Positions 1-29,757 of a DNA stretch of 29,757 nucleotides are shown here, in pieces. Origin of the DNA: Patescibacteria group bacterium (GTDB taxonomy: Bacteria; Patescibacteriota; Minisyncoccia; Minisyncoccales; DG-74-1). Numbering within the stretch: the stretch's first letter is position 1; every line of letters starts with the position of its first letter. The position numbers and the translations under genes are program-made. The notes beneath the pieces were generated by a model. It ran no database searches. It saw only the letters and a program-made list of their open reading frames with translations, and had not been told where the DNA came from. Location: NCBI GenBank assembly GCA_030016465.1, contig JASEJL010000001.1, positions 1 through 29,757 of the forward strand, given 5' to 3'.

Positions 1-2734
1 GAAAGCAAACCGTATACCAGGCCTCTTTTGATTTTTCTGTCCCAACTAAAACATAAGAAGGAGTACCCATCGAGCCAGGAATGAGCGCACATTGCCCAGT
101 TTCCCGATGTTTTGCCGGAATTTCGGGATGAGCTGGCGGGAAAGCCCGAGTTGCTCCTTTTCGATGAACTATCAATTTCATTTTTTCTCCGTTTACTTCA
201 TGCTCTTCGATTTTGGCAATATTATGAGCCACATCATATAAAAGCTTTAAATCGGCTTTTTCCCCTAGTATTCTCTTCCAAGCCTTTCTGACGTAATGCA
301 TAATCATATGCCGATTTGACCAAGCATAATTGCAGGCAGCCGACATTGCTTTGAAAAATCTTTGCCCTTCTGGAGAATTAAAGGGAACACAAGCTAGTTC
401 TTTATCTGGAAGTTTAATTCCATATTTTGGATAAGCTGGAATTACTATTCGCAAATAATCAGTGCAATTTTGATGACCAAGACCACGCGAGCCAGTATGG
501 ATAAACACTACAACCTGATTTTTAAATAATCCAAAAATTTTGGCAACCTTTTCATCAAAAATTTCTTCAACTTTATCAAGCTGACAGAAGTGGTTGCCTG
601 ATCCGAGAGTCCCAACTTGATCTCTTCCTCTATTTTTAGCTCTTTCTGAAACACAAGAAGCATCTGCCATTTCCATTCTTCCTCTATGTTCGCAATGTTC
701 GATATCTTCTTTTTCTCCATAGCCTTTTTCCACCAGATAGGGAACTCCACCTTCTAAAATTTTATTTATTTGCTCAATAGAAAGTTTAATTGTTCTTCCT
801 CGACCTAAACCAGAAGGAACTTCTTTTTGAATTTCGGTGGCTAAATTTTCTAAATATGGCTTAATATCCTTTTCTTGATAATCAGAAAGTAATAAGCGGC
901 AACCACAATTTGAAACTACAAAATTATTAGCAATAAAATTGTGTGCTGGATGATTTACTGTAAAATCATAAACAAAGCCTTGATAAGGAATTTTTTCTAT
1001 TTTTTCAATCTCATCCCAGACTAATCCTTGATTTCCGTAAGTATATTTCTGTTTATATTCTTTAAAAGAAGGGAAATTAAAAGCAATTCGAGGCTTTCCT
1101 AATTTTTTTTCTGGATGCCATCTAGATTTTCCAAAAAGGGAATGAGAAAGAAATTGAAATGGCGTATATTCGCTTTCATATTTTTTAAATAATCTTTTAG
1201 AAATTTCTCCTTTTTCATATTCCTCTCTTATTTTTTCTCTGACTTTAGTTCTGAAATTTACTATTTTTAATTTCCTTCTTAAATAATTAGCAGCTAAGCA
1301 AGCTTCTTTTTGTTTTTCTTGATTATATTCATAATTTATGACTTCACAGAATTTTATAAAATTCTTAGCCTCCTCACTTATTTGTAACCTAAATCCTACT
1401 GTTTCACCTTTCTTTCCTTTATGTTGATAGCCTGGTACTTCTTTGACTGAATGAGTTTTTATTCCAAATTCTTTTAAAAGTTCGGCAATATCTTTCAAAA
1501 CTAATTTTGCATTTTTTTCTAACCCCTTTACTTTTTGCATATTCAATTGAAGAGCATAGAAGTTATATTTATTTAAAGTTTTTGGCTTAGAAAGTTCTGC
1601 TCCAAAAAAGGAAGCTAAAAAAAGTCTTTTTTGCCATAAAGGACATTTAAAAATCCATTTAGGTATCCGATATGCCTTATGAGATTTTAACCCATAAGGA
1701 GTACCTAAAGCTATTAAAAGAGAAGCTAAACTATTAGAACCAGTTTTAATCCAATATTCAACTCTTGAAAATTTATAAGTTCCATAGAAAGTAGTAATTG
1801 AATGCTTTCTTTTTCGGCAATAAATTCGTGATGGTTTAAATCCTAATTTTAGGATATCTTCTTGAATTTCTTTTAAATCATCGGGGTGAGCATAAAAATG
1901 AATTTGAGTATTTTTGGCAAAACTCACTAATCCGTCGCCAAAAATATAGCCCATCAATTTTAGAATTGAGGAAAGTTCTGGAGAACTATAAGATAATGGC
2001 AGGAGACCCCTAGATTTTAATTGATTAAGAATTTGTGAAATTGCATGTCCTTGTTTATTATTTCTTCCTAATTTCCTCAGAACTCTTTTCAAATCATTTT
2101 CATTTAAAATTATCTTTTTAGGAGGCTGTTTATATTTCACACCCTTAAAAGGATACATTAAAATCATATCTTTCTCATTTAAAAATTTTACTTCCTTCAT
2201 TCCTTCTTTGGTTTGAATTGGGTGATCTCCAGTTGCTTTAATTTTTTCTCCGGAAGAAGTAACAATTTGATAGATGGTTGGGTTATTATATCTCTTGAAA
2301 AAGTTAAATGTTAAGGCATTTTCGAAACTATTTTTTTTAAATTCGAAAACTTTTACTTTACAATTTTTGAAATGTTCCAATTCCTGAATAGAAAGATAGC
2401 TTCCATTTTCAAGTAAAATTCTACTATCTGGGGAAGTGCAATTCTCGTCATACCCCACGAAACCGGGAGAAATGACTCCATCTGGTAACTTCATTGCTCC
2501 AACCCCGCCAATAGGTGGACCGTAGCCCGAGTGGATGTCAGGCATAGCAATAGCATATTTTACAATTCCCGGCATAGTAGTAGTATTGACCAATTGAATT
2601 AGAGCCTCATCTTCAGTTTCTTGAAGTAGTTTATCTGAAGCATAGATTCTTGCCGGTACTTTCATGTCTCCTCTAAAAGTCTTAGGAATTTCCCATAACC
2701 AGTCATTTATTTTGATAAAATCTTCCTTTCTCAT
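1..2734 (-). CDS. rtcB: RNA-splicing ligase RtcB precursor containing an intein; 3' end runs off the left edge
   Basis: Hand translation from ATG at 2734 is open to base 1. It contains the RtcB motifs AMPDIHSGYGPPIGG, VGYDEN|CG, GTLGSGNHF, HTGSRGLGH, YDVAHNIAK, VHRKGATRA and IPGSMGT. It is absent from the ORF track, probably because no stop lies in the window. Confidence 0.97.
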   Translation of the reverse strand, partial: MRKEDFIKINDWLWEIPKTFRGDMKVPARIYASDKLLQETEDEALIQLVNTTTMPGIVKYAIAMPDIHSGYGPPIGGVGAMKLPDGVISPGFVGYDENCTSPDSRILLENGSYLSIQELEHFKNCKVKVFEFKKNSFENALTFNFFKRYNNPTIYQIVTSSGEKIKATGDHPIQTKEGMKEVKFLNEKDMILMYPFKGVKYKQPPKKIILNENDLKRVLRKLGRNNKQGHAISQILNQLKSRGLLPLSYSSPELSSILKLMGYIFGDGLVSFAKNTQIHFYAHPDDLKEIQEDILKLGFKPSRIYCRKRKHSITTFYGTYKFSRVEYWIKTGSNSLASLLIALGTPYGLKSHKAYRIPKWIFKCPLWQKRLFLASFFGAELSKPKTLNKYNFYALQLNMQKVKGLEKNAKLVLKDIAELLKEFGIKTHSVKEVPGYQHKGKKGETVGFRLQISEEAKNFIKFCEVINYEYNQEKQKEACLAANYLRRKLKIVNFRTKVREKIREEYEKGEISKRLFKKYESEYTPFQFLSHSLFGKSRWHPEKKLGKPRIAFNFPSFKEYKQKYTYGNQGLVWDEIEKIEKIPYQGFVYDFTVNHPAHNFIANNFVVSNCGCRLLLSDYQEKDIKPYLENLATEIQKEVPSGLGRGRTIKLSIEQINKILEGGVPYLVEKGYGEKEDIEHCEHRGRMEMADASCVSERAKNRGRDQVGTLGSGNHFCQLDKVEEIFDEKVAKIFGLFKNQVVVFIHTGSRGLGHQNCTDYLRIVIPAYPKYGIKLPDKELACVPFNSPEGQRFFKAMSAACNYAWSNRHMIMHYVRKAWKRILGEKADLKLLYDVAHNIAKIEEHEVNGEKMKLIVHRKGATRAFPPAHPEIPAKHRETGQCALIPGSMGTPSYVLVGTEKSKEAWYTVCF
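908..2440 (-). mobile_element. 511-aa intein with a LAGLIDADG (DOD) endonuclease domain, inserted in RtcB at GYDEN|C
   Basis: In frame, 1533 nt. Begins CTSPDSRILL; block B TGDHP; block C LMGYIFGDG; block E FLASFFGAE; ends VYDFTVNHPAHNFIANNFVVSN followed by Cys+1 (CGCR). The N-extein is 98 aa, matching the known Pyrococcus horikoshii RtcB intein site before metal-ligand Cys98. Confidence 0.95.
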
Positions 2735-2737
2735 ATT

Positions 2738-3628
2738 TTAATTTCGATTTAAACAAGCCTTTAAATAAGAGGCTTTATGATTATTAAGACGCCAAAGTCT
2801 CATTTTAATGCTTTTTTCTGTTCGCTTAAGATAATTACAGCTTTCCTCGATAGAGTGATTTAAAATATATTGATCTTCGTAAGGCAACCAAAACTTTTGG
2901 AAAACTCTTTTCAGAGTTTTGGGTCTTTTCCATTTTAATGCTTGTTGTGCTTTTTTTAATTTTCTTTTTAATACCAGACAATTTGGATAGTACAAGTATC
3001 TAATAAATCGTTGAGCTTTTCCTTTATTAACCATTATATTGTAAATATTATCCCTTTTATTTCTACTCAATCTTTTCTTTTCTCCTGTAATCTTTTCAAT
3101 AACGTCGTAGAGATAATTTTTTAATGCTTCGCTTTTAACTGAAATACTAATAAACGGGAATCCTCTCTTACTTATCCCAACGCTTCCATCTCCATCTATT
3201 AAGCCCCTAATATAATCTTTTTCAGAAAAACTACATTTTGGTGGAAATATGTTTAAAAATTTTTTACCAGGAAAAAATCCTAATTTTAAAAGCTCATCTC
3301 TGAATTTTTTAGGAAACATTCTTAAACGGTTACTTTCATGATTCTTTTTAAAATTAGTGTTTCGAATTCTTGACTTAATTGGAGGACAAAAAGGAAATAA
3401 TTTCCTAAAAAACTCCAGTATTTCTTTATCTTTTTTATTAAGTTCGATTTCTAAATATCCTCTATTCCTCGAGTATTGTCTTAAAGTACCATCAGCCTGG
3501 ATAAAGCCAAAAAAATAAGAATGTTTCGGTAATTTAAGATTTAAATATTTCATAAAGTTTCTTTGAGTCTTTTTGGGAATTTCCCAGAGCCAATCTGAAA
3601 TTTTTTTAAAATCTTTTTTGGAAATCAT
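2738..3628 (-). CDS. Free-standing double-motif LAGLIDADG homing endonuclease with an RtcB-derived N-terminal peptide and a C-terminal Myb-like HTH
   Basis: Motifs YFFGFIQADG and YIRGLIDGDG; C-terminal WLPYEDQYI...LKRTEKSIKMRLWRL. The first ~19 aa match the RtcB N-terminus. The stop lies 3 nt before the rtcB ATG. Confidence 0.9.
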   Translation of the reverse strand: MISKKDFKKISDWLWEIPKKTQRNFMKYLNLKLPKHSYFFGFIQADGTLRQYSRNRGYLEIELNKKDKEILEFFRKLFPFCPPIKSRIRNTNFKKNHESNRLRMFPKKFRDELLKLGFFPGKKFLNIFPPKCSFSEKDYIRGLIDGDGSVGISKRGFPFISISVKSEALKNYLYDVIEKITGEKKRLSRNKRDNIYNIMVNKGKAQRFIRYLYYPNCLVLKRKLKKAQQALKWKRPKTLKRVFQKFWLPYEDQYILNHSIEESCNYLKRTEKSIKMRLWRLNNHKASYLKACLNRN

Positions 3629-3800
3629 GATATTTTTATTTTAACTTAAATTTAAAAAAAAGAAAAAAAGAAGGGTTATTTAAAAAATAGTCTAATTTTA
3701 ATTTTTAATATTGTAAAGAAAAAATTTAATTCTAAATAGAAACATAAAATTCACAATTTTTCCTCATCTTATTAACGGTTTGTGGATTTTTTTTCTTGGT

Positions 3801-3828
3801 TTTACATTCTCTTGACTTATTGTATAAT
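3801..3828 (+). promoter_or_regulatory. Sigma70-type promoter for dnaA, probably giving a leaderless mRNA
   Basis: TTTACA (3801-3806), 16-nt spacer, TATAAT (3823-3828), then ATG 7 nt later at 3836. Confidence 0.6.
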
Positions 3829-3835
3829 AAAAGTA

Positions 3836-5185
3836 ATGCTTAGCGAAGAATTGTGGCAGGCGGTTTTAGCCCAAATCCAATTGAATATTTCTCCGGCCAA
3901 TTTTGCTACTTGGTTTAAAAATACAGAAATTACCTCTCAAAAAGATGGCCGAGTTGTTATTTCTACTCCAAATTCTTTTGTTAAGGAATGGTTGGAAAAA
4001 AAATACAGTAAAAATATTTTTAGAATTTTGCATAGTTTGGATGAACAAATCAAAGAAGTAAGTTTTGAAATCAGAAAAACAGGATTGAAAGTTTCAAAAC
4101 AAACAGCAGTTTCTCTCCCCAGTGAAGGTCAACTAGAATTCCAAGAACTGGAAATTGACCGTCAAACAAACCTTAACCCGCGCTATACTTTTGAAAATTT
4201 CGTTGTTGGTTCTTTTAATGAACTAGCTCAGGCCGCCGCTTTTGCCACTGCCAAAAACCCTGGTCAGATTTATAATCCCCTTTTTATTTATGGTGGGGTG
4301 GGGCTTGGTAAAACTCATCTCTTACAGGCAGTTGGCAATAAAGTGATTAAAATTTTTCCTGAAAAAAAGATAAAATATCTTCCGGCTGAAAAATTTACTT
4401 CTGAGGTAGTGACAGCTATTAGAAATCGAGAGATTGAGAATTTTAAATTAAAATACCAGAAATTTGATGTTTTGATTTTAGATGACGTCCATTTTTTAGC
4501 CGGGAAAGAAAAAACTCAGGAAGAATTTTTCCACATTTTTAATGCTCTTTATGAAAAAAATAAACAAATTATTCTTTCTTCTGATAAGCCGCCAAAAGCC
4601 ATTCCGGCTCTGACCGAGAGATTAAGGTCGCGTTTTGAAGGAGGAATGATAGCCGATATCAGTTACCCGGATTATGAAACCAGAATCGCTATCTTGAAAA
4701 CTAAATGCCTTGAGAGAAAAACTGAATTTTCAGAAGAGGTTTTGGGATATATTGCGGCGAATATCCAAAAAAATATTAGGGAATTAGAAGGAGCTCTAAA
4801 CCGCTTAATTGCCTACCAAAGACTTAATAATCGGTCGCCTGATTTAGAAATCACTAAAACATTACTAACGAATTTAATCTCGACCCCCAGTAAAGTTGTT
4901 AGTATTAAAAAAATAATTCAGGCAGTAGTTGAGTTTTATGATTTAAAAGAAAAAGAGATTCTTTCTTCTTCAAGAAAAAAAGAGATAGTTAAACCAAGAC
5001 AAATTGCTATGTATTTATTAAGAGAAGAATTAAAAAGTTCTTTTCCTTTTATTGGTAGGCGGTTTGGCGGAAAAGATCATACCACCGCCATCCATGCCTA
5101 TAAAAAAATTATTAAGGAATTAGAAAAAAATAACCAATTAGAGGAGGAATTAAATTTGATTAAACAGAGGATTTTTAGTGGATAA
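3836..5185 (+). CDS. dnaA: Chromosomal replication initiator DnaA
   Basis: NPRYTFENFVVG, Walker A GGVGLGKTHLL, DDVHFLAGKEKTQEEFFH, domain IV GGKDHTTAIHA. Start placed at ATG 3836 (MLSEELWQAVL) rather than the GTG at 3782. Confidence 0.98.
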   Translation: MLSEELWQAVLAQIQLNISPANFATWFKNTEITSQKDGRVVISTPNSFVKEWLEKKYSKNIFRILHSLDEQIKEVSFEIRKTGLKVSKQTAVSLPSEGQLEFQELEIDRQTNLNPRYTFENFVVGSFNELAQAAAFATAKNPGQIYNPLFIYGGVGLGKTHLLQAVGNKVIKIFPEKKIKYLPAEKFTSEVVTAIRNREIENFKLKYQKFDVLILDDVHFLAGKEKTQEEFFHIFNALYEKNKQIILSSDKPPKAIPALTERLRSRFEGGMIADISYPDYETRIAILKTKCLERKTEFSEEVLGYIAANIQKNIRELEGALNRLIAYQRLNNRSPDLEITKTLLTNLISTPSKVVSIKKIIQAVVEFYDLKEKEILSSSRKKEIVKPRQIAMYLLREELKSSFPFIGRRFGGKDHTTAIHAYKKIIKELEKNNQLEEELNLIKQRIFSG

Positions 5186-5325
5186 TTCTGTTTTGATTTA
5201 ATTATCTATTTTAGAAAACAATTTTTCCTTTTTTATTAAACAGTTTTTCCTTAACTTCTTCTAATCTCTTTTTAAAGAAAAAATCAAAACAGTTTTTATT
5301 AACAATAACAATTAAAATAATATAC
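5177..5325. other. Candidate oriC segment (dnaA-dnaN spacer; the AT-rich 3629-3835 region may be part of it)
   Basis: AGTGGATAA at 5177-5185 (1 mismatch to the TGTGGATAA box), TTATTAACA at 5296-5304, three AAACA(A/G)TTTTT repeats, very AT-rich. TGTGGATTT lies at 3781-3789 upstream of dnaA. Confidence 0.55.
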
Positions 5326-6450
5326 ATGAAAATAACTATTCTTAAAGAAAAATTAAAAGAAGGCATTAATATTGTGGAAAGAATTACTCAAAAATCCTTA
5401 ACCTTACCGATTTTGAATAATGTCTTATTAAAAGGAGAAAAAACTTTTATTTCTCTTACTACTACAAATTTAGAAATTGGTCTGCGGTGGTGGTCTTTAG
5501 CTAAAATAGAAAAAGAAGGAGAGATTGCTATTCCAGCCCATCTTTTTGCAACTCTAATAGGATTTTTACCAAATGGACCTATCGAATTAGAAACTGATGG
5601 TTTATTTTTAAATATTAGAGCCAAGGAATATAAATCGCGGATTAAAGGTTTTAATCCAGAAGATTTTCCTCTTTTACCTCAAGTAAGCCGGGAAGAAAAA
5701 ATTAATTTAAATAGTCAAGTTTTTTGTCAGGCTCTTTCCCAAGTTTTTGATATCGCTTCTTCTTCTTTGGCCCGGCCAGAAATTTCAGGTATTTTTTTTC
5801 ATTTTCAGAAAGAACAAATAAGGATAGTGGCCACTGATAGCTTCCGGCTTGGCGAGAAAAAAATCTTTTCTCAGTTGTCTTTGGCTAAAGAATACTCTTT
5901 TATTTTACCTCAATTAACTGCTCGCGAAATCATAAATGTTTTTAGTGAAAAAGAAGGCGAACTTAGAATTTATTTCTCTCCCAATCAGGTTTTATTCGAA
6001 TCAATGCTTTCCGAAACTAACCATCCTCAAATTCATCTTATTTCCCGACTGATTGAAGGAGATTTCCCGGATTATCAGGCCATTATTCCCAAAAAGTATG
6101 AGACTCAGGTTATCCTTTCTAAAAACGAATTCTTAAATCAAATTAAATCAGCCAGCCTTTTCAGCGGGAAAGTTAACGAGGTTAAATTAAATATTTCAAC
6201 CCAAAAAGAAAAAGTTGAAATTTTTAGTCAAAACCCTGACCTCGGCGAATATAAAGGTGCCCTTCCTGGGAAAATAAAAGGAAAGGTACTTTCCATCTCT
6301 TTTAACCACCGCTTTTTAATTGACGGCCTTTTAAAAATAAAAAGTCCGGAAGTAATTTTTGAACTGACCAGTGAAGAAGGACCGGCTGTTTTAAAGCCGG
6401 TCGGCCAAGAAGATTATCTTTACGTTGTAATGCCTATCAAGACCAGTTAA
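5326..6450 (+). CDS. dnaN: DNA polymerase III beta sliding clamp
   Basis: 374 aa directly after dnaA; motifs VATDSFRL, SRLIEGDFPDYQAIIP, YVVMPI. Confidence 0.97.
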   Translation: MKITILKEKLKEGINIVERITQKSLTLPILNNVLLKGEKTFISLTTTNLEIGLRWWSLAKIEKEGEIAIPAHLFATLIGFLPNGPIELETDGLFLNIRAKEYKSRIKGFNPEDFPLLPQVSREEKINLNSQVFCQALSQVFDIASSSLARPEISGIFFHFQKEQIRIVATDSFRLGEKKIFSQLSLAKEYSFILPQLTAREIINVFSEKEGELRIYFSPNQVLFESMLSETNHPQIHLISRLIEGDFPDYQAIIPKKYETQVILSKNEFLNQIKSASLFSGKVNEVKLNISTQKEKVEIFSQNPDLGEYKGALPGKIKGKVLSISFNHRFLIDGLLKIKSPEVIFELTSEEGPAVLKPVGQEDYLYVVMPIKTS

Positions 6451-8381
6451 AACTCCGGTTTGAGAAAATTTTCCGGTGGATATTTTAAGAGAGCCTTTTT
6501 CATAAACTTATTAAAAATTGGCCCGGCTAATAATTCAGCCGCTTTTTTTAACATCGGTGTATTATCGTTATTGCCCACCCAGACGCCAGTGACAATTGAA
6601 GGTGTATAACCGATTAGCCAGCCGTCCCGGGAGTCTTGGGATGTCCCGGTTTTAGCTGCCACTTGGTAATTCTCAAAATACAAGTTTGACCTCGGGCCGA
6701 ACATAGGAGTACGGGCTTCATTATCAGAAAGAACATCATTAATTAATCTGGTAGCTTTGCTTTCCAAAACTCTCATGGGAGTTTTTTTGTTTTCAAAAAT
6801 TACCTTTCCTTTACTGTCTTCAATTTTTAAGATGGCGTTTGGCGGGACCCTTAAACCATCGTTGGCCAAGACACCATAAGCTGAAGCCATATCCAAAAGT
6901 TTTACCTCAGCTCCTCCCAAAACAATAGACAAACCATATTTTTTTGGGTCTTCTAAAGTGGTAATACCCATTGCTTGAGCAGTTTTGATACTATCTAAAT
7001 AACCAGCTAAAGAATCCAAAACCTTTACCGAAGGGACGTTTAGCGATTGGGCCAGGGCCGAACGAAGAGTGACTGGTCCTCGGAAAAGACCATCAAAATT
7101 TTGTGGACACCAACTTCCTCTTGCCTGAGGCCAGCAAGTTGGGCTATCGTCAACGATTGTTTTATCACTGTATCCTTTTTGGAAAGCAGTTACGTAGACA
7201 AAGGGTTTAAAAGCCGAACCTGGCTGGCGGCCAGGTAGATTTTTAGTCCCAACCACCGCATTAAACTTTGGGTCAAATTTACAATTTAAACCAGGAGTGC
7301 AATCTTTAGGATAAGGTTGGCCAAAATAATCTGCCGAACCAACCATGGCTAAAATCTCCCCAGTTTTGGGATTAATTGCCACCAAGGCGGCATTGTGGCT
7401 ATTGTAAATTTTATTATTTTTTACCCCTTCTTTAACTATCTTTTCAGCCATTTGCTGAAGCTCCCAATCTAAAGTAGTCAAAATTTTTAACCCTCTTTGC
7501 TCTAAAAATTCTCTGCCATATTTTTCTTCCAATTGTTGTTTAACCCATAAAGTAAAATGAGGAGCTAAAATTGGCTGGGAAAGCTCAATAATATTTATCT
7601 CTTCTTTTTTAGCTGCTTCAGCCTCTTCCTGACTCAGGAATCCCTCGCTGACCATTCGATTTAAAACATAATCCTTTCTAATCAAAAGTTCATCAAGATT
7701 CATTGAATAAAAACTGGGAGCTTTGATTAAAGCAGCCAAAGTGGCAGCTTCAGCTAAAGAAATTTCCCAAACCGATTTTCTGAAATAGGTCTGAGAAGCT
7801 GCTTCTACACCATAAGCATTTCGACCAAAAGGAATTTGATTTAGATACCATTCTAAAATTTGCTCTTTGGAATAACGCCGATCCAGTTCCAAAGAAAGAA
7901 TAATTTCCCGAGTTTTTCTTTCGGCCGTCTTTTCCAAAGACAGAAAAGTTGAACGAATTAATTGTTGGGGGATAGTTGAACCGCCATAAATGGGTTTCAT
8001 TATTCTCAAATTGGCCAAAACGGCATTGATTATCCCCTTAAAATCAATTCCTGGATGCTGATAAAAATTAGCGTCTTCGGTAGCAATGATAGCCTCTTTT
8101 AAATATTCCGGTATCTTTTTTAAGGGAACCCAGGCTCTTTTTTCCTCTCCATAAATTTCATATAAAAGAATTTCTCCTGAGCGGTCATAAATTCTTGTTG
8201 ATTCAAAAAGTTGCCTCTCAATGAATTTTTCCGGCCGGGGGAGATCTTTGGCATAATAGATAAACAAAGACAAAGGACTAAAAATCAAAAATAAAAAAAC
8301 AAAAAAGAAAAACTTTAAAAAAAAACCGAATTTTCTTTTACTCTTTTGATAAGTTTTTCGATAATATCTTCTTTCTGGCAT
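6447..8381 (-). CDS. Class A penicillin-binding protein (transglycosylase/transpeptidase, PBP1A family)
   Basis: N-terminal TM helix; transglycosylase motifs TEDANF, GGSTIPQQL, RKTRE; transpeptidase motifs SAFK, SLN, KTGT. Confidence 0.95.
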   Translation of the reverse strand: MPERRYYRKTYQKSKRKFGFFLKFFFFVFLFLIFSPLSLFIYYAKDLPRPEKFIERQLFESTRIYDRSGEILLYEIYGEEKRAWVPLKKIPEYLKEAIIATEDANFYQHPGIDFKGIINAVLANLRIMKPIYGGSTIPQQLIRSTFLSLEKTAERKTREIILSLELDRRYSKEQILEWYLNQIPFGRNAYGVEAASQTYFRKSVWEISLAEAATLAALIKAPSFYSMNLDELLIRKDYVLNRMVSEGFLSQEEAEAAKKEEINIIELSQPILAPHFTLWVKQQLEEKYGREFLEQRGLKILTTLDWELQQMAEKIVKEGVKNNKIYNSHNAALVAINPKTGEILAMVGSADYFGQPYPKDCTPGLNCKFDPKFNAVVGTKNLPGRQPGSAFKPFVYVTAFQKGYSDKTIVDDSPTCWPQARGSWCPQNFDGLFRGPVTLRSALAQSLNVPSVKVLDSLAGYLDSIKTAQAMGITTLEDPKKYGLSIVLGGAEVKLLDMASAYGVLANDGLRVPPNAILKIEDSKGKVIFENKKTPMRVLESKATRLINDVLSDNEARTPMFGPRSNLYFENYQVAAKTGTSQDSRDGWLIGYTPSIVTGVWVGNNDNTPMLKKAAELLAGPIFNKFMKKALLKYPPENFLKPEF

Positions 8382-8383
8382 AG

Positions 8384-8412
8384 TTTACAAATCGTACTTT
8401 CCAATTTATAAT
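8384..8412 (+). promoter_or_regulatory. Sigma70-type promoter for tyrS, probably giving a leaderless mRNA
   Basis: TTTACA (8384-8389), 17-nt spacer, TATAAT (8407-8412), then GTG 8 nt later. Confidence 0.65.
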
Positions 8413-8420
8413 AAAAAAAC

Positions 8421-9623
8421 GTGAAAATCAACACCAATCCTGAAAAAATTCAAGAGATTTTAACAAAAGGAGTAGAGAGAGTTATTGAAAAGAAAAGTCT
8501 AATAAAAAAATTGCAATCTGGGAGACAACTGCGGATTAAGTTTGGTATCGATCCGACAGCCCCCGACCTTCATTTAGGCAACGCGGTTATTTTATGGAAA
8601 TTGAGAGAATTTCAAAAGCTCGGGCATAAAATTATTTTTATTATTGGTGACTTTACTGCCCGGATTGGCGATCCTTCTGGAAGATTAGATGCCAGAAAAA
8701 TGCTTAGCGAAAAAGAAATAAAGGAAAATATGAAAACTTATAAGAAACAGATAGGAAAAATTTTGGACCTACGAAAGCTCAAGCTGGTTTACAATAGTTG
8801 CCATCTGGCCAAACTGAACCTTAGCGAAATTTACCGAATTTTTCATTTCTTCAGCGTCAACCAAATACTGGAAAGAGATATGTTTCAGGAAAGAAGAAGA
8901 AAAGAAAAACCTATTTGGCTTCATGAGTTTTTTTATCCCGTGCTTCAAGGCTATGATTCGGTGGCTGTTAAAGCGGACGTGGAACTTGGAGGAAGCGATC
9001 AGCTTTTTAATATGATAATGGGTAGACATCTTCAGCCATACTTCAAACAGCTTCCCCAAGACATTGTGACCATGAAGCTTTTGGTTGGGACTGATGGTAG
9101 AAAAAAAATGAGCAAGAGTTTTGGAAATTACATCGGTATCCAAGAGTCCCCTGAACAACAGTATGGGAAAATTATGTCAATAAAGGATGAGTTGATATTA
9201 GACTATTTCGAACTTTGCACTCAACTTCCTCTAAAAGAAATCAGAAGAATTGCCATCGACTTAAGAGATAAAAAAATAAATCCCCGAGACTTAAAGGCCC
9301 AATTGGCCCGAGAGATCGTTAGTCTTTATCACAAGAAAGCGGCGGCTAGAAGAGCTGAAAAAGAATTTGAGAGAATTTTCAAAGAAAAAAAATTACCGAA
9401 AAAAATTGCCGAAGTCAAAATTAAAGAAAAAACTTTAAACATTCTTGACTTATTAGTTAAAACAAGATTAGTTCTGTCAAAATCAGAAGCCAAAAGACTA
9501 ATTTTGCAAAGAGGAGTGAAAATTGATGGGAAAATTGAAACTGACTGGCAAAAGGTAATTGAAATAAAAAAAGACCAAGTCGTTCAGGTTGGGAAAAGAA
9601 AATTTATCAAGTTAATCAACTAA
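8421..9623 (+). CDS. tyrS: Tyrosyl-tRNA synthetase
   Basis: GIDPTAPDLHLGN (HIGH-like), GDPSGR, YPVLQGYDS, ELGGSDQLFN, KMSKS, C-terminal S4 domain. Confidence 0.97.
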   Translation: MKINTNPEKIQEILTKGVERVIEKKSLIKKLQSGRQLRIKFGIDPTAPDLHLGNAVILWKLREFQKLGHKIIFIIGDFTARIGDPSGRLDARKMLSEKEIKENMKTYKKQIGKILDLRKLKLVYNSCHLAKLNLSEIYRIFHFFSVNQILERDMFQERRRKEKPIWLHEFFYPVLQGYDSVAVKADVELGGSDQLFNMIMGRHLQPYFKQLPQDIVTMKLLVGTDGRKKMSKSFGNYIGIQESPEQQYGKIMSIKDELILDYFELCTQLPLKEIRRIAIDLRDKKINPRDLKAQLAREIVSLYHKKAAARRAEKEFERIFKEKKLPKKIAEVKIKEKTLNILDLLVKTRLVLSKSEAKRLILQRGVKIDGKIETDWQKVIEIKKDQVVQVGKRKFIKLIN

Positions 9624-9624
9624 T

Positions 9625-9733
9625 CCCCTCACCAATCTCAGTAGAGAAAATTGCATTACTTTTTACCAAAAACGAAATTCACTTTTCTCTTTGAAAGTGG
9701 TATACCGCTTTCTTTAAAAAGATTGGTGAGGGG
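9625..9733. mobile_element. MITE-like 109-bp element with 14-bp perfect terminal inverted repeats and a TAAT target-site duplication
   Basis: CCCCTCACCAATCT (9625-9638) and AGATTGGTGAGGGG (9720-9733); TAAT at both 9621-9624 and 9734-9737; two internal stems. Confidence 0.65.
9693..9712 (+). terminator. Hairpin that may terminate tyrS transcription (inside the MITE-like element)
   Basis: GAAAGTGG-TATA-CCGCTTTC forms an 8-bp stem with one U-G pair and is followed by only TTT. Confidence 0.35.
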
Positions 9734-9793
9734 TAATTTTTTACTTTAATTCCTTTTTTAACTTCTCTTTTTTTAACTTCTCTTTTTCAGATT

Positions 9794-9901
9794 CTATACT
9801 TCGTCTCCTCCTCCTTCTTCTTCTGTTGGTTCGTCTGTTGTTAGTTCTTCCGTGTCGTCTTGATTAGTAACAGGAGTGAAGATTTTTTCTTCGTAAATCA
9901 T
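9794..9901 (-). CDS. Small acidic hypothetical protein (35 aa)
   Basis: MIYEEKIFTPVTNQDDTEELTTDEPTEEEGGGDEV*. It has its own consensus promoter and an upstream AAAGGTCG motif. It is below the ORF-track length cutoff. Confidence 0.6.
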   Translation of the reverse strand: MIYEEKIFTPVTNQDDTEELTTDEPTEEEGGGDEV

Positions 9902-9978
9902 AATTAATTTAATTATTCTTTACCTAATTGTTTTCGACCTTTTAATTCACCCTAAAGTATTCTTCAGGGTCTAAAGGT

Positions 9979-10006
9979 ATTATAGTTTACCAAAAAATCT
10001 TGTCAA
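9979..10006 (-). promoter_or_regulatory. Consensus sigma70 promoter for the small acidic ORF
   Basis: TTGACA (10006-10001), 16-nt spacer, TATAAT (9984-9979) on the minus strand. Confidence 0.7.
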
Positions 10007-10022
10007 GTCTTTCCCTTCTTTT

Positions 10023-10787
10023 TTATTTTGAGATCAATCTTTTCTTTTCCGAATTTTTTTTCTTAGTTTTGGCAGGGGGAGTCAAACTTCTTATTTTTAG
10101 GTTAAAACGTTCAAATTCCTTAGATTTCCAATTTAAACGATATATGTCCCATTTTTTATTTAACCTCCGAATCCAAATCTCATAAAAAGTTTTTTTTACC
10201 TAATATTATCACCATTTTATTTCTTATTATCCTTTCTCTTTCCTTCTTAGAAACAATACTTTAAAAAAAGAGCGAGAAGTCTTAACTTGGATATATCTAT
10301 CCTCCACTATTTTTCTGGTAGAAAAGCTGTCTCTAAGACCAAGAATATCAAATATGCCTTGGGATCGCGGAGCGCGATAAATAACGTGAAAGCCCATTTT
10401 TTTAAAATAGATATCGCTTTATATTCAAATCCTCTTCCTTTTATATAAAGATAACCAAGTTTCGGTCTACATTTTTGAGAGCAGTATTTTGTTTTTCGCT
10501 CCTTTTTATGAATCGTCGTCCACATGTTTTACAAATACCTATTTTACTGAAATTTCCATATTTATACTGTGGAGCAGCGCGACCCAATTTTGAAGTAGTT
10601 TCATATTTAGCTCTACATTTTCTATTACAAAAAAATAACCTGTTTTTATTTTTATTAATTTTAGGTTGCCGTCTTTTTAATTTTTTTGCACATTGACTAC
10701 AAAAAACAGTTGTTTTTCCACTTTGCCAGGTAGGATTTCTTTTTTCTGTCGGCTTTGGATTTTTTTATCTCTTTTGAACATTAGCAT
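10023..10787 (-). pseudogene. Frameshifted Zn-finger plus Hjc-like PD-(D/E)xK nuclease
   Basis: Stitched frames read RNPTWQSG..FCSQC..FFCNRKC..ICKTC..KYCSQKC..KGRGFEYKAISILKK/MGFHVIYRAPRSQGIFDILG..YIQVKTS. At least 5 frameshifts, mostly in A/T runs. Confidence 0.75.
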
Positions 10788-10797
10788 CTTTTAAAAC

Positions 10798-11532
10798 TCA
10801 CGGTTTTAGATTCGAATAAATTTCTTGAACAGCTTCATTTTCATCAAGAGCTTCAAAAAGTTTTTGACAGTCCTTTTTTTGTTGCTCATTTAATTCAATC
10901 ATTTCTTTAGCTACCCAATCTAGAGAAACTGACTCAATTGTAATTTTTTTCTCTTCTAAATTTTTCTTTACTTTTTCTAACTCCTCGGGTTTGGTATAAA
11001 CATTCAAAAGATCATTATGCCAATAAATATCAGTGGCTCCTGCTTCAATTGCCGTCAATTCCAATTGTTCTTTTGTTTGAAAATTAGAAATCGGAAGTTG
11101 GAGATTTACTGTTATACAACCTTTTCTTTCAAACATCCATTTTACCGCCCCTTCGCCAACTAATTTTCCACCGTTTTGATTCAAAATCTGCTTTATCTCT
11201 CCCAAGGTGCGATTTTTGTTATCAGTAATTCCTTCAATAATAATTGCTACCCCTGCCGGGCCATAAGCTTCAAATGTTACTTCTTCCAGTTTCTCTCCTG
11301 GTAGTTCGCCGCTAGCTCTTTTAATTGCTCGTTCAATATTTTCTTTTGGAAGATTACAGTTTTTAGCAGTTTCAATGGCTAGTCTTAATTTAGAGTTAGT
11401 TTCTGGATTTGGTCCGCCTGCTTTTACAGCAACCGAAATTAACCGGGCTATTTTGGAAAAAATCTGTGCCCTTTTTTTATCGCTGGCTTCTTTGATTCTT
11501 CTAACAGTTTTGCTATGACTATGACCACTCAT
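10798..11532 (-). CDS. yebC: YebC/PmpR family protein
   Basis: MSGHSHSKT, FEAYGPAGVAIIIEGITDNKNRT, EAVQEIYSN. Confidence 0.96.
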   Translation of the reverse strand: MSGHSHSKTVRRIKEASDKKRAQIFSKIARLISVAVKAGGPNPETNSKLRLAIETAKNCNLPKENIERAIKRASGELPGEKLEEVTFEAYGPAGVAIIIEGITDNKNRTLGEIKQILNQNGGKLVGEGAVKWMFERKGCITVNLQLPISNFQTKEQLELTAIEAGATDIYWHNDLLNVYTKPEELEKVKKNLEEKKITIESVSLDWVAKEMIELNEQQKKDCQKLFEALDENEAVQEIYSNLKP

Positions 11533-11553
11533 GTTTTAATTTTAATTTATTTT

Positions 11554-12330
11554 TTAATCTTTTTTAAGTATTAAAATTATCACTCCGGAGAAAGTTGCGA
11601 TGATTAAGGCAGTTAGAAAAACAAAAAGATATTTCGGAATTTCTCTGCCTAAAGATTTTTGCTCAAAAGGTTCGAGGGTTGCCGCTAATCTCTTTTTAAG
11701 AAATTCGGTTTTTTCGATTTTCGGTTCAATTTCTTTGATTTCTTGAGTCAAGATAATATTTTCTAAATCAGGAGTTAAAATTGTCCCGAAAGATAAATTA
11801 TTGGTTCAGACCTTATTGGCAATTCTAATTGAGATTCTGACTGAGTTTCTTTTTTGGCAAGAGTTTTCGTTTTGGGCTAAGAGGATTCAAAAGAGAGATA
11901 TAAATCAAAATCTTGGCTATTATTGTTTGTGTTTTGATAGTTTTCGTTCAACGATTTTGTTTTTAATTGTTGATTTTTCAATGGGTTTTCTGGAAAAGAC
12001 AAACCTTCAACAAAAGGTTTTTGGCTTTCTCCCCAGGCCAGAGCATCAAGTTATACCTTCTGGATTTAACAGAGCAATACTATTATTTTTTGCTAAAGTG
12101 GCCTTGCTCCAGACATTGGCGCCAACAGCAAGATGGAAATTGTCTTTAGAATTAGCCCAGAGAAAATAACCTTTGGCTGGAATTTTGCTTTGCTGGGGAA
12201 AGACCCGAATTGAAGATTCACTACCGCTGGCTACTCTTTTTCTTAATTTATAGCCAGCAATATTTAAATCTTCATTTGAAAGGTTATAAATTTTTATAAA
12301 ATCATCAGAAGATTTCTCTCCTCTATGTAC
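11554..12330 (-). pseudogene. Decayed lamin-tail-domain (LTD) surface protein with a C-terminal membrane anchor
   Basis: Stitched reading GEKSSDDFIKIYNLSNEDLNIAGYKLRK..KGYFLWAN..NNSIALLNPEG/LDALAWG..QNTNNNSQDF. Frameshift near 12051, in-frame TAG near 11878, another shift near 11780, no start codon. The 65-aa ORF at 11554-11751 is the TM tail. Confidence 0.7.
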
Positions 12331-12346
12331 CGAGTGCGAACAAGGC

Positions 12347-12375
12347 TTGACAAAATTTCCATAATGTTATATTAT
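12347..12375 (+). promoter_or_regulatory. Sigma70-type promoter for the orphan structured RNA
   Basis: TTGACA (12347-12352), 17-nt spacer, TATTAT (12370-12375). No plus-strand CDS follows. Confidence 0.6.
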
Positions 12376-12384
12376 TATACTATT

Positions 12385-12514
12385 AAGTTAGCCCGGAGCT
12401 GAGGGTAAGGATTTCTTTTAGCTCGGATGGTCTGGCAAAAGCGAGGCCTCTCCTCGGAGAAGTCCTAAAGCTTTAGTCCTATACTAAGTACTGCCCTCGG
12501 CTCCGGGCTAATTT
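12385..12514 (+). ncRNA. Unassigned structured RNA of about 130 nt
   Basis: 20-bp closing stem (12388-12407 with 12492-12511), 9-bp inner stem (12408-12416 with 12458-12466) and an apical hairpin. Every non-Watson-Crick position in the two long stems is U-G on the plus strand. Confidence 0.7.
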
Positions 12515-12525
12515 TATGGGAAGTA

Positions 12526-13830
12526 TTATATTTGTGCCACTCTTTCCACTTCTTCAATCGTGGTAATTCCTTCTAAAACTTTAATTAGTCCATCTTGATA
12601 CATTAAGACCATTCCTTTCTTTATTGCCAATTCCCTCATATCAACAATGGAAGGAGAAGTTAAGATAAATCTTTCCATTTCATCGTCAACCAAAAACGTC
12701 TCATAAATGCCAATTCTCCCCCGATAACCGGTAAAATTACAATCTGGACAACCTTTTGTTTTAGGAATTTTCAACTTCGGGTTTAAAAAAGAAGGAGGCA
12801 AAATTTCTTTTCTAACCCTTTTTAAACTTTCTTTTAATTTTTTAAGTTCAGTTGGCGAAGGAAAGATAAACTCAACACATTTTTTACAAACCTTTCTTGG
12901 TAATCTCTGAGCAACAATCATATTGATAGCCGGCGCAATTGAAACCGGTCTAACTCCTAAATCAATCAATCTGGCTACCGCTCCGGCTGCATCATTGGTA
13001 TGCAGGGTGGAGAAAACCAAATGTCCGGTCAAAGCCGCTTGCAAAGCGATTTCAGCTGTTTCCTTATCTCTAATTTCTCCCACCAAAACAACATCAGGGT
13101 CCTGTCTCATAATTGACCTTAAGCCGTTAGCAAAAGTATACCCTTTCGAAGGATCAACCTGGGTTTGGGAAAGTCCTTCTAAATGGTATTCCACTGGGTC
13201 TTCAATGGTAATAATTTTAATTTCTGGTTTATTTATTTTTTTTAAAATAGCATAGAGGGTGGTGGTTTTTCCTGAACCAGTGGGACCGGTCACAATAATC
13301 ATACCATTTGGTCTTTTAATTTCCTTATTGAATATTTCCGCGATATCTTTTCTTAAACCTAGAGCTTCTATCTCAATTAGGTTTTTGGGGTTTAAAATTC
13401 TTAAAACAATAGTTTCTCCATATTCAGCTGGTAGGGTTGAAGCTCTAATTTCAATCGTTGTTTCTGCCATCAAAATAGTAAATCGGCCATCTTGGGGCCG
13501 GTTAGTGACATTTAATTTAAGTCCGGAAAGAAGTTTAATTCTTGAAAGAAGAGCTTTGTAGACTTTTAAATCAAAAATTATGATATCGTGCAAGATTCCA
13601 TCAATTCTTATTCTTAGTTTGGCTTTTTTTTCTTCTGGCTCAATATGAATATCAGAAGCGTCAAGAGAAATTGCTCCGGCCAAAATAGTCATCAGAAGTT
13701 CAGTAACTGAAGCAGTCAAGAGTTGTTCAGTTTTTTTTCCAAAAGTAGAGATATTTTTAACCTCTTTTTGGATTTCAGTGAGTTTAGTCAGAGAGATTTT
13801 TACTTCTCCGGTAATTTTCTCTCTTTCCAT
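12526..13830 (-). CDS. pilB: Type IV pilus / type II secretion assembly ATPase (PilB/GspE family), lacking the long N-terminal domain
   Basis: ASDIHIEP, PQDGR, Walker A GPTGSGKTTT, TIEDPVEY, RQDPDVVLVGEIRD, Zn motif CKKC..CPDC, GYRGR. Confidence 0.9.
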   Translation of the reverse strand: MEREKITGEVKISLTKLTEIQKEVKNISTFGKKTEQLLTASVTELLMTILAGAISLDASDIHIEPEEKKAKLRIRIDGILHDIIIFDLKVYKALLSRIKLLSGLKLNVTNRPQDGRFTILMAETTIEIRASTLPAEYGETIVLRILNPKNLIEIEALGLRKDIAEIFNKEIKRPNGMIIVTGPTGSGKTTTLYAILKKINKPEIKIITIEDPVEYHLEGLSQTQVDPSKGYTFANGLRSIMRQDPDVVLVGEIRDKETAEIALQAALTGHLVFSTLHTNDAAGAVARLIDLGVRPVSIAPAINMIVAQRLPRKVCKKCVEFIFPSPTELKKLKESLKRVRKEILPPSFLNPKLKIPKTKGCPDCNFTGYRGRIGIYETFLVDDEMERFILTSPSIVDMRELAIKKGMVLMYQDGLIKVLEGITTIEEVERVAQI

Positions 13831-13888
13831 AAATTTTAATTTCCTTTAAGATAATAATAGTTATTTTAGATTATCCTATTTTTTTAAA

Positions 13889-14347
13889 ATGGTCAAATTT
13901 TATTTAACAACTCATTCTTCCCAAACAAAAAAATTGGGAGAAAATTTAGCTAAAGAAATTCTTAAAACCAGAACTAAAAAGAAAACCTTAATTATTGGTC
14001 TGGAAGGAGAGCTGGGTGGAGGCAAAACAACTTTCCTTCAGGGATTCGCCCGAGGCTTGGGAATAAAGGAGAAAATACTAAGCCCAACTTTCGTTATTAT
14101 AAAAAAATTTTCAATTTTCAATTTTCAATTTTCAAATTTTTATCACGTTGATTGTTATCGTCTAGAAAAACCAAACGAAATTTTAAATTTAGGATTCAAA
14201 AAGATTATTTCTAATCCTCAGAACATCGTAGCTATTGAATGGGCAGATAAAATTAAAAAAATTTTACCCAAAAACTCCATAATTTTAAAATTTAAATTCG
14301 TCAATAAAAATAGTCGGAAAATATGGTTGATGAAAAGAAAAAATTAA
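13889..14347 (+). CDS. tsaE: tRNA t6A biosynthesis ATPase TsaE
   Basis: LEGELGGGKTTF, SPTF, YHVDCYRL, IEWAD. Confidence 0.95.
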   Translation: MVKFYLTTHSSQTKKLGENLAKEILKTRTKKKTLIIGLEGELGGGKTTFLQGFARGLGIKEKILSPTFVIIKKFSIFNFQFSNFYHVDCYRLEKPNEILNLGFKKIISNPQNIVAIEWADKIKKILPKNSIILKFKFVNKNSRKIWLMKRKN

Positions 14348-15327
14348 TTATTATTGATTCTAATTCTATTATTCATCGGACTTATCACGCTCTGCCGCCT
14401 TTGACGACAAAAAAAGGAGAGAAGGTTTCCGCGGTTTATGGATTTTTATTGGTCTTTTTTAAAGTCATAAAAGAATTTCAGCCAGATTTTATTGCCGCCA
14501 CTTTTGATTTCCCAGCTCCTACTTTTCGTCACAAAAAATTTAAAGAATACAAAGCCAAGCGTCCGCCAGCACCAGAAGAACTTTATCAGCAAATTCCCAA
14601 AGTCAAAGAAGTTTTAAAAGCTTTCAATGTTCCTATTTTTGAAAAAGAGGGTTTTGAGGCAGATGATATTATTGGAACCATTGCCAAAGCAGCTCCTAAA
14701 AAACAAGCTATTCCGCCGATAGAAACTATCATTTTAAGTGGCGATTTAGATACTTTACAGTTAGTTAATGAGAAAACCAAAGTTTATACTTTAAGAAAAG
14801 GAGTGAAAGATATTGTTTTCTATGATAAAATCGAAGTTGAGAAAAAATACGGGATTTTGCCCAATCAACTTCTTGATTTTAAGGCCTTAAGAGGGGATCC
14901 ATCTGATAACATTCCAGGAGTGACTGGAATAGGCGAAAAAACAGCAATAGAGCTAATTAAAGAATTTGGAAGTTTGGAGAATTTATATAAAGAGCTCGAA
15001 GATTCATCCCAAAAAACCAAAAAACTTAAACCTAAATTAAGAGAAATCTTACTGAAATATAAAGAGCAAGCTTTTTTTAGCAAAGCCTTGGCTAAAATAG
15101 AAAAAGATGTGCCAGTTGATTTTAATTTGAAGAAATGCCAATGGGAGAAAAAATATAATAGAAAAAGAATAACTCAAATTTTAAAAAGATTAGAATTTCA
15201 GACCTTAATTAAAAGATTGCCAGAACTTACAAAATCTAAACAAAATGGTAAAATAAAAAAAGTAAACGTCGATCAACCCCGAAGCAAAATAAATTTGCAA
15301 CAGGACAGGCAAAAAACACTATTTTAA
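14323..15327 (+). CDS. Stand-alone 5'-3' exonuclease/flap endonuclease (PolA N-terminal domain)
   Basis: IDSNSIIHRTYHA, YKAKR, EADDIIGT, SGDLD, GDPSDNIPGVTGIGEKTA. No polymerase domain. Confidence 0.93.
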   Translation: MVDEKKKLIIIDSNSIIHRTYHALPPLTTKKGEKVSAVYGFLLVFFKVIKEFQPDFIAATFDFPAPTFRHKKFKEYKAKRPPAPEELYQQIPKVKEVLKAFNVPIFEKEGFEADDIIGTIAKAAPKKQAIPPIETIILSGDLDTLQLVNEKTKVYTLRKGVKDIVFYDKIEVEKKYGILPNQLLDFKALRGDPSDNIPGVTGIGEKTAIELIKEFGSLENLYKELEDSSQKTKKLKPKLREILLKYKEQAFFSKALAKIEKDVPVDFNLKKCQWEKKYNRKRITQILKRLEFQTLIKRLPELTKSKQNGKIKKVNVDQPRSKINLQQDRQKTLF

Positions 15328-15338
15328 TTAATAAATAA

Positions 15339-15871
15339 CTAACTATACCAAAAGAATTATCAGAGGAAGCTCAGTGGTTTTTAAGAAATCTTCAAAAGCT
15401 TCAAGATGATTTTGCTGAAAAGGAAATTTGGTAACTAAAATGAGTGGAGCTCAAAGAGTTTGTAAACTGATTATGGCCACTGAAGAAGGAAAGAAAAAGT
15501 GTGAAGAATGTTATAAGATGGCGCTTTCATTGGTAAGGACCCAAAAAGAATCGGCATTTATAGACTGTTATGCTGGTTACGCTTCCTTATGGGTACCAAT
15601 TAAGGTAAAAGGAGAAATTGTTGATTCCATTACTGGTTGCGGCGGAAGGTATGATCGAGGGGAAAACAAAGAGGAATTAATAGAAAAATATTCAAAATTA
15701 GCTGATCAGTTAGGGGTTGAGAATAAAGATGATTTTCTAAAAGCTAGTATTGATGAAATTAAACCAGTTACTGAAAAAGAAGTGAAAAAAAGAGCAGAAA
15801 GACTCTCAAAATTAGTTGGAATTTTAGCTGAAGAAACCGCCTTCAGCGAAGTATTCAGAATTGAAGAATAA
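15339..15871 (+). pseudogene. Stand-alone PocR ligand-binding domain, 5' part disrupted
   Basis: The ORF 15428-15871 has the PocR-type C...C...C H/Y-AG pattern (RVCKLI..KKCEEC..DCYAG). The missing N-terminal LQKLQDDFAEK lies upstream in another frame (15339-15424) and has no start codon. Confidence 0.65.
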
Positions 15872-15931
15872 AGATACTCCTTTGTAATAGTTAACTTGAA
15901 TTCTTCTTTTGAAAAGGAGGAAAATTTTTAA

Positions 15932-16290
15932 ATGGAAATAGAATTAAGGAAAATAAAAATATCCTTTCTTTTTGATTCGATTGCCAGAGAATACAATGGT
16001 TACATGAAAAAACCGGCCATCAAAGAACTCAAGAGAAAATCCTTCAGAAACTTTATGGGAAAATAAATGAGAAAGTGCTTGATTGATATAGCTACCGGAA
16101 CGGGACTTTTGGCTTTAAAGATAAAGACGAATTGTCTAAAAATTGAAGTCACTGGAATGATATCTCAGAGGAAATGATTAAGGAGGCAAAAAGAAAAAGC
16201 CAAAGAGCAAGGTTAAAAATTAATTTTTTGGTAGCCGATGTCGAAAAATTAAATTTTCCAGATAAATCATTTGATAGGATAATTTGTTTC
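15932..16290 (+). pseudogene. Class I SAM-dependent methyltransferase (UbiE/MenG-like) remnant
   Basis: Stitched reading FDSIAREY..IDIATGTGLLA..DISEEMIKEAK..VADVEKLNFPDKSFD. It has frameshifts and is truncated by the repeat starting at 16288. AGGAGG lies upstream. Confidence 0.75.
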
Positions 16291-16518
16291 TTGTATAGCA
16301 ATTTCAATAATTCCTATATAAAAGCAGCTCTAATTTTACCATGTCAAAAAAGATAAAAAGATCACAAACTACTAAGCATTATTTAACCTTGGCAACACAG
16401 AGAGCAAAATAGTGCTTAGAACCAGCTAACTGAATGAGTGAGTTGTCAAAAGAAAATACTTCCCAAAATTAGCGCAAAATATTTCAAAATTTTCTAAAGG
16501 AAAAAATTTGCTTAGATG
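16288..16518. repeat. Dispersed repeat, copy 1 (inverted relative to 26087-26303)
   Basis: The first 71 nt match the reverse complement of 26233-26303 with 1 mismatch; similarity decays over the rest. Confidence 0.9.
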
Positions 16519-16583
16519 CGAGTTTATATTTTCTGCCCTGCAATTATGTTAGCTATAAATTAATTGTTGCTAGAGAATTAAAA

Positions 16584-17228
16584 ATGATACAATTAAAAAA
16601 AAAGATTGAGAGTATAAAAATAAACATGACCAAAAACCAAATTACTAAAGAAGAAATTGAAAAATTGATGAAAATTCCTGGTGAAATAAGAGGAGACGCA
16701 TTGATGGTTCTTCTTAATACCATAAAAGAAAAAGAAGGAGAAAAAGAAGCAGAGCTATTTAAAAAGAAAATGGGAGAATTAGGATTTTCTTTTGATAAGA
16801 TAGATTATCTAAAATGGTGTCCAGTAGGTTTTTTGGCAATATCTTTATTAATAATGAAGGAAATTTTTAATTGGGATGAAAAAGATTTTTTTGAGCTTGG
16901 GAATTTATCTTTTAAAATGGGCTTTATTCCCAGGATATTATCTAAATATTTTGCCTCTGTTTCAAGAATCCTTAAAGAAGCTCCAAAAATTTGGGCAAAA
17001 TTTCATACCTCTGGCAAATTAGAACTCTACCAACTCAATGAAAAAAAGAAATTTACTATTCTTCGTTTAAAGGAGTATAAAATTCATCCTCTGGTCTGTA
17101 ATGTTAATAGAGGTGCCTTTCTCCGGATTGCCCAGTATGTAATCAAAAGTAAAAAAATAACTATTGAGGAAACAAAATGTATGTTTAAAGGCGATCCCTA
17201 TCATGAATTTTTAATAAGATGGGAATAA
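16584..17228 (+). CDS. V4R-like (DUF2378-like) ligand-binding protein; the start may be ATG 16626
   Basis: C-terminal IEETKCMFKGDPYHEFLIRW resembles the V4R end motif; soluble protein directly upstream of the PAS gene. Confidence 0.6.
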   Translation: MIQLKKKIESIKINMTKNQITKEEIEKLMKIPGEIRGDALMVLLNTIKEKEGEKEAELFKKKMGELGFSFDKIDYLKWCPVGFLAISLLIMKEIFNWDEKDFFELGNLSFKMGFIPRILSKYFASVSRILKEAPKIWAKFHTSGKLELYQLNEKKKFTILRLKEYKIHPLVCNVNRGAFLRIAQYVIKSKKITIEETKCMFKGDPYHEFLIRWE

Positions 17229-17234
17229 TTAGAC

Positions 17235-17948
17235 ATGAAGACAGAATTAATTTTTCTTTCAAAGGAACTTGAGAAAACTAAAGAAGACTTAATTGATTTA
17301 CAAAGATACCTCGAAGAACTTTCCAATTTTTTGCCTTTAGCTGTCTGCACAACAAATCCCTTAGAAATCATTATTGATATCAATAAAGCTTTTGAGGTTC
17401 TCACTCATTACACTACTATAGAAATAGTAGGAGAACCAATAGAAATTCTTTTTTTAGAAAAAAAGAAATTTAAAGAATTTTTAACAAAGATAATTAAAGA
17501 AAAGACAATTTATAATACAGAACTGACTTTAATCTCTAAAGAAAAAAAAGAAATTTCAGTTAGTGTTTCTGGAGCTTTGAGAAAAGATGAAAAAGGAGAT
17601 TTTATTGGCTGTTTTTTTGCAATTACAAACATTACCGAACTCAAAGAACTTCAAGAAAATTTAGAAAAAAAAGTTAAAGAAAGAACTAAAGAGTTAGAAG
17701 AATCAAAAGCTGCTTTAGAAGAAGCCAAGGCAGTTTTAGAAATAAAAGTTCAGGCCAGAACTAAAGAATTAAGAGAGTTAGCTGAAGGACTAGAAGTAGA
17801 GGTAGAAAGAAGAACTAAAGAGGTTCGAGAAAGAATGGAAGAGTTAGAAAAATTCCACAGGTTGGCTGTTGGTCGAGAATTAAAAATGATTGAGTTAAAA
17901 AAAGAAATTGAGAGATTAAAAAGAGAACTGAAAGAATCCAAAAAATGA
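17235..17948 (+). CDS. PAS-domain sensor with S-helix repeats and a VGRELKM tail; no kinase domain
   Basis: PAS core (IIDINKAFEVLTHYTTIEIVGEPIEIL..GDFIGCFFAITNITE), three xERTKE-type helices, then EELEKFHRLAVGRELKMIELKKEI. Confidence 0.85.
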   Translation: MKTELIFLSKELEKTKEDLIDLQRYLEELSNFLPLAVCTTNPLEIIIDINKAFEVLTHYTTIEIVGEPIEILFLEKKKFKEFLTKIIKEKTIYNTELTLISKEKKEISVSVSGALRKDEKGDFIGCFFAITNITELKELQENLEKKVKERTKELEESKAALEEAKAVLEIKVQARTKELRELAEGLEVEVERRTKEVRERMEELEKFHRLAVGRELKMIELKKEIERLKRELKESKK

Positions 17949-18245
17949 AAATTTTAATTGCTTATTATTCAAGAACTGGCGAAACAGAAAAAGTAGCCGA
18001 AGTTCTTAAAAAAGTTTGAGCTCGAGGGCACACTGTTGATGTAGAAAAAGTTAGACCACTAAAGGAACTCAGCTTTAGAGGCTGGTTTTTAATTCGGATG
18101 ATTAAAAGAGAATGCGAAATTGAAGAACTTAAAATTAAGGATGTCTCAAAATACAATGTAATTTGCATTGATAATCCTAATTGGATCGGATTTTCTTTAC
18201 CCATGGCAAGGTATCTCCGAGAAGCTGAAGGGTTAAAATATAAAA
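17945..18245 (+). pseudogene. Flavodoxin-like protein remnant
   Basis: MKILIAYYSRTGETEKVAE flavodoxin P-loop; ATGA overlap with the PAS stop; in-frame TGA at 18017; 3' end replaced by the exonuclease duplicate. Confidence 0.8.
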
Positions 18246-19093
18246 ATTTTTATTGGTCTTTTTTAAAGTCATAAAAGAATTTCAGCCAGATTTTATTGCC
18301 GCCATTTTTGACTACCCGACTCTCCTACCTTTCGACATAAAAAATATAAAGAGTATAAAATTAGTCGTCCCCCGGCCCCAGAAGAGCTCCCCTAACAGAT
18401 TCCTAAAGTAAAAGAGATTTTAAAAGCTTTTTCCGTGCCAATTTTTGAAAAAGAAGGTTTTGAAGCCGACGACATTATTGGAACCATTTCTCATTTAGCC
18501 CCCAAAAAAACAAGTTTTACCTGAGATTGAAACTATTGTTTTAACCGGGGGTCTCGATACTCTCCAGCTAATCGATCCCCACACCATTTATACTTTAAGA
18601 AGAGGAGTTAAAGAGGCTTTTTAAGAGGCTGTTTTATATGATGTAGGGGCAGTTAAACAAAGATTCGACGGACTCACTCCAAAACAACTTCCTGATTTAA
18701 AGGCCCTCAAAGGAGATCCTTCTGATAACATCCCGGGAGTTTCTGGAAGAGGGGAGAAAATTGCTATTGAATTATAAAAGAATTTGAAGACCTAGAAAAA
18801 CTTTACCAAAATTTAGAACAAAAAATTGACAAAGCTAAAAAATTAAAACCAAAATTAAAAGAAAACTTGCTTCGATTTAAAGATCAAGCTTTTTTAGTAA
18901 GATGTTAGCTGAAATTTCCCAGGCAGCGCCAATAGATTTCGCTTTAAAAAAATGCCACTGGAAAAAGTACAATAGAGGAAGAGTAGTCGAACTTCTTAAA
19001 AAGCTTGAATTTCACAGCTTAATTAAAAGATTACCCGAAGCAAAAGGACAAACTGATAAAGGTTCAATAATTGAAGAAGATTTGAAGTTGTAG
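18246..19093 (+). pseudogene. Second, 5'-truncated and decayed copy of the 5'-3' exonuclease gene
   Basis: 18246-18304 is identical to 14442-14500; the rest is diverged (EGFEADDIIGTI, GDPSDNIPG) with in-frame TAA codons and frameshifts. Confidence 0.92.
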
Positions 19094-19157
19094 TAAAATA
19101 AAAACCAAGGCAAAGGTCGGATTATAAAAATCTTAAAAAATAAAAAAAGAGGTACAA

Positions 19158-19745
19158 ATGCCAAAGAAAAAAATTCTGATGTTAGTGGGGGACTATGTGG
19201 AAGACTATGAAGCGATGGTCCCTTTCCAAATGTTGACCATGGTTGGGCATAAGGTTGATACAGTTTGTCCAGATAAGAAAGCTGGCGAAACAGTGAAGAC
19301 AGCTGTTCACGACTTCACTGGCGAACAGACCTATAGTGAAAAGCCAGGCCACAACTTCGCTCTCACCGCAACATTTGAGGAGATCGATCCGAAAGATTAC
19401 GATGGCTTGGTCATTCCAGGAGGGCGGGCACCAGAATATATTCGACTGAATGAAAAGGTGCTTTCTATTGTCCGCCACTTTATGGAGAACAACAAGCCCG
19501 TTGCTTCGATTTGCCATGGCCAGCAGGTATTGGCAGCCGCCGGCGTTCTCAAGGGGAAGTCTTGTACAGCCTATCCAGCAATTAAACCTGAGGTGGTTGG
19601 GGCTGGTGCTAACTGGCTTGAGCCAAACGAGACTTTCTCCAATGCTTACGTAGACGGAAATCTGGTAACAGCAGTAGCTTGGCCTGGTCATCCGGAATGG
19701 ATAAGAAAGTTCCTCGAAGTGCTTGGCACAAAAATTGAACCCTAA
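19158..19745 (+). CDS. DJ-1/PfpI family protein (glyoxalase/deglycase/peptidase C56)
   Basis: [17 protein letters not shown], nucleophile elbow ICHG. Visibly more GC-rich than its neighbours. Confidence 0.95.
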
Positions 19746-19963
19746 GAACTGAAATCAAAACCTAGTTTAAACTGACCTTTGCCAAAAGGGAAGGAAGGCG
19801 ATAGTTTCGATCGCGATTTTCTTGAGGGAAGATTCTACTCGCTTTCCTTCTCTCCTAACTTTATTATCAATTGCGGAAACTATCTCGAAATAAATAAAAA
19901 ACTTCATTAGAAATTTCTAATCAGATAAAGGTCGAAAAAAAATAAATTAAAATAAGATAAATT

Positions 19964-21319
19964 ATGGATAAAAGAATTATTATTGTGGTGATAGTGGCTA
20001 TTTTGGTTGGAATTGGAATTTGGTGGGTAGCCCAGATGCCCAAAGAAGAAAAGCCAATCGAAGTTTTACCGGAGGTAAAACCCAAAATAGTGGTAGGAGA
20101 TGTGGGTTACGGTTGGAGTGTAAAAGATGACCCCAAAGAAGCAGTAAAAGAAGCAGTTTCTTTGATGAAGCAGAGACTGGGAGAAAAATCTCCAAAGTAT
20201 GTTCTTTGTTTTATTGGTATTGGCAAAGGGAATGTTGGTTATGATGCCGAGGAAGTGATAGCTGAGCTTAGAAATCAACTCGGCCCTGAAGTTCGGATTC
20301 ATGGTGGAAGTTCAAGCCTTGGAGTTTTAACCAAAGAAGGCTTTCATATTGGTGAGGTTGGCTCATTAGCCCTAATAGGCGTGGTTTCAGAAAGAATGGA
20401 CTTTGGGGTAGGTGGGATAAGTTTAGACGAGCTTTCTCCTAAAGAGGCTGGGAAAAAAGCTATAGAGCTGGCTATGGAAAATGCCCCGAAAGAAGGACTT
20501 CCTCAAATTGTCTATATGACCGCCTCTCCCGGAGTAGAAGAGGAGATACTCCCTGGTATTGAAGAAATTTTAGGAATCGACATTCCGATAATTGGAGGAA
20601 GTGGGGGAGATAATGATCTAACCGGAAAATGGTGGGGAGTAGCCAATGATCAACTCTATAAAAATGGTGTTGTTCTAACTGCTGTTTATACCGATTTGAA
20701 GATCGGCTACGCTTACGAACATAGTTATAATGTTAGCGAAAAGAAAGGCGTTGTTACTAAAGCTAAAGGAAGAAGACTTTATGAGATTGACGGAAGACCG
20801 GCAGCCGAGGTGTATAATGAATGGACCGGAGGTCTGGTGGAAGAAATCCTTAAAGAAGGAGGAATAATTCTTCATGAAGTTGCTGCTTTTTATCCTCTAG
20901 CCAGAGGGGTGAAAGGGAAAGGAGAGGAAGTTTTTTATATTTCTGTTATGCCATACATAGTAAATGAGGATAAATCATTAGGCCTTTTTGCCAATATGGA
21001 AGATGGAGATGAGGTTTTGCTGCTACACGGGACTTGGGAATTACTTTTGAATCGTGCTTATTCCACTCCTCGTGAAGCCATGGCAACCAAAGCAATTTCT
21101 CCAGAAAAGGGATTGTTTGGAATTTATACTTTCTGCACCGGGACGATGTTCGCAGTACCTGAGACAGAAAGAGCAAAATTCCCAGTTTTTGTTAATAATG
21201 CCTTGGGTGGCATTCCTTTCGTGGGCACTTTTACTTTGGGTGAGCAAATTTTCTTGCCAGGCGCAGGAAATAGACATTGCAATCTTGTTAATTCAATGAT
21301 TGTTTTCAGTGAAGAATAA
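19964..21319 (+). CDS. Membrane-anchored FIST (FIST_N/FIST_C) sensor protein
   Basis: N-terminal signal anchor; PIIGGSGGDND, LYEIDGRPAAEVY, GTFTLGEQ FIST motifs. Confidence 0.88.
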   Translation: MDKRIIIVVIVAILVGIGIWWVAQMPKEEKPIEVLPEVKPKIVVGDVGYGWSVKDDPKEAVKEAVSLMKQRLGEKSPKYVLCFIGIGKGNVGYDAEEVIAELRNQLGPEVRIHGGSSSLGVLTKEGFHIGEVGSLALIGVVSERMDFGVGGISLDELSPKEAGKKAIELAMENAPKEGLPQIVYMTASPGVEEEILPGIEEILGIDIPIIGGSGGDNDLTGKWWGVANDQLYKNGVVLTAVYTDLKIGYAYEHSYNVSEKKGVVTKAKGRRLYEIDGRPAAEVYNEWTGGLVEEILKEGGIILHEVAAFYPLARGVKGKGEEVFYISVMPYIVNEDKSLGLFANMEDGDEVLLLHGTWELLLNRAYSTPREAMATKAISPEKGLFGIYTFCTGTMFAVPETERAKFPVFVNNALGGIPFVGTFTLGEQIFLPGAGNRHCNLVNSMIVFSEE

Positions 21320-21350
21320 GTCCAATTCAAACGATTGGATTTAGAATTTT

Positions 21351-22307
21351 ATGCTAAAAAGAGGGATGTTTAGCAAAATTTTTGGCTTGATAGTAGTAAT
21401 GTCTCTTGTGATTGGGATATTAATTTTAGTTGTAACTATAAGAGAACGAACTAAAGCCGTTGAGGAAGCTTTAGTGCAAAAAAATAAACTATTGGTTAAA
21501 GTAGCTTCCAAAAATATTGAATCGGGGTATTATGCCCAGGTTCTACCGTTAGAGACATTAAGACTTATCAGTGCTTCCGAAGACACTCTCTTTTTGTGGG
21601 TAGTAAAACCAAGCGGAGAAATTTATTTAGCCGATAATCCCCAGATGCTTGGCAAAATAATCGATGATCCTTCTTTAGGGACAGAAAGAGTGGTAGTAAG
21701 AGATAGTGTTTATCCAAAAGATGGTAAAAAAATAAAATTAATTGTTCAACCTATTGGAATTAAAGAAGAAGGGAAACCCTGGAGTCTTTTTCTGGGAGTT
21801 TCTCTGGAGCCAGTTGTTGCTGCTCGAAGAACAATAATTGCTCATAGCCTCGATTTTTTGGTTCTGACTATTATTTTTATTGCCCTCATTTCCTTCTATT
21901 TTGCCAAAGAAGTGACTAACCCCTTAAAGCATCTTAGAGAGGGAGCAGAAACTATTGGCAAAGGAAATCTTGATTATCGAATTAAGATAAAGACCGGGGA
22001 TGAAATTGAGGAATTAGCGAATGCTTTTAACAAAATGGCCGAAGATTTAAAAAGATCTTACACTGCTCTAGAAGAATCTAAAAAAGTCCTTGAAATAAAA
22101 GTTGCAGCCAGAACTAAAGAATTAAAAGAGCTTGCTGAAGGATTGGAAGAAGAGGTTGAAAGAAGGACTAAAGAGGTTCGAGAAAGAATGGAAGAATTAG
22201 AAAAATTCCATCGATTAGCAGTCGGCCGAGAATTGAAAATGGTTGAGCTAAAGAAAGAAATTAAGAAATTAAAAAAAGAATTAGAAAAATATAAGCCAAG
22301 CACATAA
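21351..22307 (+). CDS. Two-TM sensor with an extracytoplasmic domain, HAMP and a VGRELKM tail; no kinase domain
   Basis: TM1 about aa 9-29, TM2 about aa 168-185, HAMP (NPLKHLREGAETIGKGNLDYRI..DEIEELANAFNKM), then a coiled-coil tail. Confidence 0.9.
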   Translation: MLKRGMFSKIFGLIVVMSLVIGILILVVTIRERTKAVEEALVQKNKLLVKVASKNIESGYYAQVLPLETLRLISASEDTLFLWVVKPSGEIYLADNPQMLGKIIDDPSLGTERVVVRDSVYPKDGKKIKLIVQPIGIKEEGKPWSLFLGVSLEPVVAARRTIIAHSLDFLVLTIIFIALISFYFAKEVTNPLKHLREGAETIGKGNLDYRIKIKTGDEIEELANAFNKMAEDLKRSYTALEESKKVLEIKVAARTKELKELAEGLEEEVERRTKEVRERMEELEKFHRLAVGRELKMVELKKEIKKLKKELEKYKPST

Positions 22308-22374
22308 AGAAATTATGTGCTTAGTAAAGGTCGACATGATAAAATAATAAAATTAATCAAAAATAAATTAAACT

Positions 22375-23553
22375 ATGATTAAAGCTGGAGTAGGAAGAAG
22401 TAATAACCCTGATCCTATCAAAGCCGGAGCTGAAGCTTGTGAAAAAGCCTTAACTCAGGCTGGCGACAAAGCTGATTTAATAGTTGTTTTTTCTACTGTT
22501 GCCTATGACCAGAAAAAAATGCTGGAAGGGGTGAGATCTATTTCTAAAGAAACTCCTCTAGTAGGCTGTAGTGATTCTGGGGAAATTACCGGAGAAGGGC
22601 CAGTTTCAAAACATGTGGCGGTGATGGCTTTAAGTTCAGACACCATTGATTTTACCATTGGAGTGGGAGAGGGAACAGATAAGGATTCTCATAAAGCTGG
22701 AGCTGAGGCTGCTAGAGAGATAAAGAAAAAAGCTAAGGGAGATATTTCTTTGTTTACAATGTTGTTGGATGGCCTGGCTGAAAATGGAGCAGCAGCAGTG
22801 AGAGGAGTTCAGGAGGTTTTTGGAAAAAACTTCCCAATAATGGGAGGCTCAGCCGGAGACGACTTTCAGTTCAAGAACACCTATGAATACTTCAATGATC
22901 AAGTTTTGAGTAATGCTGTAATCGGGATTGGGTTTTCTGGTAAATTTTCTTTTGGGGTTGGTGTACGACATGGTTGGGAACCAATTGGTTTACCAATGAA
23001 AGTAACTAAAGCTGAGGGAGCGAAATTAATTGAGGTAAATAACCGGCCAGCTCTCTCTATTTATGAGGATTATTTCGGGAAGAAGGCTGAAGAATTAATC
23101 AAAGAACCGATTGCCAGAATGGCCTATACTTATCCTTTAGGAATGTCAGTTGAAGGAAGTCCAGAGCTTTTGATTCGAGATGTGGTTATCGCCGATGAGA
23201 AAGGAGTAATTACTTGTGCTGCAGAAATTCCCGAGGGTTCAGAAATCAGGTTAATGTTAGGAGATCCAGATAAGGCTATCCAGGCTGCTAAAGAAGCAGC
23301 AGAGGGAGCTTTGGCTCAGCTTAAAGGCACGGAACCAAAAGTGGTTTTTGTTTTTGACTGTATGGCTCGGAACAAGCTTTTAGGACCAAGAATTGGAGAA
23401 GAAATTGTGGCCATCCAGAATGTTCTAGGAAAAGAAGTGCCCTTAATTGGTTTTTATACCTATGGGGAACAGGCTCCTCTGGGAGGAGTGTTGGGACCAG
23501 AATGTTTTTCTGTTTTTCACAATGAAACCATGGCTTTGATGGTGCTGGGATAA
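22375..23553 (+). CDS. Cytoplasmic FIST (NosP-like) sensor protein
   Basis: PLVGCSDSGEI, PIMGGSAGDD, GWEPIG, FDCMAR, GFYTYGEQ..HNET. Confidence 0.93.
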   Translation: MIKAGVGRSNNPDPIKAGAEACEKALTQAGDKADLIVVFSTVAYDQKKMLEGVRSISKETPLVGCSDSGEITGEGPVSKHVAVMALSSDTIDFTIGVGEGTDKDSHKAGAEAAREIKKKAKGDISLFTMLLDGLAENGAAAVRGVQEVFGKNFPIMGGSAGDDFQFKNTYEYFNDQVLSNAVIGIGFSGKFSFGVGVRHGWEPIGLPMKVTKAEGAKLIEVNNRPALSIYEDYFGKKAEELIKEPIARMAYTYPLGMSVEGSPELLIRDVVIADEKGVITCAAEIPEGSEIRLMLGDPDKAIQAAKEAAEGALAQLKGTEPKVVFVFDCMARNKLLGPRIGEEIVAIQNVLGKEVPLIGFYTYGEQAPLGGVLGPECFSVFHNETMALMVLG

Positions 23554-23644
23554 ATAAAAAGCGATTAAGAGATTAAACAATTAAGAGATACTTTCTCTTC
23601 AAAGTTTTTTAATTGTTAATGAAAAAAATCCTGATAAAAAAGCT

Positions 23645-25207
23645 GTGGTAAAAGCAAGAGAAACAAAACTACAAGCTATAATTGCCGAACTTTCAGAAAT
23701 TAGCCAGAGAAGGGAAAGAGAGCTGGCTGAAATGGACCGAATTGCCAAGATGTTAGTGAGGAGAGATTTTGAGTTGTCTGAAATTAGAGAAAAGAGAGAG
23801 AAGGAGTTATCAGAGCTAGATCGGGCCGCAAAGCTTTTGATAAGAAGGGATTTAGAGCTTTCAGGAGCTATAGTTCAATTAGAAAAACAAAGGAATGAGT
23901 TAGATAGAATTGCTAAAATTTTAGTGCGGCGAGATCTGGAATTAACCGAAATGAGGGAAGAGCAAGTTAAAGAGCTTCAAGAAATGGACCGAATTGCCAA
24001 GATGTTAGTCAGGAGAGATTTTGAACTGGCGGAGATTAGAGAAAAAAGAGAGAGAGAACTTCAAGAATTAGAAAAGAGAACAAAAGAATTAGAAGAATCA
24101 AGAACTGCTCTAATGAATATATTGGAAGATGTGGAGGAGGCTCGAAAGAAGGCAGAAGAAGAAAAAGAAAAAACCCTTGCAGTTATTACCAATTTTACCG
24201 ATGGGCTGTTAGTTTTTGATAGAGAAAATAAACTTTCTTTAATTAACCCCCAGGCTGAAAATTTTTTTGATGTTAAGGGAAGAAACATAATTGGCAGACC
24301 AGTTTTGGAATTGAGCACTTTTCCAACCCTCGAACCCTTAGTGAGATTAGTGGGAAAAGAAATTAAACAAGTTTTTAGAAAAGAATTACCAATTAAAGAA
24401 AAATTCACTTTGGAGGTGTCTACTGTTCCGATGGTGAGAGAGGAAGAAAAAATAGGAACCATGGTTATTTTACATGATATTAGCCGGGAAAAAATGGTTG
24501 AGAGAATGAAAACCGAATTCGTTTCTCTGGCTGCTCATCAGCTGCGGACACCTCTTTCAGCAATTAAATGGACTCTCCGGATGCTTTTAGACGGTGACCT
24601 GGGCAAGATAACTGAAGAACAGAGAGATTTTATTGAAAAAACCTATGGCTCAAACGAAAGAATGATTGCTTTAATTAATGACCTTTTAGATGTAACCAGA
24701 ATTGAGGAAGGAAGATATCTTTACAAACCCACCCTTGCCGACTTTGAACCAATTTGCCAATTTGTAATCAACTCTTTTAAAGAAGAAATTGAAAAGAGAA
24801 AGATTAAATTCGAATTTAAAAAACCGGAAAAGAAATTACCTCAGGTTAAGGTAGATGTTGAAAAAATAAGACTGGCCATTCAGAACCTCCTCGATAACGC
24901 CATTAAATATACTCAACCTGAGGGCAAGGTGACAATTACTTTAAAATCTGGTAAAAAGGAAGTAGAGTTTTCAATTAGAGATAGCGGCGTAGGTATTCCC
25001 AGCGACCAGCAAGAAAGAGTATTTAGCAAGTTTTTTCGAGGAGCTAATGTTTTAAGAATGGAAACCGAAGGTTCGGGTCTTGGTCTTTTTATCGCTAAAA
25101 ACATTATTGAGGCCCATAATGGAAAAATCTGGTTTGAATCTGAAGAAGGGAAAGGAACAATTTTTTATTTCACTCTGCCTGTGGAAAAAGAATTTGAAGA
25201 TTTTTAA
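23645..25207 (+). CDS. Soluble PAS sensor histidine kinase with four 28-aa N-terminal repeats
   Basis: PAS domain; HisKA AAHQLRTPL; HATPase NLLDNAIKYT, DSGVGI, GSGLGL; no TM segment. An ATG at 23619 is one base out of frame across an A7 run. Confidence 0.95.
   Translation: MVKARETKLQAIIAELSEISQRRERELAEMDRIAKMLVRRDFELSEIREKREKELSELDRAAKLLIRRDLELSGAIVQLEKQRNELDRIAKILVRRDLELTEMREEQVKELQEMDRIAKMLVRRDFELAEIREKRERELQELEKRTKELEESRTALMNILEDVEEARKKAEEEKEKTLAVITNFTDGLLVFDRENKLSLINPQAENFFDVKGRNIIGRPVLELSTFPTLEPLVRLVGKEIKQVFRKELPIKEKFTLEVSTVPMVREEEKIGTMVILHDISREKMVERMKTEFVSLAAHQLRTPLSAIKWTLRMLLDGDLGKITEEQRDFIEKTYGSNERMIALINDLLDVTRIEEGRYLYKPTLADFEPICQFVINSFKEEIEKRKIKFEFKKPEKKLPQVKVDVEKIRLAIQNLLDNAIKYTQPEGKVTITLKSGKKEVEFSIRDSGVGIPSDQQERVFSKFFRGANVLRMETEGSGLGLFIAKNIIEAHNGKIWFESEEGKGTIFYFTLPVEKEFEDF
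23729..24040 (+). repeat. Four coding tandem repeats with an 84-nt (28-aa) period
   Basis: E[ML]DR[IA]AK[MLI]L[VI]RRD[FL]EL starts at aa 29, 57, 85 and 113. Units 1 and 4 are near-identical in DNA (23729 versus 23981). Confidence 0.92.
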
Positions 25208-25228
25208 AAGACTTTAAAAATAAAAAGG

Positions 25229-25257
25229 TTGACAATATTAACCTAAAAGAATAGAAT
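25229..25257 (+). promoter_or_regulatory. Sigma70 promoter for the receiver pair, probably giving a leaderless or near-leaderless mRNA
   Basis: TTGACA (25229-25234), 17-nt spacer, TAGAAT (25252-25257), then ATG 8 nt later. Confidence 0.7.
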
Positions 25258-25265
25258 AAAATAAG

Positions 25266-25637
25266 ATGGCAAAGAAAATTTTATTAGTTGAGGACGAAGA
25301 AATTATAATTAGTCTCCTTCAAAGAAAATTAACCCAAGAAGGTTATGAAGTTTTGCTTGCTAGAGATGGCGAGGAGGGATTAAAAGCAATGAGAGAAGTA
25401 AAGCCTAACCTTGTTTTGCTGGATATCATTATGCCTAAAATGGGAGGATTTGAGGTGATGGAGGAAATGATAAAAGATAAAGAATTAAAGGAAATTCCAG
25501 TAATTATTATTTCCAATTCTGGTCAGCCGGTGGAGTTAGATCAGGCTCAAAAATTGGGAGCAAAAGATTGGTTGATTAAAACCGAATTTGATCCTCAGGA
25601 AGTAGTAAATAAAGTAGTAAAACAAATCGGAAGATAA
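25266..25637 (+). CDS. Single-domain (CheY-like) response regulator
   Basis: LLVEDE, LLDIIMPKMGGFE, IISNS, WLIK. Confidence 0.95.
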   Translation: MAKKILLVEDEEIIISLLQRKLTQEGYEVLLARDGEEGLKAMREVKPNLVLLDIIMPKMGGFEVMEEMIKDKELKEIPVIIISNSGQPVELDQAQKLGAKDWLIKTEFDPQEVVNKVVKQIGR

Positions 25638-25641
25638 AAAT

Positions 25642-26010
25642 ATGGCAAAAACAATTCTAATAGTAGAGGACGATAAATTCCTCAGAGAATTAATTGCTCA
25701 AAAATTGATTAACGAAGGCTATGAGATTTCCGAGGCGGTTGACGGAGAAGAAGGAATAAAAAAGATTCAAGAAGAAAAGCCAAACCTAGTTTTGCTTGAC
25801 CTTATTTTACCAGGAATTGATGGTTTCGAGGTTTTATCTAAAATGAAAGAAGACGTGGCCTTGGCTCATATTCCAGTGATTATTCTTTCCAATCTTGGCC
25901 AAAAAGAAGATGTAGAGCGAGGATTGCAATTGGGAGCGATTGATTATTTAATTAAAGCCCATTTTACTCCTGGAGAGATTATTGAGAAAATAAAGAACGC
26001 CCTCAAGTAA
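25642..26010 (+). CDS. Single-domain (CheY-like) response regulator
   Basis: LIVEDD, LLDLILPGIDGFE, ILSNL, YLIK. Confidence 0.95.
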   Translation: MAKTILIVEDDKFLRELIAQKLINEGYEISEAVDGEEGIKKIQEEKPNLVLLDLILPGIDGFEVLSKMKEDVALAHIPVIILSNLGQKEDVERGLQLGAIDYLIKAHFTPGEIIEKIKNALK

Positions 26011-26086
26011 ACCCGATTTAGAAGCTCTGGTAATAACATACAGATATTACCGGATAATTTTATCTAGTCTAGGATTGGAATTTAGA

Positions 26087-26303
26087 CACCTAGGCAAAAT
26101 TTTCTTTTAGAAAATTTTGAGATATTTTGCAAGGTATTTCTTTTGACAACTCACTCATTCATTTAGCTGGCTCTGACGCTATTTTGCCTCTGTGTTGGTA
26201 AAGTTAAATAATGCTTATAGCCTTTGTGATGCTTTTATCTTTTTTGACATGGTAAAATTAGAACTGCTTTTATATAGGAATTATTGAAATTGCTATACAA
26301 GAA
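26087..26303. repeat. Dispersed repeat, copy 2 (inverted relative to 16288-16518)
   Basis: See copy 1. It lies about 80 bp upstream of tRNA-Gly. Confidence 0.9.
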
Positions 26304-26384
26304 CTTTCCATTTGACTGTAAACAATACCAAACTTGCTTGTAAGGTAAAAGGACAGATTCAAAGAATTGCAGAAAAAATTTAGT

Positions 26385-26455
26385 GCGGGTGTAGCACAGT
26401 GGTAGTGCATCTGGTTGCCAATCAGAGTACACGGGTTCGATTCCCGTCACCCGCT
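26385..26455 (+). tRNA. tRNA-Gly(GCC), CCA not encoded
   Basis: Acceptor GCGGGTG/CACCCGC, D arm GCAC/GTGC, anticodon loop TT-GCC-AA, T arm ACGGG-TTCGATT-CCCGT, discriminator U. Confidence 0.96.
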
Positions 26456-26937
26456 TCACTTCAAACGAGTACCAGTTATTTTCCAATTAACATAGAAACC
26501 CAAAATGAAAGTACTGACAGCCATCAATTCTAAAGGTTTATCTTAAAGTTTTTAAATAATTCTTCTTTGATTTTTTGTATTAAAATAACACATTCATTGT
26601 CGCTTTTTTGATAGGTAATTTTATTTAGCATTTTGAAAATGACTTCAGGCTTTAAATATTGCTTAGCATTGGCTAAAAGCCTCAATCTCTCCTAAAAAAT
26701 CTGGTAAGTATTGTAGACTTTCTTTTGTTTGTCTTTTGTCAGTAATGGTGATGACCTAATTACAAGGCCAGTGGTTATCTGAGAGTTGTCCATATTGATT
26801 TTCAATTATGACGACTCTCATTTTTGTTTTCACAACAGTAATTTAGAATTCCTTTTTACCTTAAAAACGGGTTTCATTTTTGGTTTTTTTATTATACAAC
26901 AACACTTTATTGTTCTTTTAAAAGATTATCGCTATAA

Positions 26938-27489
26938 TGAACCAATAAGATATTGATTGAATAAAGTAATATTATTAGTTTGATTATAGCTAAATTCAAA
27001 AAACGAGAAGAAACTACTGCTTTACGAAAAGAAAAGCAAATGAGCTAAGCCACTTAAAGAAGATTTTAAAAGTTGAGTAAAAACGCCCTGAATCTCTGAC
27101 TTAGAAATTATCCTCTTTCTGAAAAAAAGAATCAAGAAATTATAAGAGCGAGTCAGTTATAGAAAAAATTCGTAATACAAAAAAAAGAGAGAGAAAAGAG
27201 AGATTCAAAAAGATTTATAAAATTCAAAAGAAATTAATTCTGTCTTTAAAAAAGCGAGAATTTTTTCTATTAGGATTAGCTTTTTATTGGAGAGAAAAGG
27301 CAAAGTAAAAGTATAAGATGGACAGCCTTATAATTCGCACATCCGTACATTAAAAAACATCTAGCAAAAGAATAAATCATAAAGGAAGTTTTGGCCACGG
27401 TATTTGTAAATTTAAAAAGAACTAGTGTACCCCTCACAGAAAAAATATTTATGGACATTAAAGCAATAAGTGACCGTTATAATAAATAA
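26938..27489 (+). pseudogene. Decayed HTH plus LAGLIDADG-like protein upstream of tRNA-Ile
   Basis: Fragments SKNALNL*LRNYPLSEKK (HTH-like), LKKREFFLLGLAFYW(R)E (LAGLIDADG-like helix) and HKGSFGHGIC..LTEKIFMDIKAISDRYNK*. Many stops and frameshifts. The family assignment is from recall. Confidence 0.5.
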
Positions 27490-27497
27490 TAATAGAA

Positions 27498-27573
27498 GGG
27501 CATGTAGCTCAGTGGTTAGAGCATCAAGCTTATAACTTGAGGGTCCCAGGTTCGAGTCCTGGCATGCCCACCA
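27498..27573 (+). tRNA. tRNA-Ile(UAU), CCA encoded
   Basis: Acceptor GGGCATG/CATGCCC, anticodon arm TCAAG-CT-TAT-AA-CTTGA, T arm CCAGG-TTCGAGT-CCTGG, A73, CCA. Confidence 0.95.
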
Positions 27574-27610
27574 TATAAGAAATATCAAATTTTTCGTGTC
27601 AGAAATATCA

Positions 27611-27646
27611 TTTGGCGAGCCGCGCCGGAAGGCGCGGCTCGCCAAA
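27611..27646. repeat. Perfect 16-bp GC-rich hairpin with a GGAA tetraloop (REP-like)
   Basis: TTTGGCGAGCCGCGCC-GGAA-GGCGCGGCTCGCCAAA. Confidence 0.85.
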
Positions 27647-27669
27647 AATGAAGCTAAAAAATCATAAGG

Positions 27670-28316
27670 TGGTTGTCAGTTCCAGGCAACTTTTTTGTTG
27701 GAAATTACACCGTGCGTTCCGACTTTTTCCATAATTTGCTTAATTTCTTCCAGTGTCTGATTTTAGCTGGAGGACGAAATTAAACCTTAAAGATAGTTTC
27801 TTCTGATTCCCTTTGCTTTTTATCTTCAAAAGTCTTAATGTTCTTTAAAGATATCTTGGGATTAATTCTTTTGGGGATATGTAAGTATTTATTGACCGTA
27901 TTGTGCTGAACCTTTATTCCATACTCACTGAAAAGGAAAGTAGACATTTTCTCTTTTCTCCAGCCATACTTATCTTTCACTTCCAGGATTTTATCTTCTT
28001 TTTATTTAGAGATTCCTTTTCTCTTAGAGACATCTTTTTGGTTGAGACTCCAGATTTCTGGAATCACGGTTATTCCGTTCAAAGATTGATTTAATTATAA
28101 ACAGCCACTGTCTTGAAATACCAACCCTATTGCTGGCCTTGGTAACATTTCCCTGTTGGTCATGATAGAGCATATAAAGCTATCTTAATATTGTTTTAGC
28201 TACAGATGATAAATAGTGATTATGGGGATTTAGAAATTTTTCAACTCTTAATTGCATAGATTTGATTAAGTTATTTTTTACCTCCTTAATCAAATCATGC
28301 TCAGTGTTTTCATTTA
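27670..28316 (-). pseudogene. Truncated, decayed IS481-like transposase N-terminal half; boundaries approximate
   Basis: Fragments LYMLYHDQQGNVTKASNRVGISRQWL (HTH), KDKYGWRKEKMS and HNTVNKYL. Many stops; no DDE core visible. Confidence 0.55.
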
Positions 28317-28585
28317 CAAAAGAAAAATAAAAGAAAAGGTATTTTTATTCCGATTTTTTCGGCATCAATAAATTTTTTTCACGAATCCTGTCTGCGCGCA
28401 CAGGGAGAATCAAAATTTTTTGTTTGTATGGGAAACTCTATAATTGAAAAATAGATTCGACTATTATCTATTATTGTTCACAAAGTTCACAAAATGGCTT
28501 CTGAAAAATCTGAACTTCTGATTTTGGTGTATTTATACAACTCTGCTCGAACCTATAGAAATTTTTTTAGTGTCGGGGGTTACGG

Positions 28586-29712
28586 CGCATAAGTTCAAAA
28601 ACATATTGGAAAACTCCAAGGTTTAAGACCTATGGAGTTTTTTAATCATATTCATTGCAAATATACTGGTGTTAGAGGTTTTGTCACCCTCTATAATTAT
28701 CATTTAAAGTACCAGTATATGATCCAAGATAAAACAAAAAAGAAGGCTGCAATTGTCTCATTCTTTGAGAGGTTTGGTCTTGCAGCCAAGATTGCAGCCT
28801 TCAATTACAGTAAATCATCAATTTATAGTTGGCGCAAGACCTTAAGAGAGTCAGGGGGTAACATCGAGAACCTAAATGAGTGCTCTAAAGCTCCCCATCA
28901 TCCCAGACAAACCAAGATCGATTCAAGAGTTAAACAGTTTATCCAAGAATATCGCTGCGAGCATCCTAAAGCCAGAAAAGAGAAAGTTAAACCTGATTTA
29001 GATCTCTTTTGTCAGAAAGAAAGAGATAAAGTCTATCTCTGAGTCTACTATTGGTTCAATAAATCAAAGAGCTTAAGAAGAAAGGTTAAATTCCAGATAA
29101 AAAGGTTAAAGTCTCTTTAATTGGTAAAACTGGTCGAGTGATAGTTAGAGAAAGCCAAAACCTAAGAAAAAGAAACTAAGAAGAAAAGGTTATCAACTAG
29201 AGAGGCCGCGAGATCTACTTCAGTTAGATACCATAGTTAAGTTCATTCACGGTCTTAAGAGATATATTCTTACTGCCATTGATCTCAAATCAAAGTTTGT
29301 CTTTGCTCAGGCCTACAGTCATCTTTCTTCAAAAGCTTCTGAAGATTTCTTTAACAAGCTGGAGAAAATAGTTCCATTCTCTATTCAGAGAACCCAAACG
29401 GATAATGGAGCTAAATTCCAGAAAAGATTTAGAGCTAATTTAGAAAGAAAAAACATTCTTCAGTTCTTTAACTATCCTAGAAGACCACAACAGAATGCTC
29501 AGATTGAGAGATTTAACCGAACTATTCAGGAAGATTTTGTTGACTGGAATCTTGATCTTCTGGCTAACAATATCCAACTTTTTAACCAGAAACTCATCGA
29601 TTGGCTTTTGTGGTACAACTCCAAAAGACCTTACTCTTCCTTAAACAATCAAAGTCCTGTACAATACTTAATTAAGAACCTTGGATTTTCCAATATGTTA
29701 TGGACCTATGCA
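28586..29712 (+). mobile_element. IS481-family insertion sequence, inactivated
   Basis: Imperfect ~37-bp TIRs at 28586-28623 and 29677-29712. No target-site duplication seen. Confidence 0.8.
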
Positions 29713-29748
29713 CGAGCTGGTAAAATTTACGAATTTTTGATAAAATGA
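28632..29748 (+). pseudogene. IS481-family transposase, frameshifted
   Basis: HTH part 28632-29042; rve core in a start-less frame 29152-29748 (LQLDT, QTDNG, NAQIERFNRT, WYNSKRP); the region between is disrupted. Confidence 0.88.
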
Positions 29749-29757
29749 GTTTGGGCA

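Follow-up and report, generated by a model that had tools for sequence, protein, structure and literature searches.

We found that a free-standing gene for a double-motif LAGLIDADG endonuclease and a substitute for about the first 35 codons of the RNA-ligase gene rtcB probably make up one mobile cassette in the chromosome of an ultra-small CPR (Patescibacteria) bacterium. In the window, which is the whole stretch of 29,757 nucleotides that was analysed, the endonuclease gene stands between a native-like remnant of the old rtcB start and the functional copy of that start. The same architecture recurs in other loci, the endonuclease gene and rtcB have discordant histories, and the ancestry of rtcB switches at a breakpoint near codon 30-36.

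Layout of the rtcB locus

The endonuclease ORF, the remnant, and rtcB lie on the minus strand throughout, in a bacterial (CPR) chromosome and adjoining dnaA and dnaN. The features of the locus are as follows.

3629..3835, no strand assigned: intergenic region, AT-rich, with divergent dnaA on its other side; presumed promoter region of the remnant, the endonuclease gene, and rtcB
3572..3628, minus strand: remnant of the original rtcB 5' end, codons 1-19, MISKKDFKKISDWLWEIPK, in frame with the endonuclease ORF
3554..3571, minus strand: six-codon linker KTQRNF, decayed remnant plus conserved endonuclease leader (CAAAGAAACTTT before the ATG)
2738..3553, minus strand: core endonuclease gene, Met26 to stop, 271 aa, monomeric double-motif LAGLIDADG enzyme with a C-terminal helical domain
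2735..2737, minus strand: spacer AAT, 3 nt between the endonuclease TAA and the rtcB ATG
2630..2734, minus strand: functional rtcB 5' end, codons 1 to about 35, "short type" MRKEDFIKIND.., putative part of the cassette
2..2629, minus strand: remaining rtcB, truncated by the window end, with its continuation on G000 contig C17

The LAGLIDADG ORF (2738-3628, minus strand) encodes 296 aa and matched Pfam LAGLIDADG_3 with an E value of 6.5e-12; rtcB starts at 2734 on the same strand and is truncated by the window end. A preliminary description of this DNA had claimed that the ORF opens with the RtcB N-terminal peptide, and this was confirmed. In a single BLASTP comparison, aa 4-27 of the endonuclease and aa 3-25 of RtcB were identical at 17 of 24 positions (E 7e-6), and the 11-mer GGAATTTCCCA (plus strand) occurs without any difference at both 3576-3586 and 2685-2695. 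Only 37 of 54 nt are identical between the remnant and the functional copy, so the two rtcB 5' copies carry many synonymous differences, as had been described. The junction of the endonuclease gene and rtcB reads TAA-AAT-ATG, and the endonuclease stop is therefore indeed 3 nt from the rtcB ATG. A minus-strand promoter scan gave weak sigma-70-like matches at 3756-3729, 3717-3689, and 3656-3627, their count being not above shuffle expectation. A terminator scan found no minus-strand terminator between the endonuclease gene and rtcB; both scans were uninformative in such AT-rich DNA.

The rtcB of the window matched Pfam RtcB (4e-125) and Intein_splicing (1e-19). Its first intein spans 908-2440 and the second begins at bases 2-7; the rtcB continuation with the second intein was located in L215. 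The rtcB of this genome holds three selfish elements together, namely, the cassette and two inteins.

It is scarcely credible that the insert itself is an intron or an intein-like element removed from RNA or protein, with the upstream peptide as the true first exon or extein. Such a reading could draw on the window ORF being in frame with the old rtcB start, and on the cyanobacterial and other relatives that lie inside rtcB at GGG/NHF, where the insert of about 1 kb could be an intron. However, no Rfam intron family was matched: at the gathering threshold only two tRNAs were detected over the whole window, and cmscan of 2400-3900 returned no intron at E values up to 1, in line with the intron-less state described earlier. 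A group I or group II intron-encoded endonuclease was rejected as a class, there being no ribozyme match and the downstream gene being complete with its own ATG. An intein was rejected as well, since the endonuclease ORF ends in a stop (TAA) and has no Hint/intein domain (Pfam); the true rtcB inteins lie elsewhere. Furthermore, the upstream fragment in relatives is out of frame or contains stops.

The displaced rtcB start

Clean homology to the RtcB N terminus is limited to the first 19 codons of the endonuclease ORF. The next six codons (KTQRNF) are decayed remnant mixed with the conserved leader of the endonuclease gene, and the "MK" in the BLASTP alignment is the native endonuclease start, Met26, at which about 95 close homologues begin (MKY..) behind their own purine-rich leader. 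When the left junctions of 18 loci were compared, this leader was conserved directly 5' of the endonuclease ATG, and the remnants abutting it differed greatly in length. Remnants in relatives are out of frame, truncated, or interrupted by stops, ranging from 39 down to 8 codons; the shortening, together with the stops, frameshifts, or indels seen in several of them, is as expected of a displaced pseudo-fragment. In-frame fusion of the old rtcB start to the endonuclease was seen in this window only and results from a secondary deletion. The earlier claim that the endonuclease took over the rtcB start is thus correct for the reading frame of the window and does not extend to the other members, which start at Met26 and have the decayed remnants just described.

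Endonuclease-free rtcB alleles in relatives begin MISKKDFKKISDWLWEIPK (MISKKDF..WEIPK), which is the empty allele that had been predicted. The window remnant is identical to those of L035, L041, and L044 at 19 of 19 aa and to those of L041 and L044 at 52 of 57 nt (91%). Mean identity to 25 endonuclease-free alleles was 0.79 for the remnant and 0.68 for the window functional copy. These comparisons give good support to a native origin of the remnant.

Recurrence of the layout

The order remnant, endonuclease gene, and complete rtcB was found in more than 40 CPR loci from independent metagenome assemblies, so the expectation that occupied alleles share the layout held true. An assembly artefact was rejected because the layout recurs across dozens of such assemblies. 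At 15 of 26 distinct related junctions, the endonuclease stop shares an ATGA with the rtcB start; elsewhere the two lie 3-28 nt apart, with two exceptions, a 32-nt overlap and a decayed gene at a distance of 165 nt. Loci lacking a remnant have archease, the endonuclease gene, and rtcB in that order. No close homologue of the endonuclease was detected among 60 relatives, 40 of them rtcB-bearing.

A wider endonuclease family appears to be dedicated to rtcB across phyla, apparently with three or more modes of lodging: a 5' cassette (CPR, Blastocatellia), an insert at GGG|NHF (cyanobacteria and others), and a convergent 3' neighbour (Streptomyces). Upstream of the Blastocatellia locus L071 no remnant was found, nor was a duplicated rtcB 3' end found beside the Streptomyces homologue. 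The related endonuclease genes of cyanobacteria and others are located inside rtcB between GGG and NHF, in an insert of about 1 kb, and the Streptomyces endonuclease homologues look like stable rtcB neighbours.

Occupied and endonuclease-free alleles

Every one of the 35 distinct occupied loci had the short-type rtcB start, which is one codon shorter than the long type; among 25 endonuclease-free alleles of relatives, two had it. Apart from those two, the endonuclease-free alleles of the 25 relatives have the long-type start, as in remnants, and so do three further endonuclease-free loci near the occupied rtcB clade. On the rtcB tree, occupied alleles are scattered among endonuclease-free ones, with at least 6-7 changes. 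At equal body divergence, occupied and endonuclease-free alleles differed by just 1-1.5 points over codons 9-36, and the "foreignness" of the functional 5' end lay mostly within the first eight codons.

Close to the presumed cut site, the window functional copy resembles endonuclease-free alleles of its own clade (L219), and immunity by recoding is therefore not evident in the window. In other loci the left half-site has visibly been recoded, as in L142 when set against L217. Codon 33 is Val in remnants and Ala in functional copies in five of five paired loci; as a general immunity change this was rejected, because endonuclease-free alleles of the window clade also have Ala33. Among the RtcB homologues of L142, no near-identical pair of an empty and an occupied allele was found, the best match being 87% identical. 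A look for sequencing runs of the locus, as a source of read-level or RNA evidence, found none listed.

An alternative is that, once or a few times in the distant past, the rtcB 5' end was duplicated in situ around an inserted endonuclease gene and that the loci have since descended mainly vertically. This would agree with occupied codons 9-36 being barely more divergent from endonuclease-free alleles than those are among themselves. The functional 5' end would then be native, with only its first codons changed because overlap with the endonuclease stop was needed; the ATGA overlap does force codon 2 of the short type, which is I, R, or K. The endonuclease gene would be kept by domestication or expression linkage, not by homing, with which its strong purifying selection everywhere and the resemblance of the Streptomyces homologues to stable rtcB neighbours would be consistent. 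This explanation is weighed below against the trees and the breakpoints.

Conflicting histories of the endonuclease gene and rtcB

On the endonuclease tree, the window locus and L135 were sisters with support of 100/100, whereas this pairing was rejected on the rtcB body tree (AU p=1.3e-4). At informative sites in the window rtcB 5' end, 12-18 matched L135, the sister endonuclease locus, and 4-7 matched the rtcB-body relatives; downstream of the 5' end, this ratio was reversed. The maximum chi-square breakpoint fell between codon columns 29 and 34. Codons 1-36 of the window rtcB go with L135 and the later codons with other loci (Fisher p 2e-6 to 0.016), and dS over codons 1-36 was 0.61 against L135 and 1.3-1.5 against the body relatives. 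A second example came from L142 and the endonuclease-free L217, with an identity of 0.75 over codons 25-36 and 1.00 over codons 37-48. In both the window/L135 and the L142/L217 comparison, these patterns clearly point to import of the joined 5' copy, as does the occupied-specific short-type start.

That the functional 5' end generally follows the endonuclease gene is weakly supported. Family-wide, the correlation between the two was weak (Mantel rho 0.22, p about 0.05), a nearest-relative test over 19 loci gave a slight pooled excess (p 0.02) for the 5' end following the endonuclease, and L140 is a clear counter-example, in which the functional 5' end follows the gene body.

The trees and breakpoints speak against in-situ duplication, which we consider unlikely. 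It would leave the strong discordance of the endonuclease and rtcB body trees, the sharp ancestry switch (codon ~30-36 in the window, codon 36/37 in L142 versus L217), and the patchy occupancy (0 of 40 rtcB-bearing relatives; at least 6-7 changes on the rtcB tree) to be accounted for, and the short-type one-codon deletion and other shared residues would need repeated origin.

The structure alone is symmetrical and silent on which 5' copy is original, and the same 20-codon junction is common to many loci. The mobile unit might therefore be the upstream fragment with the endonuclease gene, placed just in front of a native rtcB start that was left as it stood, the "remnant" being cargo of an old donor. 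This arrangement is disfavoured and, in our judgement, very improbable. Remnants track the host gene body (rho 0.66-0.72) and not the endonuclease gene (rho 0.17-0.31), and the window remnant matches native starts of relatives at 91% of nucleotides. Functional codons 1-36 vary independently of their neighbours, codons 37-100 (rho 0.02, versus 0.58 for codons 37-100 and the rest of rtcB; 23 loci), and the short-type start marks occupied loci (35/35, versus 2/25 endonuclease-free alleles).

The endonuclease protein

Two LAGLIDADG motifs, each with a conserved acidic residue at its end, were recognized in the predicted protein: FFGFIQADG at aa 39-47 (3488-3514) and IRGLIDGDG at aa 140-148 (3185-3211). 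In a 17-sequence alignment, D21, G22, D120, D122, and G123 were invariant, and these include the acidic residues of both motifs. The AlphaFold model (pLDDT 88.6) predicts the tandem alpha-beta-beta-alpha-beta-beta-alpha fold of LAGLIDADG enzymes. Its best fold match was I-Tsp061I (PDB 2DCH; Foldseek E 3e-10), which was also the best sequence match (E 1e-7), followed by bI3 maturase, I-AniI, I-SceI, and WhiA; the top 30 PDB matches were all LAGLIDADG enzymes, maturases, or WhiA. I-Tsp061I is encoded by an archaeal rRNA intron and, like the window endonuclease, combines two LAGLIDADG domains in a single chain. The modelled window endonuclease shares a C-terminal helical DNA-binding-like domain with WhiA, a transcription factor that arose by domestication and lacks catalytic residues; unlike WhiA, it keeps both acidic residues. 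With dN/dS of 0.09-0.21, the endonuclease gene is intact and under selection, and its patchy spread and a history discordant with that of the host gene are suggestive of mobility.

Proposed mechanism and significance

Long remnants in relatives and the recombination breakpoints together place the insertion point at about codon 33-39 of rtcB, and not near codon 19 as first proposed. At a putative cleavage site near codon 33-39, the endonuclease would cut endonuclease-free rtcB alleles, and repair off an occupied allele would copy the endonuclease gene together with the donor rtcB 5' end. By this route rtcB would stay whole, the recipient's own 5' end would be displaced upstream as a non-functional remnant, and the functional rtcB copy would be immune. 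Transcripts of rtcB presumably extend across the endonuclease gene, with rtcB translation probably coupled to termination at the endonuclease stop, by ATGA in most loci and by TAA-AAT-ATG here. In the window, a later deletion of remnant codons ~20-35 brought the old rtcB start in frame with the endonuclease by chance; therefore, the enzyme may be made from Met1, Met26, or both. The preliminary interpretation is thus partly supported overall: what stands of its element is an intron-less and intein-less gene in the 5' part of rtcB, with the old start upstream and a substitute 5' end downstream.

A further possibility, which we hold only tentatively and think rather doubtful, is that the cassette is an obligatory leader cistron of rtcB, whose 5' end has been replaced and whose start sits on the endonuclease stop (ATGA). 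If so, rtcB would be expressed only via transcribing, and probably translating, the endonuclease gene, and persistence of the endonuclease would rest on expression linkage as well as homing.

To our knowledge, the entry of homing endonucleases into essential coding genes has been confined to self-splicing introns or inteins, except for the fungal mitochondrial 3' mORFs. The cassette would represent a third, mirror-image route of entry in bacterial chromosomes, by which the 5' end is replaced and the element comes to lie between a gene and its expression signals. In the open-access literature searched, neither an association of rtcB with a free-standing endonuclease nor a bacterial 5'-end replacement was found, in agreement with the earlier statement that none had been described in a bacterial chromosome. 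The finding bears on the spread and persistence of selfish elements in tiny CPR genomes. The 5' end of a gene may have a history of its own, a pitfall for phylogenies and also for annotation, in which remnants end up as small ORFs or as part of the endonuclease. The loci also offer a natural test case of translational coupling between a parasite gene and a host gene, and a new set of long-target LAGLIDADG enzymes with a predictable target, the rtcB 5' region.

Comparison with known systems

In 2009, Sethuraman et al. reportedly described LAGLIDADG genes inserted into rps3 where it is coded within Ophiostoma rnl introns, the displaced rps3 end being duplicated. As in that case, the endonuclease is fused in frame to host coding sequence and a duplicated displaced segment keeps the host ORF intact; in Ophiostoma, it is the C terminus that is concerned, the genome is organellar, and the element lies inside a group I intron.

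Seg and Mob of phage T4 are free-standing endonucleases of "intronless homing", a subject of reviews such as PMC2988022. Their genes, like the one studied here, stand beside the target gene and are inherited with co-converted flanks, leaving mosaic flanks behind; the remnant-less archease/endonuclease/rtcB loci look exactly like homing of this T4 type. Seg and Mob differ in being GIY-YIG or HNH enzymes of phage genomes and are not known to leave a duplicated gene end.

The closest known parallel is found in fungal mitochondrial mORFs with a substitute gene C terminus, as in Allomyces macrogynus atp6 (PMC3630166); mORFs of the same type accompany atp6, atp9, cox2, and nad3 of Glomus sp., atp9 of Rhizopus, and cox2 of Mortierella (PMC3630166). 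By analogy, the bacterial case would be their 5' mirror image. As with mORFs, the rtcB endonuclease ORF lies directly within a protein gene, with neither intron nor intein around it, and there are two copies of the gene end. The one contiguous with the core of the gene was probably imported, the displaced one is native-like and decaying, and hybrid genes and horizontal spread result. Unlike mORFs, which replace the 3' end, the rtcB cassette replaces the 5' end and therefore lies between rtcB and its promoter and start; its host is a bacterial (CPR/Patescibacteria) and not a mitochondrial chromosome, and the rtcB start usually overlaps the endonuclease stop (ATGA). The rtcB cassette thus works like an mORF yet, being N-terminal and bacterial, is not a member of that set.

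An endonuclease ORF that opens with an rtcB-like start

In the window, rtcB is preceded on the same strand by an open reading frame (ORF) for a LAGLIDADG endonuclease, and dnaA and dnaN lie upstream of the two genes in divergent orientation.

2734, minus strand: start of rtcB, which continues past the window end; Pfam RtcB (4e-125) plus an intein splicing domain
2738-3628, minus strand: endonuclease ORF, 296 aa; LAGLIDADG_3 match (6.5e-12)
3572-3628, minus strand: upstream rtcB fragment (putative remnant), codons 1-19

The layout reported in the preliminary description, that is, an ORF with an RtcB-like N-terminal peptide and a 3-nt gap, was borne out: endonuclease residues 4-27 matched RtcB residues 3-25 at 17/24 positions (BLASTP, E 7e-6), three bases separate the endonuclease stop from the rtcB ATG (TAA-AAT-ATG), and the 11-nt core identical in both copies was found at 3576-3586 and 2685-2695. 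A second intein was also observed in rtcB, occupying 2-7 of the window and continuing on contig C17 of the same genome, G000 (L215:1144-2691, minus strand); this intein opens with CFPGD.. behind ..WYTV, includes a LAGLIDADG block, and closes with ..LVAN ahead of CHGAGR. This single rtcB thereby holds three selfish elements, namely the putative 5' cassette, the first intein (window 908-2440), and the second.

Remnant, endonuclease gene, and rtcB in other CPR loci

Every CPR locus examined had a complete rtcB immediately downstream of the endonuclease gene. Of 26 distinct junctions, 15 had the endonuclease stop overlapping the rtcB start as ATGA; the others had a gap of 3-28 nt, except for one 32-nt overlap and the truncated gene of L167. 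Most loci also had an rtcB 5' fragment of variable length ahead of the endonuclease gene, whose ATG was preceded by a conserved purine-rich leader of about 12 nt.

Length of the upstream rtcB fragment in loci (L) from other genomes and metagenomes
L168: 39 codons
L158, L135, L055, L058: 33-36 codons
L167, L138: about 25 codons
More than a dozen loci: about 20 codons, immediately next to the endonuclease ATG
L151: 8 codons
L005, L057, L147, L152, L195: none; the archease stop is directly followed by the endonuclease gene

Stop codons or indels occurred in several of these fragments, which are decaying remnants. Because the long remnants extend that far, the original insertion site is placed near codon 33-39, and not at codon 19 as first proposed. 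At the left junction of the window, 19 native codons are followed by 18 nt, of which the last ~12 nt are the endonuclease leader; this would imply that remnant codons ~20-35 were lost by secondary deletion. The window was the sole locus with a remnant in frame and no stop ahead of the endonuclease ATG; the remnants of relatives were broken or out of frame, and removal of the insert as an intron or intein was excluded within the reach of the Rfam and Pfam searches. In L167, the endonuclease gene (2001-2830) is truncated to 219 aa by an early stop codon, with 165 nt that once were coding left ahead of rtcB; it is a copy in decay, of the sort that a homing cycle would produce.

The 5' copy that was probably imported

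By structure alone the layout is symmetrical, and sequence affinity was used to tell the imported copy from the native one. In the endonuclease tree, the window and L135 were sisters with 100/100 support. In the tree of the rtcB body (codon 41 to end), the window grouped with L136 and L138, L135 was distant, and a forced window-L135 grouping was rejected (AU p 1.3e-4). Occupied and endonuclease-free alleles, with and without the endonuclease gene at the rtcB 5' end, were intermingled in this tree, requiring at least 6-7 changes. The window rtcB itself was mosaic: in codons 1-36, 12-18 informative sites matched L135 versus 4-7 for the body relatives, whereas from codon 37 onward about 90-110 matched L135 versus 190-210 for the body relatives. 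Fisher tests of this switch gave p values from 2e-6 to 0.016, with the maximum chi-square breakpoint between codon columns 29 and 34. The dS of the window in codons 1-36 was 0.61 to L135 but 1.3-1.5 to the body relatives. A second example is the pair of occupied L142 and endonuclease-free L217, whose identity rises from 0.75 in codons 25-36 to 1.00 in codons 37-48; five changes are packed into the 12 nt left of the codon 36/37 boundary.

Across 23 non-redundant loci, rtcB codons 1-36 were uncoupled from the adjoining codons 37-100 (rho 0.02), while the latter tracked the rest of the gene (rho 0.58, p 3e-4). Remnants followed the gene body (rho 0.66) more closely than they followed the endonuclease gene (rho 0.31). 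These correlations disfavour a cassette composed of the remnant and the endonuclease gene. Taken together, the tree conflict, the mosaic rtcB, the dS values, the L142/L217 pair, and the locus correlations favour a mobile cassette that would comprise the endonuclease gene and the first ~35 rtcB codons; the remnant would then be the original host start, pushed upstream. An ancient in situ duplication followed by vertical descent is possible as the origin of the arrangement, although it leaves both the endonuclease/rtcB tree conflict and the patchy occupancy unexplained.

Endonuclease-free alleles and start types

A search of 60 relatives, 3 from the same family and 57 from the same order, returned no close homologue of the endonuclease; 40 of these relatives carried rtcB. 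Their endonuclease-free alleles start MISKKDFKKI(S/T)D(W/Y)LWEIPKSFR. The key prediction of the preliminary description, that empty alleles resemble the upstream peptide, therefore held, three relatives being identical to the window remnant at 19/19 aa. In its DNA, the remnant shared 52/57 positions with each of L044 and L041 (the latter from the same family), but only 37/54 with the window's functional copy, i.e., the 5' end joined to the gene body. Against 25 endonuclease-free alleles, the remnant averaged 0.79 identity and the functional copy 0.68 (Wilcoxon p 2e-4).

In 35/35 distinct occupied loci, the functional start lacked one codon relative to those alleles and read M(I/K/R)(K/R)E(D/N)F.KIN. 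Among the 120 proteins closest to L142 RtcB, 57 were of the long type (479 aa) and 54 of the short type (478 aa), and an upstream endonuclease gene was absent in all three long-type genes whose contexts were examined. The short-type start was seen only in rtcB copies behind an endonuclease gene, except in L049 and L052 (genomes G001 and G003, of the window's family), which are endonuclease-free and have archease directly upstream. These two starts may be footprints of endonuclease loss or may mark the source lineage of the cassette 5' end.

Recombination at the locus

Family-wide linkage between the functional 5' end and the endonuclease gene was weak (rho 0.22, p about 0.05). A nearest-relative test of the two gave only a slight pooled excess, with L140 opposite, and when alleles of equal body divergence were compared, what was foreign in the functional copy lay mainly in its first 8 codons. 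From these three results, the locus looks like a recombination hot spot with varying tract lengths; endonuclease genes were probably also exchanged among occupied alleles. Recoding for cleavage resistance, as put forward in the preliminary description, is not evident in the window, where the functional copy near the junction resembles the endonuclease-free L219. Codons 37-100 were of two sharply distinct types across loci, KLLQETEDEALIQLVNTTTMPG.. and KMLEESFKDRSLEQLVNVATLPG.., and varied in part independently of the remaining gene, which points to co-conversion tracts of variable length downstream of the cassette. A Val33/Ala33 contrast was seen in five paired loci; as a general resistance rule it was rejected, since Ala33 also occurs in endonuclease-free alleles of the window's clade.

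The window rtcB body did not group with the genes of its own family (G001, G003) but with those of other families, and archease (PF01951) was not found in G000, a genome 94.7% complete. These are hints from which we infer that the incoming tract may have replaced most of the window rtcB, i.e., a lateral origin. The gene order in relatives is Mur ligase, archease, rtcB; in G000, the rtcB locus adjoins dnaA across the intergenic region at 3629-3835.

The endonuclease and its wider family

Protein searches returned 167 homologues of the window endonuclease, about 95 at ≥55% identity, the latter mostly from CPR/Patescibacteria metagenomes. These close homologues are 260-280 aa long and open with MKY(I/L)NLK, corresponding to Met26 of the window ORF; the RtcB-like N-terminal extension was absent from all homologue sequences inspected. 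Both LAGLIDADG motifs and their acidic residues were invariant across the aligned endonucleases. In the AlphaFold model (pLDDT 88.6), the protein has a monomeric LAGLIDADG fold of two domains and, at its C-terminus, a helical domain; among solved structures, I-Tsp061I is nearest, ahead of bI3 maturase, I-AniI, I-SceI, and WhiA. Pairwise dN/dS of 0.09-0.21 points to a protein under selection and probably active.

More distant homologues (38-51% identical) were likewise tied to rtcB. In cyanobacteria, Shimazuella, Chloroflexia, and Chthonomonadaceae (L060-L076), those of 45-51% identity were embedded in rtcB, in an insert of ~1 kb between the GSLGGG and NHF(I)E codons (e.g., L063:2256-3300, Calothrix sp. 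NIES-2100). These inserts matched no Rfam intron and may thus represent either a split gene or an intron not yet catalogued. In a Blastocatellia genome, 7 nt separated a homologue from the E. coli-type rtcB downstream of it. A homologue of 38-42% identity (L077-L134), which may be a domesticated relative, was found in about 55 genomes of Streptomyces and Kitasatospora. In the one such locus examined (L098:2298-5050, Streptomyces sp. NBC_00005), the homologue was convergent with the rtcB 3' end and no duplicated rtcB end was present; directly upstream of the homologue, the Rfam sRNA scr4677 was matched (RF02673, E 8e-12). Separately, a different ORF, of LAGLIDADG_1 type (211 aa), was observed immediately downstream of the 5'-endonuclease-free rtcB of L217 (3986-4621), so at least two endonuclease lineages may target rtcB.

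Comparison with known systems

The feature is genuine, and the initial interpretation, a homing endonuclease that took over the rtcB start and supplies a replacement 5' end, holds in large part. No description of such an arrangement for rtcB or for bacteria was found in the open-access literature. The closest described system is the mobile endonuclease ORF (mORF) of fungal mitochondria, which carries a substitute C-terminus for its host gene, as in Allomyces atp6 and Glomus atp6, atp9, cox2, and nad3 (PMC3630166). The rtcB cassette would share its way of working, but differs in acting at the 5' end, in residing in a bacterial chromosome, and in the frequent overlap of the host gene's ATG with the stop of the endonuclease gene. 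It would be the 5' mirror image of a known kind of mobile element, occurring in bacteria as a large family.

Follow-up and report, generated by a model that had tools for sequence, protein, structure and literature searches.

Comparative sequence analysis points to an uncatalogued, class-wide structured RNA gene convergent with a short pilB-type gene in Patescibacteria

Comparative sequence analysis indicates that the window, by which we mean the whole stretch of 29,757 nt analysed here (contig JASEJL010000001.1 of the patescibacterial assembly GCA_030016465.1), carries a structured RNA gene that is real, uncatalogued and class-wide in its distribution (Table 1). The RNA folds as a three-way junction of about 130 nt, and we infer that its 5' end lies at approximately 12382–12385 and its 3' end within the U-tract at 12512–12515. 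Folding of positions 12380–12515 of the plus strand with RNAfold gave a minimum free energy of -72.5 kcal/mol vs -41.7 ± 3.6 kcal/mol for shuffled sequences (z = -8.5, with 0 of 200 shuffles as good); the minus strand of the same interval reached z = -4.0 only. A preliminary description of this DNA had proposed a closing stem, an inner stem, an apical AAAA hairpin and a 25-nt bubble able to form a small hairpin, and RNAfold reproduced this overall layout, with 23 bp in the closing stem P1 and 11 bp in the inner stem.

Table 1 Features of the RNA gene and its neighbours in the window (R1 and R2 are the covariance models described in the text; n is the number of aligned homologues)
Feature	Position	Strand	Evidence or remark
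yebC, divergent upstream neighbour	10798..11532	-	Pfam; synteny
Unassigned 122-aa ORF	11801-12169		Between yebC and the RNA gene
-35 hexamer TTGACA	12347..12352	+	Promoter scan; whole promoter 11/12 match
-10 hexamer TATTAT, 17-nt spacer	12370..12375	+	Promoter scan
RNA gene	12385..12518	+	Covariance-model match 120.6 bits (R1), 107.9 bits (R2); fold z = -8.5
P1 closing stem, 23 bp	12385..12407 with 12492..12514	+	14/14 modelled pairs compensatory; 96.4% of cells paired
P2 stem, 11 bp	12408..12418 with 12456..12466	+	Compensatory changes in 11/12 modelled pairs
Asymmetric internal loop (UAG..), then invariant GGA and bulged U	12419..12428	+	G-C, G-C and A-U (near-)invariant, n = 97
P3 apical hairpin with G.G mismatch (G.U in other homologues) and variable loop	12429..12448	+	
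Conserved core, 3' side: 2-nt bulge, invariant UCC, UC	12449..12455	+	Family consensus ..CUCCUCGG
Junction strand with weak hairpin P4, 25 nt, one-sided	12467..12491	+	Sequence conserved: AAACUU..GUUCC.AA..CU.AAGU
P1 3' strand and U-tract	12492..12518	+	UUUU after stem; predicted intrinsic terminator of the RNA
Short PilB/GspE-type ATPase gene, 434 aa	12526..13830	-	Pfam T2SSE E = 6e-123; NCBIfam GspE/PilB below equivalog cut-offs

The first homologues were obtained by blastn from other families of the same order, each with a TTGACA/TATAAT promoter and the same fold. A covariance model built from six homologues (R1) matched 126 of the 151 genomes of the order, in most of them at a single site, with scores of 35–133 bits; some genomes without an R1 match hold diverged copies in the expected place (27 bits in G017, a weak one in G014). 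A second model, built from 31 sequences (R2), matched 33 genomes that belong to the class but to other orders (top scores 50–76 bits), and gave 0 of 147 matches in genomes of the phylum from outside the order. The named matches are metagenome-assembled genomes (MAGs) of Parcubacteria/Patescibacteria. Six records were recovered by an exact-word scan of named genomes, all six with the full RNA, under the labels Parcubacteria, Patescibacteria, ‘Saccharibacteria’ and, for one oddly labelled MAG, ‘Humimicrobiaceae’; the sequencing runs listed as sharing part of the words comprised no RNA run, only DNA runs from groundwater and aquifer metagenomes. Three genomes showed more than one copy. Genome G024 has two on contig C5 (L219:1399-1536 and 4003-4140), 2.6 kb apart, the second of which scores 102 vs 108 bits and converges on a different 194-aa ORF, not on pilB. 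In G109:C33 (L218:263-402 and 419-558) two copies stand in tandem with 16 nt between them, which leaves no room for a second promoter, and in G026 the RNA and pilB occur as a pair on each of two contigs, which strain mixture may explain. A mobile or viral element was considered and rejected, as the gene is mostly single-copy and has no match in phage records or viral contigs.

Covariation among the homologues, which the preliminary description had named as a check, proved to be strong. Across 97 sense-strand homologues aligned to R2, compensatory changes were found in 31 of the 36 pairs, standard pairs occupied 93.9% of cells vs 82.2% in shuffles and at most 63% with the partners slid, and cells with a double change numbered 521 vs 156 expected; 0 of 500 shuffles reached any of the covariation measures. 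The alignment was fitted to the R2 model and favours the structure for that reason, but the slid controls and a MAFFT-based RNAalifold analysis of six sequences, which gave 17 of 36 pairs as compensatory, speak for a genuine signal. In the third helix, made up of the invariant GGA/UCC, five P3 pairs and one G-C past the G.G mismatch, five of nine pairs covary. The same set of homologues fixes the strand, because G.U pairs outnumber A.C by about six to one (12.4% vs 2.0% of cells, n = 97), and pairing is likewise better on the plus strand than on the minus strand (93.9% vs 83.5%). The copy in the window has five U.G pairs and no A.C in the family alignment; three U.G positions in the two long stems had originally been read as marking the strand and selection on RNA structure, and this reading holds for the family as a whole.

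The most conserved nucleotides are the UAG of the internal loop, the invariant GG(A), the GG that precedes the apical hairpin and the ..CUCCUCGG 3' side, the last lying in the most conserved stretch of the family (12449..12455). A UUAG and GGAU consensus is kept in homologues from other orders, together with other loop and junction nucleotides. The sequence of the apical loop, AAAA in the window copy, varies among homologues. Family covariation pairs G12425/G12426/A12427 invariantly with U12451/C12452/C12453, two bases off the pairing in the single-sequence fold. For P4, a small hairpin is possible in 96 of the 97 homologues, with energies of approximately -2 to -5 kcal/mol among the 40 printed; RNAalifold returned no consensus structure for it, and solid covariation is absent. 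Several readings of these elements were rejected by inspection: a short ORF of 13 codons in the window copy is not conserved among the homologues, the conserved loops do not fit a K-turn, loop E, T-loop or anticodon loop, and kissing or pseudoknot pairing of the apical or internal loop with P4 has no consistent covariation by eye.

The sigma70 promoter attributed to the RNA in the preliminary description is not peculiar to the window, where TTGACA-17-TATTAT matches the consensus at 11 of 12 positions. At the best upstream site, 85 of the 97 homologous loci match TTGACA-17-TATAAT at 11 or more of 12 positions. Among the 95 loci that score at least 9/12, 92 have TTGACA without a mismatch as the -35 hexamer and 88 have a spacer of 17 nt, and the -10 hexamer usually ends 8–10 nt before position 1 of the model. 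In most of the loci printed, which come from different families, the spacer holds a block (..AAATT...CATAAT..) similar to that at 12353-12369 of the window; such conservation, beyond what a spacer needs, may mark the site of a regulator.

At the other end of the gene, a G+C-rich stem is followed directly by a U-tract and preceded by a 5' A-tract, the make-up of an intrinsic bidirectional terminator, at which termination is predicted. The consensus tails of the family pair A-rich 5' with U-rich 3' sequence (AAAUAG..stem..CUAUUUU), and P1 reads as a terminator on both strands for this reason. A simple terminator scan did not report P1, probably since the enclosed loop is far above its 3–8-nt limit. 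On sequence grounds P1, read from the minus strand, probably also terminates the convergent pilB-type gene, because its 5' flank is A-rich and the pilB stop falls within about 10 nt of it, leaving no room for another terminator. A shared terminator of this kind could by itself explain why the RNA and pilB stay together.

It is nonetheless highly improbable that the locus is not an RNA gene at all and consists only of a bidirectional terminator, if an elaborate one, or of an inverted repeat at the level of DNA. The long, near-perfect inverted repeat between convergent units would suit such a reading, as would the weak score that the covariance model gives to the opposite strand. Against it, nearly all loci have a consensus promoter at a set spacing from the RNA, G.U exceeds A.C by 6:1, conservation extends to the asymmetric internal loops and the junction strand, of which a terminator has no need, and an element present in single copy is not a mobile repeat.

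The convergence on the 3' end of pilB seen in the preliminary description is present in the window, where the genes lie tail-to-tail and the stop codon is 8 nt past the RNA match, and it recurs throughout the class. Of 30 loci with long flanks, 29 place the RNA tail-to-tail with the short PilB orthologue, typically across a gap of 5–15 nt; in 91 of the 97 loci a PilB C-terminus is encoded no more than 150 nt away on the other strand, and most of the stops fall within ±10 nt of the point where the model ends at its 3' side. A single high-scoring copy of the short PilB orthologue, 54–81% identical, is present in 143 of the 151 genomes of the order, and three genomes of the order lack both it and the RNA. 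In the top five loci from other orders the RNA likewise converges on a PilB homologue (45–52% identical). The ATPase encoded in the window has no long N-terminal domain, and its gene stands apart from genes for a pilus platform or pilins. On the upstream side, ruvB takes the divergent place of yebC in many loci of the same and other orders, starting about 50–280 nt from the RNA on the other strand. In the window's genome, the assembly of which is 94.65% complete, tblastn with the RuvB of G023 did not detect RuvB, the best hit (E = 8e-4) being an unrelated AAA region. Further neighbours in the window are tsaE and a gene for a 5'-3' exonuclease.

This arrangement makes local regulation a serious rival to a function in trans. 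The RNA would then act through convergent transcription and as antisense to the 3' end of pilB mRNA (double-stranded RNA, RNase III, polymerase collision), and/or through a divergent promoter region shared with ruvB or yebC. The position of the pilB stop close to the RNA match in so many loci speaks for it, as do the retention of the arrangement in other orders and the proximity of the ruvB start. Since a terminator for pilB alone would have no space, transcripts of pilB would have to enter the RNA gene in antisense, and the mRNA should then carry the full RNA in antisense. Given the class-wide link with pilB, the main role of the RNA could be local rather than in trans. We nevertheless regard this as unlikely on balance. 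The partners of a cis-antisense pair change together, which leaves loops free to drift, yet the loops are conserved across the class, and the excess of G.U signifies selection on the plus-strand fold. The second, intact copy in G024 lies beside another gene. Furthermore, G023 keeps pilB, with ruvB directly downstream, and the RNA was not detected there; from its genus, G096 has no match and G137 only a weak one inside an ORF (26% GC), which is probably false, and so at least in G023, and probably in its genus, the RNA is dispensable. Family f12 likewise retains pilB while the RNA was not detected in it. Complementarity to the pilB translation start was not seen either (z ~0 in 7 loci), in what is a crude and weak test.

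The orphan status claimed for the RNA withstood a check against Rfam. A search of the whole window with Rfam 15 returned two tRNAs only and nothing at the RNA locus, and permissive scans of the locus and 20 homologues gave noise only. The two tRNA genes (26385-26455 and 27498-27570, both on the plus strand) are the sole matches in the window at gathering score. Identity with tmRNA, RNase P RNA or 5S rRNA was rejected, as these are present elsewhere in the genome, on contigs C21 (beside smpB), C14 and C115; the tmRNA on C21 was missed by aragorn. A motif scan brought up by chance a G+C-rich element of more than 190 nt in this genome of 35% G+C, near-identical on contigs C17 (-, ~7896), C85 (-, ~227) and C103 (+, ~2633), which starts with TAGTGAGGTGCCCAGCTGAAGG and contains GGGAGGGTGGTGGG and its complement.

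Signal recognition particle (SRP) RNA was the first suspect, as 59 of 61 relatives have no RF00169 match, and it was rejected when Ffh and FtsY were not found. A highly diverged SRP (4.5S) RNA would fill a slot that looks empty in these relatives, and the asymmetric loops and G.G mismatch of the hairpin arm are in keeping with it; even so, this reading is effectively refuted. The absence of the helix-8 motif reported in the preliminary description was confirmed, RF00169 and RF01854 have no match at the locus or in the genome, and the apical loop is variable. The Ffh M domain (PF02978) was found in none of 41 relatives and none of the 121 phylum genomes searched, no SRP54-type GTPase domain (PF00448, Ffh or FtsY) rose above noise in 13 genomes, and tblastn of E. 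coli Ffh against the window's genome gave no match. SRP subunits are reported to be absent in many CPR bacteria (PMC8080830), with which the absence of M-domain matches from our phylum sample, and of Ffh, FtsY and SRP RNA matches from the window's genome, agrees. Two SRP-like sequences were nevertheless met within the order, which is otherwise without SRP: an intergenic canonical helix-8 motif of 32 bits in G001 (C14:12894-12953; L021:1505-1550) and a full small SRP RNA of 72.6 bits at a contig end in G053 (C13:29-128). The contig of G001 that carries the RNA copy is apparently the same as an NCBI record labelled ‘Candidatus Humimicrobiaceae’ (same position, near-identical model score), and for this reason contamination or mis-binning is likely.

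The likeness to 6S RNA drawn in the preliminary description stands as a resemblance and fails as kinship. The RNA is a rod with an interruption, has a strong promoter and is present once per genome, and some bacteria carry two 6S RNAs, which gives a precedent for a miniature 6S-type RNA that sequesters the RNA polymerase holoenzyme. We consider this very unlikely. RF00013 has no match over 12250-12600 at E up to 10, in the whole genome at E up to 0.001, or in the 20 homologues; moreover, at 130 nt the RNA is short, and the large two-sided bubble of 6S RNA is absent from the aligned homologues, in which the 5' junction strand measures about 1–5 nt and the open 3' side 21–45 nt, so that there is no template-side bubble. 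The same genomes hold a separate 6S-type RNA family, which is why we rejected a 6S identity for the RNA in the window. RF00013 matches 22 of 151 genomes of the phylum and, weakly, G020 and G056, which belong to the same order and also carry the window-type RNA. An nhmmer profile of these matches led to positions 5161-5294 (+) of contig C40 in the window's genome (G000), where a 6S-type RNA runs from a TTGACA/TATAAT promoter to a terminator and combines a covarying closing stem with the bubble motif UUUUUUUAGGGAG..CACCCAC (GGGAG..CACCCAC). With a 6S model made from the RF00013 matches of the phylum (R3), the C40 RNA is the sole match in that genome (34.7 bits, E ~0.008), clear homologues appear in G001, G006 and G008, and four of five genomes give one match each, never at the locus of the window RNA. 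Homologues of the 6S-type RNA are thus known from G001, G006, G008, G020 and G056. RF00013 itself does not score the C40 RNA, and a Patescibacteria-specific 6S model would improve annotation.

As for function, we propose that this is a stable RNA that works in trans, as part of a ribonucleoprotein (RNP) or as a protein decoy, with its closing stem doubling as a bidirectional terminator, and we give this proposal an even chance of being correct. The near-consensus sigma70 promoter would drive an independent RNA of about 130 nt, which is probably abundant. The transcript would fold into P1, a long P2-P3 arm with the invariant internal loop (UAG..GGAU vs ..CUCCUC) and a short P4 hairpin or junction strand; P1 and the U-tract would end it and protect both ends, P1 most likely serving the convergent short pilB-type gene as well. 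To judge from the pattern of conservation, the invariant internal loop and the P4 region are the predicted protein-binding sites. Stable RNAs that work as particles with protein include 6S, 4.5S and Y RNAs. An RNP is suggested here by the protected ends, the rigid covarying rod, the consensus promoter, the mostly single copy and the invariant nucleotides in the internal loop and junction hairpin. Conservation of the loops and the junction across orders argues in the same direction, because neither a cis-antisense RNA nor a pure terminator would need it, and the second copy in G024 implies independence from adjacency to pilB.

Conserved blocks in the loops might alternatively serve for base-pairing in trans, with the P4 loop GUUCC.AA or the anti-Shine-Dalgarno-like CUCCUC as the part of a small RNA that pairs with target mRNAs. 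The C/U-rich seeds of RsaE/RoxS-type sRNAs mask ribosome binding sites, and CUCCUC resembles them; as in the genes of classical sRNAs, transcription would also run from a dedicated promoter to an intrinsic terminator. We judge this quite unlikely nonetheless, as a rigid covarying rod makes up most of the molecule, CUCCUC is largely paired, conservation at the level of a class is unusual for such sRNAs, and the crude test on the pilB start regions of 7 loci found no target.

The position of the gene between genes for two ring ATPases, PilB-type and RuvB, provides concrete candidates for a partner of the proposed RNP. The RNA might be a cofactor or nucleic-acid mimic for the adjoining ring ATPase, either forming a particle with the N-terminally truncated PilB-type ATPase, similar to pRNA and perhaps concerned with DNA uptake, or acting as a branched-junction decoy for RuvB/Ruv. 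This more specific idea is a long shot; if true, it would amount to a new kind of RNA–protein machine in bacteria that also lack SRP.

We know of very few RNAs that are conserved across a class with such covariation, and almost all of those known to us do something central. CPR bacteria, including the Parcubacteria, are uncultured and have tiny genomes from which standard machinery has been lost, here including SRP in its entirety. With a consensus promoter and presence in 126 of 151 genomes of the order, the RNA is thus a strong lead to unknown CPR biology, and since Rfam has no model for it, the family also fills a gap in genome annotation.

Among known systems, bacterial SRP (4.5S) RNA is of similar size, pairs its 5' end with its 3' end and likewise has asymmetric internal loops in a hairpin arm, but the RNA described here has no helix-8 motifs, its apical loop is variable and the organism is without Ffh and FtsY. 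Like 6S RNA (SsrS, RF00013), it is a stable rod, interrupted but mostly double-stranded, that has a strong sigma70 promoter of its own, one copy per genome and conservation over a wide taxon; it differs in length (130 nt vs 150–200 nt for 6S RNA) and in having neither the two-sided central bubble nor a match to RF00013. The pRNA of the phi29 type, an RNA of about 120 nt with a three-way junction and a closing helix of its 5' and 3' ends, works with a ring ATPase. Size, junction and closing helix are shared with it, and the gene in the window adjoins genes for ring ATPases (PilB-type, often RuvB); this is an analogy only, as there is no similarity in sequence or model, no phage context and, by eye, no covarying loop–loop complementarity. 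The orphan non-coding RNA classes, such as the raiA motif, HEARO and OLE, are likewise known from conservation and covariation, form their own transcription units and belong to one lineage. The RNA of the window has no match to those Rfam models, is much smaller than OLE and differs from all three in its fixed tail-to-tail link with a gene for a PilB-type ATPase.

Follow-up and report, generated by a model that had tools for sequence, protein, structure and literature searches.

The window, by which we mean the whole 29,757-nucleotide stretch of DNA analysed here, carries a multi-input two-component locus of a type that is characteristic of one order of ultra-small (Patescibacteria/CPR) bacteria. 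Its ORFs and domains, established by ORF reading and Pfam, are those given in the initial annotation, and the system begins 5′ of position 17235, where a stand-alone sensor gene (16584–17228) and the relic of a third tail (16557–16625) also belong to it. The features are as follows.

16557–16625, + strand: relic of a third tail, LIVARELKMIQLKKKIESIK (weak match to the tail profile, E = 1.8e-6; translation)
16584–17228, + strand: stand-alone sensor of the H-NOX/V4R superfamily (V4R family matches and AF2 fold)
17235–17948, + strand: kinase-less PAS sensor with the tail at its end, PAS plus coiled coil (Pfam PAS_9, 4.6e-13)
17712–17948, + strand: tail of the PAS protein, S-helix-type units KERTKEL, ARTKEL and RRTKEV, then the terminal helix EELEKFHRLAVGRELKMIELKKEI
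17965–19150, + strand: frame-shifted remains of a second 5′-3′ exonuclease gene (ORF fragments match the intact copy at 14323–15327)
19158–19745, + strand: DJ-1/PfpI family protein (Pfam, 1.5e-51)
19964–21319, + strand: FIST N+C protein, anchored in the membrane by one N-terminal segment (Pfam FIST, 8e-29; FIST_C, 1e-11)
21351–22307, + strand: kinase-less TM-HAMP sensor with the tail at its end, HAMP plus coiled coil (Pfam HAMP, 9.6e-16)
22065–22307, + strand: tail of the TM-HAMP protein (comparison with the PAS-protein tail)
22375–23553, + strand: soluble stand-alone FIST (NosP-like) sensor, directly 5′ of the kinase (Pfam FIST, 2e-47; FIST_C, 2.8e-35)
23645–25207, + strand: soluble histidine kinase with a long N-terminal helix, ALMNILED helix, PAS, HisKA and HATPase_c (Pfam; AF2 model)
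23729–24064, + strand: four tandem 28-amino-acid units, E-L/M-D-R-I-A-K-M-L-V-R-R-D-F/L-E-L... (repeat comparison)
24074–24193, + strand: ALMNILED helix, RTKELEESRTALMNILEDVEEARKKAEEEKEKT (common to kinases found beside tail genes)
25266–25637, + strand: receiver-only response regulator 1, RR1 (Pfam Response_reg, 1.1e-23)
25642–26010, + strand: receiver-only response regulator 2, RR2 (Pfam Response_reg, 1.1e-26)

Pfam agrees with the initial annotation that the PAS and TM-HAMP proteins have unrelated inputs and no catalytic domain; the TM-HAMP protein has, by inspection, two TM segments. The gene of a third sensor that once carried the tail is now decayed. Its relic tail lies in frame with, and just 5′ of, the likely true start of the 16584–17228 gene, and in relatives this place is taken by an intact tail-sensor gene. 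At the other end of the locus, the output is indeed two stand-alone receivers: Response_reg covers residues 5–117 of the 122–123 in RR1 and RR2, both of which are CheY-like by inspection (EDE/EDD, LLD(I/L), SN and LIK are present), and the pair is kept in 18 loci. The exonuclease remains are a junction between two blocks of different composition, with a GC3 of 0.19–0.25 to the left and of 0.22–0.48 to the right, where 10 of 11 segments have a value of at least 0.28, and the whole locus looks like two loci merged. The DJ-1/PfpI gene, which has no counterpart in 20 related loci, is probably a passenger that lies outside the conserved operon. Promoter and terminator scans of the locus performed no better than shuffles.

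The tails of the PAS and TM-HAMP proteins are identical at 60 of 66 residues in the best window. Over 76 aligned codons, their nucleotide identity is 82%, with a dS of 0.95, a dN of 0.094 and an omega of 0.10. The tail is under purifying selection, as had been proposed from its synonymous differences. Its terminal helix follows the S-helix-type units and has the consensus F-x-x-L-A-V-G-R-E-L-K-M-I-E-L-K-K-E-I. S-helices connect input and output domains within one chain. They are coiled coils that carry an ERT signature in the central heptad and an Arg at the core ‘d’ position, and serve as parallel dimerisation elements (PMC1592074; Anantharaman, Balaji, Aravind 2006). The first two-thirds of the tail are likewise made up of coiled-coil units with an R-T signature (ERT, ART, RRT), and the Arg of the terminal helix falls at a core ‘d’ position in our heptad assignment. 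Unlike an S-helix, however, the tail is followed by nothing, the protein ending 22–38 residues after GRELKM in nearly all members read, and the GRELKM helix scores only 11.0 (probability 1.2%) in hhalign against the S-helix unit of the same proteins.

The tail is the hallmark of a very large family of sensors that lack an output part, a family so far uncatalogued. We found 564 proteins with the tail among word-sharing homologues, with HAMP, dCache, PAS or flavodoxin-like inputs. Of 120 homologues listed, 119 bear the motif, which lies 22–38 residues before the end in all but two, where a second, diverged tail copy follows it; HisKA and HATPase domains are absent from the 120. A tail-profile search that covered 1.84 billion representatives gave 12,099 matches at E ≤ 1e-3 and 761 at E ≤ 1e-10. 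In the best 150 of these matches, the tail is C-terminal in 149 and also ends multi-sensor proteins of 570–1489 amino acids that have no kinase domain. The input domains joined to the tail comprise PAS, HAMP, dCache, PocR, flavodoxin-like and 7TM-GAF. The tail family is described by neither Pfam, NCBIfam nor PDB: no named family for the tail or for the kinase repeats was found in Pfam at E ≤ 10, NCBIfam, PDB sequence profiles or the ESM Atlas, and a full-text literature search for the motif strings returned nothing relevant.

Two other identities of the tail were considered. A degenerate DHp helix 1, as in a pseudo-kinase, was rejected, the F-to-G/R spacing being one residue off that of the H-box; hhalign of the tail core with DHp helix 1 of 103 kinases stayed at background (12.4, probability 1.7%), Pfam gave no HisKA match in the tails even at E ≤ 10, and the His at F+1 is not conserved, with H, Q, N, Y or S found there. 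A match of the tails to NCBIfam NosR (E = 1e-7) was tentatively put down to the S-helix because a REC-HD-GYP regulator from a related locus has only an ERT S-helix in that linker.

The tail-bearing sensors are genetically tied to a kinase, as gene neighbourhoods support. Among 61 relatives, 44 have the tail, 52 the kinase core and 43 both, while nine have the kinase core without a detectable tail; in about 37 of the 44 tail-positive relatives (read from place tables), a tail gene lies on the same strand within 4 kb 5′ of the kinase. The order of tail sensor(s), V4R-like and/or FIST gene, kinase, RR1 and RR2 is kept in 18 of 20 loci. Across 301 genomes sampled from the phylum, the tail occurs in 31 and the ALMNILED helix of the kinase in 24; of these 301 genomes, 21 have both, 10 have just the tail, 3 just the helix and 267 have neither. 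The co-occurrence statistics overstate independence because the genomes are related. The two are adjacent in 18 of the 21 genomes that have both. HisKA kinases are present in 256 of the 301 genomes with about 957 matches, and ALMNILED kinases make up about 2.6% of these, as counted with a profile that was built from one order and may miss diverged forms (compare the 10 tail-only genomes). Outside the CPR, 5 of 5 loci have a tail gene that is followed after 4–20 nucleotides by a V4R gene together with a hybrid kinase, by a hybrid kinase without one or, in one locus (L025), by a gene cut by the contig end. Against such a tie weigh the nine relatives with a kinase core but no detectable tail, the 10 tail-only genomes of the phylum sample and one genome (G041) whose tail genes, four of which were read, lie on contigs other than that of the kinase.

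The tail might be nothing but a homodimerising or stabilising coiled coil, with the sensors acting by other surfaces or on other targets, e.g. the receivers. Its regular a/d heptads, recognised by inspection, and the role of S-helix-type coils as parallel dimerisation elements (PMC1592074) fit such a role. A generic dimer coil, however, would not stay 59–90% identical to the tail of the window in 57 sensors whose inputs are unrelated, nor would it keep invariant residues off the a/d core (E10, G18, E20, K22 and K27 in our heptad assignment), stay at the extreme C-terminus always, or be bound to one rare kinase type. We thus regard this explanation as unlikely.

The kinase itself is a classical HisKA histidine kinase (HisKA 7.7e-17, HATPase_c 7.3e-32, H-box AAHQLRTP). 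Its AF2 model consists of one helix spanning residues 3–142, a low-confidence break, a helix at residues 157–182 and then the PAS, DHp and CA domains. Residues 29–140 are, as first noted, four units of exactly 28 amino acids, preceded by a partial unit, and the spacing in homologues is 28 in 64 of 66 cases. The gap-free alignment of the tail to the repeat that had been noticed was recovered in the same register: hhalign of the tail profile (57 sequences) with the repeat profile (61 units) gave an ungapped score of 21.7 and a probability of 67%, whereas none of 150 heptad-preserving column shuffles reached this score (mean 11.7, s.d. 2.2, maximum 17.8) and the other coils in these proteins (ALMNILED helix, S-helix and DHp helix 1) scored 10–12.6. 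As far as sequence profiles can tell, the resemblance between the tail core and the repeat of the kinase is specific.

From this likeness, the initial annotation had proposed that the tail docks on the 28-residue units, the two being complementary coiled coils, and that the number of units sets the number of sensors that can dock. Several observations speak for such docking: (i) the tail core and the repeat unit share one heptad register without gaps, including an Arg in common that is followed by an acidic residue, at a score above that of every shuffle; (ii) other coils of the same proteins do not align; (iii) in all four repeat-bearing relatives, a tail gene lies within about 2 kb; and (iv) the repeats form a single exposed helix of 140 residues in the AF2 model. 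The repeat, however, is present in 4 of the 61 relatives as against 44 for the tail. Most partner kinases begin with PAS, one begins with GAF and one has nothing before the ALMNILED helix; hmmsearch found no hidden tail-like helices in the PAS-type kinases, those with GAF or without an N-terminal extension have none either, and the tails do not change with the type of kinase N-terminus, no covariation being seen across repeat-, PAS- and bare-kinase loci. In the non-CPR loci, the repeat is absent from four complete kinases, read up to the H-box. Repeat copy number varies from 0 to 5 and does not follow tail number, the tails and repeats per locus being 2/4, 1/4, 2/3, 2/2, 1/1, 1/2, 2/1 and 2/0; one genome has eight tail matches at E ≤ 1e-5 and no repeat, and four of its ORFs that were read all have the tail at the end. 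The repeats are therefore not a general socket, nor does valency depend on how many there are, and docking of the tails on them as originally envisaged is improbable; what is supported of that scheme is the split between several sensors and one kinase. The four units, helices that resemble the tail, together make up a single long stalk at the N-terminus of the kinase; they are lineage-specific and variable in copy number, and may add docking surface in this subgroup.

Alternatively, the partner of the stalk could be the stand-alone FIST (NosP-like) sensor and not the tails. Both FIST proteins of the locus contain FIST N and FIST C domains and match NCBIfam NosP below its cut-off of 450 bits, with 104 bits for the soluble and 57 bits for the anchored protein. 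VpsS and lpg0278 are among the histidine kinases reportedly regulated by NosP-type sensors (PMC8738867), a soluble FIST gene lies directly 5′ of 7 of 9 repeat-bearing kinases, and none of the PAS-type kinases with an upstream V4R-like gene has an upstream FIST gene. As the branching of the kinase-core tree left it unresolved whether the repeat kinases are one clade, this association could reflect few events. Furthermore, two repeat kinases (L006, L017) have no FIST gene nearby, a FIST-linked kinase (L008) has no repeats, and the resemblance of the repeat to the tail would be left unexplained, so that a stalk dedicated to FIST is the least probable of the explanations weighed here.

The other stand-alone sensor, whose likely true start by comparison with homologues is the ATG at 16626 (MTKNQITKEE...), matches Pfam V4R (PF02830) weakly (19.6 bits against a cut-off of 31), and 9 of 22 members of its family match V4R at E ≤ 0.01 (best 1.5e-14). 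The best PDB fold matches of its AF2 model (pLDDT 89.7, pTM 0.83) are H-NOX domains, with TM-scores of 0.59–0.75 and E-values down to 4e-7, whereas the V4R protein 2oso fits less well (TM 0.40/0.51). By inspection of the 22-sequence alignment, neither a conserved His that could correspond to the H-NOX proximal His nor a YxSxR motif is present; nearly invariant are G67, P80, W137, G144, P169, E196 and G203. In 13 of 21 loci, the gene has kept its place next to tail genes and a kinase. The H-NOX/V4R-like and FIST proteins are further stand-alone sensors, of the sort that is known to act on kinases encoded nearby.

The ALMNILED helix is the sole non-catalytic element common to all kinases found beside tail genes, and is the best candidate for the surface that receives the tail. 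An ALMNILED-like motif is found 25–30 residues before the H-box in 4 of 4 complete kinases from the non-CPR loci and is absent from one unrelated neighbouring kinase, read up to the H-box. No relation of the helix to the tail or the repeat was found. Charge complementarity between tail and helix, judged by inspection, fits the CPR consensus but not the non-CPR pairs and was dropped. Fusions in cis point to functional equivalence with the separate sensors: in two cases (L003 and P0264), the ALMNILED helix is immediately preceded in the same chain by the S-helix portion of the tail. The PAS of the PAS-tail protein (residues 7–161) is likewise homologous to the N-terminal PAS that most relatives carry on the kinase itself, with BLASTP E-values down to 6e-46 against their N-termini. 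One chain (P0154), in contrast, contains both an ALMNILED-like motif and the tail, which speaks against a coupling in trans.

Combining these findings, we favour, with some reservation, a model in which several separate sensors converge on one soluble histidine kinase that signals to two receiver-only proteins, the tail coupling the sensors in trans and the repeats not being a general socket. Each tail-bearing sensor would be coupled to the ALMNILED kinase much as accessory sensors or chemoreceptors are to a separate kinase, and the kinase would phosphorylate RR1 and RR2. The tail thus probably lets separate sensors control one kinase by a route other than the four repeats.

Chemoreceptor (MCP)–CheW–CheA arrays combine many kinase-less TM-HAMP or Cache receptors, which have a conserved coiled-coil end, with one separate kinase. 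The present locus is similar in having several kinase-less sensors and a separately encoded kinase, and JGI labels several tail proteins MCP. It differs in that MCPsignal (PF00015) is absent from both tail proteins and from the precomputed domain annotation of the 120 listed homologues, the tail forms one helix and not a hairpin tip, there is no CheW or CheA, and the kinase is an ordinary HisKA kinase. The docking domains of modular synthases and leucine-zipper heterodimers, in which short terminal helices join separately encoded modules, offer an analogy only and have no sequence relation to the tail. In H-NOX/HnoK (HqsK) and NosP/NahK (VpsS), a separately encoded, output-less sensor controls a histidine kinase, which is adjacent in the case of H-NOX (PMC8738867). 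FIST (NosP-like) and H-NOX-like-fold proteins adjoin the kinase here as well, whereas the tail sensors are PAS, HAMP, dCache and other proteins that share a dedicated C-terminal helix. The initial remark that no characterised pathway has this architecture overlooks both these pairs and the chemoreceptor/CheA arrays.

More tentatively, and with less confidence than we place in the model for this locus, the GRELKM tail and the ALMNILED helix could be a general plug-and-socket by which any number of separate sensors, adjoining or scattered, control one histidine kinase. This would constitute a third input design beside fused sensor kinases and chemoreceptor arrays, extending from ultra-small CPR to large-genome bacteria, in which one lineage copied tail-like helices in tandem onto its kinase. 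For want of an output domain, thousands of predicted PAS, HAMP, Cache, PocR and GAF sensors are labelled hypothetical or, wrongly, chemoreceptors. If the tail is their output, the signalling partner would be predictable from sequence as the kinase with an ALMNILED helix, multi-input integration on one kinase would become testable, and those who rewire signalling would gain a connector between sensor and kinase that is compact and modular. Such an output would also help to explain how genomes of about 1 Mb read several signals with few kinases.

Every gene between 16.5 and 26.0 kb of the window lies on the + strand, in a source genome of ~1.02 Mb (169 contigs, 35% GC). The order is as follows:

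16584-17228, + strand: 214-aa protein with a weak V4R match
17235-17948, + strand: kinase-less, tail-bearing PAS protein
after the PAS protein gene: 1.2-kb stretch without long ORFs
between this stretch and the membrane-anchored FIST gene, + strand: DJ-1/PfpI gene
19964-21319, + strand: membrane-anchored FIST protein
21351-22307, + strand: kinase-less, tail-bearing TM-HAMP protein
22375-23553, + strand: soluble FIST protein
23645-25207, + strand: PAS-HisKA-HATPase_c kinase
25266-25637 and 25642-26010, + strand: two receiver-only proteins (RR1 and RR2), the output, as initially annotated

ARAGORN places a tRNA-Ile gene (anticodon TAT) at 27498-27573.

The PAS and TM-HAMP proteins share a C-terminal coiled coil, the tail, in which 60 of 66 residues are identical, the figure of the initial annotation being reproduced on recount. 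Over 76 codons the pair gives a dS of 0.95, a dN of 0.094 and an omega of 0.10; the two tails are therefore old copies maintained by purifying selection, as had been proposed, rather than a recent duplication. The kinase opens with four repeats, each exactly 28 residues long (residues 29-140, with a partial unit ahead of them), again as annotated, and in the source genome the tail and repeat motifs are confined to these three proteins. When a tail-core profile (57 sequences, alignment A1) was compared with a repeat-unit profile (61 units, A3), hhalign returned the exact register described from the sequence, with a score of 21.7 and a probability of 67%. None of 150 column shuffles that preserved heptad positions scored as high (mean 11.7, sd 2.2, maximum 17.8), and other coils of the same proteins (the S-helix units, DHp helix 1 and the non-catalytic ALMNILED helix of the kinase) scored only 10-12.6 against tail or repeat; the resemblance is thus specific.

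The presence of two diverged tails may reflect the history of the locus. The stretch LIVARELKMIQLKKKIESIK at 16557-16625, in frame with the V4R-like ORF and just upstream of its likely start, reads as a relic third tail; translation probably does not begin at the listed ATG of 16584, as homologues start at the position equivalent to 16626. Upstream of the relic only fragments are found, and the region 15930-16420, lying between the exonuclease and sensor genes, is apparently what remains of a decayed gene. By eye, its fragmented ORFs carry class I SAM-methyltransferase-like motifs (LIDIATGTGLLALKI; FLVADVEKLNFPDKSFDRII). Frame-shifted remains of a second 5′-3′ exonuclease gene occupy 17965-19150, the intact copy being at 14323-15327. 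GC3 is 0.19-0.25 to the left of these remains and 0.28-0.48 in 10 of 11 segments to the right (the exception is the HAMP-tail coil, 0.22), so that the step coincides with them. The left block (relic tail, sensor, PAS-tail) corresponds to the front part of loci of the type of the related locus L029, and the right block (exonuclease, FIST-TM, HAMP-tail, FIST, kinase) to loci of the L030 and L012 types. The locus in the window therefore resembles a fusion, at the exonuclease gene, of two related loci, which would explain its two diverged tails.

Outside the window the tail forms a large family. With the 66-residue tail as query, a word-based search gave 564 proteins; among the 120 listed, the motif is present in 119, where 22-38 residues separate it from the C-terminus (two proteins differ in having a second, diverged copy after it), follows HAMP, dCache, PAS or flavodoxin-like inputs, and is never accompanied by a HisKA or HATPase domain. 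The named homologues belong to Parcubacteria-type CPR bacteria (Paceibacterales, Gribaldobacteria). Searching 1.84 billion representatives with a 41-column profile built on the terminal helix gave 12,099 matches at E<=1e-3, of which 761 reach E<=1e-10, and the match is the extreme C-terminus in 149 of the best 150. Long matches (570-1489 aa) represent multi-sensor proteins that contain dCache, HAMP, PAS, PocR or SBP_bac_3 domains, lack a kinase domain and end in ...ELExF..VAVGRELRMI.LKEEIN.L...LG....Y.I. In the related genome G041, which has eight tail matches at E<=1e-5, four paralogous tail-ending multi-TM proteins of ~520-540 aa were read (L031-L033), and one in genome G054 (L034); by inspection they contain an apparent GAF-like region, and their contigs differ from that of the single ALMNILED kinase. 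Neither Pfam, NCBIfam, PDB sequence profiles, the ESM Atlas nor a motif text search yielded a named family for the tail. The R-T signature of its first units is of the S-helix type (PMC1592074), and in profile comparison the terminal helix is distinct from these units; the same kind of comparison gives no support to a reading of the tail as a vestigial DHp. Several of the invariant residues of the terminal helix (E10, G18, R19, E20, K22, L26, K27) fall outside the a/d core in our heptad assignment, from which we infer a specific partner rather than mere dimerisation.

Gene neighbourhoods tie the tail to one kind of kinase. Among 61 relatives from the same order, the tail occurs in 44 and the kinase core (non-catalytic residues 134-290) in 52, and 43 have both; the 28-residue repeat occurs in only 4. 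In ~37 of the 44 tail-positive relatives, by our reading of the place tables, the kinase has a tail gene on its own strand, <=4 kb upstream. Twenty fetched loci display a conserved operon (tail sensor or sensors, one to four V4R-like and/or FIST genes, kinase, RR1, RR2) flanked by the housekeeping genes tsaE and 5′-3′ exonuclease upstream and fpg and holA downstream. Kinase N-termini vary across these loci: most carry PAS, a few carry one to four 28-residue units, one carries GAF domains, and the 387-aa kinase of L008 has no added domain. The invariant non-catalytic element is the ALMNILED helix, RTKELEESR.ALMNILEDVEEAR..AEEEKNKT. In five non-CPR loci the tail gene ends 4-20 nt ahead of the next gene, which is either a hybrid kinase gene or a V4R gene with a hybrid kinase behind it (in L025 the contig stops inside this next gene), and AMLNIMEDLEEAR-type motifs lie 25-30 residues before the H-box in all four complete kinases; an ALMNILED-like motif is missing from one unrelated neighbouring kinase, read up to the H-box. 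Mirroring the CPR arrangement, three of these loci (L022-L024) place a 175-aa V4R protein between tail-bearing multi-sensor proteins and the hybrid kinase. A REC-HD-GYP regulator comes next in L024.

A phylum-wide sample covered 301 genomes, of which 31 have the tail and 24 the ALMNILED helix (21 have both, 10 the tail alone, 3 the helix alone and 267 neither), counts to which no formal probability is attached because the sampled genomes are related. In 18 of the 21 genomes with both, helix and tail share a strand, with the helix <=2.7 kb downstream. Kinases of the HisKA type are present in 256 of the 301 genomes (~957 matches, a tally that takes in one unpublished genome, G212), and ALMNILED kinases are therefore a small minority, ~2.6% of HisKA kinases, yet they are the ones beside tails.

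These distributions bear on the proposal that the repeats are docking sites whose number sets valency. Tails and repeats per locus number 2/4 (window), 1/4, 2/3, 2/2, 1/1, 1/1, 1/2, 2/1, 1/1-2, 2/0 and 2/0, with many at 1/0, and G041 has no repeat against its eight tail matches; this mismatch shows that repeat number does not set valency. Among 120 repeat-bearing homologues the spacing is exactly 28 and the copy number 0-4 by strict pattern, or up to 5 by eye. Tail cores are indistinguishable column by column whether the kinase of the locus is repeat-bearing, PAS-bearing or bare, and no hidden tail-like helix was found in repeat-less partner kinases. Repeats are, moreover, present in 4 of 61 relatives versus tails in 44, and together these results mean that the repeats cannot be the general receptor. 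In an AF2 model, kinase residues 3-142 form one uninterrupted helix, followed by a low-confidence break and then the ALMNILED helix leading into PAS, DHp and CA; the repeats are thus predicted to form a stalk rather than four folded modules. Tail and repeat may still pair within the repeat-bearing subgroup, and their specific likeness needs explaining, by common origin or a shared partner.

The accompanying sensors have characterised analogues. The 16584-17228 protein, modelled with 22 homologues (pLDDT 89.7, pTM 0.83), best matches H-NOX structures (TM 0.59-0.75), followed by TRAPP/Bet3, the MopR sensor domain and the V4R protein 2oso, and an H-NOX-like fold is predicted with high confidence. 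As a conserved His and the YxSxR motif are both missing, haem binding is doubtful. The family comprises CPR-wide stand-alone sensors, whose genes stand ahead of the kinase gene singly or in up to four tandem copies. The FIST proteins of the window resemble NosP only distantly; the 19964-21319 product carries one membrane anchor, at its N-terminus (MDKR followed by a hydrophobic stretch), which by the positive-inside rule would place its FIST domain, unusually, outside the cell. Stand-alone H-NOX and NosP sensors are established regulators of histidine kinases (PMC8738867), and these sensors are the closest characterised analogues.

The same modules occur fused or separated. The PAS-tail protein has a PAS domain homologous to the kinase-fused N-terminal PAS of most relatives (BLASTP E down to 6e-46), in which a V4R-like gene precedes the kinase; in the window, L016, L020 and L029 the V4R-like gene stands ahead of the PAS-tail gene. 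Furthermore, the L003 kinase (genome G042) and protein P0264 carry the S-helix doublet of the tail in cis (LEIKV.ARTRELKELAE.LEEKV.ERTK), directly before the ALMNILED helix. In the L003 kinase the ALMNILED motif occurs twice, in tandem. The terminal helix seems to be present only in the separated form. Of the proposal that several sensors share one kinase, repeat docking with its valency lacks support as a general mechanism, and conserved gene order and module swapping speak for the reading as a split, multi-sensor system.
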